A DNA stretch of 64,000 bases, from contig CAWIAD010000002.1 of NCBI GenBank assembly GCA_963833985.1, forward strand, positions 3,008,001-3,072,000. Direction: 5' to 3'. This stretch comes from an uncultured Planctomycetaceae bacterium. GTDB lineage: Bacteria; Planctomycetota; Planctomycetia; Isosphaerales; Isosphaeraceae. The translations under genes were made by a program, and so were the position numbers. Position 1 is the stretch's first letter. Every line of letters starts with the position of its first letter. Positions 1 through 64,000 of the stretch are shown here, piece after piece. The notes under the pieces are model-generated. The model did no database searches. It saw only the letters and a list, made by a program, of their open reading frames with translations, and was not told where the DNA came from.

Positions 1-891
1 CCTGGTCTTGCCGATCAGCTCGCTGCTCCTGGGCATGCGGCCGCGGCCCGCGGGCGTGGAAGGCCGGACGGACCTTCTCGATCTTGACGACCAGCACGGC
101 GTCGACGCCTTCGTCGGCGCGGGCAAAGGCCACTGGCTCTTGCGGTTGCCCGGAAACGAATCGCTCAAGCTGCGGCGCAGCGAGTGGACCCTGATCGATC
201 CCGGCCTGCCGCCTGCGCTGGATGGGCTGACGATCGTGCAGCTCAGCGACCTGCACTTCGCGCCTGTTACCGGCGCACCTATTTCGAGCGCGTGGTGGAC
301 GCCTGCCTGGAGTGGAGGGCCGACCTGGTGCTCGTGACCGGAGACCTGGTCGACGCCGACGAAGCCGTGGCCTGGATCGAACCGGTGCTCGCGCCGCTGG
401 AGGGCCGGCTGGGCAAGTATGCGATCCTCGGGAACCACGACGTCGAGCACGGCCCCCAGCGCGTCATGACGGCGCTGGAGGACGCCGGGTTCAGTTCGCT
501 GGAGGGCCGCTGGTGCGTGCTCGAGCACGCCGGCGCCCGGCTGGCGATCGGCGGAACCTCGGCTCCCTGGGGCCCGGCACTGGCCGCGGATCTCGTCCCC
601 CCGGCCGATTTCCGGATCTTGCTGAGCCATTCGCCGGACCAGTTCTACAAGGCCCGCGACTGGGGCGTGGAGCTGATGCTCTCCGGCCACAACCACGGCG
701 GCCAGATTCGCCTGCCGGCGTTCGGCCCGCTGTTCATGCCCAGCGTCTATTCAAGGCGGTTCGACCGCGGCTTCTTCCGAGCGGGGCAGACGCTCTTGCA
801 TGTCAGCGAGGGCGTCGCCGGCAAGCACCCGTACCGCTACGGCTGCCCGCCCGAAGTGAGCTGCTTCGTGCTCCGGACCACTTCCGTATGA
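1..891 (+). CDS. Calcineurin-like metallophosphoesterase (YkuE-like), 5' end outside window; 1-nt frameshift near 264
   Basis: Motifs QLSDLH (ORF 8..337), then TGDLVD, LGNHD, LLSHSPD, SGHNHGGQ (ORF 184..891); frames join at GCGCC^TGTTAC. Confidence 0.85.
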
Positions 892-964
892 AGGAATTGA
901 TGCTGCCTTCGAGCTTGCTGGTCGCGGCGCGTACGGCTTGCCCATTCGGCGGAAAATCGCATTA

Positions 965-3099
965 CTAAATATAAACGCGCTTGTTGTAGATGTACCACTC
1001 CACCAGCAGGATAGCCAGGGCGGCGCAGGCGAAGTATTTCCACCAGTCCTGCTGCCGCTCCTTGATTTGCTGGGTGGCGGCGACGGTGCTGTAGCCGATC
1101 TTGATCTTGTAGGATTCGGCCAGGTTCTCGGGTGTGCCCTCGGGCACCAGGCCGCGCGGTGCGAGGTCGCTCTCGCGGAAGTCGAAGAGATTGACGGCGA
1201 AGGGAAGCATGCCGGCGGGCTCCCAGCGCGCGTGGTAGAGGCCCGTCGTGGCGGCCTGGTTATACACGAAGGTGCCTTGCGGAGTGTGCGACAGCCGCTC
1301 CCCGGCACCTCCGCCAGGAGGAGCGATCACCAGGTCCTTCCCGAGGGTCTCGGCGCGGAGGATGACAGGGCGGCCGGGGGACCGGGTCTCGTCTCCGGTG
1401 CCTTCGCGGACGTTGCCCAGGGCCTGCATGCTGTTCAGCAGGAACAGCGGAAAGCTGATGAAGCGAAACCAGGTCGTGTTCGCCGTCGTCCCGTCGAGCA
1501 GCGGGAACAGGACCACCACGTCGGTGAAGCCTTCGCGCGGGGCAGTGAACGCCAGGGGTCCCAGGTTGCTCTCGATCAGCGAGGTCGCGCCCGGCGGCAG
1601 CTCGATGATGCTGGCCCTGGCGACGAAGACAAGCGAGAGGTCGCGGACGTACTGCATCAGCGGGTGCGAGATGTTCCAGTCCAGGATGACCGGCTGCTCG
1701 ACCGGCCTGGGGTTCGCGTACGCAGGGCCGGGTGGAAGCGCTCCGAAGTAGAGGGTGTTGGCCTCGGGGGGAGCATCGGGGCGGACGCCGTCGTAGATCA
1801 CCAGGTCGAACCGGCCCCCGCGGATCTCGCGTGCCAGGTCCTCACCTTTGGCTTCCTCGGGCGTGGCGATACGCACGTCTGCGCTGGTGATCGCGGTGGG
1901 CGTGTTGAAGGCGTCGCTCAGGTAGCGGTTGCCCGCGGTGATTGCCAGCACCTGGGCCTTGCGGGCGTTGCCCACAATCGCGAAGGCACGGTTGTCCACT
2001 TCCAGGGCGTCCTTGATCGTGAGTTTCACCTCGAGCTCGGCCAGTCCCGTGTCGGGGATGTCGAACTTGAAGGACTGGTCGCTCTGGGGCGGTAGCTGGA
2101 GAGCGATCGCGTCAATCAGTTCGCCCTCGGCCGCGGGATTGTCGGCGGAGTGGCGGATGAGCTGTGCCTCGGTGTCCACACGCTCGCCGCGGAAGTTGTG
2201 CACCCGTCCGAAAAGCTGGTAGATATCGGGCCGCTCGTCGCCGGTCCGAGCCTGGAGCGCGACGATCGCCACGTTGTCGGACGGGTTCTGCGCCCTGGCT
2301 TTCGCACCAGGTGCATCGGCGGCCTCGGCCGTCCCAGGCGCCCTGTAGGGCGGAGCCGGCGGGCCGATCACCACGACCTCGGGTTCCAGGTTCCCCAGGC
2401 TGAATCCCTCCACATCCGGGAATCCGCCGTCGGTGTAGACGTAGAGCTTGGGCGTGGCGGGGGCAAGGGTGGCGACAACGCCCTCGCCGAGCTGTCGGGA
2501 CGGGTTGGCCAGGCCGGCGGCCACCTGGAGCGCCTCGCGGAGCGACGTGGTCGCCTGGCTTGCGGGGATGGCGTCGATGCGCTGGAGCAAGGAACGCTTG
2601 TCACTGGTGTAGTTCGACACCACCCGGGCGGACTCGCCGAAGGAGATGACCATCGCCAGGTCGTCCCCCTCCATCGCCTGCACCACCTTGCGCGCCTTCT
2701 CCCTGGCGTTCTCCAGCCGGCTGGGCGGCACGTCAGTGGCGGACATGCTGGCCGAGTTATCGATCATGAGCACGTAGCGCTGGCCGGGCCCGCTGGTTCC
2801 CCGGCTGCGCAGTCCGGCCAGCGCCAGCATTGCCAGCGCCACGGCGAGAAGTTGAAGGAAGAGCAGCAAATTGCGTCGCAGCCGCTGAAAGAGGCTGTTG
2901 ACATGCAGGTCCTCGAGGCTCTTGCACAGAGCAGCGTGCTGGGGACATTGACCGGCCTGCGCTTCAGCTTCAGAAAGTAGAGTGCGATGATCCCCACCGG
3001 CACTCCGGCGAGGACCGCCCACCGCGCCGCGGACAGGGGAGAGATCAGATCGAGCGAGCCGCCAATCGCGTTCAGGCGGCCGAACAGGTTCCAGAACAT
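965..3099 (-). CDS. BatA-N/vWA-domain membrane protein of the MoxR operon; frameshift near 2926
   Basis: N-terminal 'PVGIIALYFLKLKRRPVNVPSTLL' (ORF 2764..3099) continues as 'KSLEDLHVNSLFQRLRRNLLLFLQLL'; MIDAS DNSASM; C-terminal 'LLVEWYIYNKRVYI'. Confidence 0.85.
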
Positions 3100-3263
3100 G
3101 CCGGGTCAACCTCCGCTTCCTGACTCAGAGCCTCCCGCTCGCGGCCGGCAAGCTGCGAGCGCTCGCCCTTGCGCCTGCTGAGCATCATGTAAAGCACATA
3201 AGCCACGACGGCGCCCGCGATGCCGTAAAAGATCCAGGGGCTCGTGATCCACCAGCCGTTCAT
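3072..3263 (-). CDS. Small single-TM hypothetical protein
   Basis: ATG overlaps the DUF58 stop (ATGA); hydrophobic 'WIFYGIAGAVVAYVLYMML' followed by basic residues. Confidence 0.5.
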   Translation of the reverse strand: MNGWWITSPWIFYGIAGAVVAYVLYMMLSRRKGERSQLAGREREALSQEAEVDPACSGTCSAA

Positions 3264-4219
3264 TTCACGAGCCCCCGCTCCCGCAGGTAATTGAGGATGA
3301 GCTTGTCGAAGGGATACTGGTTGGTAGTAAAGATATAAGTAATTCCACGCCTGGTGCACCACTCCTTGAGCCCGCCGACGAACGCGTTCAGGTTGTCCTT
3401 GTACTTCTTGAGCAAGGGCGCGCTCATGGTGATCTCGGCCACGTCGTCGTCCTCGACGTCGACGAGCCTCAGGTCCCCCACCAGCTCCGGCTCGACCTCC
3501 TCCTGGCTCAGGAGGTGGATCACGTAGATGTCCATGTTCCGTGCCAGCAGGTAACGCAGCGCGTCTTCATATCCATGCTTGTCAAGAAAATCAGAGATGA
3601 CGACGACAACCCCCTTGCCGGCGTGCCGGATGGCGAACTCGCGGGCGGCGGCCTTGAGGTCGCTCTCTCCGGAGGCCGCCAGGTTCTCGAGATAACTGAT
3701 CACCCGCCACATCTGCGACCGGCCGCGGACGCTGGGAATGCCCTGGTCCAGCCGGGTCGCGAATGTGTCCATGATCACCCGGTCGTGGTTGCACAAGCCC
3801 ACGAACGCCAGGGCGGCCGCCACCTGCTTGCCGTAACGCAGCTTGCTCGGCGTGCCGAAGTTCATGGACAGGCTGGTGTCCAGAAGCGTGTACACATGCA
3901 GGTCTTCTTCCTCGAGAAAGAGCTTGAGGAAGAGCTTGTCGAGACGGCCGTAGACGTTCCAGTCAATATGCCGGAGGTCGTCACCCACCGTGTAGTTGCG
4001 ATGCTCGGCGAACTCAACCGACGAGCCCCTCCTGCGGCTCTTGCGCTCACCCTTCATGCGGCCCATGATGATCTTGCGGCTGACCAGCTCGAGCTGCTCC
4101 AGCCTGTGCAGGAAGTCGGGGTCCAGCAGCGGGCCGGCACCCGAACCCGCGCCGTTTCGAGGCGCGGGACGCTCCGTCGGGTTCCTCGCGGTCGGGGTAG
4201 GCTGCGCGGTTTCAGACAT
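3260..4219 (-). CDS. DUF58 domain protein (MoxR partner)
   Basis: 'GSSVEFAEHRNYTVGDDLRHIDWNVYGR', DTSLSM, 'VVISDF'. Confidence 0.92.
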   Translation of the reverse strand: MSETAQPTPTARNPTERPAPRNGAGSGAGPLLDPDFLHRLEQLELVSRKIIMGRMKGERKSRRRGSSVEFAEHRNYTVGDDLRHIDWNVYGRLDKLFLKLFLEEEDLHVYTLLDTSLSMNFGTPSKLRYGKQVAAALAFVGLCNHDRVIMDTFATRLDQGIPSVRGRSQMWRVISYLENLAASGESDLKAAAREFAIRHAGKGVVVVISDFLDKHGYEDALRYLLARNMDIYVIHLLSQEEVEPELVGDLRLVDVEDDDVAEITMSAPLLKKYKDNLNAFVGGLKEWCTRRGITYIFTTNQYPFDKLILNYLRERGLVK

Positions 4220-4275
4220 TGGCAAGCCTCGGTGCGGGGCAGGGGCTCAAGAAAAACACCACCCTCGGTGGGTTT

Positions 4276-4641
4276 TCACACCAGGTGGTCCGAGATCCAG
4301 AACAGGCACAGCAGAAGCGCCACGGCGAAGCCCAGGCCGACCAGCCAGGGGACGATCGCGGCCAGGAAGATCGTCCAGCGGAATTTCAGGCTGACCGGCG
4401 GGCAGCGGTGCAGGAATCCGAGTGCCGTGAACCAGCTCTCCAGGATCACCAGCGTACCCGCGCAGGCCGAGATCAGGGCCAGGATCGGCTCGTTCCGCCA
4501 GGCGAGCAGCGCGATGGTCATGAGGCCCGCGCAGAGCGCGGCCAGGCAGAGCACGTCACCCCTGGAGAAGACGAGCGGCTCGCTGCGGGTCGGCTCCCAG
4601 TCCACTTCTGGGACGGGAGGAGGGTCGTAGATGTCGTGCAT
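4276..4641 (-). CDS. Hypothetical membrane protein (about 3 TM)
   Basis: Three hydrophobic segments; lies within the operon. Confidence 0.7.
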   Translation of the reverse strand: MHDIYDPPPVPEVDWEPTRSEPLVFSRGDVLCLAALCAGLMTIALLAWRNEPILALISACAGTLVILESWFTALGFLHRCPPVSLKFRWTIFLAAIVPWLVGLGFAVALLLCLFWISDHLV

Positions 4642-4685
4642 GGGGTGGTTCCGCCTGGTGGTGTCGCGCTCTGGATCAACGGCGT

Positions 4686-5714
4686 CTAGGCCACGGCCGC
4701 AACCCGCGCCTCGGCTTTCTCGGGAACGGATTCCAGGACCTTCAGCAGCACCTCGTCCGGATCAACGCCTTCGGCCTGGGCCTCGAAGTTGAGCAGCACG
4801 CGGTGCCGCAACCCCGGCAGGTAGACGCGCCGCAGGTCCTCGAACGACACGTTGTAGCGGCCGTCGAGCAGGGCCCGCACCTTGGCCGCGAGCACCAGGG
4901 TCTGCACCCCGCGGGGACTTGACCCCCAGCGGATGTACTGGTTCGTCACGTCGGCAGCGAACGGTCCGCGGGGATGCGTGGCCAGGGCAAGGCGGATGGC
5001 ATAGTCCTGCACGTGCGGTGCGATGATCACCTCGCGCACCAGGTTCTGGAAGCGGATCAAAGTCTCTCCGTCCATCGATTTCTCGGCCCGGGGAGACTCG
5101 CCGCGCGTGGTGCGGTCCAGAATCGTCACCAGCTCGTCCCGGGTCGAGTAACCCACGATCAGCTTGAACAGGAACCGGTCGAGCTGGGCTTCGGGCAGGG
5201 GATACGTTCCTTCCTGCTCGATCGGGTTCTGGGTCGCCATCACGAAGAACGGCTCCTTGAGCCGGTGCATGTGGCCGCCGATGGTGACCGAGTGCTCCTG
5301 CATGGCCTCGAGCAGGGCCGACTGGGTCTTGGGCGTCGCCCGGTTGATCTCGTCGGCCAGGACGATCTGACTGAAGACCGGCCCGGGCTGGAACTCGAAG
5401 AGCCGGCGGCCGTCGGGCGCCTCCATCACGATGTTCGTACCGATGATGTCCGCGGGCATCAGGTCGGGGGTGAACTGGATGCGATTGAAATCGAGGCTGA
5501 GCGCATCGGCGAGGGTGCGCACCAGCAGCGTCTTGCCCAGGCCCGGCACGCCTTCCAGCAGGGCATGCCCGCCGATGAAGAGGCAGGTGAGGACTCCGTG
5601 GACGATCTCATCATGGCCCACGATCACCTTGGAGATCTCGTCCTTCACCTGGTTGTACCGGGTCCGGAACTCGTCGGTGCGGGCTTCCATCGACTCTGAC
5701 GACGCGAGGGACAT
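4686..5714 (-). CDS. moxR: MoxR-family AAA+ ATPase
   Basis: Walker A GVPGLGKT, RIQFTPDLMPADI, LADEINR, ATQNPIEQEGTYPLPEAQLDRF. Confidence 0.95.
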   Translation of the reverse strand: MSLASSESMEARTDEFRTRYNQVKDEISKVIVGHDEIVHGVLTCLFIGGHALLEGVPGLGKTLLVRTLADALSLDFNRIQFTPDLMPADIIGTNIVMEAPDGRRLFEFQPGPVFSQIVLADEINRATPKTQSALLEAMQEHSVTIGGHMHRLKEPFFVMATQNPIEQEGTYPLPEAQLDRFLFKLIVGYSTRDELVTILDRTTRGESPRAEKSMDGETLIRFQNLVREVIIAPHVQDYAIRLALATHPRGPFAADVTNQYIRWGSSPRGVQTLVLAAKVRALLDGRYNVSFEDLRRVYLPGLRHRVLLNFEAQAEGVDPDEVLLKVLESVPEKAEARVAAVA

Positions 5715-5793
5715 CGGCGGCGATCCTTTCTTGTCTGGTCTGCGAGGCTGGTGATGTTCGTCATGTCTCGAGCGGCTTCTTGCTGGCCGGGGG

Positions 5794-5839
5794 CCGGCCC
5801 CGGCTCACGTCCCGGCCCCGGCTCACGTCCCGGCCCCGG
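5794..5839. repeat. 18-bp tandem repeat (CCGGCCCCGGCTCACGTC x2.5) spanning the stop codon of the large vWA gene
   Basis: Units at 5794-5811, 5812-5829 and a partial unit at 5830-5839. Confidence 0.85.
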
Positions 5840-8800
5840 GATCGCGCTTGTCCTTGTCTTTCTCTTTCTCGCGGTCTTCCCAGACGCGCTGCTTGGCCTT
5901 GAGCAGGCGGTTGGTGTAGCTGGCCTCTTCGGCCCTGGGGGCATCCGGAGCCAGCCCGCCGCCGGGGCCTGGTCCCGCTGCCGGGCGCAAGGTCTCGCGC
6001 TCCTCGCGCGCGAGCCGCCGAGCACCGCGGCGCCGCTGGCCGCGGCCTCGCGGCCGGGCGCATCCGCGGCCGGGGTATCAAACCGCGAAGCGAACCGCGA
6101 GCGATCGAGCTGCTCGCCGACCTCGGCCTTGCGCGTGCGCAGCTTGTCGAGGTAGTCGCTGCTCTTCTCGAGGTTGTGGCCGCGCAGCCGGTTCCACTCG
6201 TTGGCCAGGGCAAGCTTCACCCGGTCCATATCCGGAGCGATCCGGCGGACGGCGACGTCGCCCAGGAACAGGCAGGCCGCCAGCCAGAGCAAGGTCGGCC
6301 AGAGCGCCGCGAACGAGCGGGGGATGACAAGACCAGGGTCGCGGCGGAAGTGGTCCACTGCACCGAGTGTCCGCGGCAGGTCGATGCGGCCGTCGGTGCT
6401 GGCCTTCCAGGAGGTCACCTGGCCGTCGGTGAGGCTCGCCAGTGTTTCCAGCGTGGTCGGGTTCGACGCAGCTCGCGGTACTCGTCGGAATAGGGGACCG
6501 AGACGCCCGAGGAGATGACTCCCTGGGTCTTGTCGGGGCCGCGGTATCCCAGGTTCACGAAGTAGTTGCCGCTCGCCTCGGCATTCTCGATCGTGGCCTC
6601 GTACCGGCCCGGCGAGGTCTGGACCAGCTCCACAGTGTGCGACTTGAGCTCGGGATCGACCATGTTGCCCTGGATCTGCAAGAAGTTGAGGAACTGGTTC
6701 TCCTTGTCCAGCGCGTCGACCACCACCTTGATCCGCCCTTCCTCCCGGCGCAACGAGAGCGTGAGGTTGCCGCGGTCGGCGGGCCGCATGCTCCAGCGCA
6801 CCACCTGCGACCAGAAGGCCGCGTAGGTGGGCCAGTCCGGCCAGGCCTTGGCCCAGCGCCGGCCGGCGTCCGAAGTGAAGGCGACCGCGCGGCCCAGCCC
6901 GTAGCTCCAGTGCGCCAGTACCGGGTTGACCTGCCCGGTGGGTTGGGGCGAGACGATCGGGATCTCCACCAGCTCGTTCTCCTTGGGCGAGGTCAGCACC
7001 AGACCGGTGATCGGCGGCAGGTCGTCACTGAGGCGCATCACCGGCTCGGTCAGCGGGCTGTTCAGCCGCGGCGCCCAGGGGGTCTGTTGCTCGTAGATGA
7101 GCGGGCGGGAAATCGTTCGTGCTTCCTTCTGGTAGATGCGAGGCAAGGCGCGCGGGTTGGTGACGTTGTAGAAGCGTCCCTTGGTCCTTTGCGCCAGGTT
7201 GCGCATCACATTCGTGGCGTTACTGTCTGCTCCGTGGGCGGCCGTGAGCACCGTGGTGACGGTGACGCGGCTGGCGACGAGCTGGTTGATCACGCTGCTG
7301 GTCGGCGGCGTGGGGTCGCCGTCGCTGATGACGACGATGTGCTTCGTCATCGCATCGCGCACGCCGTTGAGCCCCTTCATGGCCATGATCAGCGAGGGGT
7401 CGAAATCGGGCATGTCGCCGGGCGTCATCCGGTCAATCGCCTTGAGCATCGTCCCCCGGCCCGTGCCGATCGGCCGCAGCGTGAACAGCCAGGCTTCCTG
7501 GCCCTCCCAGTGGATCATCCCCGTGTAGTCGTAGCTGGAAAGCGCATTGATGGCCGCCTTGGCCACCACCTTCTGCCAGTAGTTGCCCTCGGCGATCTCG
7601 CTGGCGTGCATGATCAGCACCATGGCGCCGATGCCCTGCACCTTGAGCGCCTTGATCTGCATGTCCACCGGCAGGGCTTTCTCGACCGGAGTGTTCATCC
7701 ACCCCCCGGCGCCAAAGCTGTCGCGGCCGCCGAGCATCAGCAGCCCCGCGCCCATGTCATGACAGTTCGAGGCCAGGAGCTGGTGCTGAGACTCGGTGAA
7801 CGCTTCCTTGGGGACGTTCGCCAGGATCACCGCATCGTAGGGTTGAAGCTGCCCAGGTCGGTCGGCAAGAGGTCGCCGCCGACCCCGCCCGAGCCGTCGA
7901 TCCGGGGCGCCACCAGCGGCTTGACCTCGATCTCCTTCTCGCGCAGGGCCTTGATCAACTCGACGTGCTCTCCGGCGGTCCCCTCGATCAACAGCACCTG
8001 CGCCTTGCCGCGAGCGTGGGTGAAGCCCTCCGCAACGTTGTTGATCGACCGCTTGTCGCCGCTGTCCTGTTCGGGGATGAACTCGGCTGTGAAGGTGTAG
8101 AAGTTCGGCTCGGTGATGAGCTGCTGGAGCGTGAAGACATTGATGCCGCGCTGTAGCTCCACGGGCACGGGCTTCTCGTTGCCGGACGCGGGGGCACGGT
8201 AGTTGTCGGCTTTCTGGAAAACTTGCAACGTGCCGCGGGTGGGCTCGCTGGCGCGGATGACCACGTTGATGTTGACCGTCTCACCCTTCTTCACGTCGGG
8301 CGGAATCGAGACCTTCTCCACCAGGACCTCACGGTCGTAGCGGTAGTCGATCGGTACGACGTCGACCTGGACGCCCAGCGCCTTGGCCGCCATGGCTTGC
8401 TCGAGCAGGTTGCCCCGGTTCTCGTTCCCGTCAGAGATCATCACGACCCGCCGCGCCGTGTCTTCGGGAAAGGCGGCCAGTGCGAGCTTGAGCGCAGCGC
8501 CGGGATCGGTGTTCTCGGGGTCGATCGTGCTCTCGATGCCCATCGGCAGGTTGAGCTCGCTGGGAGCGGGCGGGACCTCGACGCGGGGCGACTTGCCGAA
8601 GACGATCATGCCGGCCATGTCGTCGCGGCGGCGCTTCCGAGACGCGCCCCGGACGTAGTCGATGGCCCCCATCTGCTGCTCGCGGGGCATGCTGTTCGAC
8701 GCGTCGACAACGAAGAGCGTGGTCAGCCGGTCCGACCGGCGCACGCTCTGTGTTTCCGCCAGCGCCAGCACGATGAGCGTGATCACGGCGGCCCGGAAGA

Positions 8801-8936
8801 GGATGGACAGGGCCCGCCGCGCCCGGCCCAGCCCCGCCAGGCTGCGGAAGCTCACCCAGACCAGGGGAGGCAGGATGAGCGGAAGCAGGATCAGCCACCA
8901 GGGCTGGCCGAACGCGATCGACAGGTTTCCGACCAT
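5823..8936 (-). CDS. Large membrane protein with two vWA domains and a glutamine-amidotransferase-like domain; three 1-nt frameshifts (~7852, ~6468, ~6010)
   Basis: ORFs 7827..8936 (DASNSM, ISDGNEN), 6415..7830 (GLLMLGGRDSFGAGGW, ISDGD, YGLGRAVAFTSD) and 5645..6418 join in series; true C-terminus reads EEASYTNRLLKAKQRVWEDREKEKDKDKRDPGAGT* ending at 5823. Confidence 0.85.
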
Positions 8937-8993
8937 CGCCCTTTGATCCTCCAGGAAGCCTCGTTGCTCCGCGAATCCGCTGCCGCCTGGCCG

Positions 8994-10025
8994 CTAGAGC
9001 CGGAACCGCTGGACACGGTGGTTGTTCGAGTCGATCACCGAGACCTCACCCAGATGGTCCACGGCCAGGGCCCAGGGATTGAACAGCTCGCCCGGCCCGC
9101 GCCCCGACCGGCCCCACGTCCCCAGGGGCAGACCGTCGCGTGTGAATTTCTGGACGCGGTGATTGCCGTACTCGCAGACGTAGAGGTTGTGGTCCGGCCC
9201 CAGCGCCAGGTCGTACGGATAGCTGAGCTGGCCGGGCTCGGTTCCCCGCGTGCCCCACATCCGTAGCAGTTTTCCATCCGTGTCGAACACCTGGATGCGG
9301 TGGTTGCAGCTATCAGCCACATAGAGCCGGTCGTTCTCGTCGATGGCCAGCGCCCGCGGCCGCAGGAACTCGCCCGGCTCGTAACCATGGCCGCCCCACT
9401 CGCGCAGCCACTTGCCTTCCGGCGAGAAGACCTGAATGCGATCGTTCTCACCATACTCGGCGACGTAAAACCGGCCGGCACTGTCGAGGACGACGTCCGT
9501 CGGGTAACCGAACCGGCCCGGCGTGGTACCCTGGATCCCGTCGCCGATCTGGAACAGCATCGACCCCTCCCGCGAGTACACCAGCACCCGGTAGAAGTGG
9601 GTGTCCGCCACCAGCAAGCGGCCATGGCGATCGATGGAGAGCCCGCTCGGGCCGTCGACGTTAAAATCGGGCGTGCGCCAGCCCCGCAGGTACTGCCCGT
9701 CGCGGTCGAAGACCTGGATCCGGTCCGTCAGGTCGGCGATGTAGAGCTGGTCCTCGGCGTCAAACGCGGCGACCCGCGGCTTGTGCAGCCAGCCGGGATG
9801 CGTGCCGTGGATGCCCCAGACGAGGTCAGGCACCGAATGCTCCTTGAGGTCGCAGCCCGCCTGCAAGCAGGCCAGCACAACCAGGCACCAGGCAGGCACC
9901 AAACGGGAGAGAGGACGCTGCACCGGAAGACACCCCGCACGAGCACCAGGTCGGACCACGGCAAGGCCTTGGGCAAGGCCGACACGAATTCCTAAAATGT
10001 ACAGTTGTGGCAGCCTCGGACGCAA
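8994..10025 (-). CDS. NHL-repeat beta-propeller protein, probable lipoprotein (real start probably ~9902)
   Basis: Repeated 'YVAD..NHRIQVF..DG' units; lipobox-like LQAGC. Confidence 0.88.
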   Translation of the reverse strand: MRPRLPQLYILGIRVGLAQGLAVVRPGARAGCLPVQRPLSRLVPAWCLVVLACLQAGCDLKEHSVPDLVWGIHGTHPGWLHKPRVAAFDAEDQLYIADLTDRIQVFDRDGQYLRGWRTPDFNVDGPSGLSIDRHGRLLVADTHFYRVLVYSREGSMLFQIGDGIQGTTPGRFGYPTDVVLDSAGRFYVAEYGENDRIQVFSPEGKWLREWGGHGYEPGEFLRPRALAIDENDRLYVADSCNHRIQVFDTDGKLLRMWGTRGTEPGQLSYPYDLALGPDHNLYVCEYGNHRVQKFTRDGLPLGTWGRSGRGPGELFNPWALAVDHLGEVSVIDSNNHRVQRFRL

Positions 10026-10075
10026 GTCCTAGGCTCGCTGATTTCCGACCGGGATCGATTGGATGAGGGCACGGT

Positions 10076-10381
10076 ATGGCCGAATGGGTCAAAATGTGCC
10101 GGCTTGACGAGTTGCCCGCTGGGCGCGGCCTCGCCCGCGAGGTGCTTGGCCTGCGTGTGGCCCTCTTCCGGGAGGGGAACACCGCCGCAGCGCTCGGGGA
10201 CCGCTGCCCGCACGCTGGCGGGTCGCTGGGTCAGGGCTGGATCGCCGAGGGCGAGGTGGTCTGCCCCTTGCACCGCTGGCAATTCCGACTCCGCGACGGC
10301 CGGTGCACCACCATCCCTGGAGAACGGGTGCACCGCTTTCCCGTGCAGGTCCGCGACGGGGATGTCTGGGTTCTGGTGTGA
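10076..10381 (+). CDS. Rieske [2Fe-2S] ferredoxin (NirD-like)
   Basis: CPH...CPLH ligand motifs. Confidence 0.92.
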   Translation: MAEWVKMCRLDELPAGRGLAREVLGLRVALFREGNTAAALGDRCPHAGGSLGQGWIAEGEVVCPLHRWQFRLRDGRCTTIPGERVHRFPVQVRDGDVWVLV

Positions 10382-10501
10382 ACCCGTTGCGTTCGCGCAC
10401 GCCTTGATTGCGCTCACGTCATCCCACGCCCGAGGGGATGCCAGTGACACGCCCTGCCGCCCGAAGGCGGTCGGTCCGCTGAGCGCCCACGGCAGTGGCG
10501 T

Positions 10502-12656
10502 TCACTCTGCGTCGATGAGCACCCCCTGCTCGCGCAGCTTGCTCCGTTCGGCCGCCGAGAGACTCCGGCGGCGGAGCAGGACGACGGATTCGCTGAGACG
10601 TTCGACCTCCTTCCTGAGCACCGCCACAACCCGGTCAGCCGTTTCGGCATCAGGGCAGCGGATGATCGTGCCGGTCGACACCTTCGCCCTGCGGACCCAG
10701 CCGCACCAGTCGCTGACCTGGCGAAGTACGTTGGCGGGGACATCATTGCTGGCCACGCCCTGGAGCCGGCCAATGATCTCCGAGGGCGACATGCCTTGCG
10801 CCACGGCCCGGACCAGGGATTCCCGTGTCAATCGAAGCGTGAGGGCCCCGTGACCGCCGTGCTTCTCACGATCACAGAAGGGGACCAGCTCGGCCGCAGG
10901 AGCCATATCAACTCCAATGACGATGATGCTGAAATCCGGCTGGACCACCACGCGCGTCTGAGATGGCGCCGGTGTCGACGTCTCGGCCGCCGCCGGCTTG
11001 CGACCGAAGTAGGCGTCGAGCCGGGGCGTGCGGGCAACGCACAAGATATGTCTGGCCGTGACGGCCGTCTGCACGCAGCCCAGCGGAATCAGCCGCTTGT
11101 GGAAGAGAGCCGCCAGCATGGACCGGGCTACCTCCTCCCTGCGCTCGAACAGGGGCGGGACGTGCCGGGAAGCCACAAATACGTTGACCTCTTCATGGCT
11201 CTTCCGCCCGAGCAGAAGAGGATTGAACTCGCCGAAGACCAGATGGCCCAGGAGATCCTCCAATGCGTGAAAGACCCCTGGCTGCATCATCTCAAGAGAA
11301 CGGAACATCGAATCGCGGAGCGCCTGGTGGTCGCCGGTCCGGACCTGGCGGCGTTTCGGTTTCTCGTCCCCGCGGACTGGCACGGCGGACACGTCATACG
11401 CCAGGAACCGGAAGTCGGCGCCGAAGCCGTGGTACTCGCCGTCAAGAAGTGAGAACAACTCCAGGCCTTGATTGACGTCGCCTTGTTCGGGTTGGAGAAG
11501 GGGCAATTCATAGACCGCCTCGTACTGTGCCTCAAGACTGCTGGAAAGCCAGGCCCTTCCCCGGGGAGAGACCTCCAGACGCCGCGGCACGGATTGCTTG
11601 ATGTCGCTCACCAATTCCAGAAGCCGCGCCCATCCGCCGGCCTGGGAGAGCCGCCTGTCAAAGGTCAGCTTCAGGGCATGGACCAGATCCAGGGGGTATG
11701 GCGTGAACCCGCCCAGGATCCGATCCATGTCCTTCTGATAGATCTGGCCGTCCTGCCGCAACCTGGCCGGCTCGACAAGCATTTCCAGCAAGAAGGCTCG
11801 CAGATCGTCCACCACGAACCCTGCTTCCGGCCCGTAAACCTCGAGCTGACTGGCCACGGCCAGCGGTGGACGCGCGCGGGGCTGAAGCGCACGCGCCATG
11901 CCCGCGCGCACGATGGGCAACAGCCCGATGACGATCTCCAGAGTTGCCGGGTCGAGATCCTCGAACAGAACCAGGCAAGCCTTCAGGACATCAAGGGCTT
12001 CCTGGAGCGCGGGGGCCGGCACGTCGGGCAGCTTCGCAACAATCCGGTCGCGCGTGAGCGGGCCGTTCGCCTCGCGCAGCACCTGGAGAACTTGAGGCGC
12101 AGACGGGGTTCTGGAGCCATCCGGAGACCCATTCGGGCCAGCGATGACTGGCCACGTAATTTCCCACGATCTCCTCAAACTCGAGATACTCATCGATGCC
12201 GACTTCCTGGAGCAGAGTGTCGACGATCACATCCGCCCCCATGTTGGAGGCGTCGCTCACGTAAGCTTGCAGCAGCGTCGGATTCACCTTCCGGAGCAGG
12301 TGATACCGGTCGAGTGCGCGCACATGCTCCAGGAACTCGGAACTGAGCAGCGTCGCGAAGACCCGATCACGCGGTTTGCCGAACCGCTCGCTCTTCCGCT
12401 CCACCAATCCGGCCGCTTCCAGTTCCTGAAGCACTTCGGGAGCGAAGATGTCAGCGCTTGCGCCCTGCGCAGGGCCGGTCGCGCGCCGGGAACGATCCTG
12501 CGCCGGCACCTCGTTCAGATAGGCCAGCCGGGCCGCTGGAGACAGCTTCTGCCACGCGGCCTCGCAGCGCCCCAACTGCTTGGCACTGTCAGCCCGGAAC
12601 GGAAAAGCAGACATGATCCAGGACCGCACTTCCTTCCAGCCGGTGGTTCTGGACAT
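10502..12656 (-). CDS. Helicase-associated (XPB/Ssl2-type, Helicase_C_3-like) domain protein; frameshift near 12106
   Basis: C-terminal 'VVQPDFSIIV...LRLTRESLVRAVAQGM...VPANVLRQVSDW'; ORFs 11991..12656 and 10502..12193 join at a C run. Confidence 0.75.
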
Positions 12657-12765
12657 GACGTCTGGCCGCCTCCATCACTCTGGACAAGCCGGGTTTCCCC
12701 GCGCCACAATCGGGCAAGTCGCAACGCTGAACACCCACACCGAAAATACCAGCGGAGTTCCGTGC

Positions 12766-12993
12766 ATGGCCACTGAAGAAGAACGCAAGCACGCTTACAA
12801 GGCATTCAAGAAGCGGCTCAAGCTGATGCGTCTGGACGATCAGTCCGGGCTGAGCCCCGGCAGCAAGACGTCGCGCATCGGCGGCATCACGCCGCCTCCG
12901 GGCCATCCCGCCGGCGTCTGGGATGAGCTCGTGGCCGAGGGCAAGCTCAAGCAAGAAGGGCACGGCATCTATTCGATGGCCAACGAGATCTGA
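12766..12993 (+). CDS. Small basic hypothetical protein
   Basis: GGAG RBS; 'AYKAFKKRLKLMRLDD...VWDELVAEGKLK'; codon usage fits the host. Confidence 0.75.
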   Translation: MATEEERKHAYKAFKKRLKLMRLDDQSGLSPGSKTSRIGGITPPPGHPAGVWDELVAEGKLKQEGHGIYSMANEI

Positions 12994-13059
12994 GCAGGTC
13001 CGCGGAAGTCTTTGGGCAGGATTGCCGTTCGCTTGCCCCGGCGGCTCAGGGCCCTGCCT

Positions 13060-13240
13060 GGCCGCTCTCCTCGTGGGGTACGATTCCAATCGTGCCATGC
13101 CATTCTCGTGGGGCACGATTCCGATCGTGCCATTCCTGGTCCATCAGATAAAAGAAGTGACACGATCGGAATCGTATCCCACGAGGAGGAGAGGATGGAA
13201 GAAGCGACACGAATGGTATCGTGGCCCACAAAGAGCGGCC
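13060..13240. repeat. Cluster of four REP-like palindromes (GTGGG..ACGATTCCRATCGTG), two direct and two inverted
   Basis: Copies at 13070-13098 and 13105-13133 (+), 13157-13185 and 13204-13230 (-); bracketed by GGCCGCTCT/AGAGCGGCC; located between convergent genes. Confidence 0.85.
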
Positions 13241-13347
13241 TCCTGGTCATCCAGGATCGCATCAACCCGCTGAATGCCTGTCAAGGAACCATTGCAAACC
13301 TGCTGAACAGCCGGCACGCCACCAGCCTCCGACATCGTGGGGGGTGG

Positions 13348-13800
13348 TCACGGTGCTTCTGGCTGGGGCATGTCGCTGGTGCGGATCAGCTCGCCCCAGG
13401 CGCGGAGGTAGGCCACCAGGCCGTCGAACCGCCAGCCGCCATCCTCCGGGATGAACTGGAACACCGCGCCCACGCGGTTGGTCGGGCAGATCCAGACGTT
13501 CGGCCCATCACGCCAGGCCTGGAAGTTCTTGTTGATGGTGCGCGGCAGACCGGCAATGCCTCCCTCGGGTCCGAACGCCAGCTCGTGAGCGGCAAGGTAG
13601 CGCCGGGAACAGAGCTGGCGCGCCATGCCCAGGCGGTCGGCCTCCGGCAGATCGGTCTGGTCGCCCAGGCTCACCAGCTCCGAATAGACGCGCACGGCCT
13701 CACGCACCGGCCGGGTCGCCGCAATCTCGTAAGCCAGGCCGGCACAGGCCACGATCACGATTGTCCCGATGATGAGCTTCAGGCGGGTGCGGTGCTGCAT
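13348..13800 (-). CDS. Hypothetical protein with N-terminal TM anchor
   Basis: 'LIIGTIVIVACAGLAY' segment; co-oriented with the GTPase operon. Confidence 0.7.
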   Translation of the reverse strand: MQHRTRLKLIIGTIVIVACAGLAYEIAATRPVREAVRVYSELVSLGDQTDLPEADRLGMARQLCSRRYLAAHELAFGPEGGIAGLPRTINKNFQAWRDGPNVWICPTNRVGAVFQFIPEDGGWRFDGLVAYLRAWGELIRTSDMPQPEAP

Positions 13801-13864
13801 CGGCGTTCCTGGTTCTTTCCTTTCGGGCAATGGACAGGCAACAGGCATGGTCGCTGGCTTCATT

Positions 13865-15346
13865 TCATTTCCTGAGCCGCTTCTTGAGGTCGTCCCGCAG
13901 GCGCTCGATGACCGAGTCGGTCTTGGCCTGCACGAGCAAGTGCTGGACGACGGTCTTGATTCCCTTGGGTCCCCACTGGCAGCCCTGGCGGAGGTACGTA
14001 CTGGCGCCGTGCCCGATGACGTATGAGGTCGACGCCGCGGCCGCGGCCTGGGTGATCCCGATGGCCCCGTAGCCCAGGGCCGTGAGCGGGCCGGCCAGGC
14101 CGCCGGTCATGATGGTCAGCCCCGCCATCGCCGACTTGACCCCGCTGGCGACCAGGCGGGTCGCTACCTGGAGCAGGCCCATCGCCCCCAGCGCGATGCT
14201 CATGTCGCGCACCAGCTTGATGGCCGAGGTCCTCGTGAGCGGAATGCCATAGACCCGGGACAGTGACAGGATCATCGCCACGTCCACCGCCACGCCGCCG
14301 GCCAGGTCGGCCACGGGAATGGGGTTGATGCCCACCGCCGCACCCTTGGCCAGCGAGAAGTTCCAGATCAGCCGGTTCGCCGCCTCGTCGCGAATCCGCA
14401 CCTTGCGGCGGACGATCTCCTCGTGCAGGTCGCCGGCCAGAAGCAGCGTGTTCAGGGCCACCAGCGCCTTACCCTCGCGCTCGAGGACGTCGAGGATCCT
14501 CGCCTTGAGCGGCTCGATCACCGGCGCGGGGCGTTCCCAGATGATCTTCGACGTGCCGTCGGGCTCCTGGATCTTGATTCGCACCGGGTCCGGCCGGGCC
14601 GCGGTCAGCACGATGTCCTCCGGCCGGATGAGCCCTTTCACGCGCTCGTCCTCAAGCTTGGCGTGGATCTGCTGGCGGTCGGCCTCGGGATAGCGGTCGA
14701 TCTGGTTGAATACCAGGAGGATCGGCTTCTGGTGCGACCGGAGCTGTGACAGCGCCTGAACTTCCCTGCGCTGCATGTCGCCGGAGATGATGAAGAGAAT
14801 CAGGTCCGCCGTCCGGGCCACCTCGCGAGCGAGGATCTCCCGGACCTCGCCGGCCACCTCGTCGATGCCCGGCGTGTCCACAAGGACAAGCCTGGCCTGG
14901 TTCAGCCCCGCGGAGCCCGTGGCCCCCTCCTCCCAGCGCTGGGCCAGCCGCGAAGTCGTGGTGCCATGCGTGGCGCCGACCTCGAACACGTCGCGGCCGA
15001 GCAGGGCATTGAGCACCGACGACTTGCCCCGGCTCACCATGCCGAAGGCCGCGATCTCGATCGTCGTCTCGTCCAGCTTCTTCGTCAGCTCGCGGAGCTG
15101 AGCAATCTCCGTGGCAAGCGCTTTTTCCTCCTCGGGCGTGAGCTTGAGCCCGGCGAGCGTCGTTTCCAGGCTGTCGCGGGCACGTATGACGGCGTCGGAG
15201 GAGTCCGCTCCGGTGTGGTTTGGCGGGAGTTGCGCGGACGGTCTTGGTGCAGGTCCCGCAGCCGGCGGCGCATCACCCGGCTGGGCCGCGGCCTGGTCCG
15301 AGTTGTCCGGGGTTGGCTCGGTCTCAAGCTCGGCCATCAAGGGCAT
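13865..15346 (-). CDS. Era-like GTPase with C-terminal DUF697 (YcjF-like)
   Basis: G1 GMVSRGKSS, G3 DTPG, G4-like NQID; 'INPIPVADL' DUF697 motif. Confidence 0.88.
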   Translation of the reverse strand: MPLMAELETEPTPDNSDQAAAQPGDAPPAAGPAPRPSAQLPPNHTGADSSDAVIRARDSLETTLAGLKLTPEEEKALATEIAQLRELTKKLDETTIEIAAFGMVSRGKSSVLNALLGRDVFEVGATHGTTTSRLAQRWEEGATGSAGLNQARLVLVDTPGIDEVAGEVREILAREVARTADLILFIISGDMQRREVQALSQLRSHQKPILLVFNQIDRYPEADRQQIHAKLEDERVKGLIRPEDIVLTAARPDPVRIKIQEPDGTSKIIWERPAPVIEPLKARILDVLEREGKALVALNTLLLAGDLHEEIVRRKVRIRDEAANRLIWNFSLAKGAAVGINPIPVADLAGGVAVDVAMILSLSRVYGIPLTRTSAIKLVRDMSIALGAMGLLQVATRLVASGVKSAMAGLTIMTGGLAGPLTALGYGAIGITQAAAAASTSYVIGHGASTYLRQGCQWGPKGIKTVVQHLLVQAKTDSVIERLRDDLKKRLRK

Positions 15347-16670
15347 TCCTCATGCGTTCGTGGACATCGTGGGTCCAGGACTCACATAGCCGTGCCAGTC
15401 CGAGCAAATCGCGATCCGCGCCGGGCCGGCCGACAAGCTGGATACCCAGGGGAAGACCCTGCCGGCAAAAACCGACAGGGAAGCAGACCGTCGGAAAACC
15501 GAGATAACTCCAGGGCGCCTGGAACACGGGATCCCCGGTCGTCGAACGGTCCGGTGCGGGACCGATCGCCGCGGGAATGACGAAGCCATCCGCATCCCCC
15601 AGGAGCGCGAGCATGCGGGTGACAGACTCTGCCTTCTGCCAGCGGGCCAGCGCCACGTCCGCGTCGCGATAGCTTTCCCCTTCGCGAATGAGTTCGGTGA
15701 TCCGCGGCGGATAGGCTTCCGGATAGAGTGCAAGCCGATGCCGATGAACCGAGCTCGCCTCACTCGCCATGATCATCCTGTGGCTCGTGAGCAGGGTCTC
15801 GAACAGGTCGGGTGCCTCCCGCTCCCCGACGCGGGCCGCACCCCAGCCTTCAAACCACTTCAGAAACGCCCCCATCGCCCAGCGCATCTCGGCGTGGGCA
15901 CGGTCGTCGAAGAACCCGGCCAGGCGGACTAACTGCACAGGACTGCGCTCCGGATATCGCGCTTCCAGCGGCTGTTCCTCCAGGCCCTGCAACGCCTCGT
16001 AGATGATCCTCAGGGCGCCCACGTTGCGAGCGAGGGGCCCAGGATGGTCAAGACTGGGAGCCAGCGGATAGATTCCCTCCGTGCTGAGCTGCCCGAAGCT
16101 CGGCTTCATCCCGCAGACACCGCAGAACGCGGCCGGCCGGATGATCGAGCCGCCGGTCTGAGTGCCCAGCGCGCCCAGGCACATGCCGCACGCGACCGCA
16201 GCCGCCGACCCGCTCGATGACCCGCCAGGCGTGCGATCCAGGTTCCACGGGTTGCGTGTGACGGGAGGATCAACCCAGGCGTAGGCCGTGGTCACCGTCT
16301 TGCCGAGGATCACCGCTCCTGCCGCGCGCAGCCGCGCGACGATCGCCGCATCGCGGTCCCTGGGCCGATCGTCGCCGCGCGGGGAGCCGCAGAGCGAGGG
16401 CATACCCTGGACGTCGATGATGTCCTTGACCCCGATCGGCATCCCGTGCATTGGCCCGCGGTCACGGCCGGCGTGCAGCTCGGCATCCAGCTCCCGGGCC
16501 CGAGCCAGGGCGCCATCCCGGTCCACACGCACCCAGGCCCGCACCTCGTGCTCGCGCCGATCGATCTGATCGAGGCAGTTTTGAAGGATCTGGACGCACG
16601 TCGTTTCGCCGAGGCGCAGGCGGCGGGCCGTGCCGGCGATGGTCCCAGAATCTTCGGGAAGGAGCCTCAT
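15324..16670 (-). CDS. Amidase (amidase-signature family)
   Basis: GVKD, TPGGSSSGSAAAVA, GTQTGGSIIRPAAFCG. Confidence 0.93.
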   Translation of the reverse strand: MRLLPEDSGTIAGTARRLRLGETTCVQILQNCLDQIDRREHEVRAWVRVDRDGALARARELDAELHAGRDRGPMHGMPIGVKDIIDVQGMPSLCGSPRGDDRPRDRDAAIVARLRAAGAVILGKTVTTAYAWVDPPVTRNPWNLDRTPGGSSSGSAAAVACGMCLGALGTQTGGSIIRPAAFCGVCGMKPSFGQLSTEGIYPLAPSLDHPGPLARNVGALRIIYEALQGLEEQPLEARYPERSPVQLVRLAGFFDDRAHAEMRWAMGAFLKWFEGWGAARVGEREAPDLFETLLTSHRMIMASEASSVHRHRLALYPEAYPPRITELIREGESYRDADVALARWQKAESVTRMLALLGDADGFVIPAAIGPAPDRSTTGDPVFQAPWSYLGFPTVCFPVGFCRQGLPLGIQLVGRPGADRDLLGLARLCESWTHDVHERMRNALDGRA

Positions 16671-18257
16671 CGCGCCCCCTTCCGCGGCGATGAGACGGGG
16701 CCGGCGCTCGAGGAAGGTTGCAGCTTCTGGAGGATCCGGTGCACGAACTGCCCGGCGAAGTCCTGCAAAAACTCGGTCCGGCTGGTCTCCTCGAACTGGC
16801 GCAGCACCACGCTGTCAATTCCCCCCGCGCCCCAGGACTGCTCCTGGCGGAAGTACTCCAGGAACGCCTTGCCGGAGATGCGCGTCAGGTAGGCCATCGT
16901 CACCGCCTGGACCGCGCCGCCGGCCGCGAAGCCCACCAGCGAGCGCTTGAAGATGCCGGCGATCAGCGACGTGGCGGCCTCAATGAGCCCGAGCTTGAGC
17001 ACCGATTGCACCATCTGGCCTGCCAGCCCGCGCACCTGGCCTGCCGAGAGCTCCGCCCCCTGCACGCGCCAGCTCGGCGATCATCTCGAGCTGCACGGCG
17101 CCTCCGGAGAGGATGTCGAGCGCGGGAATCGGGTTGGCGAAGACCGTGGCCGCGGTGATCCACTGGTGCTGGTCCACGACCTCGATCGCTCGTCGCTCCC
17201 GCTCGCGGCGAAGCTGCTCCTGGGCCTCCTGCTCGAGCACCCGGCCGCGCACCAGCAGGTTCATGGCGTGCAGAAGTTTTCCCTCGCCGCGAAGCAGCTC
17301 GACCATCCGCGACAGGAGCCCGGCGATGTCCGGGTCTTCCTTCTCGATCACGGTCTCGAACGTGCCGTCCCCGCGCTGGATGCGGACCGGCAGGGGCCGG
17401 GGTGCGGCCGCCACGGCCACGATGTCCTCCGGCTCGATCACGCCGGAGAGCCGCTCGCGCAGCCTGGACCGGATCGCCGCCAGGTCGGCGTCGGGGAACT
17501 GGTCCTTCTTGTTGAGCACGACGATCGACCGCTTGCCCAGCCGGGCCAGCTCGACCAGGGGCGTATACTCGCTGCGGATCAGGTCATGATCCACCACGAA
17601 CAGCAAGAGGTCGGCACGCACCGCCAGGGACCGGGCCAGGGTCTCGCGCGCCTCGCCGCCTTCGCCGGCTTCGGACATGCCGGGCGTGTCGGTCAGCTCC
17701 ACGAGGGCGTCCACCGACCGGAGCTGATAAGTGTGCGCGGCACCCTCGAGTGTCGTTCCCATCACCGCTTCGGTCTTGCCGACCTCCTGGCCGATCAGGG
17801 CGTTGATCAGTGAGGTCTTGCCCGCCGAGACCGTGCCGAAGACGACGACGCTCAGCTTGTTGAGCTCCTCCTGCCGCTCGGCATGCAGCCGCGCGAGCTC
17901 GCGGGCAAGCTTGGCCCTTTGAGACGGATCATTCACCCGGTCGATGAATTCCCCGGCGCGTTCCGCCTGGAGCCGGGCGGACGCGGCCAGGGTGCCGGGT
18001 ACCGGCTCCGCCGCGGAACGCGACGCAGCATCGCTGCCGCGCCGACCGGGTCGCCGGAACCACCGACCCACGGCCAGGGGCGCGCCGAGCCCGACGGCCA
18101 ATGTCAGCAACAGTGCCGCTGGCAGACTCATGCCGCGGATCCAGGGACCGGACCGCCCCTGGTTCCCAGCGAGCACGACGACCCCGGCCGCCAGCAACAG
18201 CAGCGCCGCCGCGAGCAGAAGGTAGACGTAAGCGTTGCGCGTGCGACGGATGCTCAT
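16667..18257 (-). CDS. Membrane-anchored Era-like GTPase with DUF697; frameshift near 17066
   Basis: Two N-terminal TM segments, GTVSAGKTS, DTPG, NKKD, ANPIPALD; continues in ORF 16667..17065. Confidence 0.85.
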
Positions 18258-18605
18258 GCCGGCGGCCGCCTCCCCGGGCCAGTTGGTTGCGGCGTCATGA
18301 GCACGGCCAACCCCGACCCAGGCGCCCTTCTTCGATTCTGACGCCAGATGCCACGCAGTGGCTAGGGGTCTTCAGCAGGGCTCCAGCGCAGCAAGCCCGC
18401 GTCAGGGCGGACCCCAAGGAGCCAGACCCGGCTGGAGCATCCGTGGGACGAGCTTAAAACGAGCAAGGCGCTACGTCCCACCCTCGCTTCCCAGACTCTG
18501 TCGAGAGGCCCCATGGATGAGAATCTGATGATTCGTAATGGAATGCCATTGCCCTCTTGAGCCAGGGTGTCCGGCAAAGCAAACGGCCCTTACGGCTGGC
18601 GATCG
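18146..18605. repeat. 460-bp direct repeat, copy 1 (5' end of the GTPase gene plus upstream region)
   Basis: Matches 24285-24744 at a constant offset of 6139 with about 6 substitutions by eye. Confidence 0.95.
18365..18512. ncRNA. Candidate structured element (ncRNA or MITE/REP-like), 148 nt; identical copy at 24504-24651
   Basis: Closing stem GGGGTCTT..GCAGGG / CTCTGT..GAGGCCCC; inner stems GCTCCAGC/GCTGGAGC and GTGGGACG/CGTCCCAC; no family recognised. Confidence 0.35.
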
Positions 18606-19131
18606 CGTACCGGATCGATTCCTGAGACCTTTGCTCTCACCAAGCAGAGAACATGGCTCGTGGGAAAGTCGAAACTTCCGAGCATGGACCTCGCCGTGAG
18701 CGTAGCCATGGCCCGGATTCGAAGCTCAACGGCAACGACCCCGCGTTAATCATCGACTGCTTTGTTTACCCCTGGACCCCAACCGGCCCTATCGGCATGA
18801 TGAAGGCCAAGGGAGCCACGCGGCGGGATCACGGCCAGTCGGCGGGCAGGTAGTGGGCGTCGTTGATCCTGTTTTTGCCCGCGATGTTGCCGCACAGTCC
18901 GGCACGGTCGTGATCCGCGCCGTAGCCGGAAATGAGCGTGAAGTTCGGCTGGCCGGAGCCGCCGAGGAGGAAGGAAGTCGAGCCAGTGAGCATGCGGGCG
19001 AATCCTCTGCAATCGAAGTACAGGCACGTCCAGAGCTTGATCCATCCCGCGCAGTTTGCTCGCGATCAGACGAATGCCCCTTCGCCATCCGTGAGCACGC
19101 GGCGGAGGAGCCGGGTGCCTTGATCTCCAGG

Positions 19132-19584
19132 CTAATGGACTCCAGAGAGGGGCACGCCAACCGTTTGGGCGGCGGATTTCAGCTTGTCATCAAGGGTTGC
19201 CAGCGGCAATCCCCGCCGCATGGCCAGCTCCAGGTAGGCGGCGTCATGGGCCGAAAGATGATGATCGCGGGCAAGGTTCAACGTATTCCCGAACGCATGG
19301 GCCTTTGTTTCGTCATCGACGGCGATGGGGAGCGAGGACAGAAACCCAATCCAGGTGACCGTATTGGCCTGGGTTGACCGTTTACGGCGTTCTCCGACCA
19401 GCAGGGTGTTCGCCACCTCAAGATGCCAGAGATCGGGCACAAAAGCCTGCTCGCAAGCCAATGCGTCGAGCACGGTCTGCGAGTAGGCGTCCTGCTCGTC
19501 GGGGAAGCACCACGCCACGGAAACCGAACTGTCGATGACCAGCCCAGTCTCGGGCGCCTTGGCGGCTGTTTTCTTCCGGCTCAA
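19132..19584 (-). CDS. vapC: VapC-type PIN-domain toxin
   Basis: 'LVIDSSVSVAWCFPDE', 'LEVANTL', 'DAAYLELA...LATLD'. Confidence 0.92.
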   Translation of the reverse strand: MSRKKTAAKAPETGLVIDSSVSVAWCFPDEQDAYSQTVLDALACEQAFVPDLWHLEVANTLLVGERRKRSTQANTVTWIGFLSSLPIAVDDETKAHAFGNTLNLARDHHLSAHDAAYLELAMRRGLPLATLDDKLKSAAQTVGVPLSGVH

Positions 19585-19834
19585 GGCCGTCCCTCCTCGA
19601 TCATCTCCTTGATTTCGCGGGCCTTGAGAGAGCCGTGCTTGCGGGCATGGTCCTGGCTATAGGCCCGGAACTGGGCGATCACGGCGGATACGTCGTGGGC
19701 GGGCACGGCCTGGGCGGGGGACAAAACCGCGACAGGCTTGCCGCGTTTGGTGATGGTGATCGTTTCACCCTTCTCCACCTGGCTCAAGAGCGGGGCAGGT
19801 GCGTCTTGGCTTCGTAGCTGCCAACAGAGTTCAT
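19581..19834 (-). CDS. Phd/YefM antitoxin; 1-nt frameshift near 19792
   Basis: MNSVGSYEAKTHLP from ATG 19834 joins LSQVEKGETITITKRGKPVA; ATGA overlap with the toxin. Confidence 0.85.
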
Positions 19835-20308
19835 CTGGTACACTCCATGCATGAACTGGTCTAATGCACCTAGTCTAACCGATCTTGCCAAGCCGGTTTA
19901 ATCGCTGGCCCACCCTTCCGCGTACTCAACCAGTATCCTGAGCGTCGTCTGCACGTGGTCCGTCATGCCCAGCCCGGAAGGGAAATCAAGCGATGTGCTC
20001 TCGGCCTGGATTTGGTAGCCATGCGAACACCTCCTGGAAAAGGGACAGGGAAAGTCGCGATTGTGCCAAATGGCATGGAGCGGCAATCCACCCTGCGAAA
20101 CAGGTCCGTGACAGTTGGCATCCATCGCGAATAGTGCCAGCCCGACGCAAGTTACGACTCCTGGATCGGAGACAGACCGGGGCACCGTCGGACGCTTGTC
20201 CGGAGGCCGGGTGGCACTATTCCCCTTTAGCTTCCCATCACTCGCCGATCGCCAGTTTTCCTGTCACACTCGCAAAGCGTTCGGAGGTATTCTCTTCGGA
20301 GGCAGGAG

Positions 20309-20944
20309 ATGAGCATTCAAAACGATGACCGCGAGGCTGATGAAATGTTTCCCCTGCTCGTCGAGGCCGGTAAGGGAAATCGCGACGCCTTCGAGAAAGC
20401 ATTCAACCAGCACCGCGTGGAGTTGCGCCGCGTGGTTGCCCGGCGGCTGGACCGATCGCTACGCGGCCGCCTGGATCCTTCGGACATTGTCCAGGAAGCC
20501 CACCTGGAGGCCCTGGAACGTCTTCCGGAGTACATGGTACGCCGGCCGATGCCGTTTCGTGCCTGGATTTTCCGGACCGCGCTCCAACGATTGCTCAAGC
20601 TCCGCCAGCATGCTCTGGCTGCCCGCCGCGACGTCGGCCGGGAAAAGCCACTGCCCGAGCCCGCATCATCCGCGGGCATCCGGCCGATGCTGACGTCCGG
20701 CTTGACGCCCAGTCAGGACGCGGCGGCGCGTGAGCGGACGAACCGGCTGAACCAGGTACTTCACCAGCTCGCTCCAGCCGATCGGACCATCCTTGAACTT
20801 CGCACCTTTCAGGGGTTGTCTTACGAGGAAGTTGGCAATCGCATGGAGATTGATCCCGCGGCAGCGCGGAAGCGCTATGGGCGGGCGTTGCTGCGGCTTC
20901 GCGTCCTGCTCCTTGCCAACGGACTTACGGAGTCGCGACTGTGA
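20309..20944 (+). CDS. ECF sigma-70 factor, planctomycete STK-associated type
   Basis: 'LRGRLDPSDIVQE', 'FRAWIF', 'TPSQ', region 4 'LSYEEVG...AARKRYGRAL'; GTGA overlap with the kinase. Confidence 0.93.
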   Translation: MSIQNDDREADEMFPLLVEAGKGNRDAFEKAFNQHRVELRRVVARRLDRSLRGRLDPSDIVQEAHLEALERLPEYMVRRPMPFRAWIFRTALQRLLKLRQHALAARRDVGREKPLPEPASSAGIRPMLTSGLTPSQDAAARERTNRLNQVLHQLAPADRTILELRTFQGLSYEEVGNRMEIDPAAARKRYGRALLRLRVLLLANGLTESRL

Positions 20945-23199
20945 GCCATCACGGTGTTGCCACGGGAACCTCGCTGTCCGCGCTGGTTGCCCGTGCCGCG
21001 GACGAATTCCTGGACCAGCTTGGTCGGGGCGACCAGCCCGAGGTCTCCGAGTTTGCCCTGCGCTACCCGCAGATTGCCGGAGTTCTTCCTCAGATTCTTC
21101 CCTTTTTACGCATGCTTCAGGACTTCGATCCCGCTTCGAATCAGCCGTTTTCCCTCGCCCCTGAGACCGGTACGCTGGGGGATTTCCGCCTGGTTCGTGA
21201 GCTTGGCCGGGGAGGGATGGGCATCGTCTATGAGGCCGAGCAAATTTCACTGGCGCGGCGCGTGGCGCTCAAAGTGCTTCCGGTCAACCCCGGGCTCAGC
21301 AACAGGCAACTCGCGAGGTTCCAGATCGAGGCCCAGGTCGCGGCGGTTCTCAATCATCCCCACATTGTCCCGATCTTCGCTGTGGGATGCGACCAGGGGG
21401 TGCACTTTCACGCGATGCAACTGATCGAGGGATCCTCGATTGCGGGGCTGCTTCACCAGCCCGCCCAACGCCACGATGGGGCCGCCGGATTTCCTGCCCG
21501 CGAGGCGGCCCGGATGGCGATGCAGGCGGCTGATGCCCTTGAGCACGCTCATGCCCTGGGCATCCTTCACCGCGACATCAAGCCCGGCAACTTGCTGCTC
21601 GATGGGCGCGGGCATCTCTGGGTCAGCGATTTCGGCCTGGCCCACCTCCAGGGAGTCAGCGACCTGACGCTCACCGGAGACCTGCTGGGGACACTCAGGT
21701 ACATGAGCCCTGAGCAAGCGGCCGGCGGTCGAGTTCTCGATCCGCGGACAGACGTCTACTCCCTGGGCGCTACCCTTTACGAGCTGCTTGCCGCGGAGCC
21801 GGCTTTCGACGCGGCCGATCGCCAGGAGTTGCAGCGACAGATTGCCGGTGCAGAGCCCCGCCCACTCAAGGAACGCGATGCCAGCATTCCCCGTGACCTC
21901 GAGACCATTGTCTTGAAAGCCATGGCCAAGGAGCCGGCCCACCGCTACGGCTCGGCGGGGGAGCTGGCCGAAGACCTTGGCCGCTTCCTTGCGGATCAGC
22001 CGGTTCTCGCGCGTCGGCCAAGCCTCACCGAGAAAGCTTCCCAATGGTCTCGCCGCCATCACCGCCTCATGGTCGCGGGTGCTTTCTTGCTGATGCTGGT
22101 CGCCGTGTCGCTGGCCGGAGGTATGGCGGTCTTGTGGAAAGAGCGGCAGAGGTCGAATGCCGCGCTTTCCACGGCTCAGGAAGCGAGGAATCGCGAACGC
22201 GAAGCGCTTCGATTCACCTTCGCGGCATCGGACCGGATCACTTCCAGGGCGCTGGCACTGGTCGCCGCTCCAGATTCCGCGATCAGCGAACTAGACCGGG
22301 AATTCTGCCGTGCGGCGATGGCGTATTACCAGGCGATCTCCGATCGCTATCGCGACGACCCGGAGATGCGCCGGATCGCCGCGGCCGCCGATCACCGCAT
22401 CGGCTTCATCCGGATGATTCTCGATGAACCGGGTGCGGAGGACGCCTATCGCCGGTCGCTCGCGCTCTACGAGAGCGTGCGTTCCAGTTCGCTCAGAGAT
22501 CCAGAACTGGAGACCGAACTGACTCTCGTGCTCGCCGATCAATCGCTCCTGCTCCGGAAAAGGAGGCAGTATACAGAGGCGGCGGATTGCCTGCGCCGGG
22601 TGTTGCAGGTTCAACAAGGCCTGGTCGACGAGCGACCGTTGGTAACATCGTTCCTGATCAGCCTGCTCTTCCGTCAAGCCGAGCTTATGGTACTTCTGGA
22701 AGACACGAATCAGGCGAGCCAGGCCGAGAAAATTCACTCTCGGCTTCAGGAGAACTTCGCCCTGGCACGGCATCGAGGGGCCGGAAACTCCACCATCTGG
22801 AACAGACTTGCCTGGCCGCTGGTAAGTCGGCCGGGTGCCACGGCCCAGGACGCGAGCATGGCCGTCGCGATTGCCCGCGAGGCCGTGACCCTGGCACCCA
22901 AGGATGGAGCTTGCTGGAACACCCTGGGCATTGCCTGTTACCGTGCCGGAGATTTCACAGCGGCCGATGCCGCCCTGGATCGGTCCATGGACTTGCGCTC
23001 CGGGGGCGATCCTTATGACTGGTTCTTTGTCGCCATGATCCGGGACCATCAGGGACAACGAGACACGGCCTTGCAATGGTTCCAGCGTGCCCACCGCTGG
23101 CTGGACGCTCAACCACATCGGGACGCGCTCGCGGAACTGCCTGGCTTTCAGTCTGAGGCCATGCGCGTCCTGAAGATTGAGACAACCTCCTCGAAATGA
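20941..23199 (+). CDS. Ser/Thr protein kinase with a TM segment and C-terminal TPR repeats
   Basis: GRGGMG, VALK, HRDIKPGN, DFG, YMSPEQ; TM 'GAFLLMLVAVSLAGGMAVLW'; TPR 'WNTLGIACYRAG'. Confidence 0.95.
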   Translation: MSHHGVATGTSLSALVARAADEFLDQLGRGDQPEVSEFALRYPQIAGVLPQILPFLRMLQDFDPASNQPFSLAPETGTLGDFRLVRELGRGGMGIVYEAEQISLARRVALKVLPVNPGLSNRQLARFQIEAQVAAVLNHPHIVPIFAVGCDQGVHFHAMQLIEGSSIAGLLHQPAQRHDGAAGFPAREAARMAMQAADALEHAHALGILHRDIKPGNLLLDGRGHLWVSDFGLAHLQGVSDLTLTGDLLGTLRYMSPEQAAGGRVLDPRTDVYSLGATLYELLAAEPAFDAADRQELQRQIAGAEPRPLKERDASIPRDLETIVLKAMAKEPAHRYGSAGELAEDLGRFLADQPVLARRPSLTEKASQWSRRHHRLMVAGAFLLMLVAVSLAGGMAVLWKERQRSNAALSTAQEARNREREALRFTFAASDRITSRALALVAAPDSAISELDREFCRAAMAYYQAISDRYRDDPEMRRIAAAADHRIGFIRMILDEPGAEDAYRRSLALYESVRSSSLRDPELETELTLVLADQSLLLRKRRQYTEAADCLRRVLQVQQGLVDERPLVTSFLISLLFRQAELMVLLEDTNQASQAEKIHSRLQENFALARHRGAGNSTIWNRLAWPLVSRPGATAQDASMAVAIAREAVTLAPKDGACWNTLGIACYRAGDFTAADAALDRSMDLRSGGDPYDWFFVAMIRDHQGQRDTALQWFQRAHRWLDAQPHRDALAELPGFQSEAMRVLKIETTSSK

Positions 23200-23405
23200 G
23201 CCTCTCCCTGACATTCTCACGAGGACGACGCTGCTCCTGAGGCGCCCTCGACAGGATCGTTCCGCGCCGCTCGCTGCCGGTTCGTGGGATCAGACCACCG
23301 GGCCGAACGGCGAGGTTGCGCCCAGGGTTCGCGCCTGGCCAAGGCTCTCCGGCGCGGCTCCCTGAAGCTCAGCACCAAGAGCCGATCGTGAAGGAGTATT
23401 CGTTC

Positions 23406-24152
23406 ATGCCGCTGCCTGATCTTCGTCGCGCCAGTTTCGTTGCCTTTGCCTTGACCATCCTCGCCTGCCAGCAGGCCGCGCGGGCGGATAACATTTACAA
23501 CGTGACCGGTTTGAACTCCAGCGACTTCATTCCGTTCGAAAACGATGGCACCCCCAATCGTCCGCCCGGCGATCACCTGGGCAATGAGATCACCTTTGCC
23601 GGCACGGCGCGGGAACTCGACCACGTCCAGGTCGTCTTCGCCTCGATCGGTCCCATCGAGACCGACACTTATACCCTGGACCTCTACCGCAATAACGGAC
23701 CAATCGACCCAGGCAGCGGTCTGGCCATGCCCGGCACCTTGATCGCAGAGTTCAAGACCAGCGCTCTGAATCAACCGCTACCCGGTAATGGTGGCTACGG
23801 TGTGGACTGGTATTTCAACCCCATCCTGGTTCCCGACACGCTTACCGCCGTGATCAGTTCCAGCTACAGCACGACCACTCCCGGCCAGTATATGGGCCCA
23901 TACGCGGCGGTTTATCCCCCGCTGAACGGCAGTGCCATCAACACCGTATGGTACGGTGACGGCACCCCCGGCAACTGGCAAGCGAACAACACCTGGGCTC
24001 TGAGCGACGGCGGCACGACCAATTACTTCGACATGCGGTTCGACGCTGTTCCGGAACCATCGTCCATGTGCCTGGCCGTGATGGGCGCCGTCCTGGTTCT
24101 TGGCTCCAGCCTGTTTCCTCGGATTCGAGAACGTCTGGCTCGCCGTGAATGA
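23406..24152 (+). CDS. PEP-CTERM sorting-domain surface protein
   Basis: AAGGAG RBS; signal peptide ending ARA; C-terminal AVPEPSS + hydrophobic stretch + basic tail. Confidence 0.9.
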   Translation: MPLPDLRRASFVAFALTILACQQAARADNIYNVTGLNSSDFIPFENDGTPNRPPGDHLGNEITFAGTARELDHVQVVFASIGPIETDTYTLDLYRNNGPIDPGSGLAMPGTLIAEFKTSALNQPLPGNGGYGVDWYFNPILVPDTLTAVISSSYSTTTPGQYMGPYAAVYPPLNGSAINTVWYGDGTPGNWQANNTWALSDGGTTNYFDMRFDAVPEPSSMCLAVMGAVLVLGSSLFPRIRERLARRE

Positions 24153-24194
24153 CCAATGCTTGTTTTTTCCCCGGGGCCGTGTTTCGTACACACC

Positions 24195-24229
24195 GGGCAT
24201 GGGCGAACTCGCAAGGTTCACCCATGCCC
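24195..24229 (+). terminator. Strong hairpin downstream of the PEP-CTERM gene (terminator or REP-like)
   Basis: GGGCATGGGCGAAC-7nt-GTTCACCCATGCCC; no U-tract. Confidence 0.45.
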
Positions 24230-24284
24230 AGCACCGAAATCCCGCTCGATCTCTGCACCATACGTTTCGATTCAAGTATTCAGA

Positions 24285-24744
24285 GACCGGACCGCCCCTG
24301 GTTCCCCGCGAGCACGACGACCCCGACCGCCAGCAACACCAGCGCCGCCGCGAGCAGAAGGTAGACGTAAGCGTTGCGCGTGCGACGGATGCTCATGCCG
24401 GCGGCCGCCTCCCCGGGCCAGTTGGTTGCGGCGTCATGAGCACGGCCAACCCCGACCCAGGCGCCCTCCTTCGATTCTGACGCCCGATGCCACGCAGTGG
24501 CTAGGGGTCTTCAGCAGGGCTCCAGCGCAGCAAGCCCGCGTCAGGGCGGACCCCAAGGAGCCAGACCCGGCTGGAGCATCCGTGGGACGAGCTTAAAACG
24601 AGCAAGGCGCTACGTCCCACCCTCGCTTCCCAGACTCTGTCGAGAGGCCCCATGGATGAGAATCTGATGATTCGTAATGGAATGCCATTGCCCTCTTGAG
24701 CCAGGGTGTCCGGCAAAGCAAACGGCCCTGACGGCTGGCGATCG
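24285..24744. repeat. 460-bp direct repeat, copy 2 (contains the truncated 5' end of the GTPase gene)
   Basis: Near-identical to 18146-18605; ends immediately before the purine-stutter element. Confidence 0.95.
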
Positions 24745-24745
24745 T

Positions 24746-24918
24746 GGGGAAATAAAGGAAATAAAGGAAATAAAGAAATAAGAAGAAATAAAGGGACAGG
24801 CATTGTAAGGGAAAGAAAGGGGAAAGAAAGGGAAAGAAAGGGACAGGCATTGTTGCTTGCCCCGAGACGCTTGCAAGACTGCAATGCCTGTCCCTTTCTT
24901 CTGTGTCCCTTTCTTCTG
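24746..24918. mobile_element. Miniature inverted-repeat element (core 24841-24893) with stuttered purine/pyrimidine flanks, copy A
   Basis: AAGAAAGGGACAGGCATTG ... CAATGCCTGTCCCTTTCTT (19-bp IR); left flank GGAAATAAA and GGAAAGAAA iterations plus an extra half end at 24793-24806; right flank TGTCCCTTTCTTCTG x2. Confidence 0.75.
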
Positions 24919-25324
24919 CAAGCGGGGCGACGAGATCGCGCCACGCGGACGACGCTACGAGGGTCGCGTCGTCGTGTTGATCGGGGCGGTGAATAGTTCG
25001 GCCACCTTCCAGTTCGCCCAGGTCGTGAAAGAAAGCAAGCTGGCGACGCTTGTCGGTCAGACTACCGGGGGCAATCAGAGGGGGATCAACGGCAGCGCCT
25101 TCTTCTTCGTTACCCTGCCGAACTCGAAGATCGAGGTCGATCTGCCGCTGGTGGCTAATTTCATCGGCGACGAGCGGCCCACGGGCGAGAAGATACCGTT
25201 TCAGACGATTCCCGATGCCGGTATTGACCCTGACGTTTTGGTTAAGCCCAGCGTCGAGGACATTGCGGCGGGCGTGGATAGCGAGTTGAAGGCGGCCAGG
25301 GCGCTGCTGAAGGGCGGGAAGTAG
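24919..25324 (+). pseudogene. 3' fragment of an S41-family peptidase
   Basis: 'GRVVVLIGAVNSSATFQFA...LVGQTTGG...LPNSKIEVDLP...GIDPD'; begins abruptly at the repeat element. Confidence 0.8.
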
Positions 25325-25344
25325 GGGGGAAGCCAGGATGGAGC

Positions 25345-25635
25345 ACGTCAGAATCTTGCCCTGCTTCGCGTTCTGGGCGACCGCCGCCAGTACGAGCGCC
25401 TTGAACGCGTCTGCATCGACCTCCTCGCCTTCGTGTGGGTCGATCGCCCATCTCGCGTTTCCTTCCAGGCTGGAATTGAAGAGGCCCGATGGGTCAGGGA
25501 TACTCGCTCCCTTGGCGAAGGTCAGCTTGACCTAAGGGTTGCCGGTGCAGACGATCCCGTCGCGAGACCAGGTAAGAGCTCCCGCGGGATTCGACGGCTT
25601 GAACCATTTCCGCTCCTCGGTCGTCTCAGGATCAA
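25345..25635 (-). pseudogene. Degraded DUF1801 (YdhG-like) gene fragment
   Basis: 'DPETTEERKWFKPSNPAG..WSRDGIVCTG' then, after a break, 'VKLTFAKGASIPDPSGLFNSSLEGNARWAID...AFKALV'. Confidence 0.7.
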
Positions 25636-25893
25636 CCCGGTGGCCGCGGGGATCGCAGAGGTGCCCGAGGCCAGCCCGCACACGTCGATCAAGGAGCGGG
25701 TCGGCCACGTCCATTAGCAGGGGCGAGCGGAGGACCTGAAGGCCGCCGAGGCCGGCAGCGTGGCGGGGTCGCAGGCGGCGGAGGACCTGGAAGAGGGCCT
25801 GTGGCTGTACCCGATCGAGTACCGCCGGGGGCTGGAATCGGAGTCGGGTCGCAGTCGCGAAGGGATCGTCGAGGAGTTCTCACTGGGCAGCTA

Positions 25894-27066
25894 GTGTCCT
25901 GAGTTACAAATTCACCAAATAACCTTGACTTATCATGTATTCGTCATATAATCTCTCAAAGGAGATTTATGATGAATAAAGGTGGTCGCCCCAAGGCTAC
26001 TCTCACTTTGAATGATGTCGAGCGCCAGAAACTCGAAGCGTGGTCGCGCCGGCCCAAGACCAGCCAGCGTCTCGCCCTCCGTTCGCGGATCATCTTGGCT
26101 TGCGCTCAAGGTTTCGATAATCAGGAAGTCGCCGCACAGCTCCGGGTGAATGTCGTGACGGTCGGGAAATGGCGGAAACGTTTCCTCCTCGATCGTCTCG
26201 ACGGCCTGTCCGACGAGCCAAGGCCGGGGGCGCCCTGCAAAATCACGGACGCAATGGTCGAGGCCGTTGTGACCAAGACTCTGGAGGAGAAACCCAAGGC
26301 CGCCACGCATTGGAGCACTCGGGGCATGGCGGAAGCCGTCGGCTTGTCTCAGACAGCGATCTCGCGTATCTGGCGAGCGTTCGAGTTGAAGCCTCACCGC
26401 AGCGAGACGTTCAAGCTTTCCACGGACCCCTTTTTCATCGAGAAGGTCCGCGACATCGTCGGGTTGTATATGAGCCCGCCGGAGCGCGCTATCGTCTTGA
26501 GCATCGACGAGAAGAGCCAGGTGCAAGCGTTGGACCGTACCCAGCCGTTGCTTCCCATGGGGCCTGGCCAGGCGGAGAGGCGAACTCCGGATTATGTACG
26601 CAATGGGACGACTTCGCTGTTCGCCGCCTTGGACGTCGCGACAGGTCGTGTGATTGGCAAATGCTACCGTCGCCATCGACAACAAGAATTCCTCAAATTC
26701 CTCAACGAGATCGATAGCCAGATCGCCAAAGCACCAGGCGTCGAGATTCACCTCGTCATGGACAACTACGGCACACACAAAGCTCCAGCCGTGAAGCGGT
26801 GGTTCGCTCGCCATCCCGAGTATCATCTGCATTTCACTCCCACCAGCGGCTCTTGGCTGAACCAGGTTGAACGATTCTTCGCGGAGATTACCGAGAAGCG
26901 AATTCGCCGTGGAGTATTCCGGAGCGTGGCGGCGTTGGAACAGGCGATCCATGAATTCCTGGCAAAACACAACGTAAATCCCAAGCCTTTCGTATGGACG
27001 GCAGATGCTGATATGATCTTAGATCGAGTGGCGAGGGTTTGTGAGCGAACTTCTAACTCAGGACAC
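25894..27066 (+). mobile_element. IS630-family insertion sequence, 1173 bp, TA duplication at a CTAG target
   Basis: IRL GTGTCCTGAGTTACAAATTC; IRR reverse complement GTGTCCTGAGTTAGAAGTTC (18/20); flanked by TA at 25892-93 and 27067-68. Confidence 0.95.
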
Positions 27067-27069
27067 TAG
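25969..27069 (+). CDS. IS630-family DDE transposase
   Basis: HTH N-terminus, 'SIDEKSQ', 'MDNYGTHK', '[10 protein letters not shown]'. Confidence 0.95.
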
Positions 27070-27148
27070 TTATTGCTGGTGGATTACACGGGCCGGCTGT
27101 ATCGCGAGGGGAAGGCGGCGATCTCGGCGGAGCTGGCCGGGATTCCTG

Positions 27149-27260
27149 GAAGAAGGACAAGGACAGAAGGACAAGGACAGGCATTGTTGCTTGCCCCGAG
27201 ATGCTTGCAAAATGGCAATGCCTGTCCCTTTCGTCCCTTGTCCCTTTCGTCCCTTTCGTC
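27149..27260. mobile_element. Miniature inverted-repeat element (core 27175-27227) with stuttered flanks, copy B
   Basis: GGACAGGCATTG...CAATGCCTGTCC, 49/53 identical to 24841-24893; left flank GAAGGACAAGGACA x2; right flank GTCCCTT(T) iterations. Confidence 0.75.
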
Positions 27261-27670
27261 TCTCCTGGCTCGAAATTCCTCGCTTGAAGGACTTTTCGCG
27301 CGCGCTTCGTGAGCCGAGGCGCGATGGCTCTATCGACGTAGCGGGCGTTGCTGATGATCCATGCGCATGTGGATGCGCAAAAAATACCCCATCGCAACTT
27401 ATGAGTTGAACATTCAAAGGCTCCGTCCTATGCTTCGGAGGCGCAATTGCCTTCAACGTCGATGTGCTTCGCATGAAGGCATTCGATAGAACGATGAATG
27501 CGTTCACGCAAGATTCCTGCTAACCACGTTTCCAAGCGAGCCTGGCCGCATTGAATATCGCGGTGGGCTGTGGTTCCCCCGCGACCCGGACAGCACCATC
27601 CGAGACGTGGCGAGCGCGGCTGCGCGCTGGCCACACGTCCAACCCGTGTGCGAACCGCGTTAAATCTCCC

Positions 27671-29053
27671 ATGCAGGACACAACCATGCGAAAGGAAAGT
27701 TCTGATCGCGCCAGTCCCACCCGGCGGAAAATCCCCGCCCTACTGGGCCTCGGACTCGCGGCGTCCATGCTACTCGTCGCGGGCCTGCTGCCGCCCCTTC
27801 TCAATTCAGGCGATGCGCGCGCCGAGGGTACGAAGAACCGGGCTAAGAGCAGCCCCAGCCGCGTACAGGCAAGGCGGCGCAAACCGATACCAAAACCAAG
27901 CCCCGCGCCGGCACCTGCGCCCTCGCCCACACCCAGGCCAGCCGTAGTCAGCACACCATGGGTCGTGTTCGGCTACAGCGACCTGGGAATGCACTGCATG
28001 AACCAAGACGACTCCGAGCTCTGCTTGCTGCCGCCCTACAGCACCTATCGCGCTCAGGTGATCATCCGCGGAGAGGAGCCGCACATCGTCACCTCGGGAG
28101 CAACCGTTTCTTACAGCATCCCGGGCAACACCTATTCCGTCGGCAAATCCAACTTCTGGAACTACGTCCAGGCGCTCTTCGGAGTGAAACTGCCACCGAA
28201 TATCGGTCTGACGGGAAACGGGCTCACGGGGAGGATGTCGCCGACAAGCAACAACGACTGGCAGGTCACGGCAGTCCCCCTGACGCCCATCATGGATAAC
28301 GGCAAGACGAATACGTTTGCCCTCGGTAAGATCACCGTGACGCAAGGCAGCAAGACAATGGCCACCACCCAGGCAGTCCTGCCGGTGTCTTGGGAGATCA
28401 GTTGCAACCTCTGCCACAATCGGCCCGGCTTCCCGACCACCGCGGCCGACATCCTGGAGGCGCATGACCGCCTTCACAACACAAATCTTCAAAACCAGAA
28501 ACCTGTGCTTTGCGCGATCTGCCACGCCGACCCGGCGCTGGGCACGACCGGCGTCGCGGGAGTTCCAACGCTGTCGGCCTCGATGCACACGGCCCACGCC
28601 AGCCGATTCACGCCTCCGGTGCTGGCTCAGGTCAATGGCATCAACTGCTATGCGTGTCATCCTGGCATCAACACCCAGTGCCAGCGCGACATCCACCTCA
28701 CCAAGGGCATCCACTGCGGCGATTGCCACGGCACCATGACGGCCGTAGGCAACCCAAACCGTATCCCGTGGACTGACGAGCCCAAGTGCGCGAACTGCCA
28801 CAACGTGCCCGGGCACCAGTATGAGGAGCCAGGCAAGCTCTACAAGCAGTCGCGCGGACATAACGGCGTGATGTGCACCAGCTGCCATGGCGCACCGCAC
28901 GCCATCACCCCGACCGTGACCGCCAACGATAACGTCCAGGCGATCACGCTCCAGGGATACGCCGGAACGATCGACAACTGCGTGGTCTGCCACAAGCGGC
29001 GCCCCGACGACAGTTTCAACCACTCGCTCGGCGAAGGAGGTGGTGGCGACTGA
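27671..29053 (+). CDS. Multiheme c-type cytochrome (7 CxxCH motifs)
   Basis: CNLCH, CAICH, CYACH, CGDCH, CANCH, CTSCH, CVVCH; N-terminal hydrophobic leader, Pro-rich linker, 'DLGMHC' segment. Confidence 0.9.
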   Translation: MQDTTMRKESSDRASPTRRKIPALLGLGLAASMLLVAGLLPPLLNSGDARAEGTKNRAKSSPSRVQARRRKPIPKPSPAPAPAPSPTPRPAVVSTPWVVFGYSDLGMHCMNQDDSELCLLPPYSTYRAQVIIRGEEPHIVTSGATVSYSIPGNTYSVGKSNFWNYVQALFGVKLPPNIGLTGNGLTGRMSPTSNNDWQVTAVPLTPIMDNGKTNTFALGKITVTQGSKTMATTQAVLPVSWEISCNLCHNRPGFPTTAADILEAHDRLHNTNLQNQKPVLCAICHADPALGTTGVAGVPTLSASMHTAHASRFTPPVLAQVNGINCYACHPGINTQCQRDIHLTKGIHCGDCHGTMTAVGNPNRIPWTDEPKCANCHNVPGHQYEEPGKLYKQSRGHNGVMCTSCHGAPHAITPTVTANDNVQAITLQGYAGTIDNCVVCHKRRPDDSFNHSLGEGGGGD

Positions 29054-29262
29054 TCTGAAATCAGCCGCGGCGTGAGCAACTCGAACAGACTCCACAACGT
29101 CGACGCGGCCGGGATCGGTTCCAGGCGTCGGTCCCGGCCGCCGTCCTCTGGGAACAGACAACACATCCCTTCGGTGTCTTCCCTCTCGACTCCTGAAGCA
29201 CATTCGTCCACATCGACTCCGGGGAGTTCTCTCCAGCCCGCCTGCGCACACGCCACGACGCC

Positions 29263-29305
29263 AAGGGACAGGACAAAAACAGGACAAAAAGGACAGGCAA
29301 CGCAT
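29263..29305 (+). repeat. Stuttered GGACAGGCA end motif upstream of the HUH transposase (putative element left end)
   Basis: AAGGGACAGGACAAAAACAGGACAAAAAGGACAGGCAACGCATT, about 60 bp before the transposase ATG. Confidence 0.65.
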
Positions 29306-29366
29306 TCATGACCTGGGCGGTGGAATCGGGTAGCTTGTGCGGATCTTGCTGGGAGGTCCGTGCATA

Positions 29367-29700
29367 ATGATTGCCCGTGCGCATCTGGTGGATCCGTCGG
29401 TTACCGGCTGGTACCACTGCATCACGCGGTGCGTGCGACGGGCGTTTCTGCTGGGTGAAGGCGGGCTCGACCGCAAGGAATGGATCGAACGGCGGTTGCG
29501 GGAACTTGCGGAGATCTTTTCTGTTGCCGTGGGCGGGTTCGCCATCCTCGACAACCGCCTGCACCTGCTGGTGCGGCTCGATCCTGATGTCGCCGCCGGG
29601 TGGTCGGATGAGGAGGCCGTTCGCCGCTGGGGCCGGCTCGTTCCGCCCCGCGACAAGGCCAGGCAGGCTCTGGCGGTCTCGGAAGCCTGGATGCAGGACC
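29367..29700 (+). pseudogene. N-terminal fragment of a Y1/HUH (RAYT-like) transposase; HUH motif degenerate (NRLH)
   Basis: 'WYHCITRCVRRAFL...RKEWIERRL...FAILDNRLHLLVR...WSDEEAVRRW'; truncated at the stutter starting at 29701. Confidence 0.85.
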
Positions 29701-29748
29701 GGAGAAAGAAAGGACAGGAGAAAGAAAGGACAGGCATCTTGCGACTTC
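29701..29748 (+). repeat. (GGAGAAAGAAAGGACA)x2 + GGCATCTTGCGACTTC end motif; second copy at 31073-31095
   Basis: AAGGACAGGCATCTTGCGACTTC (29726-29748) vs AAGGTCAGGCATCTTGCGACTTC (31073-31095), 22/23 identical. Confidence 0.8.
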
Positions 29749-29925
29749 CCATTTTACAAAAGTGGCTGGTCTGAACCGCTATGGGTTCTTCCCCGTGAGT
29801 CATGAAGAGGAAGGGGCTGAGTCGCTTTGAGTGAGTTCGAGTCGATGAGAACCTCTCAAACCTCACCCAGGAAGCGATTACCCAGGCGGTCACGATGTCG
29901 GAGTCTCGGTGATGCGTCGCGGGGA

Positions 29926-30492
29926 CTAGAGTTCGTCCTCGTGCGGCAGGAGCCGAGCCACCGTCTCGGTAAGGCGACACTGTCCGAGCGTGGCCAGATA
30001 TTCGGCCGCGGTCTTCGGGGGCCGCGTCAGGCCCTCCCGCTGACGCCGTGCCGACTCGAGTACGGCAGCCGGGGCCTCGTCCCAGAGACGGACGATGAAC
30101 TCATCTGGGTGCACGGCTTCGATGTGGTAGCCGCCCAAGACCGAGGCTGGGAAGTCGCTCAAGTTGAACGTGACGATGACCCCTGCTCCGCCGTGGATGG
30201 CTGCGGCGAGTACGTGACGGTCATCTGGGTCAGGGAGCGTGACGGTCCGGATGAGGAATTCATACCGGGTGATCAGGCAGTCCGGGACGTGCCGGTCCAT
30301 GAGTTCTCGACACCGGTCAAGGCTTTCCCGGGTGATGTCCGGACGGTCCGCCAGGACGCTCCGTATCCACTCGTCGTGGATTTCGTCGGTCCAACGGGCT
30401 TGGAAGAGGCTCGTCAAAGCAAGCCGCATGAGGAAATCGCGGAGCGGGGCCGGGTAGAGCACGCAGGCGTCGAGGACAACGATTCGAGCCAT
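29926..30492 (-). CDS. PIN-domain protein (PIN_3 type), putative toxin
   Basis: 'VVLDACVLYPAPLRD', 'LPDPDDRHVLAAAI...IVTFNLSDFP'. Confidence 0.9.
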   Translation of the reverse strand: MARIVVLDACVLYPAPLRDFLMRLALTSLFQARWTDEIHDEWIRSVLADRPDITRESLDRCRELMDRHVPDCLITRYEFLIRTVTLPDPDDRHVLAAAIHGGAGVIVTFNLSDFPASVLGGYHIEAVHPDEFIVRLWDEAPAAVLESARRQREGLTRPPKTAAEYLATLGQCRLTETVARLLPHEDEL

Positions 30493-30496
30493 GCGG

Positions 30497-30958
30497 TCAG
30501 TAGCCCATATCGAGGTCTTGGCTCAATGCCGCAAGCTCATCGAGGGCTTCGTGCCGCCTGGCCTCGAAATCCCGCTTGTAGGCGAGGAGGTCCGTCAGTA
30601 GCACGCGGCGGTGACTCCCCACCTTCCGGCCGGGAATCGCCCCCTCGTCCAGGAGCTTCACCAGGTGCGGCCGGGAGACGTTCAGGAGGTCAGCTGCTTG
30701 CTGGGTCGTCAGTTCCGCATGAACCGGCGTCAGGGTCACCGCGTTCCCCTGGCCCAGCTCCGCCAGTGCCCGGACGAGCAACCGCAACGCCAACGGAGGT
30801 AGCACCAGCTCCTCCCTCTCGGTGCCGGTTCTTAGCTCCAGCCGGAGCCCGCCTTTTTGACCCAGGTGGGCCGCGAGTTTCTCGCCCATTTCCCTGGCCA
30901 GGGCCGCGTCGGCCTCGCTCGGTGTGACCACCTCATTGCCGTTTGCCAGTTGGGCCAT
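30497..30958 (-). CDS. Excisionase-like HTH protein (putative antitoxin)
   Basis: 'ELTTQQAADLLNVSRPHLVKLLDEGAIP..KVGSHRRV'; typical partner of PIN_3 proteins. Confidence 0.9.
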   Translation of the reverse strand: MAQLANGNEVVTPSEADAALAREMGEKLAAHLGQKGGLRLELRTGTEREELVLPPLALRLLVRALAELGQGNAVTLTPVHAELTTQQAADLLNVSRPHLVKLLDEGAIPGRKVGSHRRVLLTDLLAYKRDFEARRHEALDELAALSQDLDMGY

Positions 30959-31249
30959 CGCTTGCCGCCTCCTTCCGTCGGTTCTCGACTCCCAATTACG
31001 CTACCACATCCGAACCATAATCGCAACAAACGAAACAATGCCACCGGGCGGCATGGGCGTCGATTACACCGGAAGGTCAGGCATCTTGCGACTTCTCAAC
31101 AAGCGGAGGGCTTACGATCGGCAGATATTCTCATGAAGCGCGGTCCAACGGGCTTTCTTCAGGCTTGTTATCCATGAAAGCTTGCGCGATGGCTTCCGGT
31201 GCGTCCATCGTTAGGATGCGTTGCATGTCCCATCGCTCCTCATCGCTCC

Positions 31250-31636
31250 TATCGCTCCTTGGAGCGGCTTGACCACGGCAAGCCAGGCGGCCAGGGCAAG
31301 TTCGGACAACGAATCCCGCACGGACGGCTTGCACGCCACCCTGAACTGTGGCTGGCCCCATTCGTGCTCCTGGACGATCCGGCCGCGGAGCCGACGAACA
31401 ACCGCGCGGAGCGGTTGCTTCGCGACCCGGGCGTCATCGCGCGGAAGGTATCGTGCGGGAACCAGACCGAGGCGGGTCAGGGCGCATGGGAGCGGCTGAC
31501 CAGCGTGGCGATGACCTGCCAGCAACACTCCCAAGACTTCGTCTCCTGGCTGGCCGGGTGCCTGCCCCTCGACGCTCAGGTGCTCCCTATCCCGCCGCCC
31601 CCAACCCAGGCCGCTCGACCCGAACGCCGGGAGTAA
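31250..31636 (+). pseudogene. IS66-family TnpC transposase C-terminal remnant
   Basis: 'LDDPAAEPTNNRAERLLR..VIARKVSCGNQTEAG....LTSVAMTC'. Confidence 0.75.
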
Positions 31637-31788
31637 TCCCCCGGGGCCACCCGGCCCGTTTCCGTCCCCGGCCTGAGTCGATGATCGCGTGAAGAGCTTC
31701 GCGTCCCCTCGGCATCAATACCTCCTTACATCAAGATCACGCTTTACTGCCTTTCAGGGTAAACGACGTGTTGATCTCGGCTGAAACA

Positions 31789-32073
31789 TCACGGCCCGCC
31801 ACGATAGACGTCCTTGCGATGACCAAGCCGAAGCACGATCACGATCAAACGGTCATCCCGGATGGCGTAAATCACACGGTAGTTGCCCACGCGAATTCGA
31901 TAGAGGTCGTCTTCCCCGCTCAGCTTTTTGACGCCTCGCGGACGTGGCTCAAACCCCAAAGCCTCAATGTGAGCCGCGATGCGTTCGCGAGGTTTTCGGG
32001 GAAGATCGGAGAGCTGCTTGAGTGCTGATGGAGTGATCTCGATCTGATACCTGGGTTCCGGTCCTGTAGCCAC
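31789..32073 (-). CDS. relE: RelE/ParE-family toxin
   Basis: 'YQIEITPSALKQL...PRPRGVKKLSG..LYRIRVGNYRVIY...GHRKDVYR'. Confidence 0.93.
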   Translation of the reverse strand: MATGPEPRYQIEITPSALKQLSDLPRKPRERIAAHIEALGFEPRPRGVKKLSGEDDLYRIRVGNYRVIYAIRDDRLIVIVLRLGHRKDVYRGGP

Positions 32074-32076
32074 CTG

Positions 32077-32328
32077 TCAGAGCCCTAGTTCGGCCTTGGC
32101 CTGATCCCAAGGGATCGTTCCTCCGCGCTCGATTTCCTCCAAGGCTTGCCGGGCGGCCTTGAGGTCTCGACGGCGCTCGATTACCTCCAGGAGTGCCAGA
32201 TCCTCAACAGAGACAATCGCGGCGATCCCCTTGTTGTGCCTGTGGATCAGGTATCGAGCGCCCTTCCGTGCGCGTCTTACCACGCCAGCGAAATCCTTCC
32301 TTGCCTCGCTAGCAGTCACTTTGATCAT
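32077..32328 (-). CDS. Phd/YefM antitoxin
   Basis: 'VTASEARKDFAGVV...IHRHNKGIAAIVSVEDL...IPWDQAKAELGL'; GGAGG RBS. Confidence 0.9.
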   Translation of the reverse strand: MIKVTASEARKDFAGVVRRARKGARYLIHRHNKGIAAIVSVEDLALLEVIERRRDLKAARQALEEIERGGTIPWDQAKAELGL

Positions 32329-32348
32329 CAAGTGATGCCTCCCATATT

Positions 32349-32434
32349 TTTGTACAAAGCTGCCAAGCACAGCTATCTCTATCATACGGTATTTTCAGCA
32401 TTCTTGAACACGCCGCATAGACATTTTGTACAAA
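32349..32434. promoter_or_regulatory. Two TTTGTACAAA palindromes, putative Phd-type autorepression operators
   Basis: Perfect 10-bp palindromes at 32349-32358 and 32425-32434 upstream of the antitoxin; GTAC core typical of Phd/YefM operators. Confidence 0.65.
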
Positions 32435-32582
32435 GTATTCCAGACAAATGGGATAGGGAAACGCTGAGCAACCAGAGCACGCCACAGCCCCTCCTGCCCC
32501 GCCGGTACCCCGCCAATTGGACGAAGCGGCTTCGCCGCGGGCTGGCATCCTTGAGACGAATCGCTACTGGCCACTTGCACTG

Positions 32583-33088
32583 ACATCGACCTGAATCCAG
32601 TGGCAGCGGGCCTGGCCAGCGCGCCAGAGACGAGCGCTCATACGTCAATCAAGGAGCGGGTGGAGCACGTCCAGGAGCAGGGCCGGACCGAGGACCTGGA
32701 GGCCGCCAGGGCCGGCAGTGTGGCGGGGTCGCAGGCGGCTGCGGGGCTGGAGGAGGGGCTGTGGCTCTGCCCGATCGAGGACCGCCGCAGCCTCGGCTCA
32801 CCGCGCGAAGGGATGCTCGAGGGATTCGCGCTGGGCAGCTACCTGCTGCTGGTGGATGACACGGGCCGGCTGTTCCGGGAGGGGAAGGCGGCCATCTCGG
32901 TGGAGCTGGCCGGGATCCTGGAGCGGCTGGGAACGAGCGCCGAGAGCTGGCGGGCGCGGCTGCTGAAGCTGGCTGGCGGCCGGCTACTGGGGCGGTTCTT
33001 CGCGGCGACCCGAGGACGCTTGCGGGAGATTGCCGGGCGGCTGAACGTGCACCACCTGGCGAACCTGGGCGGCTGCGCCGCGGGGTGA
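32583..33088 (+). pseudogene. C-terminal fragment of a Y1/HUH (RAYT-like) transposase lacking the catalytic Tyr
   Basis: 'IDLNPVAAG...HTSIKERV...WLCPIEDRR...YLLLVDDTGRLFREGKAAIS...GRFFA'. Confidence 0.85.
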
Positions 33089-33537
33089 GCGCCCCGCGGA
33101 CTCGAAGGTTTCGGGAGACGCGAGGTGGACGCGCGATGGTCGCTGTCTCGGTCGAGGATCGGGTCGGCTCTTGAGCTCGTGTCCGCGAGAGCACGGACAG
33201 CACAGGCAAGACCAGGGTCTCGCCCCCACGGACCCGGAAGAATTTCGATCCTGTCGCGGATCGGTCCTCGCGGGACCGATCAGGGTGTGCACCGCAAGCA
33301 CACGGCCATTCATCACCCACGCCGATACTGGCCGGAGGTCCGATAAAGCCACCGCAAGATCCCGGGGCTTTGTGCCGTAGACTGATCATGACGGCGTCGT
33401 GCGCCGGCTCCTTGACAATGCGGTTGTTTGTGACGATCACGCGCGCCGCCAGGGTCCGGCGGCGCGCGGAGATCCATCCCGTTTTCCACACGGCCCCGGG
33501 CAACCCGCCCTGAAGTGTGCCAGGAAAAAACTCCAAT

Positions 33538-33637
33538 CGAAGCCAATCGAAGAACGGAAAAACGATGTCTAAGTCGTTGTAGCGGAGCGAATAGCGTCTG
33601 GTGGCTTCGCTCCTGGGAGCTCGAGAACGAAGCCATT
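33538..33637. repeat. CGAAGCCA(A/T)T-bounded ~100-bp module, copy 1
   Basis: Boxes at 33538 and 33628, inverted TGGCTTCG at 33602; same spacing as 34179-34277. Confidence 0.6.
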
Positions 33638-33843
33638 CTGGTCCGGCCAGGGCGAGCCGTGGAAGGGAGCGGCATTTCCAGGGGGGGGGTGGTCGAGCGC
33701 CGGGCTACCACGGCGAGCGAGGAATGCCGTGCACCGTGCCCGAGTTCTTGAAACAGGGTGCATTGCTCCACGCCGACCGACCCCGCCAGGCGGTGCAAGA
33801 GTCGCACCATGGAGGGGCTTTAGCGACTATACCGTTGAAATAG

Positions 33844-33996
33844 CGTTAGAGCGGTTTTCTGGCGCGTTGCAGGCAGTTTCTGAGTTTCTAAAGGGGGGGG
33901 CAGACATTCCTGTCTGCCTGGACAGGCCTGCTCCGGCAGGCAGGAATGCCTGCCCCCCGGTTCCAGTCTGCGATCCGAGTGAAAACCGCTCTAACG
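33844..33996. repeat. 16-bp inverted-repeat element enclosing a REP doublet
   Basis: CGTTAGAGCGGTTTTC / GAAAACCGCTCTAACG; inside GGGGGGCAGACATTCCTGTCTGCC (33895-33918) and inverted GGCAGGCAGGAATGCCTGCCCCCC (33935-33958). Confidence 0.85.
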
Positions 33997-34022
33997 AAAA
34001 GGGGCAAGAGGATTGCGACAGA

Positions 34023-34150
34023 CTTGTTCCCACGCTCTGCGTGGGGACACCGGTCGGGACGCTCCGCGTTCCACGGATTTCCCAGCCTCGGCGCGGGCTC
34101 AATCGACGCGGTGCGTCGCAGACGGCATTCCCACGGAGCGTGGGAACGAG
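34023..34150. repeat. REPIN-like palindromic element (GTTCCCACGCTCYGCGTGGG family)
   Basis: CTTGTTCCCACGCTCTGCGTGGG...GACGCTCCGCGT...GACGCGGTGCGTC...CATTCCCACGGAGCGTGGGAACGAG. Confidence 0.8.
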
Positions 34151-34178
34151 GGAAGCGTCGCACCATGTTGGGGCTGAG

Positions 34179-34280
34179 CGAAGCCAATGAAAAACCGAAA
34201 GACCGGATCTAAATGGATATCGATAAAGGATTAACGTCGAGAGAACTCGTTTCAGTCGGTCCGAAATCGAAGCCAATTTG
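34179..34280. repeat. CGAAGCCAAT-bounded ~100-bp module, copy 2
   Basis: Boxes at 34179 and 34268; TCTAAAT at +29 and TAACGTC at +53. Confidence 0.6.
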
Positions 34281-34367
34281 CCCGGGGCGGACTCGCGTGG
34301 TGAACCAGGACGGGTCCGCACCGGATGGCCGGGGCCGTAGCGCGGTCATCGGGCGGGGGCGGCTGGA

Positions 34368-35309
34368 TCAGCGTCTCAGCCAGTTCATTCCCAGGCCGGC
34401 GAAGAACGAGCTGATGGGCCCGCGGCGGGCAGGAGGCGGGGGCTGCGGGGCCGCCGGCGCCTGATCAGGGGCCGCATTGGTGCCGGCTGGAGCGGGATCA
34501 TTCTGGGTCACATCCGCCAGCGGAGCAGCGGAATGCGAAGCGGTGCCATCGGCCTCTTCCACGGCAGGCAGGGTGGCATCGGACATTGCCAGGATCGGTC
34601 CGGGGTCGCTCTGCCGGCGCTCGTTGCTGCGCTGCCGGTTCCACGAGGTGCGCGGCGGGGCGGCGGCGGGCCGGCCGGGTGCGGCAAGCTCCGGTCCACC
34701 TGGGGCGGAGCCGGCCGGAGCCGCGGGTCGAGCGGACCTCGAGGCCTGAGGCCGTCCGGCCGGGTTGGAGTCTGGAACGTCGAACGGGGAGGTTTCGGTC
34801 GCGGGGGCCGGCGTGTTCAGCCGTGGGACCTGGGTCCCGTTCCGCGGTGCTCCGGCTCCGGGCGTGGGACGAACAGCCGGAGGGTTCGCGGGGTTGTCCA
34901 TCTCGAAGGGCGACCGCTCATCCTCGGCCGGCGGATTCGGGATCGGAGGCTTCACGCCGGGCTCGATACCAGGGGCCTCCTGGTCGCCGCCCTCGATATC
35001 CGAGGGAGGTGGCTTGGGTGCCTCGATCGGCAGCTTGCGCAGCTCTTCCTGCGTGTTCGGGCCATACTCGCTGGGCAGGTTCCATCCCCTGGGGAACTGA
35101 CGCCACTGCGTGGGGAAATAGCCGTAGTACTGGTCGCGGTAGAGCTTGTAGATCGGCTCTTCCTGCGAGCACGGCGTTCGCTGCCGCTTGATCGGATGCA
35201 GAGGAAAAAGCCCGCTCTGTTGCGCCTGGGCCAGTCCCGAAAAGCTCATGACGGCCGCAGTGACGGCAAGAGCCAGACCCGGTTTCCGACGCCATCGTTT
35301 CGTCAGCAT
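34368..35309 (-). CDS. Secreted Pro/Ala-rich hypothetical protein
   Basis: Signal peptide ending AQA; 'YYGYFPTQWRQFP' followed by a low-complexity tail. Confidence 0.75.
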   Translation of the reverse strand: MLTKRWRRKPGLALAVTAAVMSFSGLAQAQQSGLFPLHPIKRQRTPCSQEEPIYKLYRDQYYGYFPTQWRQFPRGWNLPSEYGPNTQEELRKLPIEAPKPPPSDIEGGDQEAPGIEPGVKPPIPNPPAEDERSPFEMDNPANPPAVRPTPGAGAPRNGTQVPRLNTPAPATETSPFDVPDSNPAGRPQASRSARPAAPAGSAPGGPELAAPGRPAAAPPRTSWNRQRSNERRQSDPGPILAMSDATLPAVEEADGTASHSAAPLADVTQNDPAPAGTNAAPDQAPAAPQPPPPARRGPISSFFAGLGMNWLRR

Positions 35310-35648
35310 TCCTTGCCTCGACCGGTCGCGGTGGCTTGGTTCGCCTCCTGAGTCCTGGGCGGAGGCTGACCCGGCATCTCACAGTCTTCCGAGGAACTTG
35401 GATCGGGTACGAAAGCGAGTTTACTCCAGAGGATCTGGGTAATTTCGGAAGATTCCGTACTTTACGCAAGAACCGATCGCGCGAGGTTTGCTCGTGGGCG
35501 GGACTCTACCTGTTCCATGCATTTGAGCGAGGAAAACGTTGATAGGGCGCCGGGGACCAGCCGATTTCCAAAGAGAGAACGACGCGGCGAGCGCCGGACT
35601 GTGGCGGCGCAGGAAGCCGCCGGCACGTGGTGGAAAGGAGTGTCCTCG

Positions 35649-36236
35649 ATGCGCGGATGCGGATGGAGATCCTGGTTTCGCGGTGCGGCCTGTGCCGGCC
35701 TGCTGGGCGTGGCATGGGTACCGGGACTGCACGCCCAGACGCAAGCCAGCGCCGCGGCGCTGCCGGGGATTGGCTTTTTGCCACAGACGGCACTCGGCGG
35801 TTCGACGACGGGCGGCGTCGGAGTCATGGCGTTTCCGATGCTTGCGGGCACGGGGGCAGGAACCGCGCAGGCGGGCTCATCGGGTGCCGTGAACCCGGCG
35901 CTGGATCCGCTTGGCCTGAGCTACATCTATGGGCCGGCGGCAATCCCGATGACGCAAGCACAAGCCGGACTGTTCATGCTCTCGGCGGAGCAGCGGATGC
36001 TCGGGCTGGGCAACGGCCAGATCAGCGGGACTCGCCCCGGGGGCCAGGGCACCGGCGTGCGTGGAGCCAGAGGCGCACAGCCGGTGCAGGCCTCGGCGGC
36101 ACACCCCAGGAAGGCGAATACTCCGGGGGGGCTGGCGGCCAGCTACTTTCACCGCGGCATGGCCGCGCCGGCACGCTCCGCGCCCCACTTCCAGCGTCCC
36201 CTGCGTTATTTCCCGTTGCCCCAAAGAGGGCAATAA
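35649..36236 (+). CDS. Secreted Gly/Ala-rich hypothetical protein
   Basis: AAAGGAG RBS; signal-like N-terminus. Confidence 0.6.
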   Translation: MRGCGWRSWFRGAACAGLLGVAWVPGLHAQTQASAAALPGIGFLPQTALGGSTTGGVGVMAFPMLAGTGAGTAQAGSSGAVNPALDPLGLSYIYGPAAIPMTQAQAGLFMLSAEQRMLGLGNGQISGTRPGGQGTGVRGARGAQPVQASAAHPRKANTPGGLAASYFHRGMAAPARSAPHFQRPLRYFPLPQRGQ

Positions 36237-36472
36237 CGCGAATCCAGGGGTTTTGGATTTGAGCGAGCGCGGGATTGTGCCGATTGTAAGTCGTGTCAAG
36301 ACCGATCCGGAAGAATCAGAACCGGTCGGCCCCTCGGTGAACAATGCAGGGATCGGGGGCAGGATGGCCTGCACGGCGGGCAGAACCGTCCGTGGAGGAT
36401 CACGGCGGTTGCGATGGTCCGAAACTTCGGGGCCTGCTCGGCCGGACTCGGAGTGCCGGGAGGGAGTGGTGC

Positions 36473-37402
36473 ATGGATCGCACAGGAACTATCCGCCGGG
36501 CGGGCTGGCTGCTGACGCTGGTCGTTTGCGCCGCAAGCGGATGCCAGACGGTCAGAACGCCCGAAGAGAAGATCGCCAGCAGCAGTATTCCCAGCGAGTT
36601 CAAGAAGGTCTCGATGCCAGACTATGTGCTCGAGCCTCCGGACCTTGTGCTCGTCGAGGTCCTGGAGGCCCTGCCGGGCAGGCCCATCTCCGGTGAACGG
36701 CTGGTGCGGCCCGACGGGAAGATCTCGCTAGGCTTTTACGGCGACGTGTATGTGACAGGCCTGACCATTCCTGAGGTGAAGGAAAAGATCGTCTTGCACC
36801 TGCGCAAGTTCCTCACCGATGAGGTGCTGGGCCTGGTGATGCTGGACCCCATGACCGGCGGCCCGGCACTCGACGAGAAGGGCAAGCCGAAGATCGTCGA
36901 GCCGAAGGACAGCGACCGCGTATTCGTGGACGTAACGGCTTATAACAGCAAGAATTATTACGTCCTGGGTGACGTCGGCGCGCCCGGCAAGCTGCCGATC
37001 ACCGGCAACGAAACGGTGCTCGACGCCATCCAGTACGCCGGCGGGTTGATCCCCACCGCGGCTCCCAACAACGTGCGGCTGGTGCGCCCTGCGCCGCCTG
37101 GGGCCTGCTGCGAGCAGGTCTTGCCGGTGAACCTGGCGGCGATCATGAGCGGCGGTGACTCCACCACCAACTACCAGCTCATGCCCGGCGACCGGGTCGT
37201 GGTCTATCGCGACCCGATCGTGCGGACGACCATCTTCATCGACCGGCTCGCCGCCCCGTTCCAGACGGTGCTGAACTCCATCTTGCAGTACTCCTTCACG
37301 GCCCGCTCGGTCGAGTTCTTGAGACTGGGCGCACGAGGAGTTGGAACCGCGGCATCGACTTCCACGACCCCCACCCTGGCGACCCAGCCGGGGGCCCGTT
37401 GA
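36473..37402 (+). CDS. Polysaccharide biosynthesis/export (Wza-like, SLBB) lipoprotein
   Basis: Lipobox ASGC; 'YVLEPPD', 'VRPDGKISLGFYG', 'YVLGDVGAPG', 'NYQLMPGDRV'. Confidence 0.9.
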   Translation: MDRTGTIRRAGWLLTLVVCAASGCQTVRTPEEKIASSSIPSEFKKVSMPDYVLEPPDLVLVEVLEALPGRPISGERLVRPDGKISLGFYGDVYVTGLTIPEVKEKIVLHLRKFLTDEVLGLVMLDPMTGGPALDEKGKPKIVEPKDSDRVFVDVTAYNSKNYYVLGDVGAPGKLPITGNETVLDAIQYAGGLIPTAAPNNVRLVRPAPPGACCEQVLPVNLAAIMSGGDSTTNYQLMPGDRVVVYRDPIVRTTIFIDRLAAPFQTVLNSILQYSFTARSVEFLRLGARGVGTAASTSTTPTLATQPGAR

Positions 37403-37703
37403 CTCCGGATCTGCCCGGGGTCTGAAAATGTGAGCTGCTGAGAGTAGCGCGAAGGCATTCCGACAGCCGAGCCAGTCCTTTTCTCGGGGCTGGCTCGGCT
37501 GTGTGCATGAGGCCGCCTCCCTCCGGGGCACCCGCCGAATACGGCCCTGCCGCCGGCGATCAGGCTTGACCTCAGGCCTGGCCTCGGTAGATTTCTGAGG
37601 GTCGACGATTCCTTGATGCCTGGAGTGATTGTCCTTGGAAGCAGCCGTGCGCGGGGCAATTTCTGGCGTTCGCGATCAGCAGTCACCCAGGCCGCGCCGA
37701 TCC

Positions 37704-38378
37704 ATGCGCGCTCGGGTCGTCAGATTGGCCCTGGCGCTTGCCATGCTTGCGGCTGCCTTGCCCGTAGGCTTTCTGCTACGCCCGCTGGTCGATAGCAACC
37801 TGGCCGCCGTCGTCCCCGGCAAGCTCTTCCGGGCGGCCCAACCCACCTCGCGGCTCCTCCGGATCATCAAGGAAAACCAGCTCGCCGCGATCCTCAACCT
37901 GCGCGGCGGGTCGGCAAGGGACTGGTGGTACACCGCCGAGGTCCGCACGGCCGGGGCCAACGGCGTCGCGTTCTTCGACTTCCCCATGAGCGCGACGAAG
38001 CGGCCGTCGCGCCGGGAATTGCTCACGCTGATCGATTTCTTCGACCATTGCCCGTACCCCTTGCTCATCCATTGCAAGGCCGGCGCCGACCGGACCGGCC
38101 TGGCCACGGCAATGTACCTGATGATGAAGGAAGGCGAGCCGCCGCGCCAGGCGTTACGGGCGTTCACGCTCTATCATGGCCATGTCCCCATGTTTGGACC
38201 GCAGCATCTGCATGAACCTGTGGATGAGTATGCGGCCTGGCTCGATGCGGAACGGCTCGAGCACACTCCCGCACGGCTCCGCGCCTGGGTTAAAGACACC
38301 TATCACTCTGCCGATCCGAGTGTGAATCCCGCGCCACTTCCCAGGGGCCCGCGCAGAGCGTTACCGTACCTTGAATAG
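37704..38378 (+). CDS. Cys-dependent tyrosine/dual-specificity phosphatase with N-terminal anchor
   Basis: HCKAGADRTG; 'GKLFRAAQP', 'ILNLRG'. Confidence 0.9.
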   Translation: MRARVVRLALALAMLAAALPVGFLLRPLVDSNLAAVVPGKLFRAAQPTSRLLRIIKENQLAAILNLRGGSARDWWYTAEVRTAGANGVAFFDFPMSATKRPSRRELLTLIDFFDHCPYPLLIHCKAGADRTGLATAMYLMMKEGEPPRQALRAFTLYHGHVPMFGPQHLHEPVDEYAAWLDAERLEHTPARLRAWVKDTYHSADPSVNPAPLPRGPRRALPYLE

Positions 38379-38760
38379 ATGGTCCGCGCCGGTCCGGACC
38401 AGACGGCTGCCCCCGCCTCCAAGCTTCAATCCCGCTCCGTCTCACTGCCGACGCATCGCTTGCCGCATTCGAATAGCAAGCTTAAAATGCCAACGACTCG
38501 CTAGACGACCAAAGCCTTTTTATGCCGAGCATGCCACGTTCAGCCCATTGCACCCCCCTGGCCACTCCAAGTGACCGTGGATGTCTGTCTGCGGGTACGC
38601 ATGTTTCCCTATGTCAACATGTAGACCCGTCATGGGGCTCGTAACGCATCCAGATCACGGAGCAGTTCGTTGAAAAGCTTTCATCTTGGTGCCAGGGCCG
38701 CACTTTGACGCTATACAACAAGGCTCCTCTCAGACCAGCGTCAGCCCACGGGGACGTACC

Positions 38761-39780
38761 ATGAGTATTGCGGACCGCCCAGAAAGCGCTTTGGTACACT
38801 CGCAATCAAGTTTCCCGCGCTCCAGTTCGCAGGCCAGGCCTTCTTTCGAACGCGACTTCGAGATCGTGCTCCATGTGGGTCATCCCAAGACCGCGACGAC
38901 ATGGCTGCAAGCAAACCTCTTCGAGAAACCTGAGTCGGGTTTCCTCATCCCCTGGCCCGATTCGCGCTCGCTGGCGATCGCTGCTTTTGTGACGGTGAAT
39001 CCTTATCTGCGCGATCCCGAATGGTCGCGGAGCCTGTTCCAGAGCGGACTGGATCGCGCGGGCGAGGACGAGGCCGGCCGGGTGCCCGTCCTTTCGGACG
39101 AGACCCTGTGCGGCGACCCCGTGCAGCGCCGCTACACCGGGCGCGACGTTGCCGACCGGATTCACGCGGCGTTTCCACGCGCCAGGGTGCTGATTGGCAT
39201 TCGCGAGCAGAAGGCCATGGCGCTCTCGGCATTCCGCGAGTATATCTTCATGGGAGGTACCTTGCCGCTGAGGGATTTCATCGGCACCGGATGCGAGCCG
39301 CTCAGCTTCACCCCCATTCTCCGCGAGGACTTTCTCAGTTACGACCTGATCGTCGGCTATTACCAGGAGCTTTATGGCTCCGAGAACGTGCTCGTGCTGC
39401 CCATCGAGCAGCTTCGCAAGGACCGCTCGCTTTACGTCCGCAACCTGCGTTCGTTCTGCGGCTGTCCGGGCGAGTTCGAGGTCGATGCCCAGCCGGCTCA
39501 CGTAGGCTGGTCCGCGCTCACGCTGGGGATACGCCGCAGGCTCAATCCGCTCCTCCCGACCAGTCCGTTATCACTGGGCCGTCGCCAGATGCAGAACCGC
39601 ATCGCCTACCGAATCTGCGACGCGATCGACCGCATGCCAAGGCGGTGGAGCCATGCCATCGAACGGCGCTGGAAGGAGCAGATCTCCCGGCGCTATGAGG
39701 GTGCCTTCGGCGAATCCAACCGCCGCCTGGCGCGATTGACCGGAATCGACCTTGGCGCGCTGGGCTATGACCTGGGCTGA
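38761..39780 (+). CDS. Sulfotransferase-like P-loop protein
   Basis: 'LHVGHPKTATTWLQ' PAPS-binding-like motif; 'LSDE', 'IREQ'. Confidence 0.75.
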   Translation: MSIADRPESALVHSQSSFPRSSSQARPSFERDFEIVLHVGHPKTATTWLQANLFEKPESGFLIPWPDSRSLAIAAFVTVNPYLRDPEWSRSLFQSGLDRAGEDEAGRVPVLSDETLCGDPVQRRYTGRDVADRIHAAFPRARVLIGIREQKAMALSAFREYIFMGGTLPLRDFIGTGCEPLSFTPILREDFLSYDLIVGYYQELYGSENVLVLPIEQLRKDRSLYVRNLRSFCGCPGEFEVDAQPAHVGWSALTLGIRRRLNPLLPTSPLSLGRRQMQNRIAYRICDAIDRMPRRWSHAIERRWKEQISRRYEGAFGESNRRLARLTGIDLGALGYDLG

Positions 39781-39863
39781 GCGGCTTGCGGGCGCTTCGC
39801 TCGCGTGATTTTTCCGTCATTCCTGCCCGGCCTTCTGGCAGCTTTCTCGAGAAGCAATCGACC

Positions 39864-40787
39864 ATGCCGATACGGTGTCTCCACGCACTGGTTCTGGGGC
39901 TGCCAGGCCTGGTGTGCAACGTCCCCGCGCAGGCCGCCGAGCCGCTCCGGGTGGTGGTCTTCGGAGCCCATCCCGACGATTGCGAGTATGACGCCGGAGG
40001 CACTGCCGCGCGTTCGGCGCAAGCCGGCTTCAGGGTCAAGTTCATCGCACTCACCAACGGCGACATTGGCCATCACAAGATCGGCGGCATGTTCCTGGCG
40101 CGCCGCCGCGCGGACGAGGCCCGGAAGGCCGCCGCCATACTCGGGGTCGAGACCGAGGTGCTGGACCATCACGACGGTGAGCTCATGCCAACGCTGGAAA
40201 ACCGCCGCGAGGTCGTCTGCAAGATCCGCCAGTGGCGGGCCGACGTGGTTGTGGCCAACCGACCCAACGACTACCATCCCGACCATCGCTACACGGGCGT
40301 TCTGGTCCAGGATGCGGCCTTCATGGTCACGGTGCCCGGTTTCTGCCCGGACGTCCCCGCGCTGCGGAAGAACCCCGTCTTCCTGTACACCGAGGACGAG
40401 TTCCAGCGACCCAACCCCTTCTCGGCGGACATCGTCGTGCCGATCGATACGGTGGCCGGGCTCAAGCTGGCGGCCTTCGACGCCATCGAGTCGCAGTTCT
40501 ACGAGTGGGACCCGTTCATGGGCGACGACCTCGACCAGGTGCCCGCCGACAAGATCGAGCGCAAGCGCTGGCTGGCGTCTCAAAACCTGCCGATCTTCGG
40601 CAGGGTCGCCGACCGCTTCCGCGATCGGCTGGTGCGCGAACTGGGCGAGCGCCGGGGCAGGGCGGTGAAGTACGCTGAGGCGTTCGAGGTCTGCGAGTAC
40701 GGCAGCCAGCCAACCGAGGAAGATCTGCGGCGGATCTTTCCGTTCCTCTGGGCCGCCCCAACCGCGAGTGATTCTCACAAGCCCTGA
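39864..40787 (+). CDS. PIG-L/LmbE-family deacetylase, exported
   Basis: GAHPDD, TNGD, DYHPDH, YAEAFE; signal peptide. Confidence 0.92.
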   Translation: MPIRCLHALVLGLPGLVCNVPAQAAEPLRVVVFGAHPDDCEYDAGGTAARSAQAGFRVKFIALTNGDIGHHKIGGMFLARRRADEARKAAAILGVETEVLDHHDGELMPTLENRREVVCKIRQWRADVVVANRPNDYHPDHRYTGVLVQDAAFMVTVPGFCPDVPALRKNPVFLYTEDEFQRPNPFSADIVVPIDTVAGLKLAAFDAIESQFYEWDPFMGDDLDQVPADKIERKRWLASQNLPIFGRVADRFRDRLVRELGERRGRAVKYAEAFEVCEYGSQPTEEDLRRIFPFLWAAPTASDSHKP

Positions 40788-40794
40788 CACGGCC

Positions 40795-41889
40795 TCACGG
40801 GCGATCGCGGGATTCTTTACGAGCCGCCGGCGGCCCGGCATTCGGCCCGGCCGGCGCGCCCTTGGGCCTGGTCCGGGGAATCGTCTTGAACCGCGAGGAC
40901 TCGAAGACCCGTGTTCCCTGCGGCGTGGATCGGATGTAAAGCGCCGCGGTGCCCGGCATCGATTCGATGAGCTTCATTCCCTGCTCGGGTCCCAGCAGGT
41001 AGACCGAGGTCTCCAGGGCGTCCGAGGTGCGGCCGTCGGGCGCCACGACCGTCACGCTGGCGCGATCTTCCACGCCGACCCCGGTCATCGGATTGATGAT
41101 GTGCGAGTAGCGGTGTCCGTCGATGATCACGAAGCGTTCGGCATCGCCTGAGGTCGAGATCGCGGCGTTGGCCAGCAGGACGTAGGTCTGAGGCTCGGAT
41201 TCTTGAGGGTTGAGGCCGGCGACCGCGATCGTCCAGCCGTCGGCGTCCGGCGGTGGGTCGGCGACGACAATGTCGCCGGCGGCCGCTGCGAGGGCACGTG
41301 TGATGCCCTGCGATTTTAGCACGTCGATGGCCGCCTGTGCCGCGTACCCCTTGGCAATGCCTCCGACGTCCAGCCGCATGCCGGTCCTGGTGAGCTGGAC
41401 CGTCCGCTTCCCCGGGTCGAGCAGCAGCTTGTCGCTGCCGACCAGGGCACGAGCCTCGGCGATCTTCTGAGGATCGGGCAGCTTGCGGTCGCGCCGCGCC
41501 CGCCGCCAGAGCCGGCCCACGGGGGCAATCGTCACGTCGAACACGCCGCCGGTGCGCGACCAGTACTCCTTCGACAGGGCCAGCACGTCGAACAGGTCGG
41601 CGCTCACGGCGACGGGCGGGCCGCCGGCCATTTGCCCGAGGCGCGACAGCTCGCTCTCCGGCTGGTAGTCGCTGAGGGTGGCGTCGAGTGCGGCGACGCG
41701 GTCGAAGGCCAGGCGGGAGGCGCGTCTAGCAGTCGCCGCGTCGCTGGAGTATAAGAGAATTTTGAAGGAACACCCCATGTGAGTTTCGACGAACTCGAAC
41801 CGCGCTGGATGTTCTGCCGAATCCGCATACGCGAAGGTGCCCGCGGTGACCGCAAGAACCAGCCAGGCGCCCGGCAACGATGCGAACAT
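40795..41889 (-). CDS. apbE: FAD:protein FMN transferase
   Basis: 'HMGCSF', 'SELSRL', 'FDVTIAP', 'LDVGGIAKGYA', 'AISTSGDAER...YSHIINP', 'SDALET'. Confidence 0.93.
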   Translation of the reverse strand: MFASLPGAWLVLAVTAGTFAYADSAEHPARFEFVETHMGCSFKILLYSSDAATARRASRLAFDRVAALDATLSDYQPESELSRLGQMAGGPPVAVSADLFDVLALSKEYWSRTGGVFDVTIAPVGRLWRRARRDRKLPDPQKIAEARALVGSDKLLLDPGKRTVQLTRTGMRLDVGGIAKGYAAQAAIDVLKSQGITRALAAAAGDIVVADPPPDADGWTIAVAGLNPQESEPQTYVLLANAAISTSGDAERFVIIDGHRYSHIINPMTGVGVEDRASVTVVAPDGRTSDALETSVYLLGPEQGMKLIESMPGTAALYIRSTPQGTRVFESSRFKTIPRTRPKGAPAGPNAGPPAARKESRDRP

Positions 41890-41973
41890 GAGTCCCCCAT
41901 GAACAACTTCGTTTTGAAACTCAAGACCGACGGACGACCTGAAAGCCGATCCGACCTGTGGAGCATACCAAAC

Positions 41974-43026
<1,053 letters not shown>

Positions 43027-43127
43027 ACGGTGGCCCTGGCCGTTTCTTTTCGCCTTCCCCGGGCTCCACCTGGCCGCATCGTGCATCCGGGACGAACCCG
43101 TTTCTTGATCCCCTGGAGAACGCACCC

Positions 43128-44402
43128 ATGACCGAACCCTCCACCCCCAGTCGCCGCGATTTTCTCAAGGCGTCGACCGCTGCGACGGCCGGCCTGGCCT
43201 TCCTGCCCAACGCCCACGCCAAGGGCAACGACACCATCAAGGTCGGATTGATTGGCTGCGGAGGCCGCGGTACCGGGGCGGCCGATAACATCTGCGAGGC
43301 GGCCGGCACCACCTACAACATCAAGATTCACGCACTTGCCGACGTCTTCGAGGATCGCCTCCGCAACTGCCGCGACGCGATCAAGAATTCCAATCATGGC
43401 CGGGACAAGTTCGACATCTCCGACGACCGCTGCTTCGTCGGCTTCGACGCCTACCAGAAGGTGATCGAGTGCTGCGACCTGGTGATGCTGGCAACCCCGC
43501 CGGGCTTCCGTCCCCAGCACATCGAGGCGGTGGTGAAAGCCGGCAAGAACCTGTTCACGGAGAAGCCCGTGGGCGTGGACCCGACCGGCATCCGCAAGGT
43601 GCTCGCCGCACACGAGGTGGCCAGGGACAAGAAGCTCTGCGTCGTCGCGGGAACCCAGCGCCGCCATGAGGCCGGGTACATCGAGGGAATCAAGCGCATC
43701 CACGACGGTGCCATCGGCGATGTCACCTCGGGCCGGGTCTACTGGAACGGCGGGGCCATCTGGGCCAACAAGCGGCAGCCAGGCTGGAGCGATACGGAGT
43801 ACCAGATGCGCAACTGGTACCACTTCACCTGGCTGTGCGGCGACCATATCGTCGAGCAGCACGTGCACAACCTGGACGTCACCTGCTGGGTGCTGGGCCA
43901 TCCTCCGGTCCGCGCCGTGGGCATGGGCGGCCGCCAGGGGCCCAGCGAGCCCGAGAAGGGGCAGAGCTACGACCACTTCGCGGTCGACTTCGAGTTCCCC
44001 AATGATGTGCACATCATGAGCATGTGCCGCCAGATCGAAGGCTGCGAGAACAATGTCTCCGAATCGTTCACCGGCACCACCGGGCAGTTCCATAGCGGCG
44101 GCTTCCGGTTCACTGGCAAGTCGAACACGCGGGTCCGCGCCCGGGGCATCAACCCCTACGTGCAGGAGCACATCGACCTGCTCGAGAGCATCGTTTCCGG
44201 CAAGCCGATCAATGAGCTGAAGCAGGTGGCCGAGAGCACTCTCGTGGCCATCATGGGACGGTTGTCCGCCTACACGGGCAAAGCGCTCACCTGGGATCAG
44301 GTGCTCAACTCCAAGCTGGACACCTTCCCGCAGCACCTGGACATGAAGGGCTCCATGGAAGAAGGCCAGCTGGCAAGGCCGGGCGTCACCGAATTCATCT
44401 GA
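43128..44402 (+). CDS. Tat-exported Gfo/Idh/MocA oxidoreductase
   Basis: SRRDFLK, GCGGRG, EKP, 'GDHIVEQHVHNLD'. Confidence 0.95.
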   Translation: MTEPSTPSRRDFLKASTAATAGLAFLPNAHAKGNDTIKVGLIGCGGRGTGAADNICEAAGTTYNIKIHALADVFEDRLRNCRDAIKNSNHGRDKFDISDDRCFVGFDAYQKVIECCDLVMLATPPGFRPQHIEAVVKAGKNLFTEKPVGVDPTGIRKVLAAHEVARDKKLCVVAGTQRRHEAGYIEGIKRIHDGAIGDVTSGRVYWNGGAIWANKRQPGWSDTEYQMRNWYHFTWLCGDHIVEQHVHNLDVTCWVLGHPPVRAVGMGGRQGPSEPEKGQSYDHFAVDFEFPNDVHIMSMCRQIEGCENNVSESFTGTTGQFHSGGFRFTGKSNTRVRARGINPYVQEHIDLLESIVSGKPINELKQVAESTLVAIMGRLSAYTGKALTWDQVLNSKLDTFPQHLDMKGSMEEGQLARPGVTEFI

Positions 44403-44494
44403 CCCTTCGAGCGACCGCGCGGGCCAGGGGAGTGGAGCAAGCCAGCACCATTCCGCTGGCCCGTGCCGCGCCGGAACATTCGAGAGGCGGTCTC

Positions 44495-45364
44495 ATGCTC
44501 AAGACACTCTGTGCAAGCCTGCTCGCGCTCGTCCTCGGAACCACGCTGCACGCCGCGGATACCACCAAGGTCGTCCTGGTGGCCGGGCATCCCAGCCATG
44601 GACCCGGCGAGCATGAGTTCAATGCGGGCTGCAAGCTCCTCGGCAAGTGCCTGGCCCAGGTGCCGGGCATCGAGCCCGTTATTGTCACCGGCGGCTGGCC
44701 CAGGGATGAGTCGGTCTTCGAGGGTGCCAGGGCACTGGTGTTCTTCATGGACGGCGGGGGCGGCCACCCCATGATCCAGCGCGATCACCTGGCGAAACTT
44801 CAGAAGCTGATGGACAAGGGTGTCGGCGTGGCCTGCCTGCACTATGCCGTTGAGGTGCCCAGGGGAGAGCCCGGCAACAAGTTCCTCGACTGGCTGGGTG
44901 GGTACTACGAGACCGGATATTCCACCAACCCGCACTGGAAGGCCGAGATCGTGTCCCTGCCGCGGCATCCCATCACCTCCGGCGTGCAGCCGTTTGCCCT
45001 GCGCGACGAGTGGTACTTCAACATCCGCTTCCGCCCCGAGATGAAGGGCATCACGCCGATCCTTATGGCCAGGCCCGACGACCGTACACGGCAGGGGGTG
45101 TCCTCGGCCCCGCGCGGGCCGTACAGGCACATCGTGGAGGCCAAGGGCCGCGACGAGGTGCTTGCCTGGGCCGTGGAGCGGCCCGACGGCGGCCGCGGGT
45201 TTGGCTTCACCGGAGCACACTTCCACAGCAACTGGGGCGACCCGAACTTCCGCAAGCTGGTCCTGAACGCCATCCTCTGGACGGCCGGAGTGGACGTGCC
45301 CGCGGCCGGGGTGGAAAGCCGCCTGACTCCCGAGGAGCTGAAGGCGAACCTCGACCCGAAGTGA
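44495..45364 (+). CDS. ThuA-like (class I GATase-fold) exported protein
   Basis: 'SHGPGEHEF', 'LHYA', 'DEWY', 'GRGFGFTGAHFH.NW...RKLVLNAILW'. Confidence 0.88.
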   Translation: MLKTLCASLLALVLGTTLHAADTTKVVLVAGHPSHGPGEHEFNAGCKLLGKCLAQVPGIEPVIVTGGWPRDESVFEGARALVFFMDGGGGHPMIQRDHLAKLQKLMDKGVGVACLHYAVEVPRGEPGNKFLDWLGGYYETGYSTNPHWKAEIVSLPRHPITSGVQPFALRDEWYFNIRFRPEMKGITPILMARPDDRTRQGVSSAPRGPYRHIVEAKGRDEVLAWAVERPDGGRGFGFTGAHFHSNWGDPNFRKLVLNAILWTAGVDVPAAGVESRLTPEELKANLDPK

Positions 45365-45479
45365 TGCGCACGGTCCCGAACGACATCTCGCAAATCGAAC
45401 CGGCTCGCCCTGGTCACGGGGCGGGCTTCTTCTCTCTGTCCCTGCACCAGCCCCTCGAAAAACCTGGGGCTGTGCCCCG

Positions 45480-45527
45480 TTGACAACGGGCCGGATCCAG
45501 CTAGACTCCTCAAGGTAATCGATTACC
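45480..45527 (+). promoter_or_regulatory. Sigma70-like promoter with a downstream LacI-type palindromic operator
   Basis: TTGACA (45480)-16 nt-TAGACT (45502); perfect palindrome GGTAATCGATTACC at 45514-45527. Confidence 0.7.
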
Positions 45528-45791
45528 CTGCGCGATTTCTGGAAACGCCGGCGCAGCGAGGGTCGCCGATGTTCGATCGCACGTCGTGGATGCCTGATCC
45601 CGTCGGGAAGGTCGCCCGCGGCCCCGGCAGCAGCACCTCACGGCCGGACTCTCCGGTGACGTGCCCGATGCTCTGGCCGCGTCCTGAGCCGGCCTGGGTC
45701 CAGGCCGCGCCTTCGGAGGGTCTTGCTTGCCTGTTGCGCCGGGCGGTGTTCCCGTCCTCAGATCCCAACACACACGTCAATGGATTTGCTT

Positions 45792-47729
45792 ATGAACAGG
45801 TCGATGAAAGCTCTTGTCATCCTGCTGACGGCCGTCACAGGAGGCAGCCCGGCTCATGGCGAGGGGCATTACCGGAGCTTCACCGTGTCCACCTACGCCA
45901 TCCAGAGCACCGTCCAGGGCCTGATGCGCGGCAACCCTGATCCCGAGCGGTCGTGGGCCACCCTGACGCGCACGCTCAAGATCGACAAGATCTACCTCGA
46001 GGTCATGCGCAACCACACGCTCGTCGATGAAACGGGCCTGGAGAAACTGAAGAAGTTCTTCCAGGATCGGGGCGTGCAGGTTTGCGGTGGCCTGGCCTAC
46101 AGCAGCAGCGAAAGCAACGGCTATCAGGGCTTCGATTACGCGGACCCGGAGAACCGCCGGTTCGCTCGAGAGGCCGTGGAAATGGCCGCCCGCCATTTCG
46201 ATGAGATCCTCCTCGACGACTACTACTTCTTCGATCGCAAGACGGATTTCGACATCAAGGCCAAGGGCCGCAGGTCGTGGACGCAGTATCGTCTGGAATC
46301 CATGCGCGAGGTGACCGAGAACCTCATCATCAAGCCCGCCAGGGCCGTCAATCCGAAATGCAAGGTCATCATCAAGATGGCGAACTGGTATGACCAGTAT
46401 GCCGGCATGGGAAACGACACGGAACGAGTGCCGCTGATCGTCGACGGCATGTTCTGCGGCACCGAATCGCGTCTCTGGGCCGGGCAGGAACAGCACCTCC
46501 AGCCGTACCTCAGCTATGACATCATGCGCTTCATGGATAACCTCAAGCCGGGTGTCAACAAGGGCGGCTGGGTCGATCAGGGCGGGGCCAATCCCATTGA
46601 CCGCTACGCCGAGCAGCTTCTGGACACGGTCTTTTCGCGTGGCCCGGAAGTGTGCTGCTTTCACTATTCCGGCATACTGCGGCCGGTCCGGCCCAGCGCG
46701 ATCACCGAACGCGCCTGGGCCGAGCAGCCCACCAGCCTCAATTTCCAGGAGCTGAAGAAAAGCCTCCGTCCAGACGACGGGAATCCCACTTTCGCCGACG
46801 TTGCCGCCTATACCCTGGGCCAGGTCGACAAGGTCCTCGTCAAGCTGGGCAAACCCGTGGGCGTCAAGGCGTACACGCCCTATCACGCTACCGGCGAGGA
46901 ATTTCTCCACGACTACCTGGGCATGATCGGCGTGCCCATGGACATATTTCCCCAGTTCCCTGCCGACGCCGGCATGGTGCTTCTGACGGAGCAGGCCAGG
47001 CTCGACCCCGACATCATCAGCAAGATCCAGGGACAGCTCGAGGCCGGCAAGTCCGTCTGCGTCACCTCCGGATTCCTTCGTGCCATGAAGGGCAAGGGGA
47101 TCGAGGAGATCTGCGAGGTCGAAACCACCGGCGCCACCGTGCCGGTCCGCGGCTTTGCCTTCGCCGGCGGCCCCGGGGCGCCCTTCCCCAGGGACCGCGG
47201 CCCCACCGAAGCCGCGCGTGACATCCTCATCCCCGAGATCAAGTACTTCAACATCCTGACGCACGACGCCTGGGGCGATGCCCTGGGCATCTCTCCCGGC
47301 GGCACGACCTACCCGATCCTGCTCTCCTGCGACTACTCCAGGGGCAAGTTCTACGTGCTGACCATTCCCAACGACCCCGCCGACCTCTACGCCCTCCCTG
47401 CTCGCGTGCTCGCGGTCATCCGCGCCGCGCTGGGTGCCGCGGAGCCCATCCGCATCGAGACGGCTCCCGCGCAGGTCGCCCTCTTTCGTTACGACAACGG
47501 CACCTTCATCGTCCAGAACTACCTGTCCACGGCTGCGGATGTCACCGTCTCCGTCGCCGGCCAGGTCACACAGATTCATAACCTGCAAACCGGCGAGGGC
47601 CTGGCGCCCGCCACGGCGGCCGGGCGCGGTTTCGGCGGTTTCCCCGGCCGCAGACCAGCGGCTCCGCCGCGTACCTCCTTCACGTTCACCGTCTTGCCTC
47701 ATTCGTACATGGCCTTCGAAGCGAAATAA
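45792..47729 (+). CDS. Secreted hypothetical protein, possibly a TIM-barrel glycoside hydrolase
   Basis: Long clean ORF with signal peptide; 'HFDEILLDDYYF'; first gene of an operon with GH43 and an SGNH esterase. Confidence 0.6.
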   Translation: MNRSMKALVILLTAVTGGSPAHGEGHYRSFTVSTYAIQSTVQGLMRGNPDPERSWATLTRTLKIDKIYLEVMRNHTLVDETGLEKLKKFFQDRGVQVCGGLAYSSSESNGYQGFDYADPENRRFAREAVEMAARHFDEILLDDYYFFDRKTDFDIKAKGRRSWTQYRLESMREVTENLIIKPARAVNPKCKVIIKMANWYDQYAGMGNDTERVPLIVDGMFCGTESRLWAGQEQHLQPYLSYDIMRFMDNLKPGVNKGGWVDQGGANPIDRYAEQLLDTVFSRGPEVCCFHYSGILRPVRPSAITERAWAEQPTSLNFQELKKSLRPDDGNPTFADVAAYTLGQVDKVLVKLGKPVGVKAYTPYHATGEEFLHDYLGMIGVPMDIFPQFPADAGMVLLTEQARLDPDIISKIQGQLEAGKSVCVTSGFLRAMKGKGIEEICEVETTGATVPVRGFAFAGGPGAPFPRDRGPTEAARDILIPEIKYFNILTHDAWGDALGISPGGTTYPILLSCDYSRGKFYVLTIPNDPADLYALPARVLAVIRAALGAAEPIRIETAPAQVALFRYDNGTFIVQNYLSTAADVTVSVAGQVTQIHNLQTGEGLAPATAAGRGFGGFPGRRPAAPPRTSFTFTVLPHSYMAFEAK

Positions 47730-47805
47730 GCCTTCAGGGCCGGTGTTTCACGGCCAGTGAATGCGTGTTCCGCCGACAGATAAGGACCACCTGACGGAGG
47801 ACATC

Positions 47806-48879
47806 TTGAAGCGACTGAAACTCGCCATCGGCGTCTTGATTCTCTTGACGGCATGTGTCACCTGCCTTGCCCAGGACTCATCGAAGGCAGCGGTGCCCCG
47901 CGATGGCTCCTCGAGCACGCCCGTCAGCACCGCACCTGCGCCCTGCGCGTCGTACCCCAGGGACTTCACTCTCGAGGGGAATCCCTTCTTCAAGGACGAT
48001 TTCACCGCGGACCCCGCGCCGCTGGTCCACAAGGGCAACCTCTATCTCTATACGGGGCACGACGAGGCCAAGGGGAAGCAGCAGTATACTATGAACAACT
48101 GGTTCTGCTTCTCCACCACCGACATGAAACACTGGACCGCCCACGGCGTGCTGCTCTCGGCCAGGGATTTCAAGTGGGCCAAGGGAGACGCCTGGGCCTC
48201 GCAGGTCATCGAGCGGGGCGGCAAGTTTTACTGGTACGTCGCGGTTCAGCACGACAGCACTCATAACGGGAAGGCCATCGGCGTGGCGGTGGCGGACGGC
48301 CCGACCGGACCCTTCAAGGACGCGCGCGGCTCGGCGCTGGTCACCGAGGAATTGACCAGGGGACGCCCCTGGGACGACATCGACCCCACGGTCCTCATTG
48401 ATACCGACGGAACTCCCTGGCTCTTCTGGGGCAATGGCACCTGCTATTTCGCCAGGCTCAAGCCCAGCATGATCGAGTTCGACGGTGAGATCCAGCGCAC
48501 CAACCGCCTGGAGCGCTACGTTGAAGGCCCGTGGGTCCACAAACGGGGCAACATGTATTATCTGACTTATGCCTCGATGGGGAAGGGCCGGGAGACAATC
48601 CATTACGCCACGTCCGACAAGATCACCGGCCCATGGACGAACCGCGGCATGATCGTGGACAGCGCCGAGAACAGCTTCACCACCCACCCGGGAGTCGTCG
48701 AATTCCAGGGTCAGTGGTACATGTTCTACCACAATGGTGCCATCAAACGACCCGTCGACGGTGGCGGCTCCTTCCGCCGAAGCGTGTGCATCGACTACCT
48801 CGATTACAACGAGGACGGCACGATCAAGCCGGTGGTCCAGACCCGTCAAGGCATCACAGTCCCGCCATTGAGACCATGA
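47806..48879 (+). CDS. Glycoside hydrolase family 43
   Basis: 'FTADPAP', 'AWASQV', 'DIDPTV', 'YVEGPW', 'FTTHPG', 'RRSVCID'. Confidence 0.93.
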   Translation: MKRLKLAIGVLILLTACVTCLAQDSSKAAVPRDGSSSTPVSTAPAPCASYPRDFTLEGNPFFKDDFTADPAPLVHKGNLYLYTGHDEAKGKQQYTMNNWFCFSTTDMKHWTAHGVLLSARDFKWAKGDAWASQVIERGGKFYWYVAVQHDSTHNGKAIGVAVADGPTGPFKDARGSALVTEELTRGRPWDDIDPTVLIDTDGTPWLFWGNGTCYFARLKPSMIEFDGEIQRTNRLERYVEGPWVHKRGNMYYLTYASMGKGRETIHYATSDKITGPWTNRGMIVDSAENSFTTHPGVVEFQGQWYMFYHNGAIKRPVDGGGSFRRSVCIDYLDYNEDGTIKPVVQTRQGITVPPLRP

Positions 48880-48919
48880 ACAGGGCCGGCCGTACACCGG
48901 CCACTCAGGGAGCGTCCGC

Positions 48920-49972
48920 ATGAGCATCAAGTCAGTCCTCGCACTGGTCCCGGTCGTCTTGCTGGGCTTTGGCACCGCCTCGGTGCGCGCGCAGACGGGT
49001 CCGACATCGCCCAACGGAGCGGTGCCCGGACAGGTGCCGCAGCGTGGCACCCCGGGAGTTGGCCGCGGCGCCGGGGGCCGGCGCCCGTTCGTTCCTCCGG
49101 GACCTCCGGCTCCCGTACCACCGGCCGTCGCCATCACGCGGCCCACCCCCGCGGAACTCGCCACGATCAACGCCCGCCTCAAGCAGTTCATCGAGAGCGA
49201 CAACTCCCCCGATCAGGAGCTGCTCAAGAGGTTCGAGCCGCTCATCCTGGTGCGGATGCCGCGCGACAATCCCTGTATCCGCCCCGCGCCTGGCATCCGC
49301 GGCATGCGGCATGATGCTTTCGTGCAAACCGCCAGGACGGGAGATTATGACATCCTCTTCATTGGAGACTCGATCACCGACCTGTGGAACGTGGAGCGCG
49401 ATCCGTTCGGGAACCCGGGTGGCAAGCGCGTCTTCAACAGGTACTTCGGCGACATGAAGGTTGCCAATTTCGGCGTCTCGGGAGACACCACCCAGGGCGT
49501 CCTGTGGGGCCTGCAAAATGGCGAGGGCCAGGGTCACAAACCCAGGGCCGTCATGCTCATGATCGGCACGAATAACACCGGCAACGCCAGCGGCCCTGAG
49601 ATCGCCGAGGGCATCGGCGCCGATGTTCTGGAACTTCGGAAAGATTTCCCCGACGCCAGGATCATGCTGCTCGCCATCTTCCCCCGAGGCAGCAGGCCCA
49701 CCGATCCCAACCGCGTCAAGATCGAGGAGGCGAACAAGATCATCGCCAGGCTCGACGATCAAAAGCACGTCTTCTTCGTCAACATCAATTCCAAATTCCT
49801 GGATGAGAAGGGGGGCCTGATCGGCTTCCGACCCAGCGACAACCTGCACCCGACCGAACAGGGGTACGAAATCTGGGCGGCTTCCGTGGCGCCGATGCTG
49901 AAGAGCTGGCTCCAGATGCCCACTGCCGCTTCCGAACCCGCGGACACCGCCACGCACCGCCTGAAACGCTGA
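48920..49972 (+). CDS. SGNH/GDSL hydrolase (acetylesterase-like), exported
   Basis: GDSIT, NFGVSGD, IGTNN, DNLHP. Confidence 0.93.
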   Translation: MSIKSVLALVPVVLLGFGTASVRAQTGPTSPNGAVPGQVPQRGTPGVGRGAGGRRPFVPPGPPAPVPPAVAITRPTPAELATINARLKQFIESDNSPDQELLKRFEPLILVRMPRDNPCIRPAPGIRGMRHDAFVQTARTGDYDILFIGDSITDLWNVERDPFGNPGGKRVFNRYFGDMKVANFGVSGDTTQGVLWGLQNGEGQGHKPRAVMLMIGTNNTGNASGPEIAEGIGADVLELRKDFPDARIMLLAIFPRGSRPTDPNRVKIEEANKIIARLDDQKHVFFVNINSKFLDEKGGLIGFRPSDNLHPTEQGYEIWAASVAPMLKSWLQMPTAASEPADTATHRLKR

Positions 49973-50038
49973 CCGCAACGCCCGCAACGTCTCCCAGCGA
50001 GCGCGACGGTCCCTCGTACCGCGTTAATCTCCACGTGG

Positions 50039-52213
50039 TCACGGCCCGAGCACTGCGCGAGGGGCGGCGCCAGCGGCCTCATCCACCCTGAGCACCTTCA
50101 CCAGGAACGCGAGCTCGTCGGCGGCCTCCTCGATCTGCTTCGCCGTCGGCTTGCCTGCGCCGTGGCCGGCTTTTGTTTCAATCCGGATGAGCGTGGGGTT
50201 ATCACAGGACTGGGCGGCCTGGAGCGCGGCCGCGAACTTGAAGCTGTGCGCGGGGACAACCCGGTCGTCGTGGTCTGCCGTCGTGATCAGCGTCGGCGGA
50301 TAGCATGTTCCCGGCTTGATGTTGTGCAGCGGGCTGTAGGAACGCAGCACCGGGAACTGCCGAGGGTCGTCGGACGAGCCGTAATCATCCACCCAGGCCC
50401 AGCCGATCGTGAACCTGTGGAATCGGAGCATGTCCATCACCCCCACGCCGGGCAGGCACGCGCCGTAGAGATCCGGACGCTGGGTCATGCAGGCGCCGAC
50501 GAGCAGTCCGCCGTTGGATCGGCCCTGGATGGCCAGCTTGCCGCGGTTCGTGTACTTTTCAGCAATCAGCCACTCGGCGGCGGCGATGAAGTCATCGAAG
50601 ACGTTTTGCTTGCTGGAATGGGTTCCCGCCTGGTGCCAGGCCTCGCCGTATTCGCCGCCCCCGCGCAGGTTGGCCACGGCGTAGACTCCGCCCATTTCCA
50701 TCCAGGCCAGAGCCACGGGCCTGAAGCTGGGCGTGACGGGGATGTTGAACCCGCCATAGCCCCAGAGCAGGGTGGGGTTCGTTCCATCGCGCTTCAGTCC
50801 CTTCTTGTGGCTCAGGAACATGGGAATCCTCGTGCCGTCCTTGCTCGGGAAGAAGACCTGCGAGGTTTCATAGTCCTCCGGGCTGAACTTGAGTCGCGGC
50901 CTGCGCCAGAGCGTGCTCGTGCCGCTGGCGACGTCGTAACGGTAGACGGTTTCCGGGGCCTCGAACGAGTTGAACGCGTAGAAGGTCTCGCGGTCCTGAC
51001 GCTTCCCCTGGAAGCCGGCGACCGCCCCAAGGCCCGGCAGAGCGACGTCGCGCACGTGCCGGCCGCGCTCGTCGAGGACGCGAACCGCCGAGTGCGCGTC
51101 TTGCAGGTAAACGGCCACAAACTGCCCGCCCACCAGGTGCACGTTCTGGAGAGTCTCGGCGGCTTCGGGAATGAGCACGCGCCAGTGCTCCGGCTGCGGC
51201 TGACGGGTGTCGATCGCGACGACCTTGCCGCGCGGCGCGTCCTTGTTCGTCTTGAAGTAGAAGACCGGTCCGTCGCTGTCGATGAACGAGTACTCGGCCT
51301 CGAACGCGCCGACGAGGTGCACCGGCGTCTGCTCCGGACGCTCGAGCGGGCGGTAGAGTACCCGGTGCTTGGCGTCGGTTCCCTTGCCTAGAGTGAGGAT
51401 AAGATACTTTCCGTCGTCACTGACTTTCGGGTCGGCCCGCCAGTCCTTGTGTTCGTGATCTTCCCAGACGAGGACATCATCGGCCTGAGACGTGCCGATG
51501 CGATGCAAGTAAAGCTTCTGAAAGTAATTCGCCGCTCTCAGATCAGCACCTGGGGCGGGCTCGGGAAAGCGGCCGTAGTAGAAACCCTTGCCGCCGGGTT
51601 CCCACTCGGCGCCGGAGAACTTGATCCACTTCAGATGGTCGTCCAGGTCGCGTCCCGTCGCGACGTCCCGGACCTTCCATTCGTTCCAGTCCGAGCCGGC
51701 GGCAGCGGTCCCGTACGCCAGCAGCTTGCCGTCGCGGCTGGGCTCAACGCCGGCCAGCGCCACGGTACCGTCGCGGGAGAGGGCGTTCGGATCCAGCAGT
51801 ATCCTGGGCTGGGCGTCGGCCGCGTCGGCCACGAAGAGCACGGCCTGGTTCTGCAACCCGGTGTTGAAGGTGAAGAAAAGGCGATTCCCTTCGATAAGCG
51901 GTGGACTGAACTTCTCGTAGTCCCAGAGCGCCTCCAGCCGGGCGCGGATGGCGGGCCGGCGGGCAATTCCCTCCAAAAACCCGAACGTGATCTTGTTCTC
52001 CGCCTCGACCCAGGCGCGGGTCGCTACTGCGTCGGGGTCTTCGAGCGGGCGATACGGGTCGGCAACCTTGACGCCATGATAATCCTCGACCGTGTCGCTC
52101 CGCGGCGCCTCGGGATAGCGCGGACGCCCGGGAACATCGTCCCCTTGAACCTGGCCAGTAGCCATTCCTCCCACAAGGATCAACACCGCAATCACGTCTC
52201 TTCTGGGGCGCAT
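50039..52213 (-). CDS. Prolyl oligopeptidase (S9A), exported
   Basis: 'DPYRPLED', GRSNGG, DHDDRV, AGHGAG. Confidence 0.96.
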   Translation of the reverse strand: MRPRRDVIAVLILVGGMATGQVQGDDVPGRPRYPEAPRSDTVEDYHGVKVADPYRPLEDPDAVATRAWVEAENKITFGFLEGIARRPAIRARLEALWDYEKFSPPLIEGNRLFFTFNTGLQNQAVLFVADAADAQPRILLDPNALSRDGTVALAGVEPSRDGKLLAYGTAAAGSDWNEWKVRDVATGRDLDDHLKWIKFSGAEWEPGGKGFYYGRFPEPAPGADLRAANYFQKLYLHRIGTSQADDVLVWEDHEHKDWRADPKVSDDGKYLILTLGKGTDAKHRVLYRPLERPEQTPVHLVGAFEAEYSFIDSDGPVFYFKTNKDAPRGKVVAIDTRQPQPEHWRVLIPEAAETLQNVHLVGGQFVAVYLQDAHSAVRVLDERGRHVRDVALPGLGAVAGFQGKRQDRETFYAFNSFEAPETVYRYDVASGTSTLWRRPRLKFSPEDYETSQVFFPSKDGTRIPMFLSHKKGLKRDGTNPTLLWGYGGFNIPVTPSFRPVALAWMEMGGVYAVANLRGGGEYGEAWHQAGTHSSKQNVFDDFIAAAEWLIAEKYTNRGKLAIQGRSNGGLLVGACMTQRPDLYGACLPGVGVMDMLRFHRFTIGWAWVDDYGSSDDPRQFPVLRSYSPLHNIKPGTCYPPTLITTADHDDRVVPAHSFKFAAALQAAQSCDNPTLIRIETKAGHGAGKPTAKQIEEAADELAFLVKVLRVDEAAGAAPRAVLGP

Positions 52214-52363
52214 GCCCTTGTCCTTTCAGGCCGCGTGGGAGGCTCCTGGCTCATCGCATCTCCCTTGGCCGGCAAGACCAAGTCTAGAAGGACGGAGCGG
52301 CTCCGCCAAGCGCCCACGTCCCGGCTCCGCCGGGCATTCTTTTTTGTCTAAAGAAAATCAAGC

Positions 52364-52397
52364 TTGACTTGAAGAAAATGGAACTCAATAATCTTCA
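52364..52397 (+). promoter_or_regulatory. Putative promoter overlapped by a TGAAGA-N16-TCTTCA inverted repeat upstream of the DUF2089 gene
   Basis: TTGACT-17 nt-AATAAT in an AT-rich patch. Confidence 0.5.
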
Positions 52398-52447
52398 TGT
52401 CGGGTTAAATATTCTTGAGGTTGGCACAGGTCGGAGGCACCCAAAGA

Positions 52448-52759
52448 ATGGACGACAACGGAGTGGATCGGCCGGCGTGGATGGCCGCACTCGACCCCGA
52501 GGATTGCCAGTTTCTCCGTCGCTTCCTGCTCGCCTCCGGCTCGCTCAAGGAGCTGGCGGAGGAGTACGACGTGTCGTATCCCACGATCAGGTCCCGGCTC
52601 GACCGGCTGATCGCGAAGGTGAGCGCGGCCGAGGATCCGAAGGCAACCGATCCGTTCGTGCGCAAGGTCCAGGTTCTCGTGGCCGACGGCGCGTTGCCGC
52701 AGGCCGTGGCGAGGGAATTACTTGAGACGTATCGAAAATCGAAACGAGGGAGATCCTGA
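52448..52759 (+). CDS. DUF2089-family HTH regulator
   Basis: 'FLRRFLLASGSLKELAEEYDVSYPTIRSRLDRLI'. Confidence 0.88.
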   Translation: MDDNGVDRPAWMAALDPEDCQFLRRFLLASGSLKELAEEYDVSYPTIRSRLDRLIAKVSAAEDPKATDPFVRKVQVLVADGALPQAVARELLETYRKSKRGRS

Positions 52760-52761
52760 CG

Positions 52762-53100
52762 ATGAATGAGCTCTGGTTCGATCCCAATCACTATGCGTGG
52801 ATTCCGGGAACGCTGCTCGGCGTCCTGGGCGGGCTCTGGGGATCGCTGGCGGGTCTGCTGGCGCCTCGAGGAAAGGCGAAATCGCTCATGCTCGGCAGCC
52901 TCGGACTGATGCTGACCGCCTGCGCTGTCTGCTTGATGCTGGGTGTCATCGCACTCCTGAGGCATCAACCTTACGGCGTATGGTACGCCCTGCTGTTTCC
53001 CGGAGTCCTTGGCCTGTTCCTGTTCCCGGTCCTGACCCCCGTGGTCCTCTTGCGTTATCGCGAGGCCGAGAATCGGAAGATCCAGGCACGCGACCTGTAA
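52762..53100 (+). CDS. Small 3-TM membrane protein
   Basis: Three hydrophobic segments; co-transcribed with the DUF2089 gene. Confidence 0.8.
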   Translation: MNELWFDPNHYAWIPGTLLGVLGGLWGSLAGLLAPRGKAKSLMLGSLGLMLTACAVCLMLGVIALLRHQPYGVWYALLFPGVLGLFLFPVLTPVVLLRYREAENRKIQARDL

Positions 53101-53105
53101 ACTCT

Positions 53106-54907
53106 TCAGGCGAACCGCTTCAGGGCGGCATCGGCGGCGGCCAGGGTGGCGGCGTCGTCATTGCGGCTGATGGACCCCAGGGCTTCATCGCACTGGCGAA
53201 ACGCCATGTGCAGGTAAAGCTCGGCGGCCTCGCGGTCGCCCGGACCGTCAGACCTTCTGGCAAGCTGCTCATCCAGCCGGGCCAGCGTGCACGAGGCCGT
53301 CACCAGGGCGATGGCTCCATGGGCGATCCGCTCCAGGACGAGCTGCTTGTGTAGCACGGCCTCACGATGAGCCACCAGCACACGCTCAACGGCCCGCGCA
53401 AAGCGCACCACCCTGCGCCCAGCGCGGCGGCCAGTGGACGTAGCTCGCCGGATCGGATGGGCACTTCGGGTGCGTGCACAATCCGCCCCATGTGCTCGCG
53501 GGAAAACGACCAGAGCGTGGGCAGGAACGAGCGCACGCTTTTCATGCCCTCGAGCGCCGACTTCAGACCCAGGCCGACGTCGCGCATGCCCACAGCGGCG
53601 ATGAACGCGAGCAGGACCTCGTTGGCCCCTTCGCCGATGGTGTTGATGCGCGCGTCGCGCATCATCCGCTCGTAGGGCTCGTCGGTGAAGTAGCCCTGGC
53701 CGCCGAAGACCTGGAGCGTCTCGTAAACGCCCTGCCAGAGGGCGTCGGTGGAGAAGACCTTGAGGATGGCCGTCTCGAGCATGTAATCCTCGCTGCCGCG
53801 GTCGATCAGGGCCGCCGTCTCGTAGGTCGTGGCCTCCATCGCGTACGTCGTGGCGGCCAGGAAGGCGAGCTTCTTCTTCACGAGTTCCAGCTCGGCCAGC
53901 GGCCGGCCGAACTGCCTGCGCTCGAGCGCGTGCCGAGTGGCCGCGGCCAGGCAAGCCTTGGCCATGCCCGTGCAGCTTGCCCCGAATGTGGTGCGACCGA
54001 AATCGAGCACGGTGAGCGCCACCTTGAGGCCCTTGCCCACCGGTCCCAGAACATTCGCCGCCGGCACCCGCATCTCATGAAACGCCAGCTTGGCCGTGGC
54101 CGTTCCGCGGATTCCGCACTTCTCCATGCGCGGGTTGACCACCTCGAAACCCGGCATATCGGGCGTGACCAGAAAGGCGGTGATCTTCGACTCGCCCCCG
54201 GACGGGTTCGGCGTCCGCGCCATCACCGTCAGCACGTCGGCGATCGCCCCGTTGGTGATGTACCGCTTGGTGCCGTTGAGCACGTAGGTTTGATCGTCGC
54301 CGCTGGGCGTTGCGGTGGTCTGGACGTTCGAGGCGTCCGAGCCGGCCTGCTCCTCGGTGAGCGCGAAGGCCGCCAGTTTCTCTCCCCGCGTCAGGGGCGG
54401 CAGCCAGCGCGATTTCTGCTCGGGCGTGCCAAAAAGTAAAAGGGCGCGGATGCCGATGGAATGATGCGCGTTCACGAAGACGGCCGTGGACGGGCAGCGC
54501 CCGCCGATGACCTCCATGATCCGGCAATACGCCTGCTGCGAGAAACCCTTGCCGCCGACGCTGACCGGCGCCGTCATTCCCAGCACGCCCAGCTCTCCCA
54601 GCCCGTCGATCACCGAGCGGGGAATATCGGCCTGGCGATCGATGGCGGCCGGATCGATGTGGGCCAGCGCGAAGGCCCGCACCGCAGCGACGGCGTTCTC
54701 GACCTTCTCTGTCTGATCGTCCGGCAGCCGGGGATACGGGAACAGGATGTCCGCGCGGAACTCGCCCCGGAAGAGGGCCTTCGCAAAACCTTCGCGCGGC
54801 GGTTCGGAGAACAGCAGCTCCTCGGCCTGCTGCAGCTGCTGGGCGGTCAAGGCTTCGTCGTCGAGCTGGTCCGGGGGCGGCGCCTGATCGTGGCTGATGG
54901 TGGACAT
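53106..54907 (-). CDS. Acyl-CoA dehydrogenase (ACAD9/VLCAD-like); frameshift near 53416
   Basis: 'AFALTEEQAGSDA', 'LNGTKRYITNG', 'RRQFGRP', 'GGQGY', 'IGEGANE'; C-terminus 'VVRFARAVERVLVAHREAVLHKQLVLERIA' in the adjacent frame. Confidence 0.9.
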
Positions 54908-54952
54908 CCTGCGGCCTCCTTCCGGGAAAGTGAGGTGAGAGCGTGTCGGCGA

Positions 54953-55405
54953 TCAGACCGGGGGCGGAACTTGCTGGCGCTCGGTCGCAGCCGCGGAGCG
55001 GGCCCGTCGCGGCAGCATGCGGAATCCCGAGTCCTTCCCCATCCAGTATGCAAAAAAGGCACCGGCGGCGATCATCAGCAAGGTGACGCCGTTCAGCGAT
55101 GTGACGTTCTTCAAGAAGAAGCCAGGGCCTTGCGGCTGCCCCTGATCATCCACGAACGGGAAAAAGCTCCATTCCGTGAACAGCCCCAGCGCCAGGCCGG
55201 CCAATCCGCACATAACGCCGCGCACCTGGGAGGAATGCTGGGCTAGCAAGCCGCAGCCAAGGCCCACCAGCGCGCCGGGGATCATCATCCCGTAAAAACC
55301 GTGGTGGTAGATCCACTGGAACGTGTAATATCCCAGGACTCCGCCGCCCACCGCGCCCAGGAGACCCAGGAAATTGCTGACCACCTGCTGCTTCGTGACC
55401 GCCAT
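54953..55405 (-). CDS. Hypothetical membrane protein (about 4 TM)
   Basis: Gly-rich hydrophobic helices. Confidence 0.75.
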   Translation of the reverse strand: MAVTKQQVVSNFLGLLGAVGGGVLGYYTFQWIYHHGFYGMMIPGALVGLGCGLLAQHSSQVRGVMCGLAGLALGLFTEWSFFPFVDDQGQPQGPGFFLKNVTSLNGVTLLMIAAGAFFAYWMGKDSGFRMLPRRARSAAATERQQVPPPV

Positions 55406-55477
55406 GGGCTTGCCCCCTTGGCAACTTCCGAGGACGTTATCCTCCCGTGATCATAACCCTCTCACGAGGTGAAGACC

Positions 55478-56398
55478 ATGAGCGACGGACAGAGCCAGCC
55501 TGCCTGGCGATCGGAAATCAGCCCCGCCGGAGTGCTCACACTCTGGTTCGATGTGCCCGGCCGGTCGCAGAACGTCCTTGACCACGCAGCCTTCGACGAC
55601 CTGAACCAGCGTCTGGCCGAGATCGAAGGGAACGCCTCAGTTCAGGGGGTCCTGGTCCGCAGCGCGAAGCCGGCGGGCTTCTGCGCGGGGGCCGATCTCA
55701 AGACCATCCAGCGAGCCGCGTCGGCAAGCGAGCTTGCCGCTTACTTCCGTCACGGCATGAACGTACTCGACCGGCTCACAGCGCTCAAGGTGCCCACCGC
55801 GGCCATTGTCCACGGTGTCTGCCTGGGAGGGGGCCTGGAGCTCGCCCTGGCGTGTCGCTGCCGCGCGGCACTGGCATCGAGCGTTCCCCTGCAAATGGGC
55901 TCTCCCGAGGTGCAGCTCGGCATTCTTCCGGCCTGGGGGGCCATCGTCAAGCTCTGCCGGCTGCTGGCTCCCCGGGACGCCCTGAACCTGCTCTTGACCG
56001 GCAACCCCGTCGGCTTTCTACACGCTAAGTCGCAGGGGCTCGTCGACCGCCTGGTCGCGCACGACGAGCAGAGCCGGATCGCCGAGACGCTGCAACAGGA
56101 ACCACGACCCGTTCGCTCCCTGGACCGAGCCACCTGGGAGGAAGAGCTGCAATTTGCCGAGGCCAAGGCCGAGGAGCAGCCGGCCGAGTTTCCCGAAGCC
56201 CAGCGCGAGATCATGAAGCTCATCGAGATCGATCTCGACCAGGGACCTGAGGCAGCCGGTGCGGCCGCCATCGAGCGCTGCGCCGCACTGGGCGTTCTTC
56301 CCGTCACCCAGCATGCCATCGCCGTCTTTTTTCAGCGGCGGAAGGCGCGATCCGAGACGGCTGCGCGATCGCAAGAGTTCAATCCGCCAGGTCAATGA
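55478..56398 (+). CDS. Enoyl-CoA hydratase/isomerase (FadB N-terminal-like, stand-alone)
   Basis: FCAGADL, GGGLELALAC, PEVQLGILP. Confidence 0.9.
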   Translation: MSDGQSQPAWRSEISPAGVLTLWFDVPGRSQNVLDHAAFDDLNQRLAEIEGNASVQGVLVRSAKPAGFCAGADLKTIQRAASASELAAYFRHGMNVLDRLTALKVPTAAIVHGVCLGGGLELALACRCRAALASSVPLQMGSPEVQLGILPAWGAIVKLCRLLAPRDALNLLLTGNPVGFLHAKSQGLVDRLVAHDEQSRIAETLQQEPRPVRSLDRATWEEELQFAEAKAEEQPAEFPEAQREIMKLIEIDLDQGPEAAGAAAIERCAALGVLPVTQHAIAVFFQRRKARSETAARSQEFNPPGQ

Positions 56399-57098
56399 CT
56401 CTGGCAGTCGGGCAGCACGATTCGACCACGTCCCGGGCCAGGTTGAACCAGCACTCGCAGTGATCGAGGATGGCGCTGTCCGCCGTGGCGATGATCTCCC
56501 GCGACTTCTTGAGCACCGGGTCCGGGCTATCAACCAGCTCCACCGTCCAGGGCCAGCCTGAGGCCTTGGCGGTCTCGCGTACGATCGCGCCGATGCGCCC
56601 GCTGTTGGAGACGGGCCGATCGAAATACCAGTGCGCCTGGCTCACTTCCAGTGCGACGAGCTTCGAGCCGATCAAGGTCAGGGCGGGAAGCGTTTCGGCG
56701 ACATTGCGGTAGGTCCCGTGCACACCGGCGATATCGCGATAAGTGCCGTCGCGGCAGGCCAGAACAACACCTCCGCCCAGAGCTGCCTCGACGGTGGTCA
56801 CGACGTTGAACCCGTCGATGAGCAAGCTCCGGCCTCGTATGCCGGCCGCGGCCTCCTGCTTTTGCCGCCGTCGCAGACGCGCCGTTTCCGGGCAAGCCGC
56901 CCTGCGCACTGCCAGGCGCTGGCGCTCGGTGAGCGACCAGCGATCGCCCACCAGCTTCACGGCCGAGACGATTGCGTATCCGCGTTCCAGCAACCACGAG
57001 AGGTCGGCCACCGCCCCCCGCAAGACCGGCAGTGCGGCCGGCCCGAAGGCATCGCCGTCACGCGGGTCGGCACCGCGATGGGTTCTGGAATCGGGCAC
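56379..57098 (-). CDS. DUF434-domain protein
   Basis: 'DLSWLLERGY...LVGDRWSLTERQR', 'IDGFNV..TVE', 'DGTYRD', 'DRPVSNSG', 'ATADSAILD'. Confidence 0.85.
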   Translation of the reverse strand: MPDSRTHRGADPRDGDAFGPAALPVLRGAVADLSWLLERGYAIVSAVKLVGDRWSLTERQRLAVRRAACPETARLRRRQKQEAAAGIRGRSLLIDGFNVVTTVEAALGGGVVLACRDGTYRDIAGVHGTYRNVAETLPALTLIGSKLVALEVSQAHWYFDRPVSNSGRIGAIVRETAKASGWPWTVELVDSPDPVLKKSREIIATADSAILDHCECWFNLARDVVESCCPTARVIDLAD

Positions 57099-57114
57099 GA
57101 GACGCCTTTCCGGC

Positions 57115-57591
57115 TCATTTCCTCTCGTAGGTCCCCACCAGCTCGGCCTCGGCCAGGACATGCCCCCGCATTGCGGCAAGCAGCGCGGGCTTGTCGACCC
57201 CGGCGGCAAGGTTCAAGGTCGCGTTCAATGCATAGAGCCTGAAATGGTAAAGATGCACGCCATGCCCCCTGGGCGGTGCCGGTCCCCGATAACCGATCGT
57301 CCCCCAGGAATTCTTGCCTTGCACCGCCCCTGCGGGGAAGCTGGGGGCGGGCCTGGGGTGTACGCCCTCGGCCATCGCGGAAGTGCTCGTTGGGATCTTG
57401 TAGATCACCCAGTGAACCCACGGCTGCGGGCTGGGCGCATCGGGGTCGTGCAAAATGAGGGCAAGCTCGCGAGTTTCCGGCGGCAGGTCCGACCACTCCA
57501 GGGGCGGCGACAGATCCTCGCCATCCCCCGCATGCCGCCTGGGTATATTTGTGCCAGGCGCGAAAGCCGCGCTCTTCAAGGCCAGCGTCAT
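57115..57591 (-). CDS. YbhB/YbcL family (PEBP/Raf kinase inhibitor-like) protein
   Basis: 'SPPLEW', 'DPDAP...WVHW', 'YRGPAPP..HGVH.YHF'. Confidence 0.92.
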   Translation of the reverse strand: MTLALKSAAFAPGTNIPRRHAGDGEDLSPPLEWSDLPPETRELALILHDPDAPSPQPWVHWVIYKIPTSTSAMAEGVHPRPAPSFPAGAVQGKNSWGTIGYRGPAPPRGHGVHLYHFRLYALNATLNLAAGVDKPALLAAMRGHVLAEAELVGTYERK

Positions 57592-58230
57592 CGGCGTGCT
57601 CCAGGCTGGGGCTGTTCCATGCTCTCGCTCGCGTTCCAGACCCTTGCTGGTCAAGGGCCGTGCGAATCACCGCATCGTAAACCATCCCACTTGACGCCGC
57701 GAAGATAGGACCGTGACCCGACCGCGATGGTGAGCCGGCCGGACAGATACAGAGCTGCCGTCTGCACGAGATCGCGGCTACCCCTGGAGATTGTTGACAG
57801 CAGCCCCCCGGATGGCGAGAGTCGAAGATGGACCAGGACACGCGCGGGGCCAACCGGCTCGATGAACGGCCTCTTGTACGGGATCCAGGCGGTTGCCAAC
57901 GCCTGGCTTCCGCGGCGATAACCATTCAGGGCGGCCATCTTCGCATTCCGCTCCCGAGCCGTTAAGGCTGGCCTCCTGGTTTCAAACGCGGGATGCAATC
58001 AGGCATGGTCCGTGGTACGCTATGAAATGTTGGCTGGAGGCACATATAAACGTTTAGCCATCGCTCAGACGAGCACCCAGACGTACCCAAAGGTGTCAAG
58101 GGTGATTATGCCCCACGGATCATCGGGTTTTGTTTGATCGAATGACAACTTCCGTCGAATGGCGAGTGTGAAGGGCGAACGGGAATTCAAGGTTTCCACG
58201 TTGACGATCGGCCATGTCGAGGTCTCGGCC

Positions 58231-59139
58231 ATGCACCTTCCTTACTGCCGATTCACAGTACGAAGGACGATGGCAACCATTGTGGTGTTCGCCGCTTGCC
58301 TGGCGGCGATCCAGGGGAACTACCAGGCACGCCTCTATAGCGATACCTCGGTGGTCAAAATCCTATCCTTAGCCGACCGCACCCCGGAGCGCATGGCGGC
58401 CCATGCCCGGCGGTTGGTCTCGCCCGAAACCCTCAGCCACGCTTCGCTCGACCCCCGACTCTCGGGCTTGCACCAGCCACTCCGCGCGGGCGATCGCGAG
58501 GACATGATCGGTTCCTCGCCAGGTCCACAGGTATACGCCTATGTAGACTCCGTCGAGGACGGGACGCTCTGGGTTGACTCCATAGCTGAGGGGTCGGCGG
58601 TCGAGGCGACCTCCATCGCTCTGGCGGTCACAGCCGCTTACATCGCGGACCAGGGGCCAAATCGGGTTGTCCCTTGGACCGCAGGGATCCCCATGCGCTG
58701 TGAATTTCAGCCGAAGCCCCTCGCTGAGCCCCGGGAGTTGGCGGCGGCGCTGGCGCTGGCGGTCCTCGCCTCAGCCCTGGTGCTCGTCGTCCCGACCAAG
58801 CTGCTCTCGTTCCGGCGGTGGATGGCCGTGGCGGGGGTAGTGCCGATCGTGTTAGTGCTTACCTTGGAACTTTGGCAACCCTTCCCTCCAGGAAGCGGTG
58901 CGATCGACGTCGTGGTCGGCGCTGTGGTGTCCGGGGCGTTCGCCGTGGGGGCGGTGCGGCGCCCCTGGGTCTTTCTTGCTATCGCTCTCTTGGTCTGGGA
59001 GGGCTCCCCCGTGATGCACGACGGCTTCAACGCGGTCACCATGTCCGCTCAGGGCTGTGTCCTGGCCTGGATGGTCGGTGCACCGGCCGGATGGATCTCT
59101 CGAAGCATGACTAAGGGGAGGAAAGCTTCGCCCGGATGA
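58231..59139 (+). CDS. Hypothetical multi-TM membrane protein
   Basis: N-terminal 'RFTVRRTMATIVVFAACLA' leader; several C-terminal TM helices. Confidence 0.65.
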   Translation: MHLPYCRFTVRRTMATIVVFAACLAAIQGNYQARLYSDTSVVKILSLADRTPERMAAHARRLVSPETLSHASLDPRLSGLHQPLRAGDREDMIGSSPGPQVYAYVDSVEDGTLWVDSIAEGSAVEATSIALAVTAAYIADQGPNRVVPWTAGIPMRCEFQPKPLAEPRELAAALALAVLASALVLVVPTKLLSFRRWMAVAGVVPIVLVLTLELWQPFPPGSGAIDVVVGAVVSGAFAVGAVRRPWVFLAIALLVWEGSPVMHDGFNAVTMSAQGCVLAWMVGAPAGWISRSMTKGRKASPG

Positions 59140-59231
59140 GTCCCCTGGGCTGGGTCGAGTGAAGCCGATTTGTGGAACGGGTGAACCAGGAGTCGAAAAG
59201 GGGGACGGTCTTAATATCGACATTTGTACGA

Positions 59232-59291
59232 ATCTGACCAGCCGTTGCAGCGGACCGGCCCTCGGCGGGCCGCTGAACTTGATCGTTAGGC
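59232..59291 (+). mobile_element. Integron attC site (60 bp)
   Basis: ATCTGAC-CAGCCG-TTGCAGCGGACCGGCC-CTC-GGCGGGCCGCTGAAC-TTGATC-GTTAGGC; GTTRRRY R' box and imperfect palindrome. Confidence 0.8.
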
Positions 59292-59303
59292 GGTGGAGGA
59301 GCG

Positions 59304-59789
59304 ATGTTCCAAACTGACCGTTACACCTGCCCTCATTGTGGACTCGTGATTCGGTGCAAGACGGACGATATCTTTCGCCACGACGACGTCCGCACCTGTC
59401 CCGGCTGCCGCACGCGTGTCCGGATCAACCTGCCGCGACCGCCTGTCCCCCTCGATACCGTCCCCTACGGCCCCTCGTTGGCCGAGCGGGTCGCCGATTA
59501 CCTCGAGGCCGGTGGGGAGATCCCCGACCGCCATCCCTACTTCGATGGCGTCTGTCTCGCCCGGTGCGACGGGGCCTTCCTGTACGGCTACGCGAACGAC
59601 GGAGGCGCCCCGGCCTTCGACTTCCGCGACTCCTCCGCCGTCATCCGCCGGTTCGGGGACCGGGCCGGCTTCGTCGCGTGGTTGGCCGCTCAGAGCGACG
59701 ACAGCCTGAACCGGGGGCCGGATACCGGGCTTCGGCCCGGGGATATGGGGATCACCCGCCGGATACTCGAGGAGGCCCTCGGGCGCTGA
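59304..59789 (+). CDS. Gene-cassette ORF: hypothetical protein with N-terminal CxxC..CxxC zinc ribbon
   Basis: GGAGGA RBS just after GTTAGGC; CPHC...CPGC; stop 4 nt before GCCTAAC. Confidence 0.8.
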   Translation: MFQTDRYTCPHCGLVIRCKTDDIFRHDDVRTCPGCRTRVRINLPRPPVPLDTVPYGPSLAERVADYLEAGGEIPDRHPYFDGVCLARCDGAFLYGYANDGGAPAFDFRDSSAVIRRFGDRAGFVAWLAAQSDDSLNRGPDTGLRPGDMGITRRILEEALGR

Positions 59790-59793
59790 CCCT

Positions 59794-59871
59794 GCCTAAC
59801 CTCGCGCTGCAGCCGACCTGGCCCTACTCGCACGAATTCCTTCGTGCGCAAACGATGAACCATTGTTGAGA
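59794..59871 (+). mobile_element. Second attC site (left half clear, right half degenerate)
   Basis: GCCTAAC-CTCGCG-CTGCAGCCGACC; GCCTAAC is the exact complement of the upstream GTTAGGC; possible GATGAAC..GTTGAGA at the right. Confidence 0.6.
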
Positions 59872-60069
59872 CTTTCCAATCGGGCCTCTGCCCGGCTGAA
59901 AAGCGCAACGGGTGATCTAGCAACCACGTATTACATTAAGTGTAGGGTTCGCTATGCGGACCGTGATGAGGCGAGAGCAGAAGAGGCCCACACCAACGAC
60001 CCTACATGGCTGAGGGATTCAGCCAAGCGAGCAATTCCGGGTAACCCACGGCGATAAGGAGCCAGGGCG

Positions 60070-60285
60070 ATGAAGGTTGCCACGTATGAGGCCACAGTCG
60101 AGAACGGCCAGATCAGGCTCTCCGAGCGGGTACAGCTGCCGGAACGTGCGAAGGTCTATGTGGTCGTCCCAGGCGTCGAGGAGGGGCCGCAGTTTCACAT
60201 CGCCAGCCCCCGCCTCGCCCGGCCGGAACTCGCCGCGGACTTCGTGAAGGAGGTATCCGAGGAACCGCGCAATGCCCCCCTATGA
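60070..60285 (+). CDS. DUF104/AF2212-like putative antitoxin
   Basis: 'TYEATVENGQIRL..VQLPERAKVYVVV'. Confidence 0.75.
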   Translation: MKVATYEATVENGQIRLSERVQLPERAKVYVVVPGVEEGPQFHIASPRLARPELAADFVKEVSEEPRNAPL

Positions 60286-60655
60286 CGACTGCCTCTTCGT
60301 CCCGCCCGCCCCGCTCGCGCGGGTTGTCGTCCGCCATCCGGAGCGCGAGCAGAGCATCGAGGACGTGCCGATGTTGATCGATTCGGGTGCCGACGCGACG
60401 TTGCTGCCCAGATCGGCGGCCACGTCACTCGGGCTGGAGGGGACCGGGGAGCGGTATCAGCCTGTGGGGTTCGACGGCACGGTGAGCGAGTCGGAAGCCG
60501 TGCTCGCCAGCCTGACATTCCTGCGGAGGAATTTCCGGGGAAGATATCTCCTGACCGAAGCGGAGGTCGGTGTCATCGGCCGCGACATCCTCAACCAACT
60601 GGAGATCAGGATTTCGATCACCACGGATGTATGTCCACCAGGCTCAGGCGTTTGA
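60272..60655 (+). CDS. Retropepsin-like (clan AA) aspartyl protease
   Basis: LIDSGADATLLP and VIGRDILN motifs. Confidence 0.85.
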   Translation: MPPYDDCLFVPPAPLARVVVRHPEREQSIEDVPMLIDSGADATLLPRSAATSLGLEGTGERYQPVGFDGTVSESEAVLASLTFLRRNFRGRYLLTEAEVGVIGRDILNQLEIRISITTDVCPPGSGV

Positions 60656-60737
60656 CGGCCATAGTGTGATGCCTGGACACGCCTCTGGTACAATCGAGGA
60701 GGGTGGCTGTGAGCGTGGTTGCGCCCGGAGATTGTGT

Positions 60738-61022
60738 GTGAACATCCGGTATTACCTGGATCCCGAAACCGGTTTACCCCATATCTACGACCATGGAGTC
60801 ACTGAGGCCGAGGTTGAATGGATCCTGGCTCGTGCCGGCGAGGACGGGCCTTCTTCGGGTGGGGCAAGACAGTCCATCGGGCAGACTCCGGCGGGTCGCT
60901 GCCTGCGGGTTGTCTATGTTCCAGACGGAGATGGAGACGGCGTTTTCGTAGTAACGGCCTATCCGCTGAGCGGGAAACCACTGAAGGCATACCGTCGGCG
61001 CACGAAGAGGCGAAAACGATGA
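60738..61022 (+). CDS. BrnT/DUF4258-like putative toxin
   Basis: 'HIYDHGVTEAEVE..L', 'IGQTPAGRCLRVVY', 'FVVTAY'. Confidence 0.75.
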   Translation: MNIRYYLDPETGLPHIYDHGVTEAEVEWILARAGEDGPSSGGARQSIGQTPAGRCLRVVYVPDGDGDGVFVVTAYPLSGKPLKAYRRRTKRRKR

Positions 61023-61228
61023 GTGAACAAAGATTTCCAGGCGGTTGGGATGAACAGCGGGTTCGGGAGCTTCTGGCCGAACTCGACAGCCGGACCGAGG
61101 AGGAATGGGTCGCCGCTGACGAAGCCTCCGCATCGGAACAGGAAGATCAAACCGTCGTCACGGTTCCCGTCGGCTTGCTGCCCGAGATCCGCAGGCTCCT
61201 GGCCACATACAAGCCCAGGTCAGCTTGA
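61019..61228 (+). CDS. Putative antitoxin (acidic, small)
   Basis: ATGA overlap with the toxin; 'FPGGWDEQRVR...EEWVAADEA...VTVPVGLLPEIRRLLA'. Confidence 0.7.
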   Translation: MSEQRFPGGWDEQRVRELLAELDSRTEEEWVAADEASASEQEDQTVVTVPVGLLPEIRRLLATYKPRSA

Positions 61229-61359
61229 TGTCTTGTCGCCGCGAGGTCTGGAAACGCTGTGCTATTGTTGAGATTTTACGCTGGCCGCCCCCTCTCCTCC
61301 TTGTTTAATCACCACCCCCTGGAGGTTGGCGAATTCATCCCCCTGCTGGAGCGGGATTC

Positions 61360-62466
61360 GTGAACAGCACGCCTGAAGACGCATCACATCAGCCCGCGGA
61401 CCCGGGTGCACAAACGGCCGCGTCATCGCCCGTCGCAGCTCAGCAACGCATCCTCAGCCATCATGATCCAGCCTTCGTGCGGATTCTGGCCGAGCTGAAT
61501 GTTTCACTCCTCATCTCCACCTACCAGGCGGGCAAGGTGGCCGTGGTGCAGGTTCGCGAGGGGGAGCTCTTCATCACCTATCACAACTTCCAGAGGGCCA
61601 TGGGGGTGGCTGTCTCCGCCGAACAGATCGCGGTGGGCACCACGAACCAGGTCTGGTTCCTGCTCCATTCGCGTCAGGTTCCCAGGGTGGCCGGGCCGGC
61701 GTTCGACGCCATTTACCTGGCCCGCGTTGCGCAGTTCACCGGCGCGATTCATGTCCACGAGATGGAGTGGTCGGGCCGCGAGCTCTGGGTCGTGAATACG
61801 CTCTTCTCCTGCCTTTGCACGCTCTCCGGCTCCTATAGCTTCGTTCCCCGGTGGAAGCCGCGGTTCGTTTCTCAGCTCGCCGCGGAGGACCGCTGCCACC
61901 TCAATGGGCTGGCGCTCGAGAACGGCCGGCCGCGGTTCGTGACCGCACTCGGAGAGACCGACTCGGCACGGGGCTGGAAGAGCAACCAGGCGGCCGGGGG
62001 CTGCCTCATCGATGTGGCCTCCAGCCAGTTCGTGCTCCGGGGACGATGCTTGCCCCATTCGCCGCGGATTCATGAAGGGCAGATCTGGTTCCTGGAGTCC
62101 GGCCTCGGCCGCCTGCAACGGATCGATCCCGTGTCCGGCGTACACACCGTGGCCGAGCTGCCGGGCTACGCGCGCGGGCTAGCAATCGTCGGGCCCTATG
62201 CGTTTGTCGGACTCTCGAAGATCCGCCCCAGCTCCGGTTTCCAGGACCTTCCCATCGCAGCCTCCGCCCCATCGCTGAGCTGCGGTGTGGCCGCCGTGGA
62301 GCTGGCAAGCGGACGGATCCTGGGCCTCCTCGAATTCGCCGAGGGCATCGAGGAGATCTTTGACGTCCGCGCCAATCACTTCTCACGCTCGCCCGTCTTC
62401 TCCGGCCCCGACGTGCGCGACGACGGAACACCGCCGTTCTGGATGATCCCGCCCACGGCCATCTAA
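61360..62466 (+). CDS. TIGR03032/DUF4915-family protein
   Basis: 'ISTYQAGK', 'TGAIHVHE', 'VNTLFSCL', 'EDRCHLNGLA', 'PHSPR', 'FVGLSKIR'. Confidence 0.9.
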   Translation: MNSTPEDASHQPADPGAQTAASSPVAAQQRILSHHDPAFVRILAELNVSLLISTYQAGKVAVVQVREGELFITYHNFQRAMGVAVSAEQIAVGTTNQVWFLLHSRQVPRVAGPAFDAIYLARVAQFTGAIHVHEMEWSGRELWVVNTLFSCLCTLSGSYSFVPRWKPRFVSQLAAEDRCHLNGLALENGRPRFVTALGETDSARGWKSNQAAGGCLIDVASSQFVLRGRCLPHSPRIHEGQIWFLESGLGRLQRIDPVSGVHTVAELPGYARGLAIVGPYAFVGLSKIRPSSGFQDLPIAASAPSLSCGVAAVELASGRILGLLEFAEGIEEIFDVRANHFSRSPVFSGPDVRDDGTPPFWMIPPTAI

Positions 62467-62623
62467 CTTCCTCAGTGAGCGAGGTATTGCTGTCCCCGGA
62501 CGGCGACTCGGCTTGTGGAAATTGGCAAGGGATGGCATCCTCCCGGCACTCGTGCGGGGAGATGGTCACCGCGGGTCGCCTGCGGGCCAACGGAACGGTC
62601 TCGCACCGAAGGAGCAAGCACGG

Positions 62624-63535
62624 ATGCTGCCGATCCTCGTCGACCTACCGGGCTGGGGCATCAGGATCCACTCCTACGGTGTGGTGATCTTGCTCGCCTG
62701 TACGGCCGCGCTGTGCATCACCGCGTGGCGGGCCGGACGCGAAGGCCTCCGTGTGAACAGCGTGTACGAGCTGGCGGGCTGGCTCTTCCTGGGCGGGGCG
62801 CTCGGTGCCCGCGCCCTCTTCGTGGTGCAGTACCCGGAAACGGTCCACTCCGTGCTCGACCTGGTCTCGGGGTGGCAAGGGGGGAACGTCTTCTACGGCT
62901 GCATCCTGGGAGGTCTTGCCGGCTCACTGCTGTACTGCAAAAGGCGGCCCTTCCCGTTCTGGCCCATGGCCGACGCCGTCGCCCCTGCGCTGGCGATCGG
63001 GGTCACGATCGGCCGCATAGGCTGCCACCTCAACGGCTGCTGTTTCGGATCGGTCTGCGAACTTCCCTGGGCGGTGCGGTTCCCGCGCGGGTCACATGCC
63101 TGGCTGTCGCAAGTGGACCAGGGAATCCTGGCACCGGTTGCGAACTTCTCGCTGCCCGTTCATCCGACCCAGCTCTACGAGGCGTTCGCGGGAACAATGA
63201 TCCTGGCGCTGCTGGCGCTTTACTATCCGCGCCGCAGGCGTGACGGCGAGGTGATGGCACTGGTCATGATTCTCTACGCGACGGCGCGATGGCTGATCGA
63301 GAGCGTTCGTGGCGATGAGCCTGCGATCCTTGCGGGGATGACGCTCTCCCAGGTGATCAGCGTCGGCCTGTTTCTGCTGGGCGTCTACTTCTGGTTCCGC
63401 CCGCGCTCCGGCGTGGCGGGTCGTCACGCCGATGCCGCTCTTCCGGCCAGCAGGCTCGACGGTTCGTCCAAAGGTGAAGCGAGCCCGGCCCTTGTGTTGC
63501 CGCGGACGGCGGGTGCGGCGCAGGGCGGGTCGTGA
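62624..63535 (+). CDS. lgt: Prolipoprotein diacylglyceryl transferase
   Basis: 'IHSYGV', 'GAR', 'FYG', 'IGRIGCHLNGCCFG', 'HPTQLYE', 'R..IE..R'. Confidence 0.9.
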   Translation: MLPILVDLPGWGIRIHSYGVVILLACTAALCITAWRAGREGLRVNSVYELAGWLFLGGALGARALFVVQYPETVHSVLDLVSGWQGGNVFYGCILGGLAGSLLYCKRRPFPFWPMADAVAPALAIGVTIGRIGCHLNGCCFGSVCELPWAVRFPRGSHAWLSQVDQGILAPVANFSLPVHPTQLYEAFAGTMILALLALYYPRRRRDGEVMALVMILYATARWLIESVRGDEPAILAGMTLSQVISVGLFLLGVYFWFRPRSGVAGRHADAALPASRLDGSSKGEASPALVLPRTAGAAQGGS

Positions 63536-63568
63536 GCGCTTTGCTGCGTGGAACGGAGCGTTCCGGCC

Positions 63569-63994
63569 TCAATCGTCGGACGATCCCAGCGAACGCCGGT
63601 GCGCCTTGGTCTCACTTTGCTGCCGCTTGGACTCGAGCCGGCGCTTCCGCGACGCGTGGGTTGGCCGGGTCTGCCGGCGTGGCGTGGGACGCTCACAGGC
63701 CTTCCGGATCAGCTCCACCAGGCGGTCGATCGCATCGCGCCGGTTCGCTTCCTGAGTCCGCCGGGCGCGGGCGTGGATGGTCAGGCAGCCGTCGCTGCCG
63801 ATCCTCTTGCCTGCCAGGTGCACCAGCCGCTGGCGCACCTCCTCCGGCAGGGAGGGAGAGTTTGCGACGTGAAAGCTGAGTCGCACCGCCGTGGAGACCT
63901 TGTTGACGTTCTGGCCCCCGGGCCCCGATGCCCGGATGAACTCGAATTCAAGCTCCGATTCCTCCAGGGCGACGCGGTCGGTGATCGGGATCAT
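63569..63994 (-). CDS. arfB: Alternative ribosome-rescue peptidyl-tRNA hydrolase
   Basis: 'RASGPGGQNVNKVST', 'RTQEANR', basic tail 'TRPTHASRKRRLESK'. Confidence 0.95.
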   Translation of the reverse strand: MIPITDRVALEESELEFEFIRASGPGGQNVNKVSTAVRLSFHVANSPSLPEEVRQRLVHLAGKRIGSDGCLTIHARARRTQEANRRDAIDRLVELIRKACERPTPRRQTRPTHASRKRRLESKRQQSETKAHRRSLGSSDD

Positions 63995-64000
63995 GGCAGC

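Follow-up and report, generated by a model that had tools for sequence, protein, structure and literature searches.

The 64-kb window (the whole stretch of planctomycete DNA that was analysed) contains a mosaic island of intact genes, gene fragments, toxin-antitoxin pairs and transposase remnants, in which the motif GGWCAGGCA recurs. Synteny with genome G002 stops near 18002, and the core genes flanking the island are adjacent in G002, about 650 bp apart. The features of the island are as follows (window positions, with the strand in brackets where one applies).

18139-18605: duplication copy 1, 5' part of a DUF697/GTPase gene and upstream region; left edge of the island
24278-24744: duplication copy 2, outer (target) flank of the first array; 98.3%, homology stopping at the array
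24745-24840 (+): array of 3'-truncated end copies, with two leaders, one base apart, and motif 24794
24841-24893: mini-element M1, two inverted ends, 53 bp; z -6.1 in the folding analysis
24894-24918 (-): array outside the right end of M1, from the array parse
24919-25324 (+): S41 peptidase (PF03572), 5'-truncated, last ~135 codons; homologue in G004
25325-25633 (-): DUF1801 gene fragment (PF08818 below cut-off, E 7e-6)
25634-27150 (+): internal transposase fragment in two parts, 25634-25893 and 27070-27150, with IS630 between them; the M2 array truncates it at 27150
25891-27069 (+): IS630-type element (DDE_3 and HTH) that has inverted repeats of its own and is flanked by CTAG on either side
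27151-27265: mini-element M2, core 27175-27227, arrays on both outer sides; z -4.1 in the folding analysis
27551-29053 (+): intact gene for a 7-heme cytochrome; the ends to its left and right both have it on their outer side
29261-29363 (+): array, true left end (motif 29291) and 5' untranslated region
29364-29702 (+): 5' third of a transposase, with NRLH in place of the HUH motif; truncated by the array that follows
29703-29750 (+): array and short end (motif 29728)
29926-30958 (-): HTH_17 and PIN toxin-antitoxin-like pair, from domain matches
31075-31262: mini-element M3, with variant end 31075 (+), end 31230 (-) and array 31231-31262
31263-31615 (+): repeat-family fragment joined to the C-terminal fragment of an IS66 transposase
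31789-32385 (-): Phd and ParE toxin-antitoxin pair, from domain matches
32543-33088 (+): 3' half of a transposase, with YIDLNP

The motif and its abrupt junctions, as reported in the preliminary description, are real: the window has 11 copies against 1.65 expected, a number reached in none of 100 shuffles. Eight copies lie in the island (24794, 24841, 24885 on the minus strand, 27175, 27219 on the minus strand, 29291, 29728 and 31075) and three outside it (9824, 13832 and 63779). Seven of the positions had been given correctly, and the one placed at 29289 belongs at 29291. An eighth end at 31230 on the minus strand, with its own array, had been missed, and the looser site proposed at 20038 (20038-20050) is a loose match that has no array and failed the end scans. 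With eight end sites, three mini-elements and three dead gene fragments, the window is the densest end cluster; it also carries unrelated IS630 and IS66 DNA.

The duplication stops at the array before 24794 and measures 467 bp rather than the 460 bp first given, and the transposase fragments ending at 27150 and 29702 directly abut arrays. The S41 peptidase is truncated at its 5' end, as had been suggested: Pfam matches only a C-terminal fragment, and the homologue in G004 sits in a longer reading frame. M1 has relatives at 27175 and C2:510432. Ends that pass the scan are absent at the island junctions 24277/24278, 25633/25634 (where the DUF1801 fragment meets the transposase fragment), 31368/31369 and 32542/32543. 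The IS630-type element, with 10 copies or part-copies in the genome, is a later insertion unrelated to the ends. Genome-wide, the bare 9-mer is weak (291 matches, 61 of them left after an A-rich upstream filter), and the real signal is the extended end with its outer array. Each end consists of GGACA(G/T)GCA and about 12 further bases, ~21 nt in total, and has a polarity, its outer side being the target side.

The transposase family and its fixed end

The transposase is a 344-aa HUH/Y1 protein with 13 full-length copies in this genome, and the end sits 73-74 nt upstream of the start codon in all 13. The motif is the end of a RAYT-related HUH/Y1 family, as had been proposed; it does precede a transposase start in the window. 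The full-length copies listed are 89-93% identical to the query protein, and these intact, end-bearing copies elsewhere in the genome could act in trans, as also suggested. NHLH (64-67) and YIDLNP (177-182) are present in the intact copies and conserved in 60 homologues; of the signature HCxxRCVRR...NHxH...YIDLNP attributed to the island, YIDLNP is found in the 3' half, but the N-terminal fragment reads NRLH. H65, H67 and Y177 are kept in at least 90% of the 60 diverse homologues, and Y177 is the predicted, candidate catalytic tyrosine. T197 and S198 (TS motif) are conserved in homologues, and the copies in this genome have FFEGRF where the diverse consensus has FWEGRF (the WE motif of subclass 2.3).

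In the predicted model, helices at 74-127 lie between a strand (66-72) and a helix (130-148), the closest fold is E. coli TnpA-REP 4ER8 (Z 11.3, rmsd 3.3 over 160 residues; Foldseek E 5.8e-4), and no polymerase-like domain stood out. The Pfam Y1_Tnp score is 24.5 (cut-off 23). The score for the RAYT equivalog NF047646, 39.5 bits, falls short of its cut-off of 80, unlike that expected for the RAYT of REPtrons. The protein also does not match an IS200/IS605 TnpA (subclass 1.1; about 150 aa, Y---Q, subterminal hairpins), given its 344-aa length, the Y---NP arrangement and a left end that folds no better than shuffles (z 0.09).

The protein fits TnpA-Y1 subclass 2.3. According to the available text of Quentin et al. 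(2018; PMC6006769), this subclass has a median length of 325 aa, a ~55-aa insertion after the HUH strand (between beta3 and alphaC), an HuH motif of NHYH type, YVDLNP, and a long C-terminal tail with TS and WE motifs; L is permitted as the middle residue of the class 2 HuH motif, REP-like flanks are lacking, and the hosts are mainly Chromatiales/Alteromonadales. Our family shares the length class (344 aa), NHLH, YIDLNP, TS, a ~55-aa insertion and several diverged copies per genome. It differs in its planctomycete lineage, its defined end, its arrays and the palindrome-rich tracts behind the gene. Such tracts follow most copies (35-87 matches per motif genome-wide; z +1.2 and -1.7 for two folded samples). 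Ends, arrays and mini-elements were not found in the available text of Quentin et al., and our literature search found no substrate or ends of subclass 2.3 proteins.

Arrays, leaders and non-contiguous joins

Outside the ends lie head-to-tail partial copies of the end that restart about 10 nt before GGACA. Among 99 units, which come from an end list partly picked for purine-rich leaders and repeats and are not independent within an array, 32 start at -10 and 66 at -12 to -8. The unit ends are scattered (-9 to +72 in the array parse), and partial copies stop variably, from a few to 545 nt inside, with one 557-bp unit at C2:3954755. Arrays are found at 9 of 16 left ends picked solely by their position before the gene, compared with 5 of 150 control sites, and at only 5 of 21 left ends of relatives. 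Some arrays hold the ends of two or three different donors (C2:198761-198862 and 802308-802369), indicating that ends are re-targeted.

The 10-nt leader is not target DNA, since it differs from the continuation of the intact homologue at all 10 testable junctions, three of which have 99% homologues. There are 39 different leaders among 40 ends, and the unbiased left-end leaders are composed of A98 G37 C13 T2 in a genome of 65% G+C. Positions -2 and -1 are mostly A (30/40 each), which does not match the GGGGWSAS consensus of TIRtrons. The leaders are enriched in C-containing 3-mers derived from the end (48 versus 28.0 in column shuffles, 0/5000) and in end-derived 4-mers (25 versus 11.7). The leader changes fast: between copies identical over their first 327 coding bases, only 4/10 and 6/10 positions are shared, a difference that exceeds simple inheritance, and the untranslated regions there differ too.

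In all 6 testable cases, the two pieces of DNA that a pair of ends brings together are non-contiguous, and no target duplication is present at the junctions compared, both in agreement with the preliminary description. Bracketing of intact copies by the same inverted ends, which it proposed to look for, is mostly absent here: a second, inverted end lies within 8 kb in only 1 of the 13 full copies. An exact inward end lies within 8 kb of the gene 3' end in only 2 of 22 cases, and no inverted end is found within 8 kb downstream of the transposase 3' half at 32543-33088. All 26 ends that do not precede a gene match the left-end profile only to +8 to +28, and four ends have their outer junction inside the coding DNA of this same transposase (0.22% of the genome). 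Shared downstream stretches stop at different places, the longest including a gene family that is itself multi-copy. We found no shared sequence at the far boundaries, and none was evident by eye at the target junctions. The family and fold matches are to Y1/TnpA-REP, and neither an IS91-type transposase nor a terIS or target tetranucleotide of the IS91 kind is seen.

With moderate confidence, we interpret the motif as the fixed end of a multi-copy HUH/Y1 element and the island as a pile of single-end joins and dead fragments, likely built through nick-primed copying by intact copies elsewhere in the genome; the ends likely record such copying from single ends and not integron-like cassette capture. 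The enzyme would recognise the end and nick the top strand about 10 nt outside it, the strand and place suggested by the scars. The 5' end would be held on a tyrosine, predicted to be Y177, and a host polymerase would extend the free 3'-OH. If the extended strand rejoined the held end in place, a truncated unit would be added to an array; if copying were brief and the strand were then joined at another place, the product would be a stub end or mini-element; and if copying ran on, the whole gene could move with a variable distal boundary, as in one-ended transposition of IS91. Jitter of the nick position could rebuild the leader from pieces of the end. Because the two sides would be made independently, neighbours could be deleted, duplicated or swapped, and any passenger genes would travel occasionally, as by-products rather than cassettes. 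The same geometry would also be expected if the bottom strand ran off the end of a fixed template and primed again. We suggest only tentatively, and with some doubt, a bolder version in which the ends are free-standing launch sites, nicked one helical turn outside, and the copied strand with its ten-base purine leader, rewritten per event, is joined in one step to nearby broken DNA; subclass 2.3 elements would then form a class of one-ended DNA splicers, able to assemble flexible islands (with toxin-antitoxin, CBASS or sigma-kinase modules) without integrase, terminator or target site.

Competing readings of the island

An ordinary two-ended element is a rather improbable explanation, in which ~20-nt terminal inverted repeats and MITE derivatives insert cleanly, and the odd flanks, lost right ends and internal deletions arise by later adjacent deletion and recombination where mobile DNA is densely packed. 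The genome does contain seven two-ended mini-elements, and in five related loci of other lineages (L013, L025, L026, L027 and L031) the gene is closely followed by an inverted end, so that decay in this lineage may account for the one-endedness. Of 23 end clusters, 12 have other multi-copy repeats nearby, which is no more often than IS630 does (5 of 10; random 16%), and part of the mosaic is therefore ordinary hotspot accumulation. Missing target duplications are often due to adjacent deletions, according to the available text of PMC11708052; non-contiguous flanks could likewise come from clean insertion followed by adjacent deletion, and static genomes are compatible with both routes. However, none of the 6 testable pairs is a clean insertion, whereas the IS630 in the window sits cleanly inside its fragment. 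The supposed right ends occur at no shared position, one of them (an inverted end, at C2:2800264) breaks into a sequence that is continuous in three other copies, and arrays with a fixed restart at -10 are left unexplained.

Leader diversity, A-rich composition, the non-target origin at every testable junction and the two Ku genes of the host would suit another scheme, in which each event makes a template-free leader, either as a primer or as a tail added to the cut end, and the new template end is then copied repeatedly from primers supplied by target DNA ends, with the help of host end-joining enzymes. We regard it as unlikely, because leaders are sometimes inherited (identical at C2:5692263 and 5695833; 9/10 shared in L050/L051 and in L012/L015), one relative lineage retains a T-containing leader core, end-derived words are enriched in leaders, and the model has no visible polymerase-like domain.

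Integrons string unrelated genes, including toxin-antitoxin pairs, between short repeated sites, and the island resembles them in this respect. The cargo first reported between the motifs exists, namely the cytochrome (7 CxxCH), the PIN+HTH_17 and ParE+Phd modules and the fragments, but the two ends next to the cytochrome both have it on their outer side. A scheme in which the ends serve the enzyme as cassette sites and an array grows by the addition of whole heterologous modules draws on the joining of unrelated DNA, the re-targeting of ends, three further islands with the same layout of mini-elements and cargo, and one inward-facing pair (29728+ to 31230-) that encloses the intact HTH_17 and PIN genes, the only intact genes so placed. 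It is nevertheless very improbable, and the integron-like behaviour originally proposed is not supported. The end sites point both ways, the cargo lies mostly outside them and is cut mid-gene, and several island junctions have no end. None of 30 cargo homologue loci is bracketed by ends or has the transposase, and three have a single weak or distant end-like site; the cytochrome has homologues in 3 of 40 relatives, and no end lies within 1.5 kb of any of them. Beyond the genes themselves, no second copy of the end-bounded PIN-HTH unit was found in the genome or in 120 family genomes, and none of 13 PF00589 matches (tyrosine-recombinase integrase) falls in the window.

The mosaic has no independent read support, since each public run holds at most a tenth of the stretch, but an assembly or sequencing artefact (a chimera, with arrays as read errors) is scarcely credible given the same end and arrays in contigs with short-read-assembler names (L018, L019 and L031) and in megabase contigs (L013 and L026), units that restart at one offset genome-wide, and the adjacency of the flanking core genes in G002.

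Relation to known one- and two-ended systems

TIRtrons share a RAYT-like tyrosine transposase, terminal repeats and free-standing repeat families with our elements, and their GGGGWSAS repeat resembles RRGGACAG; most TIRYTs are assigned to subclass 2.1 (Di Nocera et al., 2013; PMC3733652, available text). Our family differs in its motif and in having two-sided inverted repeats in only 1 of 13 copies here, with further cases in the five other-lineage loci; arrays or rearrangements were not found in the available text of that study. REPtrons offer the closest solved fold and a nick-extend-rejoin model of BIME amplification, in which a nick, 3'-OH extension and attack on the tyrosine-held 5' end yield a tandem unit (Ton-Hoang et al., 2012; PMC3333891, available text). 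In that account the TnpA-REP gene is apparently non-mobile, and the enzyme makes its C^T cuts at many distances; here the unit restarts cluster at one distance but show no evident common dinucleotide, and there are 13 full copies of the gene.

In IS91, oriIS lies downstream of the gene and the active site has two tyrosines; the fixed end here is upstream of the gene. Like our elements, IS91/ISCR have an HUH enzyme, no target duplication, one fixed end and a variable far boundary able to carry adjacent DNA. They have a defined terIS, a target tetranucleotide and one-ended events at 1-14% (PMC13181058, available text), whereas one-ended events are apparently the rule here, and arrays were not found in the available part of that account. 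The island differs from integrons in having no integrase in the window, sites in both orientations and cargo that is not site-bounded elsewhere.

Y1 proteins of subclass 2.3 are widespread, with 1075 clusters at E values up to 1e-30. The mechanism can be tested directly with what this genome offers: intact enzymes, natural mini-elements, a ~21-nt end as the substrate, Y177 as the catalytic candidate and -10 as the predicted nick position. If the ends act singly, the family would give rise to deletions, duplications and gene shuffling in the large genomes of soil bacteria, and its enzyme would be a nickase-ligase that is guided by sequence but cuts some way off its recognition site.

Transposase family and its end

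The source genome (G000; 10.16 Mb in two contigs, C1 and C2) contains 46 stretches of the transposase family, amounting to 0.22% of the genome; 13 are full length, and 11 of these 13 are open frames from the expected start. In all 13 full copies the end motif lies 73-74 nt upstream of the start codon, and the end consensus is GGACAGGCAACGCAGTCTTGA, with G or T at position 6. By record titles, the closest relatives belong to Isosphaeraceae and other Planctomycetota, and the end pattern is found within 200 nt upstream in 21 of 26 relatives' loci, although one of these matches, only 12 nt ahead of the start, is spurious.

The 344-aa protein narrowly passes the Pfam Y1_Tnp cut-off and misses the RAYT equivalog cut-off. 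Its predicted fold is nearest to that of TnpA-REP (4ER8), and a sequence search of solved structures with the transposase gave no match. In a diverse set of 60 homologues, residues H65, H67, Y177, T197-S198, and Y263 are each kept by at least 90%. Fold searches, which hardly probed the C-terminal part, pointed to no clear polymerase or helicase domain. In length, motifs, and fold the protein agrees with subclass 2.3 as described by Quentin et al. 2018 (PMC6006769), whose text, in its accessible part, gives no ends for this subclass; a search of open-access literature returned no later work on it. The protein belongs to a catalogued but unstudied subclass.

Many of the best 150 representatives in the protein library are 130-300 aa, part-length matches with 65-84% identity, a pattern that would fit frequent truncation and fusion throughout the family. 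A near-identical pair of longer relatives (C2:551463 and C2:2519151; 44% identity to the transposase) has another end motif, and the left array is common to both while the right-side sequence differs.

Flanks of the ends

It had been proposed to check whether intact copies are bracketed by the same inverted ends. Within 8 kb, an exact inward-facing end lies behind 2 of 22 gene 3' ends and behind only 1 of the 13 full copies, and the inverted end of that one copy interrupts sequence that is continuous in three other copies. All 26 ends that do not precede a gene match the left-end profile no further than +8 to +28, beyond which other DNA follows: a second stub (seven mini-elements), some point within the transposase, or unrelated sequence. 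No conserved right end or terminator was found at far boundaries, and four ends have their outer junction within the family's own coding DNA. Ten end pairs were considered, six of which are testable via a homologue and one, at C2:5023786, solely by an IS5-like motif. The flanks are non-contiguous in all six testable pairs.

Flanks of end pairs
C2:510432: mini-element standing in place of some 510 bp within one transposase gene
24841..24893 (M1): mini-element with the duplicated stretch on one side and mid-S41 sequence on the other
27175-27227, core (M2): mini-element with a transposase fragment on one side and the cytochrome region on the other
31075..31262 (M3): mini-element, likewise with non-contiguous flanks
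C2:5031482-5031528: likewise non-contiguous
C2:5692263-5692732: likewise non-contiguous

These junctions suggest that the ends act singly. The best-surviving alternative, an ordinary two-ended element that later decayed, appears unlikely given these flanks and boundaries; in its favor, an inverted end lies close behind the gene in five loci of other lineages, and the same picture would result if an element inserted cleanly and neighboring DNA was then deleted (PMC11708052).

A stretch of 1.8-2.2 kb common downstream of three copies was considered as proof of capture and set aside, because its gene family has about 11 copies itself. This gene, which begins with the TTAQIAANRRNA motif, occurs in about 11 copies including C2:799233-800582 (94-96% identity), of which three lie immediately past the 3' palindrome tract of the transposase, and it may be a mobile element in its own right.

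Arrays, leaders, and a proposed mechanism

Each end is polar: the inner side faces the gene, and on the outer side partial copies of the end follow one another head to tail. When 43 listed ends were parsed by tiling (one entry was off position and scored 0), 23 showed such arrays, compared to 5 of 150 control sites. Repeats were part of the grounds for listing these ends, so the fairer measure is 9 of the 16 left ends defined by position alone; in relatives, arrays are found at 5 of 21 left ends. Counted from the first G, 32 of the 99 array units start at -10 and 66 within -12 to -8, and their stops spread from -9 to +72, with one unit of 557 bp. A separate hairpin family (C1:297084, C2:1151312, C2:5714558, and others) starts with this GGACAGGCA too and likewise shows tandem re-copying.

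HUH enzymes are described as yielding a 5'-phosphotyrosine and a free 3'-OH (PMC3333891). We propose, reading every step from the scars, that the enzyme nicks at -10, outside the end, and that the 3'-OH would then be extended and rejoined to the held end, adding a truncated unit. A fixed 5' start with a variable 3' stop is the product expected of a nick at -10 followed by extension and rejoining, a scheme that has been proposed for BIME amplification (PMC3333891). If the strand were joined at another place, once a short or a long stretch had been copied, the outcome would be stubs, mini-elements, and one-ended copies, resembling the one-ended transposition described for IS91 (PMC13181058).

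The leader, a ten-base stretch separating GGACA from the restart point, is purine-rich (A98 G37 C13 T2 at 15 position-defined left ends). This is the unbiased figure, since the first end scans demanded two purines ahead of GGACA, which skewed the composition of the 40-end set and missed the end at 31230; a profile scan gave 79 matches versus 19 in the reversed genome. Hardly any leader recurs (40 ends have 39 different ones), and leaders differ from the continuation of the target at all 10 junctions with an intact homologue, three of these homologues being 99% identical. The leader is inherited in three pairs of loci (C2:5692263 and 5695833, L050 and L051, L012 and L015) and not in other cases, where copies identical over 327 coding bases share 4 of 10 leader bases. 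Words taken from the end itself are overrepresented in the leaders. An untemplated leader combined with target-primed copying would be a less probable account than two-ended decay; two Ku genes are at hand for it in the host. The genome defines the substrate, the predicted nick site, and the products of a common enzyme that has no assigned function.

The window island and the cassette question

The window contains the motif GGWCAGGCA 11 times versus 1.65 expected, and 8 of these matches fall within the island; for the genome-wide count, the Markov expectation refers to contig C2 only and the counts to both contigs. Apart from small corrections, the sites lie where the preliminary description placed them, the duplication it put at 460 bp is real (467 bp at 98.3% identity), and its cargo identities (S41 C-terminal fragment, 7-heme cytochrome, PIN+HTH_17, ParE+Phd) are confirmed. 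The looser site at 20038 is indeed a loose match and has no array. Two features had been overlooked.

Additional features of the island
25891-27069: IS630-type element, unrelated to the motif
31230, minus strand: eighth end

Flank comparison with relatives' genomes puts the island at about 18.1-34.3 kb; its flanks are separated by about 650 bp in G002 and by 9-10 kb of different content in G004 and G013. The window holds the densest cluster of ends, with 7 of the 41 listed ends plus that at 31230. None of the window's three transposase fragments is functional (the first reads NRLH), so a copy elsewhere was responsible for any activity here. The idea that the short end 29728/31075 represents a conserved family was rejected, as one-mismatch matches occur in only 4 of 120 family genomes, with 1 control match. 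A promoter scan did not find a site at the window's left end.

Two further high-copy repeat families, one a palindromic element with arms similar to the GGGGWSAS type, occupy the island's right edge (33829-34154), and 31-33 nt nested inverted repeats of 85-90% complementarity lie at 13067-13188. A Phd-PIN pair at 19036-19892 recurs at C2:494574-495444 with 86% identity, both islands being rich in transposase ends.

The claim that the island captures genes like an integron falls. The cytochrome, supposedly a cassette between ends, lies on the outer side of both neighboring ends; cargo is cut within genes rather than taken as whole modules, and several junctions have no end. No integron integrase was found in the window, and ends bracket cargo homologues at none of 30 loci (cytochrome 3, PIN-HTH 24, S41 1, sigma-kinase cluster 1, PIN TA 1). 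The PIN-HTH between 29728 and 31230 is the only intact module inside an inward-facing end pair, and no second end-bounded copy was found in G000 or among the best 24 matches from 120 family genomes. The ends thus make joins, yet without any sign of a cassette pool, and the cassette model is very improbable. That the mosaic is an assembly chimera is more improbable still: the arrays recur in other assemblies, although no sequencing run spans the mosaic (best run share of the stretch, 0.10). The four runs compared with the stretch gave only pieces from other organisms and thus have no bearing on a chimera.

Another multi-copy repeat lies within 5 kb of 12 of 23 end clusters, 5 of 10 IS630 copies, and 16% of random sites. 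Three other islands have the layout of the window island. One of them (L064, C2:5022200-5035600) is a 13-kb island that replaces a 267-bp gap of G004 and holds two mini-elements and an intact copy; three of its cargo blocks recur in G007:C108 in circularly permuted order. Another (L063, C2:2788142-2800264) has a mini-element at one side and a full element at the other, and carries a CBASS-like pair (SMODS/DncV nucleotidyltransferase and patatin), a TIR protein, and an HTH-IrrE protein.
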